From contig OZ024742.1 of NCBI GenBank assembly GCA_964016885.1, positions 237,088,001-237,152,000 of the forward strand: a DNA stretch of 64,000 bases, read 5' to 3'. Source of the stretch: Eledone cirrhosa (taxonomy: Eukaryota). The notes below the pieces were generated by a model. That model ran no database searches and had not been told where the DNA came from. It worked only from the letters and a program-made list of their open reading frames with translations. This document shows positions 1-64,000 of this stretch, piece after piece (within the stretch, counting starts at the first letter, position 1; each line of letters begins with the position of its first letter). A program made the translations under genes and the position numbers.

Positions 1-390
1 TCTGTTTTTGTGAAGCCCAGCTTCTCGGGATTTGTACTGAGGCAGTTACTAACATATCCCAGTGCCCCAATAATCACAGGTATAAATCTGAAGGTATAGT
101 CAGGGTGGAGTATTTGCAGATTCCTCATTGGCTCTGCATAGATATTCTTCTTTTCACTTTTCACTAATCTTCAATTTTATATTGGCATCTGGTGGGCAGT
201 TAACATCCACAACTGTGCATTCCTTCTTTTCCATGTCCCATATCATTATATCTGGTTTGTTATATTTGCATTTTATTGGGGTTTTGACTGGAACAATCCA
301 CCAGTACTCTTTCATACTATGTATGTGTATCTCTTCCACATTGCTATAACTGTTAATATGTTTATTGTCAGGGTTATCTGTTCTATTAAT
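1..390 (-). mobile_element. R4/Dong-like non-LTR retrotransposon remnant (restriction-like endonuclease domain)
   Basis: Minus-strand peptide NKPDIMIWD..KECTVVDVNCPPDAN..K..EK, then FIPVIIGALG, matches the PD-(D/E)xK RLE C-terminus of R4/Dong elements; contains stops. Confidence 0.75.
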
Positions 391-990
391 ATCATCCTCA
401 AGTTAGCAAGAAACAGCTGGGGGCCTGTGCACACACACACTGGACTGTGTGCTTAGCATTTACATACTCAGTTGCAGAGTACTGTTCACCGGTCTGGGCA
501 GGGAGCTGTCATGTCAGTCAAGTTGACACCATTCTCAACTCGGCAATGAGAATAGTATCTGGCACACTGAAATCTACACCTACTTTGTGGCTGCCTGCGC
601 TTTCTCATGTAGTTCCTTCTCACATGTGACATCAGGAGATGAACCTTCACAACATGCGCTTGAAATCCTGCAAACCATTCTGGGAATCAATTCAAGACAG
701 TAACTTTGATCTAAAGGAAGACTGGACAAGATCATGGAATGAGTCGAATTTGCCAGCCTAGACCTCGTCCAGGACCCCACATCTAAACTTGCCGGCTTTG
801 ACCTTCCCAGAAGGCAATGGGTGTCTCTTAATTTGATGTGCACAGCACATACCAGGACAGCCCGTTATATCCATCAATAGAAAATGAAAAACAGCTTAGC
901 ATGTCACTGTGAGGACCTTGAACTGACAGTGCGGCATATTGTTCAGGATTGCTCTCTCAGGTCATTTGTCTCTAATCTCACTATAATGAA
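391..990 (+). mobile_element. Vingi/Ingi-like LINE 3' fragment (RT thumb plus C-terminal zinc knuckle), degenerate
   Basis: IILKLARNSWG...CLAFTYSVAEYCSPVW...VDTILNSAMRIVSGTLKSTPTLWLPALS; downstream LVQDPTSKLAGFDLPRRQWVSLN and C.C...TV.HIVQDC; frameshifted. Confidence 0.75.
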
Positions 991-1817
991 GCTAAATTTA
1001 CTGGCTATAATTTAGTAAAAACTTATATACTGTTCAGTTAGTAATCGTTTTGAGTAGACACATGTATGGCTGGATGGTTAAGAAGTTCACTTCGCAGTCC
1101 TAAGTCCCCACGTTCGATCGGACTGCACAGAATCATGGGAAAGCCTCGTGAGTTAAATATGGTAGGAAATTCGTCGGATGGATTGTAATTGTAATTCAAA
1201 AGTCTGGCCTCGTCACATATTTTGTCACGCTGATTCTGTCTGAGAATTAAGTTAAGAGAACAATTTTGTATTTTGTTGAATACTTCAACCACTTACACGT
1301 GAATTCACGAGCTGAACGTTCAGTTGATCGGACAACTAAATGCTCATTGTCGAAACCGACGGAGCGTCATCATTATGCTCAGTGTGTTGATGTTGATTGC
1401 TCCGGCTTTTATCCTTTTGGTGTCGATGAAATAAAGCCCCACTCCAGTAAGGGTTGAATGAGAGCTTTTGTTTGGTTCTTTACCTTAAGAGTTCAAATCC
1501 TGCTGTGGGCTACTCGAGTGGTAGATATAATCCCTGACCCTGATTTAACACCACAACCAAACAATGGACGTGAATAATCTAATTCCCAGTCCTCCGCCAT
1601 TTACATGTTAATTCACTAGTTGGACGTTCAGTCGATCAAATAACTAAATGGGCATCATCAAAATCGACGGAGCAACGATCATCATTCTATGTGTGAAAAT
1701 TACTCGCAGATTCCATTTAAAGAGATAACGAAATATCACTGACAACATTCTAGTAACGTTATTCTTTTTATTCATTACCATGATTATCTCCTTAAGGATC
1801 ATTATCATGACAACTAA

Positions 1818-2010
1818 GGGCGGTGGATTGGCAGTATCGGTAGAGGGTCGGACGTCATGCTTTGACGCATAGAGTTACGGCCCTTACCATTCTGAGTTCA
1901 AATCCCGCCGAGGTTAACTTTGCCTTTCATCCTTATGGGGTCGATAAAATAAAGTACCAGTAATACACTGGGTATTTTGCTGGCCTTGTGCCAAAAGTAG
2001 AAACAATTAT
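1818..2010 (+). mobile_element. tRNA-derived SINE family 1 (octopus-type)
   Basis: Box B-like gttcaaatcc, body gccgaggttaactttgcctttcatcc..ggggtcgataaaataaagtaccagt and tail gctggccttgtgccaaaagtagaaacaattat recur at ~51559, 52225, 56340, 57035 and partially at 49420. Confidence 0.8.
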
Positions 2011-2289
2011 CATGACGACTATCATTATCGCCATTGCCTTCTTCATTATTATCACTACCATAATCGTCCCCGCCACCAACATACTAAATATCATTACTAC
2101 AACCAGCAGCAGCAGCAGCAGCACTGCCATCATCATCATCGTCGTCACAACCACCATGACTAGTACAATCACCATCAATTCCCTTTGATGAAATCATATC
2201 AAGATAAACACTGACACCTCAACTCATTTATTAGATGACATTTCTATGATAAACTGACTGCTGACCGACTGATCATTACTGACCAGTGA

Positions 2290-2526
2290 CAGGTTCAATG
2301 AAAGGACAGATTATTGATGTGCTAAGACAGGAGATGAAGGAAACATCGGTGAATTTTCTGCAGGAAATGCAGGACTGGGTAGAGGTCTTCCAAGCGGAGA
2401 AGATGCATGTGCAAGTGTGTAGATGCGAGAGATCATTACTTTGAAGGAAGAAACGTTTTGAAAGCTTATGAAATTAAATAATGAATCTATTGAAATGTTC
2501 TCATTACTTATTGAACATTCCTCGTA
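2290..2526 (+). mobile_element. mariner transposon 3' remnant
   Basis: Translation ..KCVDARDHYFEG resembles the mariner transposase C-terminus KCxxxxGxYFEG. It is followed by the TIR-like end ctcattacttattgaacattcctcg and TA. Confidence 0.6.
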
Positions 2527-2623
2527 CACTAAATTCATACATCTACAGTCCTATAGGCATACACTACACACACACACACGCACACACACGCACACACACG
2601 CGCGCACACACACACGCACACAC

Positions 2624-2694
<71 letters not shown>

Positions 2695-2696
<2 letters not shown>

Positions 2697-2876
2697 TTTA
2701 TCCCGGGTTCAATCGGGGGTAACCACAGCAAGTAAGGTACTCAATACAAAGCAGAGTATAAATATTTAATATAGAAATGGCTTCTACAGGACTAGAACTA
2801 TTTCATTCGGGAGAAATCATCAGGAAGTCCGATGATTTCTCCCGAATGAAACAGTTCTAGTCCTGTAGAAGCCATT

Positions 2877-2885
<9 letters not shown>
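2695..2885 (-). mobile_element. PLE 3'-end hairpin insertion in (TA)n
   Basis: Inverted arms 2767-2821/2831-2885 and unpaired tail 2695-2766, with (TA)n on both sides. Minus strand has CTGATGA..GAAA..GTC (2781-2827). Confidence 0.65.
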
Positions 2886-2924
<39 letters not shown>

Positions 2925-2928
<4 letters not shown>

Positions 2929-3460
2929 AAGGTATATATTGAGTTAGAAACTCAAAATAGTCTTACAATTTGAACACATATATGTAAATATCTTTCCTTG
3001 AGCTATTTTATTGTAAGAGACTATTCTGAGTTTCTAACACACAATATATACCTTTGATATATTCGGCTCCATTAATTTGTTGAGCTAATTTAAATGTCGA
3101 GTAAACTTGGCTGCTATGTTTAGTGGTGTGAGTCTGTGAGACACGCTAGGTTCTGATACCATGTGCGTTATTTTATATTCGTACATTATTCAGTTTTTCT
3201 GATATACCTAGAAGTGAGGAGTTTACTCATTTTTGACCCACTGATGAGCAATAAGCATTGGTAAATCTCTTCACAATTAAATTGCGAAACAGCATCGCCA
3301 AAAGCTGTCTGGGTGATTGGTAGTTACCACAATTCCGGTTTGTATTTATTTTTCTTGATTTATTCTTAAATTGAGTCTGGCAAATCCTATTGTCCATATA
3401 ATTAGTATCTTTTTCACCTTAGCGAACCTGGCCCCTTACGATTTGAACACATATATGTAT
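2925..3460 (+). mobile_element. Non-autonomous retrozyme-like unit (474-nt period) with 5' inverted segment
   Basis: tttgaacacatatatgta occurs at 2968 and 3442. 2925-2970 is the inverted copy of ~3011-3060. Full hammerhead inside, no ORF, (TA)n flank. Confidence 0.65.
3236..3314 (+). ncRNA. Type I hammerhead ribozyme
   Basis: accca-CUGAUGA-gcaat...attgc-GAAA-cagc(atcgccaaaa)gctg-UC-tgggt. All core residues and stems I-III are present; predicted cut after C3309 (GUC). Confidence 0.85.
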
Positions 3461-3517
3461 ATATCTGTGTTTATCTCTCTTTTATATTCAATTATATATA
3501 TATATATAAATTATGTG

Positions 3518-3554
<37 letters not shown>

Positions 3555-3557
3555 GGG

Positions 3558-3615
<58 letters not shown>

Positions 3616-3913
3616 GATGATAAGGAGTCTTTACTTTCTAAATATAAAACCACGAGTTTTCTGTTCTTTATGAAGTTATCCATTTAATGTCTAAGTTACA
3701 ATGTAACGGAAAAATTCTCAGCTAAACCACCGAAATGTTCTCTTCCAATTTAAAATTCTATTGATTAAATTAAGTGATTGCAATTCTATTTTTCTGTTTA
3801 CCAAATGCCCGAAGCAAAAACTTTGATTTTATGGCTATTTTAACGCAATAAATGTATGACCAGTTATAGCAAAGTTGTATGTATTAATAAACTGGCCGGT
3901 CTTTCCTAAATGC

Positions 3914-4245
<332 letters not shown>

Positions 4246-4247
<2 letters not shown>

Positions 4248-4451
4248 CGTTTCTGAATTTGTTTAGCAAGATTCTTTATCTGAAAACGTGTGTTGAAACC
4301 GATATTGTTATACTTTGGGAGGGTCGTGTTGCCAATAAGAAACACACGCACCAGTTGCTTTCACTTCAATTTATTATAATAAATTGAAGTGAAAGCAACT
4401 TGTGCGTGTGTTTCTTATTGGCAACATGACCCTCCCAAAGTATAACAATAT
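4246..4451 (-). mobile_element. PLE family A 3'-end hairpin in (TA)n
   Basis: Near-perfect palindrome 4302-4451 plus tail 4246-4301. The same sequence is the 3' end of the GIY-YIG element at 63199-64000. Confidence 0.8.
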
Positions 4452-4460
4452 ATATATATA

Positions 4461-5631
4461 GTATTTACGTATCGAGAAAGAGAGAAAAAGGAGGGATAGG
4501 TGATACATATAGTTATTTGCCAAGTAGCGTATGCCAAAGGTGCTCGATACTAGTGCCGGCAGTATTAAATATTTGAAGTGTTAATATTTAGTGGGCTAGA
4601 GAGTTAGCAGAGCGTAAGCACGTGGGAAAGTAAAAAATCGGAGAATAGACCGTTAAAACATGTTTATTTAAAATATCACCTACGTACGTTTCGCCCAGTT
4701 GGGCTTCTCAAGGGCATAAATAATCACAAGTGTTCCTTATATAGTTCGGAAAGAGTTTTGGGGCTTAAATCTACATCAAGATTCATTGCTCGCAAAAATA
4801 TCTTGTTTTGATTTTGCAGCAGGTCAAGGGAGGTAACTCTGGCCGGTGTTAGGGCAGTCTTTCCCGGATAAATTTTTTTTTTTTTTCTTTTTTCTTTATA
4901 GCGTTAAACATTATATAGGGGGCCACCTCCGGCCCGTTCAAAATTAGGTTTCGAACACATCTCCACTCTTTCATAAATAGAAAACTAAGGCACTCCACTT
5001 CGCTCGCGGACTACATCACATCACTAAAGGACTTAAACATCAGCTTCTCCACGCACTGGGAGATTGTCGGCAGGGCTGCACCGTACAACTTCAAGAGGAA
5101 ATGCGATCTTTGCCTCATGGAGCTCTACCACATCATAACTGCAACCCACGAGCTCATCAACAGCAGAGCTGAAACAGCGATAAGTTGTACACATCGCTTA
5201 AAAATATCCTTCTTTAGATGGGTTAAGAATGAAGAGTGAAATAGTACACTGGATCTCCCTGCAACAAGTCTTAACACCCCGACGGGCAGGCGCAGCAAAA
5301 TAACACCCAGAAAACAATCCTTGCATACCAGACCCAGCCTCAGACAAACGGCAAAAAAAGAAAAAAAAAAGAAAAAAAAAATTTATCCGGGAAAGACTGC
5401 CCTAACACCGGCCAGAGTTACCTCCCTTGACCTGCTGCAAAATCAAAACAAGATATTTTTGCGAGCAATGAATCTTGATGTAGATTTAACCCCCAAAACT
5501 CTTTCCGAACTATATAAGGAACACTTGTGATTATTTATGCCCTTGAGAAGCCCAACTGGGCGAAACGTACGTAGGTGATATTTTAAATAAACATGTTTTA
5601 ACGGTCTATTCTCCGATTTTTTACTTTCCCA

Positions 5632-5632
<1 letters not shown>
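4461..5632 (+). mobile_element. Hydra-like PLE, 5'-truncated tail-out inverted insertion in (TA)n
   Basis: Arms 4622-~4895 and ~5360-5632; tail 4461-4621. 4902-5239 encodes a GIY-YIG remnant (HYIG.ATSGPFKIRFRTH..WEIVGRAAPY..KCDLCLMEL..INSR...SCTHRLK) paralogous to the 41-45 kb ORF. Confidence 0.85.
5541..5575 (+). ncRNA. Minimal hammerhead ribozyme, U3:A8 variant (mirror copy 4679-4713, minus)
   Basis: cc-UUGAGAA-gccc(aact)gggc-GAAA-cgtacg-UA-gg; palindromic stem III; stem I only 2 bp. Confidence 0.7.
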
Positions 5633-5681
<49 letters not shown>

Positions 5682-5683
<2 letters not shown>

Positions 5684-7434
5684 GAAAAATTGAACAGGGA
5701 CAGAACAGAGAGGCAGTACGATAAATGTTTATTAAATTCACGCTCAGGAGAGTGGGGGGGTAGGTGGGGACGACGTTTCGGGCATAAGCCCTTCTTCAGG
5801 TGAGAAGTGTGTGGGAACAGAGTTCAAAAGGTGTGTAGGGGAGTGGTGGAGAGACATATAGCGAAAGGAAACGGTGCGAATGAAAAATTAACAAATAAAG
5901 ACAAAAAATATAATAAATAATAAATAAAAATAAAGCATGATCAAAATACAAGGAATGAGAAAATTTAAAAATAAAGGCATGATCATAATAAACTGAAATT
6001 AAAAGGGGGGTAAACAGGTGGTGGAAGGGTGTGGGGTGAGTAGGGGTGGTGGTGGGTGGAGTGGGGAGAGGGAGACGGGGTGTCCGAGCGGGGAGGGCTG
6101 AAGGTGGTGTGTGTGGTTAGGTGTCCGTGTGTGTGTGTGTGTGTGTATGTGAAAGTGAGGGTTGGGGGAAGAACGGGGTTGCATGTTCAGGAAGGTGTGT
6201 GTGGGGGGTATTTTTGTGGGTCGGAGTGTCTGTGCGTGTGTGGATAGGGGGGTGGGGGGAGAGGAATCAGGAGGCTGAGGGTGTAAATCTGTGGTGGGAA
6301 GCACGTGTGTGTGGTTTAAGCGTGTTGTGGGTGTGGGTGGCGTGTGGATAAAAAAATTTTTGTTGGGGTGTGTGTGTGGGTGAGTTATATAGGTGATGGT
6401 GTAAGAGGATGGTTGAAAAGTTGGTAAGTTCCACGGATGTTTGGAGATTTTGGTTAGAAGTCAATGTCGCGTGTGGGTAATCCAAGAAGCGGTGGTCGGA
6501 AGAGGAGAGATGTGGGGTGCGCGCGCAACAGGAAGTGGTCAGCAGTGAGAGTGCTGTGGTCAGTTGGTGCTGAGACAGTGGTCGGAAGGGCATAGCAGCA
6601 GTCGGTGGAATGGTAGGGAGGCGAGGATGGGTAGGTGTGAGAGTTGGAGTGAGGAGGGTGTGTGTGTGTGTGTGTGTGTATTAGTAGGGGTGTTAGTGGG
6701 ATGAGTGAGTGTGGAGCGGGGAGAGAAGGGTGTGTGTGGTTCTATGGAGAGAGTGTGGTGTACTGGTGTGTGTGTAGTTTGGTGACGAGGTGTTAGTGGG
6801 TGTTAATATACGGGAGGTGGGGAGGGGTGGAATGCAGGTGTGAGTGGGGGTTAGTGGGGGTAGGGTGTGTAGAGTTGGTGGTGTACGAGGGTGTGTGGGT
6901 ACGTGTGCGTGGGGTTGGAGGGTGTTAGTGATGTTAGTTGCGTGTGGGGTGGGTGGTGTAAGTGGGTGCGTGTGTGCGTGTGATAAGGAGGGGGGAGGAG
7001 GAGAAGAGGGGAGGGAAGGGATGTTAGTATGTTAGTTGGGGAAGGGTGGTCAGATGAGGGGTGGAGTGGAGGTGTTAGTATTGTTAGTGTGGGGTGGGCG
7101 GTGAAAAGGAGGGGTGTGTTAGTGGTGTTAGTGGGAGATAAGTGTGGGGGGAGGGGGGCGGTCGAACGTTAAAGGAATAAGGGTGGGGAGTTCAGGCCGG
7201 GGGGAGTGTGGGTCTGTAAGATGAAGATAGTGCGTTGTTCGACCGTAAGGCGATGGGCGGGTGTTCCGTGGCACTGGAGTAGGCCACAGACTGTGAGATG
7301 GCGTGCGGAGTGTCCAGGGCCACCAAAGTGGCGGGCGATGGGGGAACTGCCCCCGAGACGAATATCCCGGAGGTGCTCCGTGACTCGGTCCGCCAGGCGA
7401 CGTCCCGTCTGTCCGACATAAGTCGCGCTGCACT

Positions 7435-7437
<3 letters not shown>
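5682..7437 (-). mobile_element. Neptune-like PLE, 5'-truncated (GIY-YIG half plus long C-rich 3' UTR), between (TA)n tracts
   Basis: ECSATYVGQTGRRLADRVTEHLRDIR..PIARHF...H...EQRTIFILQTHTPPGLN. Hammerhead-like CTGAAGA-agggcttatgccc-GAAA-cgtcg-TC at 5769-5802 (minus). The same terminus recurs at 62362-62420. Confidence 0.85.
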
Positions 7438-7477
<40 letters not shown>

Positions 7478-7480
<3 letters not shown>

Positions 7481-7940
7481 ACCACCAAAGCTTCGATTGT
7501 ACATTTAACTGAACGACATATGTTTCGCCAGGTTACATAAGAACGTACAGAAAGCTCGTATTAAAAACCAGCTCTTCAGAGACTATAAAAAATATTAAAA
7601 TTAACATTAACAGGACATTATCTTCCGGTCGATACTGACTACTAAGATGTACAACGGAAAGTAATATCAATTTAAATGTTTTTATAGACTCTGCTAAGGT
7701 GGTATCCGCGTTCTTAAGGAGCCTGGTGAAACATATGTCGGCCCTTTAAATGTACAATTAACAGCTTTGGTTGACATTTTATATATATGTTCTGTGAGTA
7801 ACATAACCATACAGTGAGTGAACCGTAAACAATGGATTAGCTCCAGATGCTCGGCACCCTTCGCACATACTGATTATCAACTAGTATTGAGCTTAAGCCT
7901 CGCTTTTCCAAACCTATAGTTGTTTCTTCAACTTGTCTTA
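7478..7940 (+). mobile_element. Old PLE 3'-end hairpin with diverged arms
   Basis: 7478-7600 is a diverged inverted copy of 7670-7785. Minus strand has CTGAAGA-gctgg..cctggc-GAAA-catatg-TC (7512-7583). Confidence 0.55.
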
Positions 7941-7951
7941 ACACACATAAC

Positions 7952-8052
<101 letters not shown>

Positions 8053-8077
8053 CATATATATATATATATATATATAT

Positions 8078-8580
8078 CAAGTAAGTATGTTTTGAAACAG
8101 TGAGCAGGTTTGAAATTAGAAAATAGAATAGCTTTCACCGTATTTTTGACTAAAGAAATTTTAGCCTGATAATGGGGTTTAGAACCCTCAGATAAATGGA
8201 AAAAGATGAGTATTGACGTACGTCAATACTCATCTTTTTCCATTTATCTGAGGGTTCTAAACCCCATTATCAGGCTAAAATTTCTTTAGTCAAAAATACG
8301 GTGAAAGCTATTCTATTTTCTAATTTCAAACCTGCTCACTGTTTCAAAACATACTTACTTGCCATTTAAACTCGCTAAGAATGTAGCTTCTAATTTGAAT
8401 GGAAAGAGATGGGTGATGTGTTGGTGTAATGGTAGCACAGTGGTCGCGATAACCAAAGATGTGGGTTCATCTCCCATGTACGTCAATACTCATCTTTTTC
8501 CATTTATCTGAGGGTTCTAAACCCCATTATCAGGCTAAAATTCTTTTAGTCAAAAATACGGTGAAAGCTATTCTCTCTTT
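8078..8580 (+). mobile_element. Non-autonomous 260-nt-period unit with tRNA-like cloverleaf and 142-bp perfect hairpin
   Basis: Arms 8078-8219/8220-8361 with no spacer; 8478-8574 directly repeats 8218-8314; (TA)n on both sides. Confidence 0.75.
8415..8485 (+). pseudogene. tRNA-like cloverleaf (tRNA-Gln-like D arm, non-canonical anticodon loop)
   Basis: Acceptor GATGTGT/GTACGTC; D arm GTGT-AATGGTA-GCAC; anticodon arm TGGT-CGCGATA-ACCA; T arm GTGGG-TTCATCT-CCCAT; T5 run about 10 nt downstream. Lacks U33 and has an atypical T loop. Confidence 0.65.
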
Positions 8581-8595
8581 CTATATATATATATA

Positions 8596-8780
8596 TGCAG
8601 AGGTTATATTTAATTTGTTGGGATTCAACAAGCTTTAAAATGTTTATAACTACTATAAAGCACTCAAATCTGTATTTTATCTGATGAAAGCGCACCATAA
8701 TCTACCTTGGTTGCCCTTGAAATATATATAATAAAATAATTATGGTTTTATAAATATAGTTTCCATTTATTAATATATTG
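8596..8780. mobile_element. PLE family C mini-insertion (tail on minus, hammerhead segment on plus)
   Basis: 8596-8670 is the reverse complement of the family tail seen at 9395-9463 and 9678-9743; the rest carries the hammerhead; TA flanks. Confidence 0.7.
8673..8738 (+). ncRNA. Minimal hammerhead ribozyme
   Basis: tattttat-CUGAUGA-aagcgcacca...tggttgccctt-GAAA-tatata-UA-ataaaata; 8-bp stem I, palindromic stem III. Confidence 0.8.
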
Positions 8781-8804
8781 TATATATATATATATATATA
8801 TATA

Positions 8805-9012
8805 CTTCGTTGTACGACAGAACAAATGAGAGACACAAAATAAAAACCCAGCCACTGAGGAGGTCACAGAATGTGTGACGAAAGAGCTTTGACAATATAT
8901 CAACAACTTTCTGGTTATCGAACTAACCAAACAATCGAAAATTTATAATAAATTGAAGTGAAAACGAACAGGTGCGTGTGTTTTTATTGACAGTATGACC
9001 CTCCCAAAGTAT

Positions 9013-9020
<8 letters not shown>
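8805..9020 (+). mobile_element. PLE family A 3' segment in (TA)n
   Basis: Homologous to the reverse complement of 63255-63500. Ends at gtataacaatat like the other family A tail-less arms. Hammerhead-like CTGAGGA-ggtcaca..tgtgac-GAAA at 8851-8893. Confidence 0.75.
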
Positions 9021-9085
<65 letters not shown>

Positions 9086-9461
9086 ACGATATTAAATAAA
9101 TGGAAACTATATTTATAAAACCATATTTATTTCATTATATATATTTCAGGGATATCATATTAACAATATGCTATGCCTTCCTCAGACAAAATACAATATA
9201 AACAGTTTTATAGATAAATAGATTTGACATACCGTACAACATCGACTTGTATTTGAAAAGTTGAATTGTATTTTGTCTGAGGAAGGCATAGCATATTGTT
9301 AATATGATATCCCTGAAATATATATAATGAAATAAATATGGTTTTATAAATATAGTTTCCATTTATTTAATATCGTAAATATACTCCAAATACTTGTCGA
9401 GTGCTTTTATATCAGTTATAAATATTTACTAGTTGTAACCCAACAATTTAAATATAACTTT

Positions 9462-9463
<2 letters not shown>
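9086..9463 (+). mobile_element. PLE family C hairpin
   Basis: Arms ~9086-9198 and ~9265-9377; tail to 9463; TA flanks. Confidence 0.75.
9269..9334 (+). ncRNA. Minimal hammerhead ribozyme (mirror 9128-9193, minus)
   Basis: tattttgt-CUGAGGA-aggcatagcatatt(gtt)aatatgatatccct-GAAA-tatata-UA-atgaaata. Confidence 0.75.
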
Positions 9464-9510
<47 letters not shown>

Positions 9511-9514
<4 letters not shown>

Positions 9515-9740
9515 TTATTAATAAATGGAAACTATATTTATAAAACCATAATTATTTTATTATATATATTTCAAGGGCAACCAAGGCAATTTTGGTGCGC
9601 TTTCATCAGATAAAATACAAAATATGTTTTATAAATGTTGACATACCCGTAGAAAAACAACCTTAACGGTTGAAGGTTCGCTTTATATCAGTTATAAAAG
9701 GTTTAAGCTTGTTGAATCCCAACAAATTAAATATAACTTC

Positions 9741-9743
<3 letters not shown>
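9511..9743. mobile_element. PLE family C mini-insertion with hammerhead 9553-9617 (minus)
   Basis: Flipped equivalent of 8596-8780; TA flanks. Confidence 0.7.
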
Positions 9744-9831
<88 letters not shown>

Positions 9832-9836
<5 letters not shown>

Positions 9837-10662
9837 AAAAAAGTATGGACGTTAGAAAACGTTCTATACAAATCACATGTCTTCGGGCTCGCATTTGTGC
9901 CGGACCCTCTGACTAGTTGGCGGAGGGACCAGCAACTTATGTTCTCCTTACAAACCTTTCTCCCCCTCACCTTAATGTGCCACCCATCTTCCTTTAATCT
10001 GCTCAGTCATATACTCTCTATCACACATTAAACTACGTCCTATGACACATACCAGTTAATACATACACACTTACATACATATCACAATTAGATACTTTTC
10101 ACGTACACATTATAAACTTCAACATACATACACACGTTAACATTTATCATACACTCACACATACTAATCCGCTCTCCTCATAGACATACGCTATATTACT
10201 GATACTTTACACACACACACACAAAATTACTTCAACGCATATAAACAGTACACACATTCAAACTTACATTCACTCACAGATACATATCCACTGATACTAC
10301 CACATGGACATACATTTACACTCACTATCTTTGTTACTTTACACATTTTACCTTTAATATCACACATATTTAAACTTACACTTACATTCACACATATAAC
10401 GATACTAATACACACACACACATTCAACATTGCGTTCTTACTCGTTACCAAGACTACCTAATGGCTTTCTTGTATTCCCTCTTCATTTTTTTTTTTTTTT
10501 GTGTTTTTACTGGATCATTTTTCTGTTTCTCCATTGTGATCCTGTCTTTATTTTGAACTCCCGAAGAAGGACTTAAGCCCGACACGGCTAACTTTCTTTC
10601 CTCTTTCCAGTATAAAGCGTGAAACTAATAAGACTTTTTATACCTTTGTTTGATATCTCCTT
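9832..10662 (+). mobile_element. Neptune-like PLE 3' end (EN C-terminus plus UTR), degenerate
   Basis: ..RRDQQLMFSLQTF..HLNVPPIFL* resembles the 7169 ORF end. The UTR is shared with 17920-18235. Decayed hammerhead at ~10560. Confidence 0.6.
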
Positions 10663-10703
10663 GAACTATACACACACACACATACACACACATATACACA
10701 CAC

Positions 10704-10751
<48 letters not shown>

Positions 10752-10761
10752 TTATATATAT

Positions 10762-10957
10762 AATGAAGGAGTTGTGGTAAGGAACCAGATGGACCATAAC
10801 GCACCAGAGTATTCAATAGTTAGGGTAGTAGAGTGGGTAATAGGAAAAAGTATGATCCCGACGGCAGAGCTCAAGCCGTTTCGACGGCTATTTCTGAGTC
10901 CAGAAATAGCCGTCGAAACGGCTTGAGCTCTGCCGTCGGGGTCATACTTTTTCCTAT
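10762..10957 (-). mobile_element. PLE family B hairpin in (TA)n
   Basis: Arms 10840-10896/10901-10957, tail 10762-10839. Copies at 21338-21523 and 46459-46638. Contains the hammerhead 3' half GAAA-cggc..gccg-TC. Confidence 0.75.
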
Positions 10958-10985
10958 CTATATATATATATATATATACCTGTAA

Positions 10986-11057
<72 letters not shown>

Positions 11058-11404
11058 ATTTCTTCTTAGGAATGGATTATGAATAGAATGCTTAACAGCT
11101 GACAGCTTCGTAACCTGAACCAGATATATTATCGAGATGAAACTTCTTAGTAATTTATTTTACATTCATAAATAAACGTGGCTGGCCTTGAGGGTCTTCT
11201 CAATTAGTATTTCGTTTAATCTGTCTATCTCTTTCTCACTGGACGGACATTATTTGTCATCACTTGTTTCTGTGTGAGAGTGTGTCTATATATGTGTGTG
11301 CATATGTATGTGTGTGTATATATATGCGTGTGTATATCGATATGTACGTATATGTGTGTTTATTTGTGTATGTATCTATGTGTTTAATTGTGTGTGTATA
11401 TATA

Positions 11405-11439
<35 letters not shown>

Positions 11440-12004
11440 ATAATAATAAAATTGAAGACTAAAATCCAGAGAGGGCTCGATAAGGAAAATATATATCAAA
11501 TATATAAGAACCGAAGAGCAAATATTTATTAAAATAACAGATTAAAGTTTAAGCAAAGAATCGCTGCTTTCACCTTTAACGGGATCTTCTGAAACTAACA
11601 AAGTCAATCTGTAAACGCAGAACTGGATATTTCAAAGAACATTGCAACCGGAGGAAGACAGGAAGACGATACTTTGGTTGATGGTGACGTTCGCTGGCAA
11701 AGAACGGGAAAAAACGAATAATACGTCATTAATAGGAGCGGTGAAAAACAATTACGTGCAAGGACAGAACCACGTTTATGGTATAAAAGAGGTCGTAGAC
11801 TAATGTTCTCTAAGTGGTGCATAGAGACGTTCTCTGGCAATGAACGAAAAAACGAAGATAATAAGTCATATGTGGAGCGTGGACTGTTATTTTAATAAAT
11901 ATATATATATATATAAAATTGAGATAAGCGGAGCAAGCAAGATTCAAACAATTTTTTAAAATAAATTAAAAAATATAGTTTAAATATTTACCTATTCCAT
12001 TTGC

Positions 12005-12082
12005 TTTTACCGACGGTTTCACCTTACAAAAGATTGGAGATCCCTAGGGACTTCCAATGGAAATGTTCGGATCATCAGAGAC
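12005..12082 (-). ncRNA. Hammerhead-like motif in a TA-flanked element (~11912-12362)
   Basis: CUGAUGA-long stem II (attgga..tccc/ggga..tccaat)-GAAA-ccg(t)cgg-UA; stem I poor. Confidence 0.55.
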
Positions 12083-14534
12083 CATTTTCCTTTCCTAGGA
12101 CAAAAGTCCCGGCAACGGCAAAATATATTGCCATCTGCCAGATAGCACAGGGTCGAATGGGGCCGTAAACTTGACCTATGCATGAACCAGCCCTTAGTAG
12201 AAGCGGAAGTAAACAGAGACGTATTGTCTATCTCGCCACTAAAAATAGCAGCTAAATAAAACAACAGATTTGTTCCTACATAACGGAGAATATTAAAAGA
12301 GGTTAATATCTCCACAGGTACTAAGTACCCCTGGAAATATATAGGGTGTCTATGATACAGTGGTTATATATATATACATATAATTTTGTATGTGCGTGTG
12401 TGTATAAATGTATGTGTGTATGTATGTTCATATGTATGCGTATATGAGTGCCCCTGTTTGAATGTATGTGTGTATATATGTGTATTTGTATATATGCATA
12501 TATATGTGCTCTTGTGTGCATAGATATAATATGTGAGTGTATGAGCATGTATGTTATTCTCTATATAGTCCAATGAAACGTAGATGATGCCCTTGCCAAT
12601 CTCATTAGTCGTTAGAAATCTCACACCACCATCTAATTAATTTCATAAAGACATATTATACGATATACATTAATGTTAGTTTTCTCAAAATGAACATAAA
12701 TGTATTTAATTTAAAGGTTCGTGTGTACTTTAACGAATACCAATGTCACTTCACTAACAGCAAATAAAATCTGTCCCTAACCCAGAGGCCCTTCAGCCAG
12801 AATCTTATTTCGATTTTATGGGCGTTAAGCGACTGGTAGTACGAGACTCCACTTCTCAGACGTGACATCAGTTAAGCATAGTTTAACCTACTAGTTTCTG
12901 CTGTTGCTGGCAATCGCATTAATTTTCACTGAGTTGACTGGACCAACGTGAAATGAAGTGTTTTACTCAAGAACACATTGTAGTCTCAGGTCCAGGAATC
13001 GAAGCTACAACATTATGATCCTGAACCCATCATTCTACACAATTGAAGATTCGATTTTATTCTAATGTTAAAGTTTTATTTTTACTACGTTGTTTGTGGG
13101 AGGGTGAAAGCCATTAGCTACAAATAGACTAAGCCTAAAGGATTTCTCCACCCAAAGAAGAAATGAGGTTGAACCAATATATTTTATTTTACTCCTCCAT
13201 GGCTCCTTTCAGGGCCTCTGAGATTGATGGGTGGGAAAGAAGGAAGTATACTCAAACCATAAGCTTGATGGAATGCTTGCGAAACAATGGATTCCGCTGA
13301 AATTCCTCAAGGACCAGGTGGGAGATTACATCACCGATCAAAGGTCCCTTGCCAGCTCATGGGTCGTTAGAAATCTCACACCGCTATCTAATTAAATAAG
13401 GCTTCATATACGACATATATTAATGTTAATTTCTTGAAAATGAATAATAATGCACTTAATCTAAAGGCTTGTTAACAACAAATAGAAAATCAGCTTCAAA
13501 TCGCTACCTTTGGTGGGGAGGGCAGTAACTAGTCTGTAAGAAAAAAGTGAGGTTGTAAAAGGAACGGGTGGTAAGATCAGTTCAAAGAAGTAATGTTGGT
13601 CTTTCTATTAATGATATCTGTCGGTCGCAACTCCTGGCAAAAGGAGGCGGGATTTGATCTAGGGTCGCACAGAGCTGGATTTGATTCTACCAATCCATCG
13701 TCCTTGGACTAGTACTTTAATAATTGATCCCAAAATGATGAAAGGCAAAGCTGGCCGCTTGATTTAATCTCAAAACGTAAAGAGTAGGAGCAAATGCTGA
13801 GGCATTTTGTTTCAATATTAACGATTCTGTCAATTTGCTGCTCTGCCAACCAATCAATTTTCTTTACTGTGCGTTCATGGAAAGAAGAGGATTGCTCATG
13901 ATGGTTTTCAGAGTCTCCTAATTTTCTGGGTGGCAGTGGTAAAGATATCTTCAGGCCAGAGGCCCGCTCCGAATATCTGCAACAGTGCGGTGTCCATTGA
14001 AGATACTGAAAGGCCGGTGATGTGCTAAATTGAGAGATGAATTAAGTCAAAAAGAAAATAGCTGCCAACCTGTTTGAATTAATTTCATATTTGATAAAAG
14101 AACACCGACAGTTGTTAAAGAATTTTTTTTTTTTAATGGCGAAGTGCCAGGAAGAATACGGATAGAGCACGTGTGTATTTACATGAGATAAAAATTGCAC
14201 AATCACGGAATTATAGCTAGTACGATATTGATTTCTATCAGTTTCGATGATGAGTGATCCTGTTATTACATCAAAGGAACAGCCTGCTATTGAAATTAAC
14301 GTCCAAGTGGCTGAGTATTCCACAAATACGTGACCCTCTGCCGTAAATTCAGGGAGATTCCGTTTGACACAGTATGTGAGAAGGCAGGCTCTTTGAATTA
14401 GCAGTACAGTCCATCTAACGGGTTTCCAAACAGTTTCTGGCTACATAATTTCACCTAGATCAACGTGAGGCTATCGTAAATGACAATTTTTTTCGAGAAA
14501 TCAACTCTAGAAATGGAAATTAAAGCTTTAAAGC

Positions 14535-14824
14535 AATCATGGGCAGCCTACGGCCCACGAAGCTTTCTGAATAACTCGCCTAAGTCACCTAAGTGAAATC
14601 TTTCTGATTTTTTTATCCCAACTTTTCAGTCGTAATTTATCTTTCTATCATTTTTATGATCGAGGAAAACAATGTGTACGAATTCTGAAGAAACAAATCA
14701 AAACAACCTGAGTTACCGCACTTATTTTTAATGTGGACACGAATGTAAATTAGCGCTTGCGGCCCGCCTGATGATGAGCCATATCTCATGCGGCCCGATT
14801 TTCGAAAAAGGTTGCCCATGCCTG
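14535..14824. mobile_element. hAT (Charlie-like) MITE
   Basis: Ends catgggcagcc..cggccc and gcggcccg..ggttgcccatgcctg. Confidence 0.6.
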
Positions 14825-15297
14825 ATTTAAAGCTTTGAAAAAAAAAAAAAAGAAATAATAATCCGATCACCCATGTTCAAAACCGCACTATTTTAAACCT
14901 CATATAATACGAAGCTTACTATAGTTACAGAGCCTTAGTGTTTCATCTTATTTTTATTCACTGGTGGTGAACAGTCCTGTCTTTGGAAGCCTCCGAAACT
15001 ATAATGATCCCCATAAGACAGTTAATGTGCTTGTCTTCCCTGCATTTTGTGTATGCCAAAAGTAAACGGAAACAACAATGCAAACAAAACAATACAATGA
15101 AGAAATATATAAGTTTAACACTTGATATAGTAGGATAACAGTCTGTACGTTTTGGACACTAGTCATTCATTAAAAGATGAAATATAAATATAGAGAGTAA
15201 GAATAGGAAGGTACGGAGAAAACGTTTTGAGAAAAAGCACGTGCGTCTTAAGCCATTTTAGAAAGAGAAAGAGGAGAGAGAGAGAGGGAGAGAGAGG

Positions 15298-15361
<64 letters not shown>

Positions 15362-15730
15362 AAGCATAATTCACGTTATTGAGCCCTCTCCTGAAATCTC
15401 CCAACAGTCATAACAACATAACGATAACACAAACAAAAAAGAAAAACTATTTGCTGATATCGCTTGAGAAATAATCATCTATAAAGTATTTTCAGCTGTA
15501 GTGTAAACATATTTGGAAACTAGATGGTGATATTTTCTGGAACTTTCCAAGTGAAAAGCTTAATTGTTTATAGACGCAATGTATGTGACAAGAATTGTCT
15601 TCTATTTCCGCAGACAGTTTGAATATACCTATATCATCTTCAGCTAAATTAGAGAGAATTTATTGAGAAACTGCAGACCAGAATAATTTAAAATCTATTT
15701 TAAACTTTGCTCACACCACTTATTCAATTT

Positions 15731-15829
<99 letters not shown>

Positions 15830-17289
15830 AAATGTATATAGACATATATGTATGCATGCAAACATACATTATATGTGTATATATTTATGTATACATACAT
15901 ATTTATTCAAAATCTCCGATCTTCATATATCTCTACTCGGGAATCGCCACCCGGCTAGTTATATATTCAGTAGAAAGGTGTATTTATGTCTGTAGAATTG
16001 ATTTCTTGTATAGATCTGAATATCTGTGTGAGAAATAAATATATTTTATGACTGCAATTCTTGCATTAACTATGTCAGTGATAAGATAGAAGGGATGGAG
16101 TAGAGACCAGAATTAAAATCTGATCATATTCTCAATAGAACGTCATAATATTATCCTTAACCATATCATAGCCATATTTCTAATGAAGGCCTCTGGCTAG
16201 GATTTTTAACATAAATTTTGAAAATAACGAAGAAACTGGACGGATTTAGTAATATAACAACTTTTTCATTATTAAGCTGATGTTTGAAATATAATATTTC
16301 GTATATAAAATCATGGTGGAAGATTTTTAGACAAATACGAGTATATTAACCCTTTCATTATAATATTTCTAATGAAAGACACTATGATTTTCGAATTGGA
16401 CAAATTTTATTGTAAAACTGACTTCCTCGTTATTAAGCTGGTGTTTCGAACAGAACGTTTCTTATATAAAATCATGATGGAAGGTTTTTAGATGAATATA
16501 AACACTTTAAAAGAAACATTCGGTTAACTTCCTCAATATTAATTTGAACTTATGATAAATATATACACTTTAGATTTGATTATTTTATTGAATCAGCATG
16601 ATGAAAGATGAAACTCGGATATGAAATAGAAACACAAATTGAAACTAAGATAAATAATGTGTATTTAGTCGGCCTTTTACTATCATAGTCATTCATATCA
16701 TCTACACCTTCGTTGTTTTCATTTATTATTTTACTGGTTTCATAAAGATGTGTGGGAATAAAATAAAATGAAATGTAGGAAAATGTAACACAAGCTATTT
16801 TTTTTTTTTTTTTTTTTTTCGAAAAACGTGATTTTTCTCGTTCCTAAAATTTGACAAAATTACCTTATATGGATTATTTTTATAATCCATAATTTTTCCC
16901 ATTCCAAAGTGTGATAGATTGTTAGAATTGTTAGAGTGGCGGGGTCGACAATATATGGTATCAGTCATGTGCTATAGTTGATTTAATCAACTTTGCCTTT
17001 CTCCTAAATTTGCTGGCCTTGTGCCAAAACTAGAAATCAATAATTTTTTTCCAGTATCTATTACAGTGCTTGAGGTTATAGGATATTCATAGTTTATCGG
17101 TCTTGGATTATAAATTAATTCCAGAAAAATTGATGGTCGTACAGAGATATAAAATATGCTGATAAAAGTATAAGATTTGTCCGAGATGTGGGTGGGGCGA
17201 GGAGACCATCCTATACACATTCATCTAGAGTCCAAGAATTGTGGTTTTATGTCGAACATCTACTGTCGCGTATAGGACGGATCCGGCTA

Positions 17290-18236
17290 TCAGCTGAGGT
17301 CCATCATGAATATTGCCCCGCCGCCCCCTTTTAACCAGGAATGGCGGGCAGTTTTTATTCGCCTGGTGGCCATGGTGAAAGAGGTCGTATGGCAGCGGGG
17401 TCGGGAACAGGGGTGGGATCCAGGAGAGGTGTTCGGGGATTTAAGGGATTAAGGGTGCTACGGACGAGGATGTTCCGAAGGTTACGAGCGCGCTTGAATG
17501 AAGGGAGGGGATGAGATGGGAAAATGGGTGGGATGGAGGGATAAGACTGTAGTCAGCGGAAAAGACGGAGAATCGTCTTCTGGAGGGGCAAGGTAGAAGG
17601 ATGGTAGGTAAGGGGAAGGACAGTGGATTGGTAGGAGGCGGTGGCAGGGAGTAAGTGCAGTGGTGTGATCAACGCAACGAGCACGGGTGAAGGCGGCTTG
17701 GATCGGAGTAGAGGGGTAGCCACCTCTAGTGAAACGTCTGACCATGTAATGAGACTGAACTTCAAAATCATGGGTTCGACAACACAGGCAGCGTAGACGG
17801 AGGAATTGGGAATAGCGGATGGAGTGTTTTGTGCTGATGGGATGTGAGGAGGAGATGTCGAGGTAGGCGTAGGAATCCGAGGGCTTGAATTAGGCGGAGG
17901 TGCCGAGGGAGCAATTGGAGGGTACCTTTTAAATCATACATATTTAAACTTACACTTACACTCACACATATAACGATACTAACACACACACACACACACA
18001 CTCCAACTCGTTACCAAGACTACATAACGGCTTCTTTTTGTTTTCCCTTTTCATTTTCGTTTTTTTTTTGTTTGTGTCTTTTCTGGACATTCTCTCTGTT
18101 TCTCCATTGTGATCCTATCTCTATATGTACAACTGAAAAAGGGCTGAAGCCCGACCCTTCGAACTTTCTTTCCTCTTTCCAATATAAAGCGTGAAGCTAA
18201 TAAGACTTTTTGTACCTCTATTTGTTGTCTCCTTGA
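17290..18236. mobile_element. Neptune-like PLE RT-thumb fragment (minus) joined to a plus-strand 3' UTR
   Basis: Minus: FTRGGYP..IQAAFTRAR, VLPLTYHP. 17920-18235 matches 10350-10655 and ends at (TA)n. Confidence 0.65.
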
Positions 18237-18295
<59 letters not shown>

Positions 18296-18323
18296 ATACA
18301 TATATATACACACACATATATAT

Positions 18324-18416
<93 letters not shown>

Positions 18417-18419
18417 TAT

Positions 18420-19144
18420 ATATAAAGACGAAGTTTTCTGTATGTGTGTGTGTATGTGTGGACAATTTTTAATGAGGGCTCATATATTCTAAACCATTCA
18501 TGCGATTTCTTTGAAATTTTTTACAGAGCTTCTCCTTGCACAAAACCTGTACATGATCTACAAAGGCTTTCAAAAATCGATATTGGGGCCTTTGGAGACA
18601 TTAAAAAAGTTTCGGTTATTTGTGTCAATTTTAGTGATTAAGTAAGACAAGAGTTATCTTTCGTAATTCGGCTCATTCGGATTTTAATTTACTCTTTGTA
18701 CTTGAAACAAAAGGTACGCTTCCTTGAGACTAACAATATCATTTTGTATATTTCACAACCAGCAATTTCTAACAGATTACTAAGTTAAGTTATAGATTTG
18801 ACATTGTATAATTTATCGTTTCAAGCTTGATGTTCACACATTAAGTGATGTCATAACTTTTACAATATTATGCTTTGTACATAATAGTGTCTATTATTCA
18901 CTTCACTTCTCTATTTCATGATGTGCTTTTACTGTTGTCAAAAAAAATTATAGCTAGACTGGATTTCTGTTGTCACATGGTATAACGGATGACACCGAGC
19001 TCACATATTAATTATTTCGCTGGAATAGTGCCTAAGGTTTTCATGTTTACGTTTTTCTTCTATGTATTCAAATTTACTCTGTTTAGTTTAATAAGCTACA
19101 TCGAAAGTTACTTGAACCGTCCAAAGGACGGGTAGTTTAGCTAG
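18420..19144 (+). mobile_element. Non-autonomous Helitron-like element
   Basis: 3' hairpin ccgtcc-aaa-ggacgg followed by ..CTAG|T; 5' tatatataaag..tgtgtgtg. Confidence 0.6.
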
Positions 19145-19775
19145 TATATATATAGCTAGTATATATATATATATAGCTAGTATATATATATATATATATA
19201 GTTTAGCCTACCACAATATTCGATTTGTCAAGCTATTTAAACGTATGTTATAACTCTGAGACCTATCTTATCGAGTGCTTTGCTAACTCATCACTTCATA
19301 TAAGTAGGCCGAATTTACTTGCAAACCGCCAGAGATTCGATTTTACTGATTCCCAATTATATATATATATATGCCTGTGTGTGTGTGTGTTTGTATCTAT
19401 CTTTCTTGGTGTCACCACTCTCTATAATCTATCATTACACTATCCTTGAAACAAAACAGAACTGTATTAAATAGCTAATCTGTTGGGATATTTTTCTAAA
19501 TATTTATTTACATGGAATAAAATCTGTTTTGCTTTACGCATGAAAATACACGAAATTTGTCATGTCATTTGGAGTTAGTAATGTCAAAATGACCTATATG
19601 AGGTCAAACTTGTCATTGTCACATAAAACAAGCGTTACCCGTACGTATATACATAAACATACACAGACTCTCTCGTTCTCTCTCTCTATCTCTCTCTCTC
19701 TCTCTCCCTCTCTCTCACACACACACACTCACAGACACACACACACACACATATATACATATGTATACACACACG

Positions 19776-19808
<33 letters not shown>

Positions 19809-20261
19809 GTATATACCCCCCTTTTTTTGTTTTCTTTAATTTTTTCTTTCTAATTTATCGTTATTATATTTTTATAAATATATCGAGACTGACCCTTTTC
19901 TTTTAATTATTACACTCCCTTACCTCCTTTTCTTCCGCACCTAAGGGTACGAGTGTCCAGACGTTTTATGCGCGTGCCTTCATATTCGTATATTTACGAT
20001 GTAACCATTTCTGTTTGTATAATACAGACATATAGATACATTTGCCCTATTTTAGAATTACGCACACTTACTCACTATACATGTACATGTACACATATAC
20101 ATATATGCACATCTGGGAGCGTATATACATACATATACACACACCTAACTATATTTCTTGATAGATTTTTATATATTTCAATTTCTATTTCATTTATCTA
20201 TATCTTTTTTTGATTTTCTTGATGTGTTTTTCTAAGTATTTGCCCATGTTTTATATTGCCT

Positions 20262-20335
20262 CGTCTGACGAACGAATGAAGTCGTTTATTTCGTATTCGC
20301 CTCATTCGGGAAACCTCTGGTAATGAGGTAATTAT
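20262..20335 (+). ncRNA. Hammerhead-like motif in a PLE-like 3' end (~19815-20435)
   Basis: CUGACGA-cgaatga...tcattcg-GAAA-cctc(tggtaat)gagg-UA; stem I not evident. Confidence 0.55.
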
Positions 20336-20432
20336 ATTGTATTGATTTTTATACATTAAATTTTGCTCTGATACTTACATAGAGCACTCTTCATTTCTAT
20401 GACCTTTTCTGTTTCCAACGGAAATTTCAATA

Positions 20433-20503
<71 letters not shown>

Positions 20504-21264
20504 ATACGGATAACTGCCTGATCCCATCTCTAAACACACATCAAGTCGCCCAATCGGTACAGAATTGTAGCTTCGCAATAAGAAAGCTGTCAATATTCTC
20601 GATTATGTATTATATCTGTGTTATGTGTGTGTGTGTATGTGTGTGTGTGTGTGCTATTCGTTTACACATTTACATATAGTAATGTGGAAACTAACGTATA
20701 TATCTACGTATATATCTATCTATGTAAGCATATAAGTACATACATATGTATGTATTATGTATGTATGCATGTATGGGTGGATGGATGGATGGATGGATGG
20801 ATGGATGGATGGATGTACGTACATATATATAATATATTTATACAGGCAGATGAGAAGAAATAGAATTAATTAATGATGATACACAAGGGAATGTGAACAG
20901 ATGTTCCAGAAAATTCTATTTCTCTTCAGGAATACGGAGTTGTTATTTTGGAAGGAAAACTGCTACAAGAATTCCTTACAACATTCTATATTCTATAAGG
21001 CTATGCCCTTAATCAATATATTTTACTAACAAGACGGCTCTACAGAGCATATTCATCCTTGCTTGGCGGCTTTAATATACTTTTTCTAAAAGAGATACAT
21101 ATAAACTGATGGCAAAAAAGTAACTGATAGTTACACCAGAAAAAAACGAAAACATTTTTAGCATGAGCAATTTCCCTGTTTCCTCAAACGGATGTTAAGA
21201 TGTCAATATATATGCATGTATGTATACACATTGTCAGAATAATCGTTTGATCGCCTTGTTATAA

Positions 21265-21337
<73 letters not shown>

Positions 21338-21338
<1 letters not shown>

Positions 21339-21520
21339 CGAAGGAAATGTGGTAAGGAACCAGATGGACCATAACGCACCAAAGTACTCAATACTTAGGG
21401 TAGTAGAGTGGGTAATAGGAACAAGTATGACCCCGACGGCAGAGCTCAAGCTGTTTCGACGGCTAAGAGTCCAGAATTAGCCCTCGAAAGGCTTGAGCTC
21501 TGCCGTCGGGGTCATACTTG

Positions 21521-21523
<3 letters not shown>
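21338..21523 (-). mobile_element. PLE family B hairpin in (TA)n
   Basis: Homologous to 10762-10957 with the same architecture. Confidence 0.75.
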
Positions 21524-21555
<32 letters not shown>

Positions 21556-21689
21556 ACAGGGAGAAAGAGACGATTATGAGGAAGAAAAATATTTTTTTTT
21601 TCCTTTTTTTTGTGTCTCTCTCTTTTTTCTGGGTTAGAAAATGATTAAAACGAAATGTTTTACTTTGTGTGAAGTGTATAATGAAGAAA

Positions 21690-22160
21690 TATTTTATTAG
21701 TTTTACGCCTGATATACTAGGAAAGGTCATTCATTGCCTTATAGGCTAGTGCTCTTCTGGGAAGTATGTCTTCCTCGCCAGTGAGATTACAGCTGACGAC
21801 CTTTGAGCCTTAAGTAGATAAAGCTAACGGTTCTTCTGGGTTTAGCATTATTCTGCAAATATTCCATTATCGATATTAATGTTTAAACACATGTCCTTAG
21901 TTTTTGCGACGTTTAGTTCCAGGCCAACAGTGTGTGCTTCGTATATTATGTGATTTAAATGCTCTTGTGTTTTCTGTATTGAAGGCGCAATTAAAACAAT
22001 GTCATCTGTGCATGCCAGGTTTGATCAATTGATACCAGATGTAAGCTTAGTGCCGTCTTCGGGATGGGCTGCTGGGTTTATAATGTGGTCGATAACCATG
22101 ACAAATATATACGGTGCTAAAGAATCTCTTTGTAATATGCCTTTGGTTATATTAAATTCG
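21690..22160 (-). mobile_element. RTE-like LINE RT fragment
   Basis: GILQRDSLAPYIFVMVIDHII...CTDDIVL...VGLELNVAKTK. Confidence 0.7.
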
Positions 22161-22699
22161 GGGGGCTGTTACTGTATCTGCCAGTGTTTCTTTATGGCTA
22201 CGAAACATGGATCGTGCACACGCTAAAACAAAAACGAGCAGTGAACAAATTTCACACAAATTGACTGCGCATCATCTATGGCATAACATACCAAGATCGC
22301 ATAATAAATGCAGAAATTTTCACACGCACAGAGCAGTCACATCTCTATGCTCAGGTTCGAAACTGGTGATTGACATAGATTGGTCATCAAATCCGGCATC
22401 CAATTAGTAACTTCCATGCTGAGTGTCTTCTGATACATCAACTACCAGGAGGTTACCGCAAGAGACAAAGACTGAAGATCACATTCCATAGAATGGTCAC
22501 AAAAGAACTGAATGCAAAGGTCACTGCTATTCGGCAAAATGCCAATGATAAAAAAAAACTTGGGCAGCTTTTATTTTATATCCCTCATGACATTATGACA
22601 TTATTTTAATATGGTTTATGTATGTGCACATATTTCTGTGTTATATTATTTCATTTGAAATAAAAATAGTGATTGATTGATTGATTGATAGTAACAAAA

Positions 22700-24660
22700 A
22701 GAACTAGAAAGATTGTGGAGACAGGCAGAGAGGTAAAAATTTAGAGAAAAATAACAAGTCCATACATGTTGCCATCTCTTGGAAAACTGTTGATGCTGGC
22801 GTTTTGTTATACTTTTTTGAAAAGTTGATGATGGAGCGCGTCTATCTGAAAGGGGAAAAACCGTTTTGTATATAGAGCTCTACGTGTGCGTGTGCGTACG
22901 TGCGCGCGTGTGTTATTATACGTCTGTACGAAGCTAAGAGGATATGTGTGTGTGTTGTTGCTTGTAAGTACGAAGCTGTGAGCAAAATAATGTGTATATA
23001 AGGGTGTGTGTGTGTGTACAGAGCTGTGAGGGTAAATGTAGAGGTGTGTGTGCGTTTTTTGTTGGTCCGTGTAAGCTGTAAGAGTGTATGTTTCTGACTA
23101 TAACAGAGGCATAGGAACCTAGAGGGGTGAAACTACGCGTGCGTGTGTGACAACGGACGGGGTAAACGTGAGGGTGGTAAGGGGTAGCAAAGTAGGCATG
23201 AGCGTGTATGTGTAAGATTAAAGAAATTGGGGAGGGGAGTTGAGACTATTAGGAGAACTGGACTCTAGGCAGAATATCAGATTCTGTTCAGTCATGGTGC
23301 GCCAGGCCTGTGATCCGTGATGTAAAAAGACACCAAGGACTGATACATGTAGGGAAGAATGACCTGGGGAACGGAAATGACGAGCGATGGAAATATCCAT
23401 ACCGAGTCGTATGTCCATCAAATGTTCAGCAAAACGGTGCGCCAAACGGCGTTCTGTTTGTCCGATTTATAATGATCTACAAAGGGAACACTGGGTGGCA
23501 TAGACTATGTGGATCGAGGTGCAGGTGAAGGAGTGGCGGATACTGAATGAACCATTAGTGTCTGTGAGAGTGATGAGATTAGAAATGAAGGGAAGGGTGT
23601 TACAGCGGGGACGAGAACAGAGATGAGAACCAGGAGGAGTCTTAGGAGAGGAAGGGAAAGAACTACGTATCTGGAGGTCGCAGAGATTACGGGAGCGCTT
23701 AAACGCGGTTATGGATGGGTTTGGAAAAAAGCGAGAAGTGACGGGGTCAGAAGTGAAAGTGCGGAAGCAAAGGAGGACATGTAGCCAGAGAGGTAGGGTA
23801 ATAGGGTGGTAGGTGAGAAGGAAAGGAAGGCGGGTGTTGGAAGGGTGGTTGTAGGGTGAGAGGGCTGCGATACGGTCAATTTCACGGGTGCTGGTGAGGG
23901 TAGGCTGAATCAGGGTGGGGGGTACCCACGCTGGGTGAAGTGGGAAGCTATGTAAAGGGACTGGGTCTCGAAATCGTGGTCCTAGCTACAGTGCCAACAG
24001 AGACGAAGCAATTGGGGGTAGGGTATGGAGAGTTTGGTATGGGTGGGATGGGAGGAGGTGAAGTCCAGGTAGAAGTGGGAATGTGTGTGCTTATAAAAGA
24101 TGGACGTAGAGAGTGTATGTTGAGTGTGATCAATAGACAGAGAGATATCAAGAAATTAGACTGAAGAGTTGGAGACAGGGGTGGTGAAGGTGAGGGTAAG
24201 ATGGAAAGACTGGACAAAAGAAAGGAGTCGAGCTGTTCACAGGAGAGAGAGGTGGTGCCGGTGCAATTATCGATGTAACGACTGTATAGCTCAGGGTCGG
24301 ACTAGTGTACTGGGTGAAGGTTATGGCGTCAACGTAACCAACAAAGAAGTTGGTGTAGTTAGGGCCCATTCTTGTACCTATGACTACCCCAGAGACCTGT
24401 TGATAAAACTATACGAAAAAGGAGAAACGATTAAGAGAGAGAATGAGCTCATCAAAGCGGAGAAGGGTAGGGGTGAAGCGTAAAAAAATGTCGGAGAGCG
24501 TGGAGGCCGTCTTGGTGGGAGATGACGGTGTAGAGAGAGTTAATGTCCATGATAAAGAGGAGACGAAGAAGGGGTTAAATAGTCGAAGAGCATGATTGGT
24601 TTCGTGAATGTGGGAGAGGATGTCGATAACTAGTGGTGCGAGGTAGGTGTCACTATTGTT
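22700..24660 (-). mobile_element. Neptune-like PLE, degenerate RT + Zn linker + GIY-YIG
   Basis: MGPNYTNFFVGYV, RYID, FLDI, CSRPRCNTLPFI linker, AHRFAEHL.DIRLG..IARHF...EQNLIF; many frameshifts. Confidence 0.8.
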
Positions 24661-24789
24661 GATATCTATTGTTGATCACTATTGTTGATATCTAGTCTAA
24701 GATAAGAGTGTTTGTACTTATTTCTCGAATGTGGGTTTCTCTTTTTACGGTGGTGTGCAGTGTATATCTCTCTCAGACTTTTATTCATG

Positions 24790-25980
24790 TATACTATGCC
24801 TATCTCTGTGACCGGCCTTCCGTAATGCTTCGTTGAAATACACAACGTGTTTTTCGAAGATATCTAGAGAAGATGATAGACGGAAAATTCTAAGTGATAT
24901 ACTACTAACTATGGAGTTAATTATAGATTGAGGATGGTTTGATTGATAGTTAATATAATAGTTAATATATCACTGGTTTTCTTTATTCCTATGATAGGGT
25001 TCGACTATATCTGAGTTAAGGTTGGGAGTCGCGTCTAGGAAATTAGCTTTCTTAAAGTTATGCTCAAATGTTATCTTTAGGCCTATTCCTTTGATGAAGA
25101 CCTAATTTTCTTGCGTGTTCTTTCTAGATTTTGCATGTTGGTGTCTTTAATTAGAAGAGCATGTGAGGTTACCATATTCCCCATGGAGATTGTGGGCTAT
25201 GTATATACCGACTATATCCGTTACTTGCGTGAAGTCACTGCAGCCCATGATTATATCGAAGCCATCTATCCTATCCTTACTTAACCTCGAATTCAATAAC
25301 TGATCGTCTAGCTGTTAATAATATGTTAATAATATGTTAATCTCATCCATAGTTAAGTCCGAGCGTTTTTTAGCAAATGCGAGAGCCTTATTTCGGAGAA
25401 CAGGGGTTATGGACGAGTAATATTCATTAATGTCAAATTGTATGAACTTATACGTCTCTTTGTTTTCTATTTAACTGAACCACTCGATAACTTCGCCCGT
25501 GTTGCACCATAGCTTAATTACTAGTCTATTTTTCATTTGACTTATGATTCTATCTAGAATATTTTTGCTCAGTCGGCCTACGTCGTATTTTGATGGGCAG
25601 ATTAATCTGATGGATGGGTTACAGTCAACCTTACTTTTGTGGTCCTTGAGGTTAAATCTGGGACATCTTGGGGTAAAAGGTTTCTTCCTATCACCTAGTC
25701 CTAGTTCATTCATAATATTCAGTACTTTGATATCCTTAATTATATTTCTATTTGTCTTCTTACATTTCTTATGTAGTTCCTTTCTTATGAATTCCTTATA
25801 GGTGGTAACATCTATAGAGTATGTGTTTCCCATCTTATCCGCTTTGATCAGTATCCCGACAGTATTCCATAGTTCCTTCATTAGTGCCTGTAGGTCTTCT
25901 GGAATTTATTCGGATATGTAGATTTCTTAAATTTAATCTCGTTTATAATACCTAATAAGTCGGATTCGAACTCCTCCAAA
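24790..25980 (-). mobile_element. Hydra-like PLE RT fragment, degenerate
   Basis: IKADKMGNTY..FNLKDHK..PSIRLICPSK..LWCNT.EVIEWF aligns with the N-terminal part of the 40986-43106 ORF. Confidence 0.85.
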
Positions 25981-27132
25981 AGTAAAATTATGCAATTAAA
26001 TGGAATCGCATGTAATATAGTTTATTTCAAAATAATGTTTTTAAAATGTTCAAATTTGTTTCTAACCCAATACAATTATTGGCAGAAGTGCAATTTGTTT
26101 TTAAGTAATCAGACTAAATGGAATTACCATTCTGACATTGAAGTTACATATACAAGACTAAAAGAAATTTTTCTACATTCATCTACTTCAGTGAGCTAGT
26201 GTTAGTACTTTTCTATTGTTTATTGACGAATGATTGCCAGCTATTTGAGAGGTAGGGACGAAAAAAGAGATAGACTTAGTCCCGCGTACTTCTCCAAAGA
26301 GCTAGATTAAACTGGGTGATGGATTAAGTCTACAATCCATGTAAACAACAGCGGGATTTAAAATCAGAATGTTGAGAGTTGGAATAAATACCACCAGGCA
26401 CCTCGTCTGGTCTGTTACTATATTTTGTCGACCTCGAAATGATAAAAGGTGCTGCACTCCAATGACTCAAACACACACTTTCTCGAAAAGAAATAATTGC
26501 ACTTTGGATAATATAGTCTTAGATATCTCCGGAGTTTTCCTCCACAAAATCAGGAGGATTGCATCTCACTGGAGGAAAGAGCCCCATGAGGTAGAATGGC
26601 TGATGTAACGGATGTCGCTGGCTGCTAACTACAGCAATGCTTTCGTACTGCCCAGTCTGCTTCGTCCCTTTTGTTTTATTTAACTTTTCTTCCTAGATTT
26701 TTCTTTTTTCTTCTCCAAGAACCTAAAATGGTTTTGGTTAAAAGAACTTTGATGACAGGTTTAGTCAATCAGAACTTTCTTTTATTACACAAATAAATTA
26801 AGGAAGGAAGACGAGTATTACTGGCCTCTCAGACTGGTGGAAGGGATAGATGAAGAGAGCTAACATCTAATCAGAGACCTGGGCTGAATGCTTGCTACAG
26901 AGTGGGCTTCCCTAATTTCTGCTAAGGACCAGATGACAGTACTAAACCAGATGACCTATTGATTCTACCACCCAGTGTGCAGTGAGCCGGAACAAGTACT
27001 TCAAGACATTTTCTCCTACATTGTAATAATCATATTACTTTCACCCAAGTTAACTATTATCTGTTACCATGTTGTGATGTTCTACACTCGGACAACTCTA
27101 CTATTTTTTATCTAGCTGACTATCATCTGTTG

Positions 27133-27363
27133 CTAACAGTGGAGACTTCTGGTGTCCTTGGCCCTAGGGCTACCTCCCTACTTACCACTACAGGCGCTGA
27201 GCTGGCCAGCCGCAGGTGTGAGCCTCGCCAGATGGAATGGTTCTTCCAGCGCATCTCCCTTACCATCCTCCGGGGAAACGCCTCCTCTATTCTGACCGCA
27301 GGGGCTATGGGGCGGCCAGCTCGTGGGACCCCATTTGCTCATAATCATAATACAGAGAAATGA
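27133..27363 (+). mobile_element. CRE-like LINE 3' end (RLE C-terminus)
   Basis: VETSGVLGPRA..L.......EPRQ.EWFFQRISLTILRGNASSIL is typical of the CRE clade. Confidence 0.7.
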
Positions 27364-27499
27364 GGAGGGCGAGAGAGATGAAGGCGATGACAGTGGGAGT
27401 TCGGTTCTTCCGTGTTCGGACACATTTGTCAAACTGTAGGTTTTATGAAACAATTGTACCACTAGAAAAGGAGAAGTAATTGAAGTGGTGTATGAAGTA

Positions 27500-27668
27500 C
27501 CATACTTCCCGGCGCCGAAGATGCTTCGCCCTCGAGGACGCACCATAATTTTGACAACCAAAAGTTAAAAAAAATAATAATAAATAAACTTCGGCCTCCA
27601 GGACGCATGGTAGATTTTTTAGACTTATTTTAGGAAAAAAGAAGCGTCTTCGACGCCGGGAAATACGG
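27500..27668. mobile_element. Tc1/mariner (Tigger-like) MITE
   Basis: TA|ccatacttcccggcgccgaagatgc ... gcgtcttcgacgccgggaaatacgg|TA. Confidence 0.8.
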
Positions 27669-28035
27669 TAATTATGGTCATCGTGAGAAAATCATTGCAC
27701 TATAATAATTTGATAGTTTCATTATCACCTCACACGTTATACTCTACTACTTTCTCCCTAGCTAATCATCAACTGTTGTGATGTCCTAATGTCCTACACG
27801 CTAACAAGTCTACTACTTTCACTCTAGATAACCATCATCTGTTGCTAACTCTACTATTTCTCCCTAGTTAATTGTAAGATGTTACCATCTCATAATGTCC
27901 TTCACTAACAACTCTGTTACTTTCACCCTATTTAAACATCATCTGTTGCTATGTCATGATATCATTCGTTGCAACAACTCGGAAACTTTCTCCCTAGTTA
28001 ACCGTCTACTGTTGCAATGTCGTGATGTTCTACGC

Positions 28036-28249
28036 CAGGCATGTCAAACTGAGGGTTCCTCGAGGGCCACATGGTTCACATATGTGTTGTCTGAGGGCCA
28101 CACAACTAATTGCGCACATTACAACTAATTTTTTAAATTTTATATTACGAAGATAAAACATGTTCGCTCTGTAAAAACCTTTGTGCGGGCTGTGGGTGTG
28201 CTTGTAAAGGGTCGCATGCAGCCCGCGGGCTGCATATTTGACATGCCTG
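28036..28249. mobile_element. hAT MITE
   Basis: TIRs caggcatgtcaaa/tttgacatgcctg; 8-bp TSD ttctacgc/ttctacac. Confidence 0.85.
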
Positions 28250-29318
28250 TTCTACACTATAATAACTTTACTACTTTCACTTAAGTTATCCATCAACTGT
28301 TGCTATGTCGTGAGAATTAAAATGATGCTCATTCCTCATTGGACCGCATTCATTGAACCACATAACAAACTTTAATAACTGTATCATGAACTGTAATTAA
28401 TGTGTGCTTTCGTCTAGAATATTGATTTCTATGTGACATAGAAGAAATGTGTAGAGTTGAGTAAACTCTTAAACATATTGTTACTCATTTAATTAATCAC
28501 AAAATAAATGAAAATTTAATTTGGAAAGACCTGAATTCACATGTGGTAAAGTCAGTCGAAGAGCAGATACTATAGAACATAAGTTTCCAAACAGTGTCGC
28601 GACAATATAGTGTGTAACCTGTTATCTGTAGGTGTGTCACGACACATTAGTGTGTAACGATACTTTAGAAAGGGTATCCAGTGAAAGAATCCATGCTAAA
28701 AATGGCATGAGATATGGACTTTGCAATATATTAAAATTGACACACAGAGAGGAGGGAATTCTTTAGTTCAGTCATAGAGAATAACTTCACTAATTCTGAT
28801 GGTAGGATACATAAAATGTTCCTAGTTCAGAGTGTGAGACATACTCAACAGCAAGAGAGGACAGCTTTCACTGTTGCTATATCTGCTAGATGACAGTCTG
28901 TGATGAGTGACAAAAGACCACGAAACTCATCAAACTCTCAAATGGAAAAACAAGCACTAAATCATGATGATATATAACATTGGACTGCATTTCCAGCAGT
29001 AAGTGTGTCACCAAAATCTCTACATGTGTCACGACATTTTATTGTGTCGCTGATAATCTCTAGTTGTATCACAGCACTTTAATGTATCGCTTATAATATT
29101 TAAGAATGTTCTGACACTTTAGTGTGTTACTGACAATCTCTAGATGTGTCACCAATTATCTCTAATTTAAATGTCACCGAAAATCTCTAGGTATGTCCCA
29201 CAATCTCCCCAGGTGTGTCACCTATAACATCTATGCGTGTGGCCTATAATCTCTAGATGTGTCACAATACTTTAGTGTGCCGCGAAATTAAGCAAAATTT
29301 GATCAATTTTTAGGAATA

Positions 29319-29691
29319 ACTAGACTACCCGTGACCCGTTGGGTCTCGTTCACTTCAAAATATTTTTTTTAAATCATGTTTACTTAAAAATAATTTTTAA
29401 ATAATTTTAAAATAAATATTCGCAGACGTGTATATAATGTGAAATGAAACTGGAACTCATTGTGAAACGAACAACCACTATCTGTTTCTCTCTCTCTCTA
29501 TTTATGAAGGTACCCGAAAAACCCCACATCTCGGGAACCAGTGATCCGATTTGCGCGAAACTTGTTTTATTCCATTTGTATTTCCATTTCAGGGGCAACT
29601 TCCTTTCAAAGTATTTTCCCATTATGCACTCTTTTAGCTGTATTATATTACAGACAAGCAAGCAATCACAGACTTTTAGTAATATATAGAT
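29319..29691 (-). mobile_element. Non-autonomous Helitron-like element
   Basis: Minus strand starts atctatatattactaaaa and ends with a GC hairpin and CTAG. Confidence 0.6.
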
Positions 29692-31197
29692 AGAAGATAG
29701 ATTGCTTGTAAAGTCTATGTAAGATCTGACAAATCTACGTCCAACTAGACACGTGATATGATATTTAATACTTTATTAATTTCAGTGTTACTGACAAAGC
29801 TTAATGTGTCACGAAAAGAAAAGAAATTAAAAAAGCAAGTTACCTTTACCATAGAAATAGAACATTCAGTTCAGGGCGATTGATTGGTGGAATTATTAGA
29901 GCATCGGATGAGATGCCTTACAATCTTTGTTTCTACATTTTACGTTCTAAGTTCTTGATCGTTAGATTTAATCCATTGAATGGTTTCACCTCAAAACTTG
30001 GTCCTTGGATGACGTTAGTGGAGGTCACTTTGCTGCAATCATTCTGATCGGGTCAACAATTTAAGGATAATATTTTCCCTTGTTCCTACCAGACGCAGAG
30101 GACCGGAAAAAATAAGGGTCGTGGGTGCTGTCTTTTTCTCTCTAAAGAACTAAAATCTAGAACGACATGCCTTTGAAAGGTCTGCCACTTTTAACTTTAA
30201 ACTCACTGTTTTCTTCAACAAAGATAATTCTAATACGCACTAGAGACTGGAGGTTAAATGATCAAACACACTTCTAAACACAAAAACTGTAGAAAGGACA
30301 GATACAAGAAAATGGTTGTTATCATTATGAAATACGCAGGAAATTGAAGCCCCCCGCCCATCCTCTGCAGTCACTGATTAATAGTATTAGCGTGTCTCAA
30401 AGATATGTATTTGCTAGAAAGGTTTTCCATATCGAAATATTGTCAATTGCAGTTAATAAGAAGAATTTTGAAAATTGTTCTCGGAATACCGAAAAGAAAT
30501 AGAAGAAATTTGAACATTGTTCTCAACAAATAGTAAAGAAATAACTATAAGAAATATTTCCTGTCATTAAATGAATTAAATGTATCTTTCTGTGTCTGGA
30601 TGGTACTTTCTGATATTTCTTTCAACAGAATATTTCTTACCTTCTTCAACTTATGCAAACCAAGAAACTATACTCTTTTACTTTGATGATTCGAAGAAAA
30701 ATTTTCAATAGATATTAGAGCTGATTTTTAAAAGCTATTTCGAAGTGAACTTCAAAATAATTAATATTAAAGGTTGGTTGTGGCAATAAAAGTAATTTCT
30801 CATGAAGATAATTGCCCTGGAGTGGTGGTATATTGAAGTAAGTTACAACAGATTTTGAGTAGATTGAGGTGAATGAAATAAATTCCAAGCAATATAATAT
30901 TCTCTATATACTTACAAATTATTTCTTTATGATATAGTATGTATTGGTAAATTGAAAGTTTTCTGTATTAATGTTCGTATGTGCATAGAGAAAAACACGC
31001 AATTGCAATACACACACATACACACACGCACGCACACACATACACACACACACATATATATATATATATAAATGCCTCTTGAATCATATCGATCTAAATT
31101 TCCCACTATATATATATATGTGTGTGTTATATATATATATATAACAACAATAAAAAGACGATTTGTTATGTCTTCATTACGTTTATTGAGTAGTGAC

Positions 31198-31512
31198 GGG
31201 GTATGCGTGTGGCTTGGTTAGAATGTTCGGCTCACGATTGTAAGGCTGTGAGCTCGATTCCCGGCAGCGCCTTGAGTATTTGATTAAGATACTTTATTTC
31301 ACGCTACGCCAATCCACTCAGCTAGCAAAAATGAGCTGTACCTGTAATTCAATGAGTCATCTGTGTTACAATGTACCACACTGAAATGTCATGAAGACTA
31401 AAAGCACATTTGTCTGTAGAATGCCCAGTCACTTGCAAGTTAATTTCATGAGCAGGTTCTCTGGTTGAACAAATAAAGGGAGCATTGTCGTCGCAACCGA
31501 TGAAGATCCAAC
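31198..31512 (+). mobile_element. tRNA-derived SINE family 2
   Basis: tRNA-like head (tggcttggttag..tcgattcccgg) plus body cacttgcaagttaatttcatgagcagg. Related copies at ~60720-61235 (+), ~14200-14420 (-) and ~1065-1370. Confidence 0.65.
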
Positions 31513-32100
31513 ATACATACACTTGAGAGGTCGATTTTGTCTTTAATGCCTTGAGTGTGGTGATCTGCAGCAAACAGTTTTTAAATTAATGTGTCCGTGT
31601 TTTTCACTGTCTATGTGTGCTCACATATATCATCTCTACAACATGACATCAGCAGTTATAAAGTAAAGAAGCAATATCCGACACTTAAAACATGAATTTA
31701 CAATCCTCATAAAACTAAACTGTAATATACACGATGTAGAATATCTCACAAACTGCAATGTCTTTGTGTAACAGTATAAATCTCCACAATTTATTGAACC
31801 TCTGTATAATGCCCACCCCTTATTATTTAATGTCTTTAATGTCGACAATCGTGTAAAGTTTACAATCAATTATTTCTGAATGTCTTGGATAAATTTAAAT
31901 ATATGATATTCGTTTTACTTAAGTTGGTCAAGAGAGAGTGGGGGCAGTGCCCAGAGGATTCTCGCAGACTGGTGAGTTTGATGTGGTTGATATTCAGTTT
32001 GGATATTACTGGTAATAATGTAATTAAGAAATTACTGACCTTCCTGTTTATAGTTATTTATACTATATACATAACTATAAATAGTATTATTATATATATA

Positions 32101-32369
32101 TTAGAAATTGAGGGTTTTTTTTACAAAATGAAAAATAACCGAGGTGTCCTACACGAGTGAAAGTATAAAGAAAAAAAGATGAAATCGAAAATGCAACTGG
32201 AGTCTTATTTTAAAAAAAATATATATATTTATTTGGTTCCTTTACCGGTTTCGCAGTTCTTCTGCTTTTCAAAAGTAGAGTTGAGATGGAGGGTCTGTGG
32301 TTAAATAAATATTTTTTTTTTTTTTTAAATAAGACTCCAGTTGCATTTTCGATTTCATCTCTTTTTCTT

Positions 32370-32372
<3 letters not shown>
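32101..32372 (-). mobile_element. PLE 3'-end hairpin at the left edge of the giant (TA)n array
   Basis: 32163-32235 is inverted at 32300-32372; tail 32101-32162. Confidence 0.7.
32240..32275 (-). ncRNA. Minimal hammerhead ribozyme, U3:A8 variant
   Basis: ctt-UUGAAAA-gcag(aagaa)ctgc-GAAA-ccgg-UA-aag. Confidence 0.75.
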
Positions 32373-35091
<2,719 letters not shown>

Positions 35092-37658
35092 TAGGAGGTG
35101 AGTTTTATTGTAGTACAATAAAGCAATGCAGATATCGGATAAGAAGCACTCTACAGTTTGTGGGACTGGAGTATGCATAATATAAGATCAAAAGATGGTT
35201 AAAGGAGTTCAATATATTTTATTATGCGCATTTCAAAAACAAACATCATCAAACAATAATATTTGTGTTTTCATCAGATAAAACAGGAGAACATGATATG
35301 AAGGCTAAAAAAAACACTTGTTGATAGTGCAGTTTTAAATCAACATATGAAAAGTGGTTTTAGATTGATGTGTGATATTGGGAAAAATATTTTATTTAGA
35401 GAGGGGGGGAGAGAAAAGGATGAAAAGGGAAGGAGATGAGAGGGAGAGATGGGTGATAGAGAGAAAGAGATAGTTTTTATAACAGAGAGGAGATATATTT
35501 TATATAGAGGGGTTGAAAACCGTTGGAAGATACTGTATAAATTAAAAATTTTGAAAATTAACGAAGGGAGGATATGTGCGAGGAAAAAATATATTATATT
35601 TAGGGAGGGGTGGGGGTGGAAAGGATGAAAAAAATGGGAGGAGATGAGAGTGAAGGTGGAAAGGGAGAGATGGGTGATAGAGAGAAAGAGATAGTTTTTA
35701 TAACTGAGAAAAAGATATAATGTTTTAATATAGAGAGGTTGGGAACCGTTGGAAGATAATGTATAAATTAAAGGAATTTGAAAATTAACGAAGGGAAATT
35801 ATGTATGGAGATAGAGAGAAAAAAATAACGAAGGGAGATTATGTATGGAGATAGAGAGAAAAAAAAATAATAATTGTGGGTGAATATTCAAAAGGAGAAA
35901 TGTAGGAATTTTAAAATTAGCAAAGAGAAAAAGTTTATGTATAGGATTTGAGAAAAATAATGTGAAGTTAAAGTTTTTATATTGAATTCATATGTATTAA
36001 TAATGAGTTCGTTGATGGGGAGAAAAAAATAATAATAAATTAAGGATGAAATTGAGATTAAAAAGATTTATGATAGAGAGAAAAAATAATAATGATTGCG
36101 GATGAATACTCAAAATGTCAAAAACAAATGTTATTGTTTTACGAGGAGATATAATGAGGGTGATGAGTAAACGGGTATTATAGAGTGTATAATGCCCTTT
36201 AAAGTAAGGTAGATGGGTATATTTTAAAGAATATATGAGTATATATTAAAAAAAATATATAATAATAAATTAAGGATGAAATTGAGATTAAAAAGATTTA
36301 TGATAGAGGGAAAAAAAATAATAATGATTGCGGATGAATATTCAAAATGTCAAAAACAAATGTTATTGTTTTACGAGAAGATAGGATGAGGTAAATGAGT
36401 AAACGAGTACTATAGAGTGTATAATGCCCTTTAAAGTAAGGTAGATGGGTATATTTTAAAGAGGTGTATGTATATGTGCCTTTGAGAAAAGATTCTAAAT
36501 TGATAAAGAATTGAATATTAACTGTATACTTTGTGAAAAGTTCTATGGAATTTATGCAGGCAGATGGAAAACAAATCCGAGCGTCTATTTATTATGGATT
36601 CTAGGTTAGAGATAATGGTAAATTTTTCATTTAGGCAGAGATTACAGATTTTAGATAGAGAACTGTTCAAGTACGAGGATGCAGAAGAAATCTTTTTCCA
36701 AAAGATGTTATATTTAATGTTTTTGTCTTTTAAGGACCATATGAGTTCTGAGAGAGCAGTGTTAGTTCTTTTAAGTTTGTATTTGAAAGATGAATGATGA
36801 TTATAGAGACGAGCTTTAAAAGAGGTGGAAGTGGAGCCAAAATAGGTGAAGGAGTTGGTGCTAGTTATAATTTTACATTCATAAATTAAGTTTTTATCGA
36901 GGCAATGGTTGTTGAGAGGACATTTATTTTTAATGCGGCAGTTGCAATTAGAGAGATTATTAATGAGTGATCTAGTGTTATCTATAGAAGGAATTGGATT
37001 GGAGAAGTTGTTTGCGATAGGAATAATAGGAATAATAGTTTCTTGATTTAGAGTTGGATTATGAACATTTAGCGAAGTTGTGTTTGACGTTGCATTTGGG
37101 TTTACAGAAGTTAGCCTAGGGTTTACAATGACGTCAGGAGTACTATTATTGTTATTATGAGATTCAATATTGGAAGGAAGAGATTTAGTATTTAATATTT
37201 TGTTGTTGTGTTTAGAAATGATGTTGGAAATATTGGAGGATGTAGAATACGAAAATTTAATGGTGTGTTTGTTAAATATTTTACTATAGATATGTGAGGG
37301 AGGGAAGCATTTATTTAAGGCACTAAAAAATAATTTAGGAATATTGTTATTAATAGAGATGGAGAAAGGAGCATTATACCAGATTATGTTTTTGTATCTA
37401 GGTCTTTTATTAAAATTATTGGAATGGTTATGATTAAATATTCTACTGTAAGTTTTCCTAGAATTTGTTTCTTTATTATATTTGATTTTATCTGGATAGC
37501 CGGCTTTAGAAAGTGCGTTATTATAGTAATTGGCGTTAGCATCAAAGATGTTTTTATTAGAAGATATGTTAGATATTCTATTTCCAATATTATTAACTAT
37601 AGCATTCTTGATATTGGTAGGATGGTTAGATTTAAAGTTAACATAATTAAGATTCTCA

Positions 37659-38648
37659 TTGTTTAATTCTAGGAAAACTTACAGTAGAATATTTAATCAT
37701 AACCATTCCAATAATTTTAATAAAAGACCTAGATACAAAAACATAATCTGGTATAATGCTCCTTTCTCCATCTCTATTAATAACAATATTCCTAAATTAT
37801 TTTTTAGTGCCTTAAATAAATGCTTCCCTCCCTCACATATCTATAGTAAAATATTTAACAAACACACCATTAAATTTTCGTATTCTACATCCTCCAATAT
37901 TTCCAACATCATTTCTAAACACAACAACAAAATATTAAATACTAAATCTCTTCCTTCCAATATTGAATCTCATAATAACAATAATAGTACTCCTGACGTC
38001 ATTGTAAACCCTAGGCTAACTTCTGTAAACCCAAATGCAACGTCAAACAGGCTAACTTCTGTAAACCCAAATGCAACGTCAAACACAACTTCGCTAAATG
38101 TTCATAATCCAACTCTAAATCAAGAAACTATTATTCCTATTATTCCTATCGCAAACAACTTCTCCAATCCAATTCCTTCTATAGATAACACTAGATCACT
38201 CATTAATAATCTCTCTAATTGCAACTGCCGCATTAAAAATAAATGTCCTCTCAACAACCATTGCCTCGATAAAAACTTAATTTATGAATGTAAAATTATA
38301 ACTAGCACCAACTCCTTCACCTATTTTGGCTCCACTTCCACCTCTTTTAAAGCTCGTCTCTATAATCATCATTCATCTTTCAAATACAAACTTAAAAGAA
38401 CTAACACTGCTCTCTCAGAACTCATATGGTCCTTAAAAGACAAAAACATTAAATATAACATCTTTTGGAAAAAGATTTCTTCTGCATCCTCGTACTTGAA
38501 CAGTTCTCTATCTAAAATCTGTAATCTCTGCCTAAATGAAAAATTTACCATTATCTCTAACCTAGAATCCATAATAAATAGACGCTCGGATTTGTTTTCC
38601 ATCTGCCTGCATAAATTCCATAGAACTTTTCACAAAGTATACAGTTAA
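37659..38648 (+). CDS. PLE ORF C-terminal part: thumb end, CxCx5C linker, GIY-YIG endonuclease (5'-truncated)
   Basis: IWYNAPFS..KIFNKHTIKFSYST; CNCRIKNKCPL..C; LIY..YFGST..FKARL..H; CNLCLNE; CLH. Confidence 0.85.
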   Translation: MFNSRKTYSRIFNHNHSNNFNKRPRYKNIIWYNAPFSISINNNIPKLFFSALNKCFPPSHIYSKIFNKHTIKFSYSTSSNISNIISKHNNKILNTKSLPSNIESHNNNNSTPDVIVNPRLTSVNPNATSNRLTSVNPNATSNTTSLNVHNPTLNQETIIPIIPIANNFSNPIPSIDNTRSLINNLSNCNCRIKNKCPLNNHCLDKNLIYECKIITSTNSFTYFGSTSTSFKARLYNHHSSFKYKLKRTNTALSELIWSLKDKNIKYNIFWKKISSASSYLNSSLSKICNLCLNEKFTIISNLESIINRRSDLFSICLHKFHRTFHKVYS

Positions 38649-39881
38649 TATTCAATTCTTTATCAATTTAGAATCTTTTCTCAAAGGCACATATACATAC
38701 ACCTCTTTAAAATATACCCATCTACCTTACTTTAAAGGGCATTATACACTCTATAGTACTCGTTTACTCATTTACCTCATCCTATCTTCTCGTAAAACAA
38801 TAACATTTGTTTTTGACATTTTGAATATTCATCCGCAATCATTATTATTTTTTTTCCCTCTATCATAAATCTTTTTAATCTCAATTTCATCCTTAATTTA
38901 TTATTATATATTTTTTTTAATATATACTCATATATTCTTTAAAATATACCCATCTACCTTACTTTAAAGGGCATTATACACTCTATAATACCCGTTTACT
39001 CATCACCCTCATTATATCTCCTCGTAAAACAATAACATTTGTTTTTGACATTTTGAGTATTCATCCGCAATCATTATTATTTTTTCTCTCTATCATAAAT
39101 CTTTTTAATCTCAATTTCATCCTTAATTTATTATTATTTTTTTCTCCCCATCAACGAACTCATTATTAATACATATGAATTCAATATAAAAACTTTAACT
39201 TCACATTATTTTTCTCAAATCCTATACATAAACTTTTTCTCTTTGCTAATTTTAAAATTCCTACATTTCTCCTTTTGAATATTCACCCACAATTATTATT
39301 TTTTTTTCTCTCTATCTCCATACATAATCTCCCTTCGTTATTTTTTTCTCTCTATCTCCATACATAATTTCCCTTCGTTAATTTTCAAATTCCTTTAATT
39401 TATACATTATCTTCCAACGGTTCCCAACCTCTCTATATTAAAACATTATATCTTTTTCTCAGTTATAAAAACTATCTCTTTCTCTCTATCACCCATCTCT
39501 CCCTTTCCACCTTCACTCTCATCTCCTCCCCTTTTTTTCATCCTTTCCACCCCCACCCCTCCCTAAATATAATATATTTTTTCCTCGCACATATCCTCCC
39601 TTCGTTAATTTTCAAAATTTTTAATTTATACAGTATCTTCCAACGGTTTTCAACCCCTCTATATAAAATATATCTCCTCTCTGTTATAAAAACTATCTCT
39701 TTCTCTCTATCACCCATCTCTCCCTCTCATCTCCTTCCCTTTTCATCCTTTTCTCTCCCCCCCTCTCTAAATAAAATATTTTTCCCAATATCACACATCA
39801 ATCTAAAACCACTTTTCATATGTTGATTTAAAACTGCACTATCAACAAGTGTTTTTTTTAGCCTTCATATCATGTTCTCCT

Positions 39882-39950
39882 GTTTTATCTGATGAAAACA
39901 CAAATATTATTGTTTGATGATGTTTGTTTTTGAAATGCGCATAATAAAAT
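39882..39950 (+). ncRNA. Minimal hammerhead ribozyme (mirror 35216-35284, minus)
   Basis: gttttat-CUGAUGA-aaacacaaatatta..tgatgtttgttttt-GAAA-tgcgca-UA-ataaaat. Confidence 0.85.
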
Positions 39951-39994
39951 ATATTGAACTCCTTTAACCATCTTTTGATCTTATATTATATATG

Positions 39995-40027
<33 letters not shown>

Positions 40028-40028
40028 G

Positions 40029-40337
<309 letters not shown>

Positions 40338-40985
40338 TCAGGTTATCAATAATGTAGTGATAATATATCATTACGTTAGAGATGAACAGCGTACGTGCAG
40401 GTTTGCTCAACGAGTATAAATTATATTCCGGAGAAATGTAGAAAGGATGAATATAAAATGAAAGTGCTTTTGTTAAAAAAGGAATTTATTAGGTATTGAC
40501 ATATGTTTCTGTAACAGACCGAATACCTATGTATCGCTGCTTGCGTAATCATATAATGTTAGCAAGTATTCGATAGCAAATGTATAATCAGTTGTCACTT
40601 CTTCAGAGATTTTGGATAAACTGGATAAAATCAGAAAAATTGAAGTATTTATATTAGTAAAAGAGGAAGGAACAGAGGGGATAGAATATGACAGATGGTA
40701 AAATAATTTACTGCTAAACAAGTATATAATGGGTTTTTAATGAGAATACCATGAGTAAATCTAAATAAGAATTTTGGGGGTGCCGATTTTAATCTCTACT
40801 TGACCAACTGGACAGTGGACAGGGCTGGTCATTTGGTGCAGTAGTATTAATCATAAAGTGTCAATTGGGGAAGGGGGAGATTTCGATTGCTACTAAATAA
40901 CATCAATGCTAGTGGTCAGCTGGTATTTGCTCTAGGGAATTGAATCAAAAAATCAGAAATCTCATTTTATCTATAGCAGTTTGTA

Positions 40986-43053
40986 TTAAAAGGTAAATAA
41001 TAGAAGAGTTGATAGAATTAAGACTAATAAAGAATGTTCATATCTATTTTGACAATCAAACGGGGATAGAGACAGGCGTTCAATCCTGGTAGTATTATAA
41101 TATGAAAATGTAGATTTTAAGCGATGGTTACAGTATAACGATCGCTCTATTCTATTATTTAATAAAATGTTTTTGGATTTCATAATACAAAATAATTCTA
41201 CATTACATAATCTACAAAATTCCTGTCCATTGAAATATGGGGGGGCAGCCGCTATTATATCCCATTTTAGGTGAAATTGTTGGTTATTTTCACGCAGCTG
41301 CCAAGCCTTGTCTGCGAGTGTTGTTACATAACGCTGGTTTTCATGTTTTATCGAATAACGATGTCTATAAAGGCGTGATTTAAAGGAGGTGGCTGTAGAT
41401 CCCACATAGTACCACTTCTGTCTATCCGATTCGATAGTACATTTGTATACGATGTTGCGTTCAAGACACTGGTTGTTCAACGGACACATTCCTGGTTGGA
41501 CACAGTTGCAATTACAATTTTGCGTTGTTGTATTGCCATGGATGGGTTGATGAGGTTGCTTATGTAGAACAGGATGTTGTTTGTTGTTTTGTGATGTTAT
41601 AGCTAATGTTTTACGTGTATTGTTATGTGTTGGAAGGCGTTTATACAACCGTTTTGCGTTAAGCATTTTTATATGTTGTTCAATATTAGGGGCGGTTGAA
41701 TATGAAAGTCGGATGGTGTTAGGGTTTAAGATTTTATTATATTTATGTGATGTTGGAAAGTGTTTTCTAACTAATCGAAAGAATTTTGAGGGTAGATTGG
41801 TTTTAATAGATTTGTTATAGACCGGGTTGTACCAGATATACTCCTTACATCGCCTTCTGTTTGGTGGTGTGCGACTATTATTGTGTCTATTGCGGTAGTG
41901 TATGTATGGTGGTGATTCTGTGCTATTTCTACTCCTATGTGATTTATTTTGGGTGTTTTGGTGATCATTGACTATATACTCTATATTATCTAGGTGACCG
42001 GCTTTCCTAAGTGCATCATCATAATACTCGGCATGTTCTTTGAAGGTTTGTTGGTTGGACGATAGGTGGGAGATTCTAAGAGAAACATTTCTAGGGATGG
42101 ATTTAATTATAGAGAGTGGATGGTTAGAACTCGTATTTACATATTTAAGGTTCTCATTTAGTTTATGGAACGGTTTAATCGTATCTGTATTGAGATTGAA
42201 AGTAACATCAAGGAAATTGACCTCTTTGAGGTTATATTCAAATGTAATATTTAATCCTAGTTCTTTAAAAAGTTTTCTGATATTTTTACGCATCCTTTCT
42301 AAATTCTGGTTATTCATATTCTTAACTAATAGGAGCGCATCGTCACGGTAAATTCCACCGTGGAGATCCTTGAATTTTCCTTGTAATCTGTGGGTGATAT
42401 AAATTCCCACAAGATCTGTTACCTCCGCCGAATCATTAGAACCCATAGTGATATCAAAATTAGAAGGTCTATCTTTGCGAACCCAGTAGCTATCATCGAA
42501 TTTAACTATAGTTTTTCTCGCTTCCATAATAATTTTAATTTCAGCATCCGTAAGGTCGGAATTATCCTTAGCGAACGAAAGAGCTTCATGTAGAGTATCA
42601 GGTGAAATTGAGGAATAATATTCATCAATATCAAACTGAATAAATTTTGATTTTTTCTTATCAGTAATGTTGTTAAACCATCTTATTGCTTCATGAGTGT
42701 TACCCCATAGTTTAATCTCTACTTTAACCTTAACTTGGGGGATAATTCTGTCTAGTATATATTTGCTAATTTTACCTATATCAGATTTAGAGGGGCATAT
42801 AAGTCTAATATTAGGGTTAGTATCGAAGTTTACCTTGTGGTCCTTCAGGTTGAAGGATGGTATAGCTGGTGTTAAGGGTTGCGTTCTATCGTCAATACAA
42901 AGTTTTTTAACAATATCACATGCCGAGTTGTTGATGTTTTTAAGTGTGGCTTCATTAGTTTTCCTGTATTTTTTATGCAATTCCTTACGGATGAAGTTAT
43001 TGTAAGTGTCCACATCCATGGTATATACGTTTGATGTTTTGTCTGCTCTAACA
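40986..43053 (-). CDS. PLE reverse transcriptase + GIY-YIG endonuclease (5'-truncated, open)
   Basis: ADKT motif, KDHK..RLI, QFDIDEYYSSI, TMGS..SAE, IYRDD, FLDV, SNHP, CNCVQPGMCPL, IVY..YVGST..R, CRLC..E. The first ~17 aa of the track ORF come from the hairpin junction. Confidence 0.92.
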
Positions 43054-43055
43054 AT

Positions 43056-44876
43056 AACTCGGCATGTGATATTGTTAAAAAACTTTGTATTGACGATAGA
43101 ACGCAACCCTTAACACCAGCTATACCATCCTTCAACCTGAAGGACCACAAGGTAAACTTCGATACTAACCCTAATATTAGACTTATATGCCCCTCTAAAT
43201 CTGATATAGGTAAAATTAGCAAATATATACTAGACAGAATTATCCCCCAAGTTAAGGTTAAAGTAGAGATTAAACTATGGGGTAACACTCATGAAGCAAT
43301 AAGATGGTTTAACAACATTACTGATAAGAAAAAATCAAAATTTATTCAGTTTGATATTGATGAATATTATTCTCTTTCGTTCGCTAAGGATAATTCCGAC
43401 CTTACGGATGCTGAAATTAAAATTATTATGGAAGCGAGAAAAACTATAGTTAAATTCGATGATAGCTACTGGGTTCGCAAAGATAGACCTTCTAATTTTG
43501 ATATCACTATGGGTTCTAATGATTCGGCGGAGGTAACAGATCTTGTGGGAATTTATATCACCCACAGATTACAAGGAAAATTCAAGGATCTCCACGGTGG
43601 AATTTACCGTGACGATGCGCTCCTATTAGTTAAGAATATGAATAACCAGAATTTAGAAAGGATGCGTAAAAATATCAGAAAACTTTTTAAAGAACTAGGA
43701 TTAAATATTACATTTGAATATAACCTCAAAGAGGTCAATTTCCTTGATGTTACTTTCAATCTCAATACAGATACGATTAAACCGTTCCATAAACTAAATG
43801 AGAACCTTAAATATGTAAATACGAGTTCTAACCATCCACTCTCTATAATTAAATCCATCCCTAGAAATGTTTCTCTTAGAATCTCCCACCTATCGTCCAA
43901 CCAACAAACCTTCAAAGAACATGCCGAGTATTATGATGATGCACTTAGGAAAGCCGGTCACCTAGATAATATAGAGTATATAGTCAATGATCACCAAAAC
44001 ACCCAAAATAAATCACATAGGAGTAGAAATAGCACAGAATCACCACCATACATACACTACCGCAATAGACACAATAATAGTCGCACACCACCAAACAGAA
44101 GGCGATGTAAGGAGTATATCTGGTACAACCCGGTCTATAACAAATCTATTAAAACCAATCTACCCTCAAAATTCTTTCGATTAGTTAGAAAACACTTTCC
44201 AACATCACATAAATATAATAAAATCTTAAACCCTAACACCATCCGACTTTCATATTCAACCGCCCCTAATATTGAACAACATATAAAAATGCTTAACGCA
44301 AAACGGTTGTATAAACGCCTTCCAACACATAACAATACACGTAAAACATTAGCTATAACATCACAAAACAACAAACAACATCCTGTTCTACATAAGCAAC
44401 CTCATCAACCCATCCATGGCAATACAACAACGCAAAATTGTAATTGCAACTGTGTCCAACCAGGAATGTGTCCGTTGAACAACCAGTGTCTTGAACGCAA
44501 CATCGTATACAAATGTACTATCGAATCGGATAGACAGAAGTGGTACTATGTGGGATCTACAGCCACCTCCTTTAAATCACGCCTTTATAGACATCGTTAT
44601 TCGATAAAACATGAAAACCAGCGTTATGTAACAACACTCGCAGACAAGGCTTGGCAGCTGCGTGAAAATAACCAACAATTTCACCTAAAATGGGATATAA
44701 TAGCGGCTGCCCCCCCATATTTCAATGGACAGGAATTTTGTAGATTATGTAATGTAGAATTATTTTGTATTATGAAATCCAAAAACATTTTATTAAATAA
44801 TAGAATAGAGCGATCGTTATACTGTAACCATCGCTTAAAATCTACATTTTCATATTATAAATACTACCAGGATTGA
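43056..44876 (+). CDS. Inverted copy of the same PLE RT-EN ORF
   Basis: Same protein with a 30-nt in-frame deletion at ~43372 and a different C-terminus caused by a 1-nt indel (ends YYKYYQD*). Confidence 0.9.
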   Translation, partial: NSACDIVKKLCIDDRTQPLTPAIPSFNLKDHKVNFDTNPNIRLICPSKSDIGKISKYILDRIIPQVKVKVEIKLWGNTHEAIRWFNNITDKKKSKFIQFDIDEYYSLSFAKDNSDLTDAEIKIIMEARKTIVKFDDSYWVRKDRPSNFDITMGSNDSAEVTDLVGIYITHRLQGKFKDLHGGIYRDDALLLVKNMNNQNLERMRKNIRKLFKELGLNITFEYNLKEVNFLDVTFNLNTDTIKPFHKLNENLKYVNTSSNHPLSIIKSIPRNVSLRISHLSSNQQTFKEHAEYYDDALRKAGHLDNIEYIVNDHQNTQNKSHRSRNSTESPPYIHYRNRHNNSRTPPNRRRCKEYIWYNPVYNKSIKTNLPSKFFRLVRKHFPTSHKYNKILNPNTIRLSYSTAPNIEQHIKMLNAKRLYKRLPTHNNTRKTLAITSQNNKQHPVLHKQPHQPIHGNTTTQNCNCNCVQPGMCPLNNQCLERNIVYKCTIESDRQKWYYVGSTATSFKSRLYRHRYSIKHENQRYVTTLADKAWQLRENNQQFHLKWDIIAAAPPYFNGQEFCRLCNVELFCIMKSKNILLNNRIERSLYCNHRLKSTFSYYKYYQD

Positions 44877-45349
44877 ACGCCTGTCTCTATCCCCGTTTGA
44901 TTGTCAAAATAGATATGAACATTCTTTATTAGTCTTAATTCTATCAACTCTTCTATTATTTACCTTTTAATACAAACTGCTATAGATAAAATGAGATTTC
45001 TGATTTTTTGATTCAATTCCCTAGAGCAAATACCAGCTGACCACTAGCATTGATGTTATTTAGTAGCAATCGAAATCTCCCCCTTCCCCAATTGACACTT
45101 TATGATTAATACTACTGCACCAAATGAGCAGCCCTGTCCACTGTCCAGTTGGTCAAGTAGAGATTAAAATCGACACCCCCAAAATTCTTATTTAGATTTA
45201 CTCATGGTATTCTCATTAAAAACCCATTATATACTTGTTTAGCAGTAAATTATTTTACCATCTGTCATATTCTATCCCCTCTGTTCCTTCCTCTTTTACT
45301 AATATAAATACTTCAATTTTTCTGATTTTATCCAGTTTATCCAAAATCT

Positions 45350-45458
45350 CTGAAGAAGTGACAACTGATTATACATTTGCTATCGAATACTTGCTAACAT
45401 TATATGATTACGCAAGCAGCGATACATAGGTATTCGGTCTGTTACAGAAACATATGTC
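45350..45458 (+). ncRNA. Hammerhead-like motif with very long stem II (mirror 40498-40606)
   Basis: CUGAAGA-agtgaca..cgaatac..gtattcg..tgttaca-GAAA-catatg-UC; stem I not evident. Confidence 0.55.
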
Positions 45459-45512
45459 AATACCTAATAAATTCCTTTTTTAACAAAAGCACTTTCATTT
45501 TATATTCATCCT

Positions 45513-46709
<1,197 letters not shown>

Positions 46710-46732
46710 CATGTATATATATATATACACAT

Positions 46733-46773
<41 letters not shown>

Positions 46774-46776
<3 letters not shown>

Positions 46777-47336
46777 TAGCGAGGTTTTTTATATGAAATC
46801 GTGTGTCGAAACAGATATTGTTATATTTGGGGAGGGTCATATTTGCGTAATATTGCCAGAATTAATAACAGAACACACTCACTGTTTGGTTGGTTTTCGC
46901 TTCTCGCTGTCTTTTATATCTGCGATCTAACTTACTCGGTCCTCAATGTTGCCATTGACTGACCGGCGGTCAAAAATAATACAGATACAATATAGACACA
47001 AACACATATATATAGTTTACATAATTTACATAAATCTTTCGTTGCACATCTGCAACATCGTCAGTGGTGTTATATTCATTGTTCCTCCTGTTGTGTTGTA
47101 TGTCTACGCCATTTTTTATTCAGTCTGTCTATATATTTATTTATTTATTTGCTGTGTTTGTGTCTATATTGTATCTGTATTATTTTTGACCGCCGGTCAG
47201 TCAATGGCAACATTGAGGACCGAGTAAGTTAAATCGCAGATATAAAAGACAGCGAGAAGCGAAAACCAACCAAACAGTGAGTGTGTTCTGTTATTAATTC
47301 TGGCAATATTACGCAAATATGACCCTCCCCAAATAT

Positions 47337-47343
<7 letters not shown>
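46774..47343 (-). mobile_element. Family A-related PLE 3'-end hairpin
   Basis: Arms 46814-47005/47153-47343; tail 46774-46813; terminus similar to family A (..ataacaatat). Confidence 0.7.
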
Positions 47344-47405
<62 letters not shown>

Positions 47406-47424
47406 ATAAACAACACAATATAAT

Positions 47425-47498
47425 TATTCCATTACCAAAGGTTTCAGGAAATTAGACAATCCTTACAGAGACGTCCGGGTCGTTCATCAGATGAAATA
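47425..47498 (-). ncRNA. Hammerhead ribozyme candidate
   Basis: tatttcat-CUGAUGA-acga..tcct-GAAA-cc(ttt)gg-UA-atggaata. Confidence 0.65.
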
Positions 47499-47504
47499 AC
47501 TATT

Positions 47505-47981
47505 TCATCTGAGTTGAGGAACTCTGTCGGGTAATTGATAGCTTCCGACTGTTCCGCCACATTGTCGACAGATCGATAGCGCTTCAAACTTTTCCAATTA
47601 TTTTTAACAGCTCTTGATTTACCAATTTCACAATCACATTTTTGGGGGCCAATATAGCCCTCTCACTGAGCCACTTGCGAACTGATATTCAAGATTAGGG
47701 AACACTTTTTCTATGAGATGGAATAATGATTCCACCATCGTGCCTATGGGACATATATCAATATCTCTTTTTCTATCTACAGGGAGTCTTCTGTCCCCAA
47801 GCATTAATAGATTATCGGCGAACTGCTCTGATAGTTCGTATTTACCAAGATATGCCCTCATGTTTGTAGCGAACTTGAAAACTTTGATAGAAATCCAAAG
47901 TGTCGATTTTTTTTCAAACAAGCTTGGATTTGATCAATCCTATTGCCTCTTGGGATGACTGGGAGAGTTTGTCTAAAATCT
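47505..47981 (-). mobile_element. Helitron RepHel PIF1-helicase fragment
   Basis: DFRQTLPVIPRG...IQACLK..LW......TNMRA....EQFA..LL.LGD; frameshifted. Confidence 0.8.
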
Positions 47982-48280
47982 TCTTCTTCTTCTTCTTCTT
48001 CTTCTTCTTCTTCTTCTTCTTCTTCTTCTTCTTCTCCTCCTCTTCCTCTTCCTCTTCCTCCTCCTACTACTACTATCACATCACCCGCACCATTATTACT
48101 ACCACCACCACTATTACCATCACAACTGTTACCACCACCACCATTACCACCACCACCACTACTACTATTACCACCACCACCATACTACTACCACCACCAA
48201 CACCACCAACACCAATACTACTACTACTACCATCACCACCACCACTGCTACCACCATCATTACCACCACCGCCACCACAT
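47980..48280. repeat. (CTT)n/(ACC)n/(ACT)n compound trinucleotide repeat
   Basis: Direct reading. Confidence 0.9.
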
Positions 48281-48432
48281 TTCGAAAATGAAAACCGTTT
48301 TTCTCTACGATGCACCGTTTCAGACTCTTTGGGGGACATACACAAATACACATAAATTCTCATTTATAGTATAAATATATTAAGGTTGATAAATTATCTT
48401 TCATAAAGTTATTTCATCTTTTCTCTCCGCAG

Positions 48433-48938
48433 GTATTACCTTTGGCAATGAACACATCGTCTTCCTTATTATCGGCTGTATGGTGCTCTTCTTCATGGTA
48501 TGTCTTCCAATAGACTTCTACAACTACCATAAGAAGCGAAAAGACAAGAAAGACCGACAAGGGGCCAGTATGGTTTACTCACGAACTGGTCCCAGACCTT
48601 TCCAGGTAATTGTCAACCAAGAATCAAACACCGAAGAGACACATCAAGCGAGACACACAAAATCGAGACGACCCTTTTATAAATTTATGGGTCTCGTGGC
48701 ACTACTTAAGAAGAAGCCAGTTTCGAACGATGATCAAATTGATAGTATTGTGGATGACGGGGTTACACCGTCCACATCAACGAAATCGATGAGTATGTCA
48801 ACGATGTACTGTAACAGTGTGGGATTATCTGCTGATTCAATGAGTCCAGCGGAACATATTGAACTTCCAGAGTTACCATATGACAATGTAAGGAAACCAA
48901 AAGAAATCTATAATTTTGTGGACCAAGAAAATTCTTGA
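48433..48938 (+). CDS. Putative terminal coding exon of a single-pass membrane protein (TM + cytoplasmic tail)
   Basis: Acceptor catcttttctctccgcag at 48432, phase 1. Open frame ITFGNEH-IVFLIIGCMVLFFMVCLPI-DFYNYHKKRKDKK...LPYDNV..EIYNFVDQENS*; non-repetitive. Confidence 0.7.
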
Positions 48939-49019
48939 TTACAATTGCATAAAACGTAATAAAAAAATATCTAAAGAGGAAAATCTGGAATCCGAGATTC
49001 CTTGGACAAAAAACAATCA

Positions 49020-49806
49020 CCGTATTTCTTGGCGTGAAAGTCGCTGTTTCTTTTTCCCCGCCCCTAAAAATATGTCTGGAAGATTCACCCTGCGCATTTG
49101 AGGTCAAAATGTATGTTAGACATAGGTCTCTTTAATTTCGCAAAATTTAGGGTTTTTCTCCTGAATAGAAGTGCTCTCATGATAAATTTATATAAATAGG
49201 ACAATATAATCCGAACTAATGTTTCCAAATTATAAAATTCCGCTATGTGTTTTATCAAATTTTGAAGTGGAAAATCCTCAACTTACTGTCTCCACATAAA
49301 ATTTAGTTAGATCTAACCCTAACCCTAAATCTTCTGTCGCAGCAATTCAAATTACTGCCAAGTAAACGAATTCGCAATCATTAAAACATCAGATAGAATG
49401 TTTTATCGTATTCGTTTCGGCTTTCAGCGCTCTTTGGCTTCAAATTCCGCTGAGGTCAACTTTGCCTTTCATCCTTTCAAGATCGATAAAAAAAAGTAGT
49501 AGTCCAGTACTGGGATCAATTTTTCCTCTATATCTCTCTTTCTCACCCCTCTCTGGAAGAAATCAGCTATTCAGACCTGGGGACGGGATAGGCTCCGCCA
49601 GGTTTAAAGTGCCCATAACCCGCCGTATGTCATGACAGCACACTTACGAGTCTATCAGGAATTACAGACCGATATACACATTCAAACATTATTTTAACAA
49701 AGGCTCAAAATAAGAATTTACCAGGCAGAGGCTATTCCAGAGAAGCAAATCAGTGTGGGGGTTTCATCCACGATGCTGGAGCATTTTCGACGCCGAGAAA
49801 TACGGT
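49020..49806. mobile_element. Tigger-like MITE relic with nested fragments
   Basis: Ends ccgtatttcttggcgt.. and ..gacgccgagaaatacgg|TA, related to 27500-27668. Confidence 0.5.
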
Positions 49807-51558
49807 AATTAATTTGAGAGTTCGGTAAGTTGATTTACTAGAATGCAGAGCACTGACTTACCGAACTACTAACAAACCATCTCTCCTACAAATATCTATC
49901 TGCTTTCTTGTTGCATATGTTACATGAAACGGCAGTGACATAATGAAGCTTTAACAGTTTGCATAGTTCTAATAATGAATTAATATAATTGGATTTATAT
50001 GTTTTATATGAAAAAAAAATAGAATAACAACACTTCCGGTTTTGTACCAACACTTTATGCCAAATTGCCCCAAAATGTAAAACAACAAAAACAAAAAAAT
50101 AATAAATAAATGAAAACTATGAGAATGGTATAATTGATAATTTCCGACCGAAATTATGGTTATTTTACATTTCGAACAATTTTACAATTTATATGACTCT
50201 CCATTTTTAATCTCAGAAAAAAAAAAGAGATAGTAAAAAAGAAAAAAAATATTTGCAGATAACTATTTTCAAGTGGAGTATCCGGGAAACAGAAAAAATC
50301 AATGCATGTCAATTATACTAATTATGAAAACAATTTTCAAGCTGGGTTTAAAAGGTAAGGCAAGAGTTAATGTTATGAGGTGACGTTCAACATTGTTATC
50401 TAGTCAAAATAATTTTTATTTTAATTACTGACATCCGTAGAGAATTTTTTCTATAGAAAAGAGTTTGTATTACTGAAAATTATTTTAATTGAGTTAAAAC
50501 GAACAGCAAAGTAATTTTTTTCAACTTCTGCTTGTATACTAACGCTTAAATGATTTTAAATTTTTCTGAAGACAAGCCATGAGCCGGATGTATTGTTAAT
50601 GTTAGTAAAACAATTGTGTAAAATTCCGTGAAATAAAAAAAATTATTGTTTGTAAAATCATTGTTTTTCTTAAAATTGACACATGTAAAAATATGTTGTA
50701 AAATTGTTATGCAAAATAAATTATAGTTTGTTACAAAAATATGCACAAAATGATTGATTTCTTAACCATATATATCATTTCACGAATCAATTCTACAATT
50801 TCTTTTTCTTTCCGTATGAAATTTGAAATTAAAACGGGCGTAAATAAATTGTATCGTTCATATATTTGACATTAATATTATATGTGAAGTATCACTCTGA
50901 TTTGTCTGGTGACTGGCTCTGCCCATCAGTGGGATCTGAACCCAGGACGCTCTAAAAATTCTGGCAACCCACTATAGTAGGAATATATGCTAAAGGGATC
51001 GAATTTCCCAGCCGGTTTTTGTGTGGGGGTTAACTGGAGTAAAAAAGAATTTCATCTCCAAACAAATAACAAATGCAATGTCAGAAATTTACAAAGAATT
51101 GCTAAAATAGTGGTTTGTAAGTTAGGCATAAGACTAGAGAGAATACAATCAGTTACATTGACCTCAACACTTCACTCCTATTTACTATAGAAACTCTGGA
51201 AAGAGTCTGAAGTGCTAGCGTTGCGTGCTGGCTATAGGTCAGTGATACCGAATGTGTGATACACGTTCTACAGAGGGCTAATTTGAATAATTTTCTGGGC
51301 AGTTTGTGTATGTGTGAGTGCATCTTCCTAAATGTTATGCTCTCTTTCTAATATCAAACATTGAGAGTGGAATGGGGGTGGGTTAATTTTTAGGTATCAT
51401 GTGGAGCATGGAAAAAAACTTATTAATGTATCCTATTGTAGATTGCTTAACCTTTTTGATACTAAACTACCTGAAACTGACCCTAGTTTTACAGCAGAAA
51501 GATCCTCATTTTTAACATGTATTTATTTTTTTATGCTCCAAACATCTACTAATATATA

Positions 51559-51743
51559 ATTGTTTCTACTTTAGGCACAAGGCCAGCAATTAACCAGTTC
51601 ATTACTGGTACTTTATTTTATCGACCCCGTAAGGATGAAAGGCAAAGTCAACCTCGGCGGGATTTGAACTCGGATCGTAAAGGGACGTAACTATGCTGGA
51701 AAGCATGGCGTCCGACCCTCTACTGATACTGTCAATCCACGGC
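51559..51743 (-). mobile_element. SINE family 1 with target-site duplication
   Basis: Flanked by the direct repeat catctactaatatata at 51543 and 51744. Confidence 0.85.
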
Positions 51744-52224
51744 CATCTACTAATATATAATGTTCTAGTGTTTTTGTACGTCACGGAAAGGGAGGTAACT
51801 CATCTATAGTTCAGTAAAACATTATACAAACATTATACAAAACTAGCAGAAAAACCCCCCTACGGGTGGTTTTCTGCTAGCATGTGTAGTGTGTATATTG
51901 ATATTATACACAAATATATGATACATCAAATAAAATCATAATTGACAATATACACAGAAATTGAACAAAGCCTATGTCACACTGTCTTCTATAATCAGTA
52001 ATCCATGATATATTTAAAAAAAGACGACATTATATATAAACTGCATTAGGAGAAAATTAGCGACGGAAATATATGCGATTATAAGTGTTATAATATAAAC
52101 GGCCGCTAACCGGAAGTGTTGACATTTGATAATTTTAAAGAAGTGAATTTTAAAGATTAAGCTATAAAATATATTTAATCAACAGCCACGAAATTTAGCA
52201 CATAAATTATGTAATATTCATAGA

Positions 52225-52380
52225 GGGTTGAACGCCATGCTTTCTAGCATAGTTACGTCCCTTTATGGTTTGGGTTCAAATCCCGTCGAGGTTAACTTTG
52301 CCTTACGGGGTCGATAAAATAAAGTACCAGTAATGTACTGAGTAATTGCTGGCCTTGTGCCAAAAGTAGAAACAATTATT
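52225..52380 (+). mobile_element. SINE family 1
   Basis: Matches 1818-2010. Confidence 0.8.
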
Positions 52381-52534
52381 TATTCAAAGTAATCCAACTT
52401 ATTTTACAAACGGGGTAAAAAAAATATATTCTGAACGCAATCCCGCAGACCTTCCTTTATTATAGTTAAGATAATTGTTTCTACTATTGGCACAAGGCCA
52501 GCAATTATCCCAGTTAAGATAATGATTACATGCA

Positions 52535-52700
52535 CACACATCTATGTGATAAGTGTGGAACAGCGTTCGCTACACCTGTGTTACGCATACATATAAATGT
52601 ATACACACATACTCATACACATCTATGTGATAAGTGTGGAACAGCGTTCGCTACACCTGTGTTACGCATACATATAAATCTATACACACATACTCACACA
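52535..52700. repeat. 81-bp tandem duplication
   Basis: tctatgtgataagtgtggaacagcgttcgc.. at 52541 and 52622. Confidence 0.85.
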
Positions 52701-54569
52701 AATATATGTGTGTGCATGTAATAATTATTTTCTCTTGGTCTGTTTATGTGCATGTTTGTGTAGTTGTGTGTGTATGTAATAATTATTTTTAACTAACGTT
52801 CTTAGATTGGCTACACTTTTGTGAGTGTGCGTGTGTATGAGTGTATGTGTATGTGTATGTGTGTGTGAGTATTTGTGTGTGTGAGTGTATGTGTGTGTGA
52901 GTATATATGTGTGTGAGTGTTTGTGTGTATGCGTTGTTCAAGAAGCCAAGTCCCTAGCAATATCGAAATAAATTAGAATTATCAAGAATATAAAACGACC
53001 GCAGTTGAAAGTTATATACAAATACACATCTACCCTTTAGCCGTCCTTTTTGACGGCACTGGGCCAGCCAGTTAGTTTAATAATTAGGAATTTCGTTATA
53101 TATTACTAAATACTTGATTATTTTCAAAATTATTTGAAATCTATAAATTATTGGCAGCGTCTTTCATAAAAAAAATATGGTTAGTAATGAGAAAAGTAAA
53201 TATGTTACCAAGTCCCTCTGAATGATTGTTTATTTTCAAAATTAGTTGAAAATCATTGGCACCGTCTTTCATTAGAAATAAAATAATGAAAGGGGTTAAA
53301 ACGAAAAGGAGAGTTGCTTTATAATTCACATTAGGTTTGTTACACAGCAGAAAGTGTTGTGAAAGACAACTTTTCCTTAGCTGAACCCTACAACGCTCCA
53401 ATCACCCAAATATTGAGATTCTGCTTACATCACACATATGTTGAGTAAAAAGCATACTGCAGCTATTGTAGAAAAAGTATCGAAGACAGCAATTTCTAAA
53501 AATTTCTGAGTGAGATTAATTAATTAATTAATTAATTAATTAAGTAAATTAACTACATTCATAATTAAAAGAAAGGATATTTCACACCTACACACATATA
53601 AACACGGACAAATAGGCATATATATATATATATATACGCGTGTGGGGGGGGGAGAACGCGCGCGTTTGTGTGAGCGTGTGTGTATGTGTGTGGTTAGAGA
53701 GAGAAAGAGTTAGAAGTTGTATGAATGGTGAATGATGGTAGGGTAGATGAGAAGATAAACAAAATAACCAGGTTAAAAGAAAAAACAAATAGAAAATCTA
53801 CTAAGAAATCAAGCAATGAGGCAAATTGAAAGACATTTATCGATTAGTCCCAATAGAAGGTCATTTAAAACTCAACCAATCACCACATCATTCACACATC
53901 TTATTCAACATCGAAATATCACTGTTTGGTGACCTTACTTTTATACAACAAAACAATCAAACTGGGGCATTTTATTATTTATATTTTATTTTGTTTTTAG
54001 ATAGAAGTTATGGTATATTGCCTGATCTGATCTCGTCCTTTAGCAAATATTTCCTATTTAATCACCAAACACTATAGTCACAGCTTAAAATACTCTCTCT
54101 GAAACTAAATATACCTACATTATACGTAAACATATTGTATATCGGTTTATATACAATATGTTTATGCATAATAAACATACATTTAACCTCGCTGTACATG
54201 AACTAATATGAAACAAAGGCTGTGACATGCTCACAGTTTAAATTACAGCGACGCCAAACATGTTTATTATACATAAACATATCTACTTATAATATATAAC
54301 CAGCAATTTCTCTATTTGTCTATCTCTCTGTCCGACAGTGGAAACACGTGCGCGCGTGCGAATGTTTTTTGCGCACGCGTAGAGAGAGAGTGAGAGTGAA
54401 AGAAAGAGACAGACTACAAGAGGGGGATAGCGGGAGGGAGAGAGGGGGGAATTGAGGAGTGCTACAGAAACATATATACATTTCTGTGTGTGTGTAATAT
54501 ATATATATATACACACACAGAAATATATATATATACACACAGAAATATATATACATTTCTGTGTGTGTA

Positions 54570-54600
<31 letters not shown>

Positions 54601-54677
54601 GAAATATATATACATTTCTGTGTGTGTAATATATATATATACTAGCAGAAACCACGCGGTGGGCGGTTTTCTGCTAG

Positions 54678-54983
54678 TCTATATATATAAAACTGAGGAT
54701 GTCTGTCAGTGTGTGTGTGTGAGTTCGAATCCCTAAAACTTGAGAACCACCCAACCGACTGTTTTCAAACCTTACACATGTAATACTTATGTTTCAGGGA
54801 GTGTTCTGAACAAAAATAATTTCAAATTTTCAATGCCCTAGGGACCGCATTAGGCGATTTAGCGATCTGAGCTCTATAATTCTTAGTCTTTCTCTTTTTA
54901 GATAGATATATACATATAACGTCGCGCCCTTATAATATCTGTCTGCATGTCTGGCTGTCTGCATTACGTCACTTCCCTGAGGA

Positions 54984-55045
<62 letters not shown>

Positions 55046-55650
55046 TTTGAATCCCTAAAACTCGAGAAGTACCCAACCGATTTTTTTTCATACTTTACAT
55101 GTGTATTACTTATATTTCAGGGAGTGTTATGCACATAAAAAAATTCCACTTTTTTTATCTCCTAGGTAAAAAATCATTAGGTGAAAAACTGCGTTTTTAA
55201 AGATTTTTAGGGATTTTTTGAGGCGTTACGTCAGACCGATTTCCTTGAAATTGTAACTATGTATTAGTCAGTCTCTTCTTCATACCGTAAGCAAAGAAAA
55301 TCCAACTTTCTTATGGCCTAGGGGCCGCATTATGTGAAAAACTTCATTTTTTCAGCTTCTTATGGCTTTTTGAAGGCGTTAGGGCTTTTGGAGGCGATTG
55401 TCCCGAAATTTAAAGGCATATTATGCACATAAACAAAATTCATTTTCTGATCCTCTAGGGCCCGCATTAGGTGAAAACCTGCATTTTTCCTGCTTCAGCG
55501 AGGAAAATCTTAAAGATTATCCAGCCATCAGAGTATTCGGTTTATTTTCTTTACATATTGTCCAGGCATGCAGTTTTTCCACGATTAGGTCTGTTGGCAG
55601 CCCTCGTTCCAAAATACCTTATCCCGTGCAACGCCGGGTACCACTGCTAG
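54678..55650 (+). mobile_element. Non-autonomous Helitron
   Basis: 5' TCtatatatataaaa; internal duplication; 3' cccg-tgcaacgc-cggg..CTAG|T. Confidence 0.8.
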
Positions 55651-55824
55651 TTATATATATTTTCATATATGCTTTTGTTCTGAGTCACTGTTAATTAATT
55701 ATAGCCAGTCAAGTTTATACTATATATAGGTTCATATAAGTCTATATTCTATATGAGCCCGCGAGGACACATGTCAAACTCCAGAGTAACACGATTTCCC
55801 GATCCCTTCAGGCTACCATCCTTG

Positions 55825-55860
<36 letters not shown>

Positions 55861-56339
55861 ATATATGTATATACAGATATATTATCTGACATGTACGTAT
55901 ATATATATATATGCGCGGGGACATAGAAATAATCGGGCTGGACACCAGATCGCGCGGTTAAACCACTGGGAGTGAAGAACCCCTAGCCTTTGTCAGGGCA
56001 TTCTTCTAGGAGAAGGCAACTCAGGAAACTGGGATAACTTCGACATAAAACCTGCGGCTCAGTAGTTACCTATGATGTTGATCTTTTCTTCTTTTCGGGT
56101 TATAGCTACTGTCGCTCAGAAAGTGGGATTGGCTCTGTGCACAGTCTTTCCTCACTTTAAAAATAATCTTCACGCACAGGCATTGCACGATAGAATTAAT
56201 TGATAATTATTGATAATGGTATATCGTGAAATGGCCATACTCGTTAACGAGGGAGCAACCATCATATATATATATATTAAAATAACAGATTAAAGTTTAA
56301 GCAAAGAATCGCTGCTTTCGCCCTTAACGGGATCTTATT

Positions 56340-56450
56340 AATCCCGCCGAGGTTGACTTTGCCTTTCATCCTTACGGGGTCGATAAAATAAAGTACCAGT
56401 AATGCACTGGGTAATTGCTGGCCTTGTGCCTAAAGTAGAAACAATTATTA
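56340..56450 (+). mobile_element. SINE family 1, 5'-truncated
   Basis: Matches the 3' half of 1818-2010. Confidence 0.8.
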
Positions 56451-56827
56451 CTGTATATATATATATAAATATTAATTAATTAATTGTTAGAGAAATCAGT
56501 ATATTTATTGTTTCAGAAATCAGATCAAAATTCAGTTCATAAAAATAAGAATTATCAATTATATAATTGATAAGAACAGATGACAATAAAACTGAACTAA
56601 GAACTGACCTCATCTTCAGAACCAAAAAGAAAATAAACATAAAATTCGAAAATACATGTCACTGATGGTGGGGACTACAAAAAAAAAACAAAAAAAACAT
56701 GAAAGGCAAACCATACCACTTATCATTCTAAAATCAAAGAAGTTGAACGTTTAAATAATGGCGGAACGATAAAACAGGAAGTAAGCAGGCTTATAATTCT
56801 CACAACTAATCTCCTATCTCGCCTTTT

Positions 56828-56911
<84 letters not shown>

Positions 56912-56927
56912 GTAAGTAAACACACGT

Positions 56928-56962
<35 letters not shown>

Positions 56963-57034
56963 CACTCATATATATATACATACACACACATTTATACATA
57001 TACATATGTACGTATGGGTTATGTCGAACATTAA

Positions 57035-57220
57035 TAATTGTTTCTACGTTAGGCACAAGGCCAGAAATAACCCAGTGTATTACTGGTACTTTATTTTATC
57101 GACCCCGTAAGGATGAAAGGCAAAGTTAACCTCGGCGGGATTTGAACTCAGAATGGCAAGGGCCGTAACTCTATGCGTCAAAGCAAGGCGTCCGACCCTC
57201 TACCAATACTGCCAGTTCGA
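57035..57220 (-). mobile_element. SINE family 1
   Basis: Reverse complement of 1818-2010. Confidence 0.85.
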
Positions 57221-57229
57221 TTCGTTTGT

Positions 57230-59650
57230 AAACAAACGGCCCGATTTGAAGATGTGCCATGCCGGCGACCGATCATCTCTCGTTTGTTCAACACTGGCTT
57301 TCAGGAACAATCAACATGTTTCTGGGTCATTACCCTTCATCATGACTGTATACTTCTGCCACTATATATTTTCAACCGTTACTTTATTTATCTGTTTTAA
57401 TATTTCGCGTTTAAAAACCCTTTATCAGAAAACTATAATAAGAAACTGGCTCGAAGTTTGTGCTTTTGTTGTTATAGGTTCGCTATCGTTCTGCCTTTGT
57501 ATTTATAGTTGCCGGAAGGGATGGGAAAGTGAAATCGTCCGTCCGTGTATACGTGTATACTGACGTGTATACTGTGTGTGCGCGCATGATTTCCTGTCAA
57601 ACATTGTGTGCTTTTGTTTATGTCTTTATGTCAAATTTTTCGATCGAATGTGTCAAGCTGCAATACATTGGATAATATAGCTATTCTGTATTGAGTTATG
57701 TGTTTATGGTTGTATATGCGTGCGTGTGTATGTCAAATGTTGTAATTTTCTGTTAGAGTTGGCTAATTCAGGTGTAAAGAGGTTTAACAATATAAAAGTC
57801 CCTGTATTTATCGCTTTAAATGCGGTATATTGCGTATGGTACCTGTGTCACGAATGGGGCAGTTTGCTAGTGTATTGAAATGTGTTTTAATGTTACCGTG
57901 CGTTGGCTGTTGTTGCCCCTGGGTCGCTTTTGCGATATTTGTTCTCGTTGAAAAAGGCCGGAGTGGGCTAATTATATGTCTAGTCCCTCCGTGCGAATGG
58001 CTCTGCGGATCGCCATGGTTATATTTCCACTGAAATCTGATAGTTTCAGGAAGCAGGTGTTGGAGTCTGTCCTATATTTCCGGCGTTACAAGCCTCTAAG
58101 ACGAATCATGTTGGATGTCAGGTGTCCATTGACTTTTATTACTTCCAAGAAATATATTGTGTGGGTAGCTTTGTAATCCACCTTGCTGCATTTGTTCCGG
58201 ATACGTGTAAATTCATTCCTCACGTATTCTCGATTTAGTACCGAGAGCCGATCTATGACGAACAAACAGGTCTTTGCGGGCGGCTTTCCTGTAGAAGTTT
58301 GTGTGGATGTCACCTTCTTCCGGTACCCTCACTTGGAAGTCGAGTAGGACAGGGATCCAGTGTTGTCAGGGTGTTCTACGCTGAACTGTATATTATCGTC
58401 CACACCCGCGATCATAGTGGATATACTGTCTACCTCTTCACGGGAGGAGGCAAGGATAAGAATATCGTCTATATACCCGATGAAGAAGGGGGATGTGTAG
58501 CAGGTGTTGAGTGTGCGACGTTTCAGTTGGTTCATGTAGGTGATAGCCAGTAGTCCTGATAGGCTGGATCCCATGGGTAGACCTATTTTCTGTTTGTAGG
58601 TGTGATGAAAGGTGAAGTAGGTATTGTCCAAGATGATAAGAGCTGGGTGGGTGGGTAGTGATATGTAGAAGGAGACAACGTCTAGGCTAAATGTGTATCT
58701 ATTATGTCTGAGTTATTCTGATGGTAGTTTGTGGAGTCTATATAATAGGTAACCAGCGCTGCTGATATGTCTAGGAAAGGTGGAAAGTATGGGCTTGACG
58801 ATCTGGGAGATTAACGAGGAGATTTTGTGGAGGGACTCTTCTATGCTAGAGACAATGGATCTAATGTAGAGTACTGGCTTTATAGGTTGTTATTAGGTGA
58901 TAGTCTACTGTTCCTAGTGGTGAAGTGGTTTTGGTATTTATTATGAAGTTTTATCCGCCTACAGATATCAGTCCAGGCCGCAAGGAACATCTTAACATAC
59001 ACGCACCCTGCTTCGGGAAATACATATAGAGATGCAAAAGCTAGAAAGACATAAAAAGCCAGAGAAAAGAACTTTGGCAACCTTAGAATTAAAAAAGGAA
59101 TACTAATAGCTAGGCTTAACCTACACATCAACAACAGATCAGAACTCAGTACGCAATACTTAACATAAAAGTGCACACACGTAACTTCTGACATAATAAT
59201 GCACACATGCATAATAGACAACTCTATCAGACAATTACAACTACACACAACATTCGACATATACACACATGCATACACAAGTCCAAACACATAACTCAGT
59301 CCAGAATAGCTAAATTATCCATTCTATTGCGACTTGACACAACATTTGCATCGAAAATTTTGACAAAAATTATAAATAAAAGCACACAATATTTCACAGG
59401 AAGATGCACACATACACATACAACATGTCAGTTCACAGGCGACTTCACTCTTTCATTACTTCCGGTAGCTATAAATAGACCACCGCTTACAAACAAAGGT
59501 AGAAAAATGGTGAGCCTATACCAACAAAGGCACGAACTTCGAACCAGTTTCTCCTTATAGTCTTTTGACGAAAGGTTTTTAGCCCGAAGTATTAGGACAG
59601 GTAAATAAAATAATAGGTGACACAACCTTCAATTTATTCCAAAATCTACC
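57230..59650. mobile_element. Old Penelope/Poseidon-like PLE, tail-out inverted insertion
   Basis: Minus RT: YKQKIGLPMGSSLS..YIDDIL..FSVE. Plus EN end: RIKKGILI..L.INNRSEL. The 3' UTRs 57380-57750 and 59245-59620 are diverged inverted copies. Confidence 0.75.
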
Positions 59651-61584
59651 ATTCATTTTGCATTGTCGTAACCTTAAAATAACATTGCTTTATACGCTAA
59701 CAAAATGCTTCAAACAAACTACATCTTTTTATATGTATTATTGCATCTATCCTTCCCACTTACTATCGCCCAAACGCCCATCACTATTGCCACCCATAAC
59801 TAATTTTTTCTGCCAATCTTCCATCTTTATTGCTGATCTTCACATTACTCTCCTCCTATTGTTGTATTTTTATCAATCGTTCTATTCACTGACATACATG
59901 GATCGGCTGAAAAGTTCAAACACCAAGATACTCTCATTGAATTACAAAAGAAGGTTTTATTTTTTGACATATTCCCTGGAAAGAAACAATACAATTATTA
60001 TTAGTTTCCTTTATTTTTTTAGCAGCTATTTTATTGGGGTGCTCCATAATTTCTGTTGAAGAGCTGAAAATGTGGGCATATATTGATTTCTAATTTAGGC
60101 ACAAAGTGGGCATATAGTGATTTATAATTTAGGCACAAAGCTAGCAAATTTAAGGGGATGGCAGTTAATTAAATCAAATTTATCGACCCCGGAATAATTG
60201 ACGGTATTTAAACGCAGAATGCAAAGAGCGAGAACACATACCACAGAGAACAATCCACCAACCTCATAAAGAAAGGAAAGGAGCCGGTCGTGAGATAAGA
60301 CTAAGGAAACAATATTTCTATTGTTGAGACTATCTTCCGATCACAACTCCTAGCAGGAGTAAAATGAAATAAAATATTTTGCTCACGTATACTATACGCC
60401 AGCCAGCCTAGGAAACGAACCTATGACCTTATGATCGTGAATCCAACACCCCTAACCTCTAGGCCACCCACTTACACGGCGTAAGATGCGGTCCATTGTA
60501 CTATTTACTTTGTTTTTAACCCAACAACACAGGTACTACTTTTTATTTATTTTATTTCTGAAGACTTTTTCCTTCTTTATAAATTTCTTTCTGTTTATTG
60601 TAAAACTAGTTTGGCAGGATTTGAACTCAGAATGCAACGAGTCAGAATAAACATTGCAAGACGTTTTAATGACTGGATTCGCTACATACATATCAAATAG
60701 TAGCTGAATATTTCAAGTGAAGGTGCGTGACTTAGCTTTAAGGGTGTTCGGCTCATAATTGCATAGTTGTGGCTTTGATTCCCGGCAGCGCGTTGTGTCA
60801 AGAACCTTCGTTTCGCATTACTCTAGTGTCCAACCTGACATTCAAAGAGCCAATCTTGTGTCATGCTGAATCTCCCTCAGAACTAGGTTAAGGCTACACA
60901 TTTGAAAAAAAATTATAGTTGTAATTAAAAGGGTCGAACATTGTTACATACTGTGTTACATTGATTTCCCGTTAAGGACGCCCGTGTCTGTGGAATACTC
61001 AACCACTTCCATGTTAATTTCACAATCATGAAACACTCTTCATCGGAACCGACAGAGATGCAACGCATTTCAATGACATTGTCATAAACCGTGTCACGCT
61101 GAATCTCCCTGAGAACAACAGTATATACGTGTTTGTGGAATACAAACCACTCGCACATTGATTTCACAAACAGGCTGTTCCGTTGTTCAAACAAATGTAA
61201 CACTCCTCGTCGTAACTGATGGAGGTCCAACAAATGTTAACAACCACATACTATTTACACTAAGCTTCCAGCCTAAAGAGAACAACACACATATCACTTT
61301 TAGAAATCTTTACAGAAGAATTTATCTCATGCTTTATAAATCTTCTCTCTGTTGTAAAGAGTTATCTTCTCACCAATGAGTTAACTCTCACAGCACATAC
61401 AGCTGGTCTCAATGAGAGGTTCTAAGTTGGATAAAAATAGAAAAGTAAATCACGAACAAGTATTGAATAACTTCTTTCTTTCTCCAAACTCAGGTAATTT
61501 ATCGATGAAGCAATAATACTGCGATTTTATGCAAGAGGTACTACTAATTCACTACTGTTATCGAAGTATGTTTGTGTGAATATC

Positions 61585-61636
61585 ATATATACATACATAC
61601 ATACATACATACATATACACACATATACACACATAT

Positions 61637-61731
<95 letters not shown>

Positions 61732-61914
61732 GTACATATATATATATATATATATACACATATATGTATATATGTATATAAAAATATGTATATACATATA
61801 TATATATATATATGTATTTATATGCATATATATACATACTATGCATATATATATACGTATGTATATGCATATGTATACATATATGCATGTATATGCATAT
61901 ATATATATATATAC

Positions 61915-61951
<37 letters not shown>

Positions 61952-61973
61952 TATATATATATATATACATACG

Positions 61974-62005
<32 letters not shown>

Positions 62006-62086
62006 TAGTATGTATATATATATATGCATATACATACATATATATATATATGTATATACATATATATATATATATACATATATACA

Positions 62087-62158
<72 letters not shown>

Positions 62159-62278
62159 TACATATATATATATATATGTACATATATACATGTATATACA
62201 TATATGTATATATGTATATATAAATATGTATATATGTATATATATATGTGTGTGTGAGAGAGAGTGTATGTGAGTGTC

Positions 62279-62362
<84 letters not shown>
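61585..62362. repeat. Compound CA/TA/TG microsatellite
   Basis: Direct reading. Confidence 0.9.
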
Positions 62363-62417
62363 GTGCAAATTTGGACGGGAACGAAACAGAGAGGCAGACA
62401 AATAAAGGTTTATTAGG

Positions 62418-62486
<69 letters not shown>

Positions 62487-63054
62487 CCACACAGTGTGCT
62501 ATGCACAAACCTTTCATGAGAAAATACTACAACAACATTGTTGTAGGAATTATAATGTTTTTTCGATCCAAAGCTAAACTATTTTGCTTTTTTCTTTTTT
62601 GTTTTGTTGCTACCTTCTTATTTTTATTTGCAATATTCCTATCACTTTTGGTAATGAAATATCAATAAGAACATTCTAAAAATAGAAGCCTTGTGTGAAT
62701 GAGAGACTAGCTGAGATAAACCAATAAAAATACAACGTGCAGATTATGCTCGAAACTGGTTGTTTACCAACAGAGGATTGAAAAGGAAAATCTCGGTTCA
62801 GTTTCTACAAGCTGAATATTATCACAAAACCTACACAACAATAACAACGACAAAAATACATGTGCATAAACACATATAAACACATAAAGATTGAAATATG
62901 TATTATATAGATGTAGGAATATGGGTATGTAGTTAATGTTCCAGGTACAGTCCTACTGAGTGGCACCTTTTACAAGTGTCTTGTAATATAGACTCGGTCA
63001 GACCAGTAACTTATGAGTGAGGTTTGTTTGACAGACTCTATAGAACCCCACCTA

Positions 63055-63157
<103 letters not shown>

Positions 63158-63166
63158 TCTCTCTCA

Positions 63167-63198
<32 letters not shown>

Positions 63199-63200
<2 letters not shown>

Positions 63201-64000
63201 CGTTTCTGAATTTGTTTAGCAAGATTCTTTATCTGAAAACGTGTGTTGAAACCGATATTGTTATACTTTGGGAGGGTCATGTTGCCAATAAGAAACACAC
63301 GCACCAGAAGCTTTCACTCCAGTTTATTATAAATTTTAAAACAAATTTTTTCCAAAAATTTATAAATTTCCGGTTTATTGGTTAGTTCCACAACCGGACG
63401 GTTGTTCATATATTGTCAAAGTTCTTTCGTCACACATTCTGTGACCTCTTCAGTGACTGTGGATTTTCTTCTTTGTTTTGTGCCTCTCCTTTGTTCTGTC
63501 CTACGCCATCTTGTTTTTGTGTGTGTTGTGTGCTTAGTTTGCGCATGTGTTACATCCGGGTGTCTGTGTGTGTTTTTATTTGTTTATTTATAGTGTCTCA
63601 CCTATGTACACTATATTCTTAAGACTATAGTGTACATAGGTGAGACAGCTCGTAGTATAGGAGAACGGTTAAATGAACACTGGCGAGAGCTTCAAGATAG
63701 AAAAGAATCATCAATACTCCACCAACATGCTAAAATAGAACATAAGGGCAAATTAGAGAACATAGAAATAAAAATAAAATCTACACACAGAAAAGACGCA
63801 ATGTTTAGACAAATCACAGAGGCAATAAACATAAATGAACTCCAACCAAATTAAATAGAAAACATGAATTGAATAGCAACATCACAACTTAGAATTAAGG
63901 ACAAAATGAAAACACACACACAGAACAAACAACCAACCAGTAACATGTAAATAAACAAATAAATAAACAAATAAAAACACACACAGACACCCGGATGTAA
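63199..64000. mobile_element. PLE family A tail-out inverted insertion with GIY-YIG fragment (runs off window)
   Basis: Plus 63630-63890: VYIGETARSIGERLNEH..HQH..EH..RQITEA.NIN...LN. Minus 3' end 63199-63600 with hammerhead-like gtca-CUGAAGA..GAAA..tgac (63415-63457). Confidence 0.85.

Follow-up and report, generated by a model that had tools for sequence, protein, structure and literature searches.

In this study, we analysed a 64-kb stretch of DNA (the window) and found in it a copy of a multi-copy, retrozyme-like 260-nt repeat that was inserted into (TA)n, in which descriptor and Rfam searches found no hammerhead, and in which a tRNA cloverleaf is clamped by a leader-trailer stem. We describe the family, its insertion geometry, two 3′ ends that join TA sequence, an inversion hot spot and the stem. 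The reading that we put first, at somewhat less than even confidence, is that the repeat would be copied in trans by the machinery of Hydra-clade Penelope-like elements (PLEs) from a long, likely uncut RNA of several units. Within it the tRNA may act as a shielded Pol III cassette, a role that we propose tentatively.

In the self-comparison of the sequence, an inverted arm of 142 nt follows (AT)n and precedes 364 nt of plus strand, after which comes (TA)n (Table 1). The direct repeat of 8218-8322 and 8478-8583 has 96% identity at a spacing of 260, that is, 364/260 or 1.4 units. The tandem of about 1.4 units, the perfect 142-bp inverted arm and the embedding in (TA)n claimed in the initial annotation all held, and the extent given there, 8078..8580, is real with its right end corrected to 8583. 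Its report of neither poly-A nor target site duplication (TSD) stood for the former, none being present in the flanks, but a TSD is unreadable inside (TA)n. An assembly artefact in the palindrome or the tandem is exceedingly improbable: the arm is perfect and the window holds many palindromes, but opposite-strand joints and tandem-junction pieces are seen in runs and organisms that are independent of one another, the window copy consists of two unlike units, and the tails are specific to each family.

Table 1. Features of the insertion and of its 260-nt unit (positions in the window).
Feature	Position	Strand	Basis or remark
Left (AT)n target	8054..8077	.	(CA)n at 7941-8051 upstream
Inverted 5′-truncated arm	8078..8219	-	3′ end towards left TA run; 142/142 identical to 8220-8361
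39-nt tail on inverted arm	8078-8116	-	Absent from right end
Inversion centre on 4-nt palindrome	8218..8221	.	Equivalent to 8478-8481, 3′ strand of acceptor stem
Complete 260-nt unit, circularly permuted view	8220..8479	+	Direct repeat
Small hairpin after stem	8250..8265, repeated 8510-8525	+	No Rfam family; motif seen in loose ends, all four runs
Second hairpin, 7 bp	8273..8291, repeated 8533-8551	+	Both stem variants listed stay paired on + strand
Tail, short 3′ end (8323 = 8583) to long 3′ end (8361)	8323..8361	+	X4 and X10 ends
Variable spacer / tandem junction	8362..8395	+	Read depth lowest here
Purine-rich leader arm, extended stem	8396..8414	+	Folding
tRNA cloverleaf without CCA	8415..8485	+	Rfam; anticodon loop non-decoding
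A box; B box	~8422-8433; 8464-8474	+	B box with two changes in window copy
Pyrimidine-rich trailer arm behind 3-nt bulge	8488..8506	+	Contains T5 run 8495-8499
Partial second unit, stops at short 3′ end	8480..8583	+	Unlike unit 1 at 8283-8284 equivalents and near end
Right (TA)n target	8584..8596	.	Sequence

The 71-nt cloverleaf recognised at the outset scored 37.3 bits with the full Rfam tRNA model RF00005 (gathering score 29) and was the sole gathering-level match across the window. ARAGORN called no tRNA for the window copy at default settings and, with its pseudogene option, returned Ser(cga)*, so this copy scores as a pseudogene; a tRNA was called once positions 8446, 8447, 8469 and 8470 were set to the family majority. 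The majority letters (T, G, G and A, with 81%, 95%, 98% and 94% of the depth in run X1) restore U33, G57 and A58, lost in the window copy, and with them a canonical cloverleaf and elbow are present. The loop CGCGATA, singled out early as odd, and the damaged T-loop are thus mostly damage to the window copy, with minority letters in the family; the oddity holds insofar as the majority loop, which has U33, is non-decoding as well. Its position 37 is U and its anticodon is that of Ser, on a body with a short variable arm, and one subfamily has C33; a decoding tRNA is expected to have a purine at 37, and a Ser tRNA a long variable arm. Since the anticodon loop is non-canonical (U37, or C33 in the subfamily), this is not a decoding tRNA. 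The supposed Gln character of the D arm was supported in part: the pattern of D and T arms matched 41 tRNAs in a microbial and phage, not eukaryotic, comparison set, 27 of them Gln, but the other 14 were Gly (10), Trp (3) and Lys (1). The T5 run reported just downstream is present, 10 nt past the tRNA.

The flanks of the cloverleaf, said in the initial annotation to extend the acceptor by about 17 bp, are predicted to form a helix of 19 bp (16 Watson-Crick and 3 GU) with a mean pair probability of 0.96, set off from the cloverleaf by a 3-nt bulge on the 3′ side; as the two outermost pairs differ among copies, about 17 bp is its conserved core. The fold of 8395-8505 is far more stable than expected (z -4.4, 0 of 200 shuffles as good), the cloverleaf without flanks is no stabler than shuffles (z -0.42), and the 260-nt unit outdoes its shuffles on the plus strand (z -3.0) but not on the minus strand (z -0.2). 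Covariation did not reach significance: among the 40 variant rows listed of 80, none fell in the D, anticodon and T stems, and 8 of 14 helix variants kept pairing (null mean 5.8, P 0.08), with similar variant densities at paired and unpaired positions (14/100 and 24/160). A triple helix of the 3′ end with the stem was dropped, 8405 A>G being common in the family.

Nine of 12 public sequencing runs, under six organism labels and none recorded as RNA, contain part of the unit. Reads were compared over reference 8236-8515 in runs X1, X4, X6 and X10 (three organism labels), and runs X5 and X7-X9 (shares 0.05-0.18) were left out of all counts. Copies were found in 4651 contigs of X1, 3193 RAD reads of X10, 7 contigs of X4 and 6 of X6; as only 976 of the X1 contigs are at least 99% identical to the window copy (646 are below 90%), the family is large and diverged. 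Bins of X10 summed by hand gave about 1.2 per 10,000 letters read, and the genome may hold, as a rough estimate, hundreds to thousands of units, RAD depth being biased with steps at AATT sites, contig depth not equalling copy number and X1 possibly deriving from the same source as the window. The unit pattern had no match in metagenome and viral contigs, and phage blastn returned short matches only (E 0.008-0.3).

The copies also show features of the layout first proposed: ends that join TA, tandem junctions and inversions. The tandem junction was crossed by seven of the eight longest X1 pieces listed and by one X6 piece. The long 3′ end, 8361, meets TA in record 9 of X4 and in the left arm of the window copy; at the short 3′ end (about 8323), which is also the right end of the window copy, 133 X10 reads depart at 8309 into TA-rich sequence. 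Depth in X1 is 24.7k at 8383 against 37.5k at 8410, so the leader arm and spacer are present in other copies, and no start site was listed at 8415; the tRNA is therefore internal rather than 5′, as claimed. These observations bear on an ordinary tRNA SINE locally rearranged in an unstable TA region. Its A box, B box and downstream body are indeed SINE-like, and the majority of copies are seemingly 5′-truncated; but the sequence upstream of the tRNA belongs to other copies and pieces cross the junction, a terminator-like T run lies 10 nt behind the tRNA, poly-A is absent, and the tail geometry is common to PLEs. That other copies retain the leader arm and the tandem junctions, join TA at their 3′ ends and are inverted at nearly the same spot shows that this is not a 5′-tRNA SINE; such an origin is already largely refuted and we rate it highly improbable.

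According to the part of the source consulted, PLEs form partial tandems with an inverted 5′-truncated copy and a tail of 30-40 bp (PMC8557442), and the unit shows the features of a PLE derivative: a partial tandem with an inverted 5′-truncated copy, a tail at one end and a (TA)n target. Thirteen TA-flanked inverted insertions, the unit included, were picked by hand from the self-comparison of the window. Ten have a one-sided tail (39 nt in the unit, 46-108 nt in the others), one has none and two aligned too poorly; the nine tailed among the other 12 include several copies of one family and both long PLEs. The latter, at 35091-39981 and 40333-45515, are Hydra-clade elements that form large inverted pairs and have one-sided tails of 94 and 108 nt; hammerhead cores lie close to their ends. 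The ORF of the longer encodes DKT, CxCx5C, CxxC and CxH, of which the shorter piece, lacking an RT, has the last three, motifs which together with (TA)n targeting are given as Hydra-clade marks in the same excerpt (PMC8557442). Pfam searches of five window ORFs gave nothing useful, and a protein search returned 278 relatives, nearly all unnamed, with a best identity of 45%. Between the unit and the two long PLEs no significant sequence similarity was found (314/500 and 447/500 shuffles equalled the score). Of seven short TA-flanked elements one gave a weak match: the unit 3′ end aligned with the hammerhead-family tail of 2695-2882 at a score that 25 of 3000 shuffles equalled, the best result among 9 comparisons. 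Over 8 nt the tRNA 3′ end matches the sequence at which the hammerhead of the PLE at 40333-45515 cuts, but this was rejected as not significant. The unit very probably depends on PLE machinery, and the window's two PLEs share no detectable sequence with it.

Other repeats and frames were seen in the window. A 2.7-kb (TA)n array (32370-35090) lies beside a PLE end, and further TA-flanked inverted families occur at 10763-10958, 21338-21523 and 46460-46638 and at 4246-4450 and 46773-47340, with tails of 46-81 nt. A 172-aa frame at 23467-23985 (-) has no Pfam match and contains Cys pairs that we take to be typical of the linker of another PLE clade. At 48393-48938 (+) a 181-aa open frame with a hydrophobic stretch, also without a Pfam match, is possibly a host exon. 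A dispersed repeat of about 190 bp (82-95% identity) lies at 1819-2010, 51556-51744, 52221-52379, 56340-56448 and 57034-57214.

The absence of a hammerhead, first noted by eye, was confirmed within the reach of the searches: on both strands of the unit the descriptor found no match with at most one core mismatch and one weak minus-strand match with two, and Rfam found no ribozyme family in 8220-8585 up to E 10. Of 10 control regions the descriptor recovered 5, and two of those that it missed have cores seen otherwise, so an unusual ribozyme could escape it. The controls were ordinary retrozyme-like PLE derivatives: short TA-flanked inverted elements at 8596-9743, 7478-7780 and 2695-2882 whose type I hammerhead cores are minimal (8681+, 9277+, 9185-, 9609-, 7579-, 2823-), and a lone core at 3241+. 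By-eye fits of pistol, HDV-like, hairpin and twister-sister motifs failed. The hairpin at 8250-8265 resembles the twister P4/L4 loop, but it had no Rfam match and no pseudoknot partners on inspection. GAAA at 8303-8306, which could form a stem with 8334-8337, makes half of a hammerhead core; it was discarded, as a matching first half is missing and CTGA at 8248 varies in the family. Separately, a T-arm-like hairpin at 2697-2722 (+), antisense in the tail of the 2695 hammerhead family, loosely resembles the hairpin at 8250-8265.

The tRNA could have been a passenger, a pre-tRNA-like gene that on one occasion entered a retrozyme-like repeat and took the place of the hammerhead there, with only the 3′ tail mattering for copying and the stem merely rendering the tRNA harmless. 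Read depth peaks downstream of the tRNA, so many copies are without most of it; the weak 3′ alignment with the 2695-2882 family, the insertions at 4246, 10763 and 46773, in whose kept pieces no hammerhead matched, and the loss of U33, G57 and A58 in the window copy point the same way. In a diverged subfamily (loose-end consensus of 49 X1 contigs), however, two non-Watson-Crick pairs in the D and anticodon stems are replaced by Watson-Crick ones, and the leader arm and D arm are retained in relatives from two further organisms; we hold a passenger to be rather improbable.

The point at which copying would tend to end lies within the tRNA. Depth climbs over 8470-8481 (1118 to 1535 in X10, 152k to 316k in X1). 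In both X1 and X10 opposite-strand joints fall at 8475-8479, in X4 a loose end that is palindromic begins at 8475, and the window copy is inverted at the equivalent of 8479|8480. We infer that reverse transcriptase stops on entering the T-arm and that the product folds back on 4-nt palindromes; modified A58 is, we assume, a possible added cause of the stop. The inverted arm has the letters of unit 1, whereas unit 2 has another common allele at 8283 (8283C, 42% of X1 depth); this speaks for fold-back and for a template of several units. Such a template fits better than a single rolled monomer circle, on the evidence of one copy, in which gene conversion could mimic the pattern. The template of the window copy spans two T5 and two T4 runs, and many copies apparently have a longer T run (47 X1 contigs, 194 X10 reads), so that Pol III is an unlikely template maker. 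The initial idea of a Pol III-related element moved by PLEs therefore keeps its second part, given the PLE geometry and the Hydra-clade PLEs in the window, and is weakened in the first.

The further suggestion that processing by RNase P and RNase Z replaces the hammerhead was also weakened. In the excerpts at hand, human tRNase Z is suppressed by leaders longer than 8 nt and by more than two leader-trailer pairs (PMC9141469), and ELAC2 clashes with the 5′ leader (PMC11996679). RNase P on an extended acceptor needs a bulge or mismatch at -1: the extended stem of MALAT1 aids it only with a base bulged 5′ of the cut, a continuous stem is cut less, and the leader-trailer stem promotes RNase P and delays RNase Z (PMC8457004, in part). 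These rules are human and yeast ones and may not hold in the host. Of the mascRNA-type features, the unit has the extended acceptor stem, but the unpaired base 5′ of the RNase P site is predicted to be absent, U-1 (U8414) being 93-99% paired (unpaired 0.01-0.07 in four folds). The enzyme rules and the predicted pairing of U-1 indicate that the stem more likely protects the tRNA than presents it, and we consider it likely to shield the tRNA from trimming enzymes. X10 depth is flat at the RNase P site (741, 757 and 763 at 8414-8416) and at the RNase Z site (1566 at 8483, 1571 at 8487). Hammerhead-bearing neighbours were copied intact across their own cut sites, and the lack of a depth step at 8415/8486 is therefore compatible with processing.

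These results bear on whether the tRNA occupies the hammerhead slot, with RNase P cutting each unit once, at 8414|8415, and a paired trailer that blocks RNase Z; the product would be 260-nt monomers with stem-held ends, maybe ligated to circles without a ribozyme. The topology is that of the neighbours with a type I hammerhead, in which a module also sits between two arms that pair and upstream of two 3′ ends; no hammerhead was found in the unit, most copies have a canonical elbow but a non-canonical anticodon loop, and MALAT1, as far as the excerpt goes, offers a precedent (PMC8457004). Owing to the junction bulge, U-1 is also predicted to pair with either of two partners (0.53/0.46), and roughly one in three X10 reads (236/741) has A at 8414. 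Set against this are the predicted pairing of U-1, a bulge on the 3′ side where MALAT1 requires the 5′ side, the flat depth at 8415, the absence of tRNA-skipping joints among the 15 listed of 44 and the different alleles of the two units of the window copy. On balance, we regard such a cut as unlikely.

The preferred reading, copying of a long uncut RNA by PLE machinery, would proceed in four steps. First, a tandem master array would be transcribed across several units, probably by Pol II read-through, since T4-T5 runs would stop Pol III. Second, the leader-trailer stem would make the ends of the tRNA inaccessible to RNase Z and mostly so to RNase P, leaving the RNA whole. Third, the PLE reverse transcriptase would use nicked (TA)n as its primer, begin at the short 3′ end and stall on entering the T-arm, and the cDNA would fold back on a 4-nt palindrome to give an inverted arm and a one-sided tail. 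In the schistosome SM-alpha retrozyme a Pol III promoter lies beside the hammerhead. Fourth, the tRNA might be retained chiefly because it serves as a Pol III cassette (A box, B box and T run) that contributes to arrays staying open or being transcribed, comparable to the proposal for TRIMp3 elements. This is the weakest step, and the T runs that argue against Pol III as template maker weaken it too.

In the literature covered, mostly at title and abstract level, we found no PLE parasite that bears a tRNA and is free of ribozymes; a family annotated in Repbase or Dfam without publication is possible. Among known systems, tRNA-derived SINEs also have A and B boxes and are short, non-coding and dispersed, but the unit has an internal tRNA with a T run right behind it, tandem and inverted copies and no poly-A. 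In the sections consulted, MALAT1 mascRNA and NEAT1 menRNA likewise place a tRNA-like module in a long RNA, with a purine-rich leader that pairs with the trailer (PMC8457004). Their stem has 7 bp against 19 in the unit, where the bulge is on the 3′ side and -1 is predicted to be paired, and they are single loci with a U-rich triple-helix element, whereas the unit is a mobile repeat in which no such element was seen (PMC8457004).

TRIMp3 elements (Cassandra, Helenus and Ajax) resemble the unit, in the passages available, in being non-autonomous and in carrying an internal small-RNA-gene cassette in the repeated part, with conserved promoter boxes and no decoding function (PMC10886601). They have LTRs, PBS, PPT, 4-5-bp TSDs and dependence on LTR elements, and Cassandra keeps terminators in both LTRs with the transcript ending in the second, whereas the unit shows PLE-type marks and its cloverleaf is still foldable (PMC10886601, in part). 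Membership in TRIMp3, which is defined by LTR, PBS, PPT and TSD, was rejected for the unit, whose layout is inverted and tandem with TA flanks. Small-RNA-gene cassettes are thus already known in SINEs, with LINE partners, and in TRIMp3, with LTR partners.

The closest likenesses are to PLEs and their derivatives. Hydra-clade PLEs, as portrayed in the consulted part, share the (TA)n target, the partial tandem, the inverted 5′-truncated head and the one-sided tail (39 nt in the unit) (PMC8557442); the unit differs in being non-coding and in that no hammerhead was found in it, and has no detectable sequence in common with the two in the window. It bears on the origin of the inverted head and tail, as its inversion point clusters at a defined RNA structure. 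Non-LTR retrozymes, in the portions consulted, have a similarly short, low-GC, non-coding tandem unit (260 nt here), a proposed dependence on PLEs and a module between pairing arms (PMC7229834; bioRxiv 10.64898/2026.07.22.740005). They possess a type I hammerhead, whereas the unit, which is known from DNA alone, has a tRNA cloverleaf and no hammerhead was found in it; the term tRNA does not occur in the main text of the preprint (bioRxiv 10.64898/2026.07.22.740005). If each unit is indeed cut once at its tRNA, a protein enzyme would here stand in for the hammerhead, and the unit offers a short substrate for asking what the PLE reverse transcriptase requires of its RNA.
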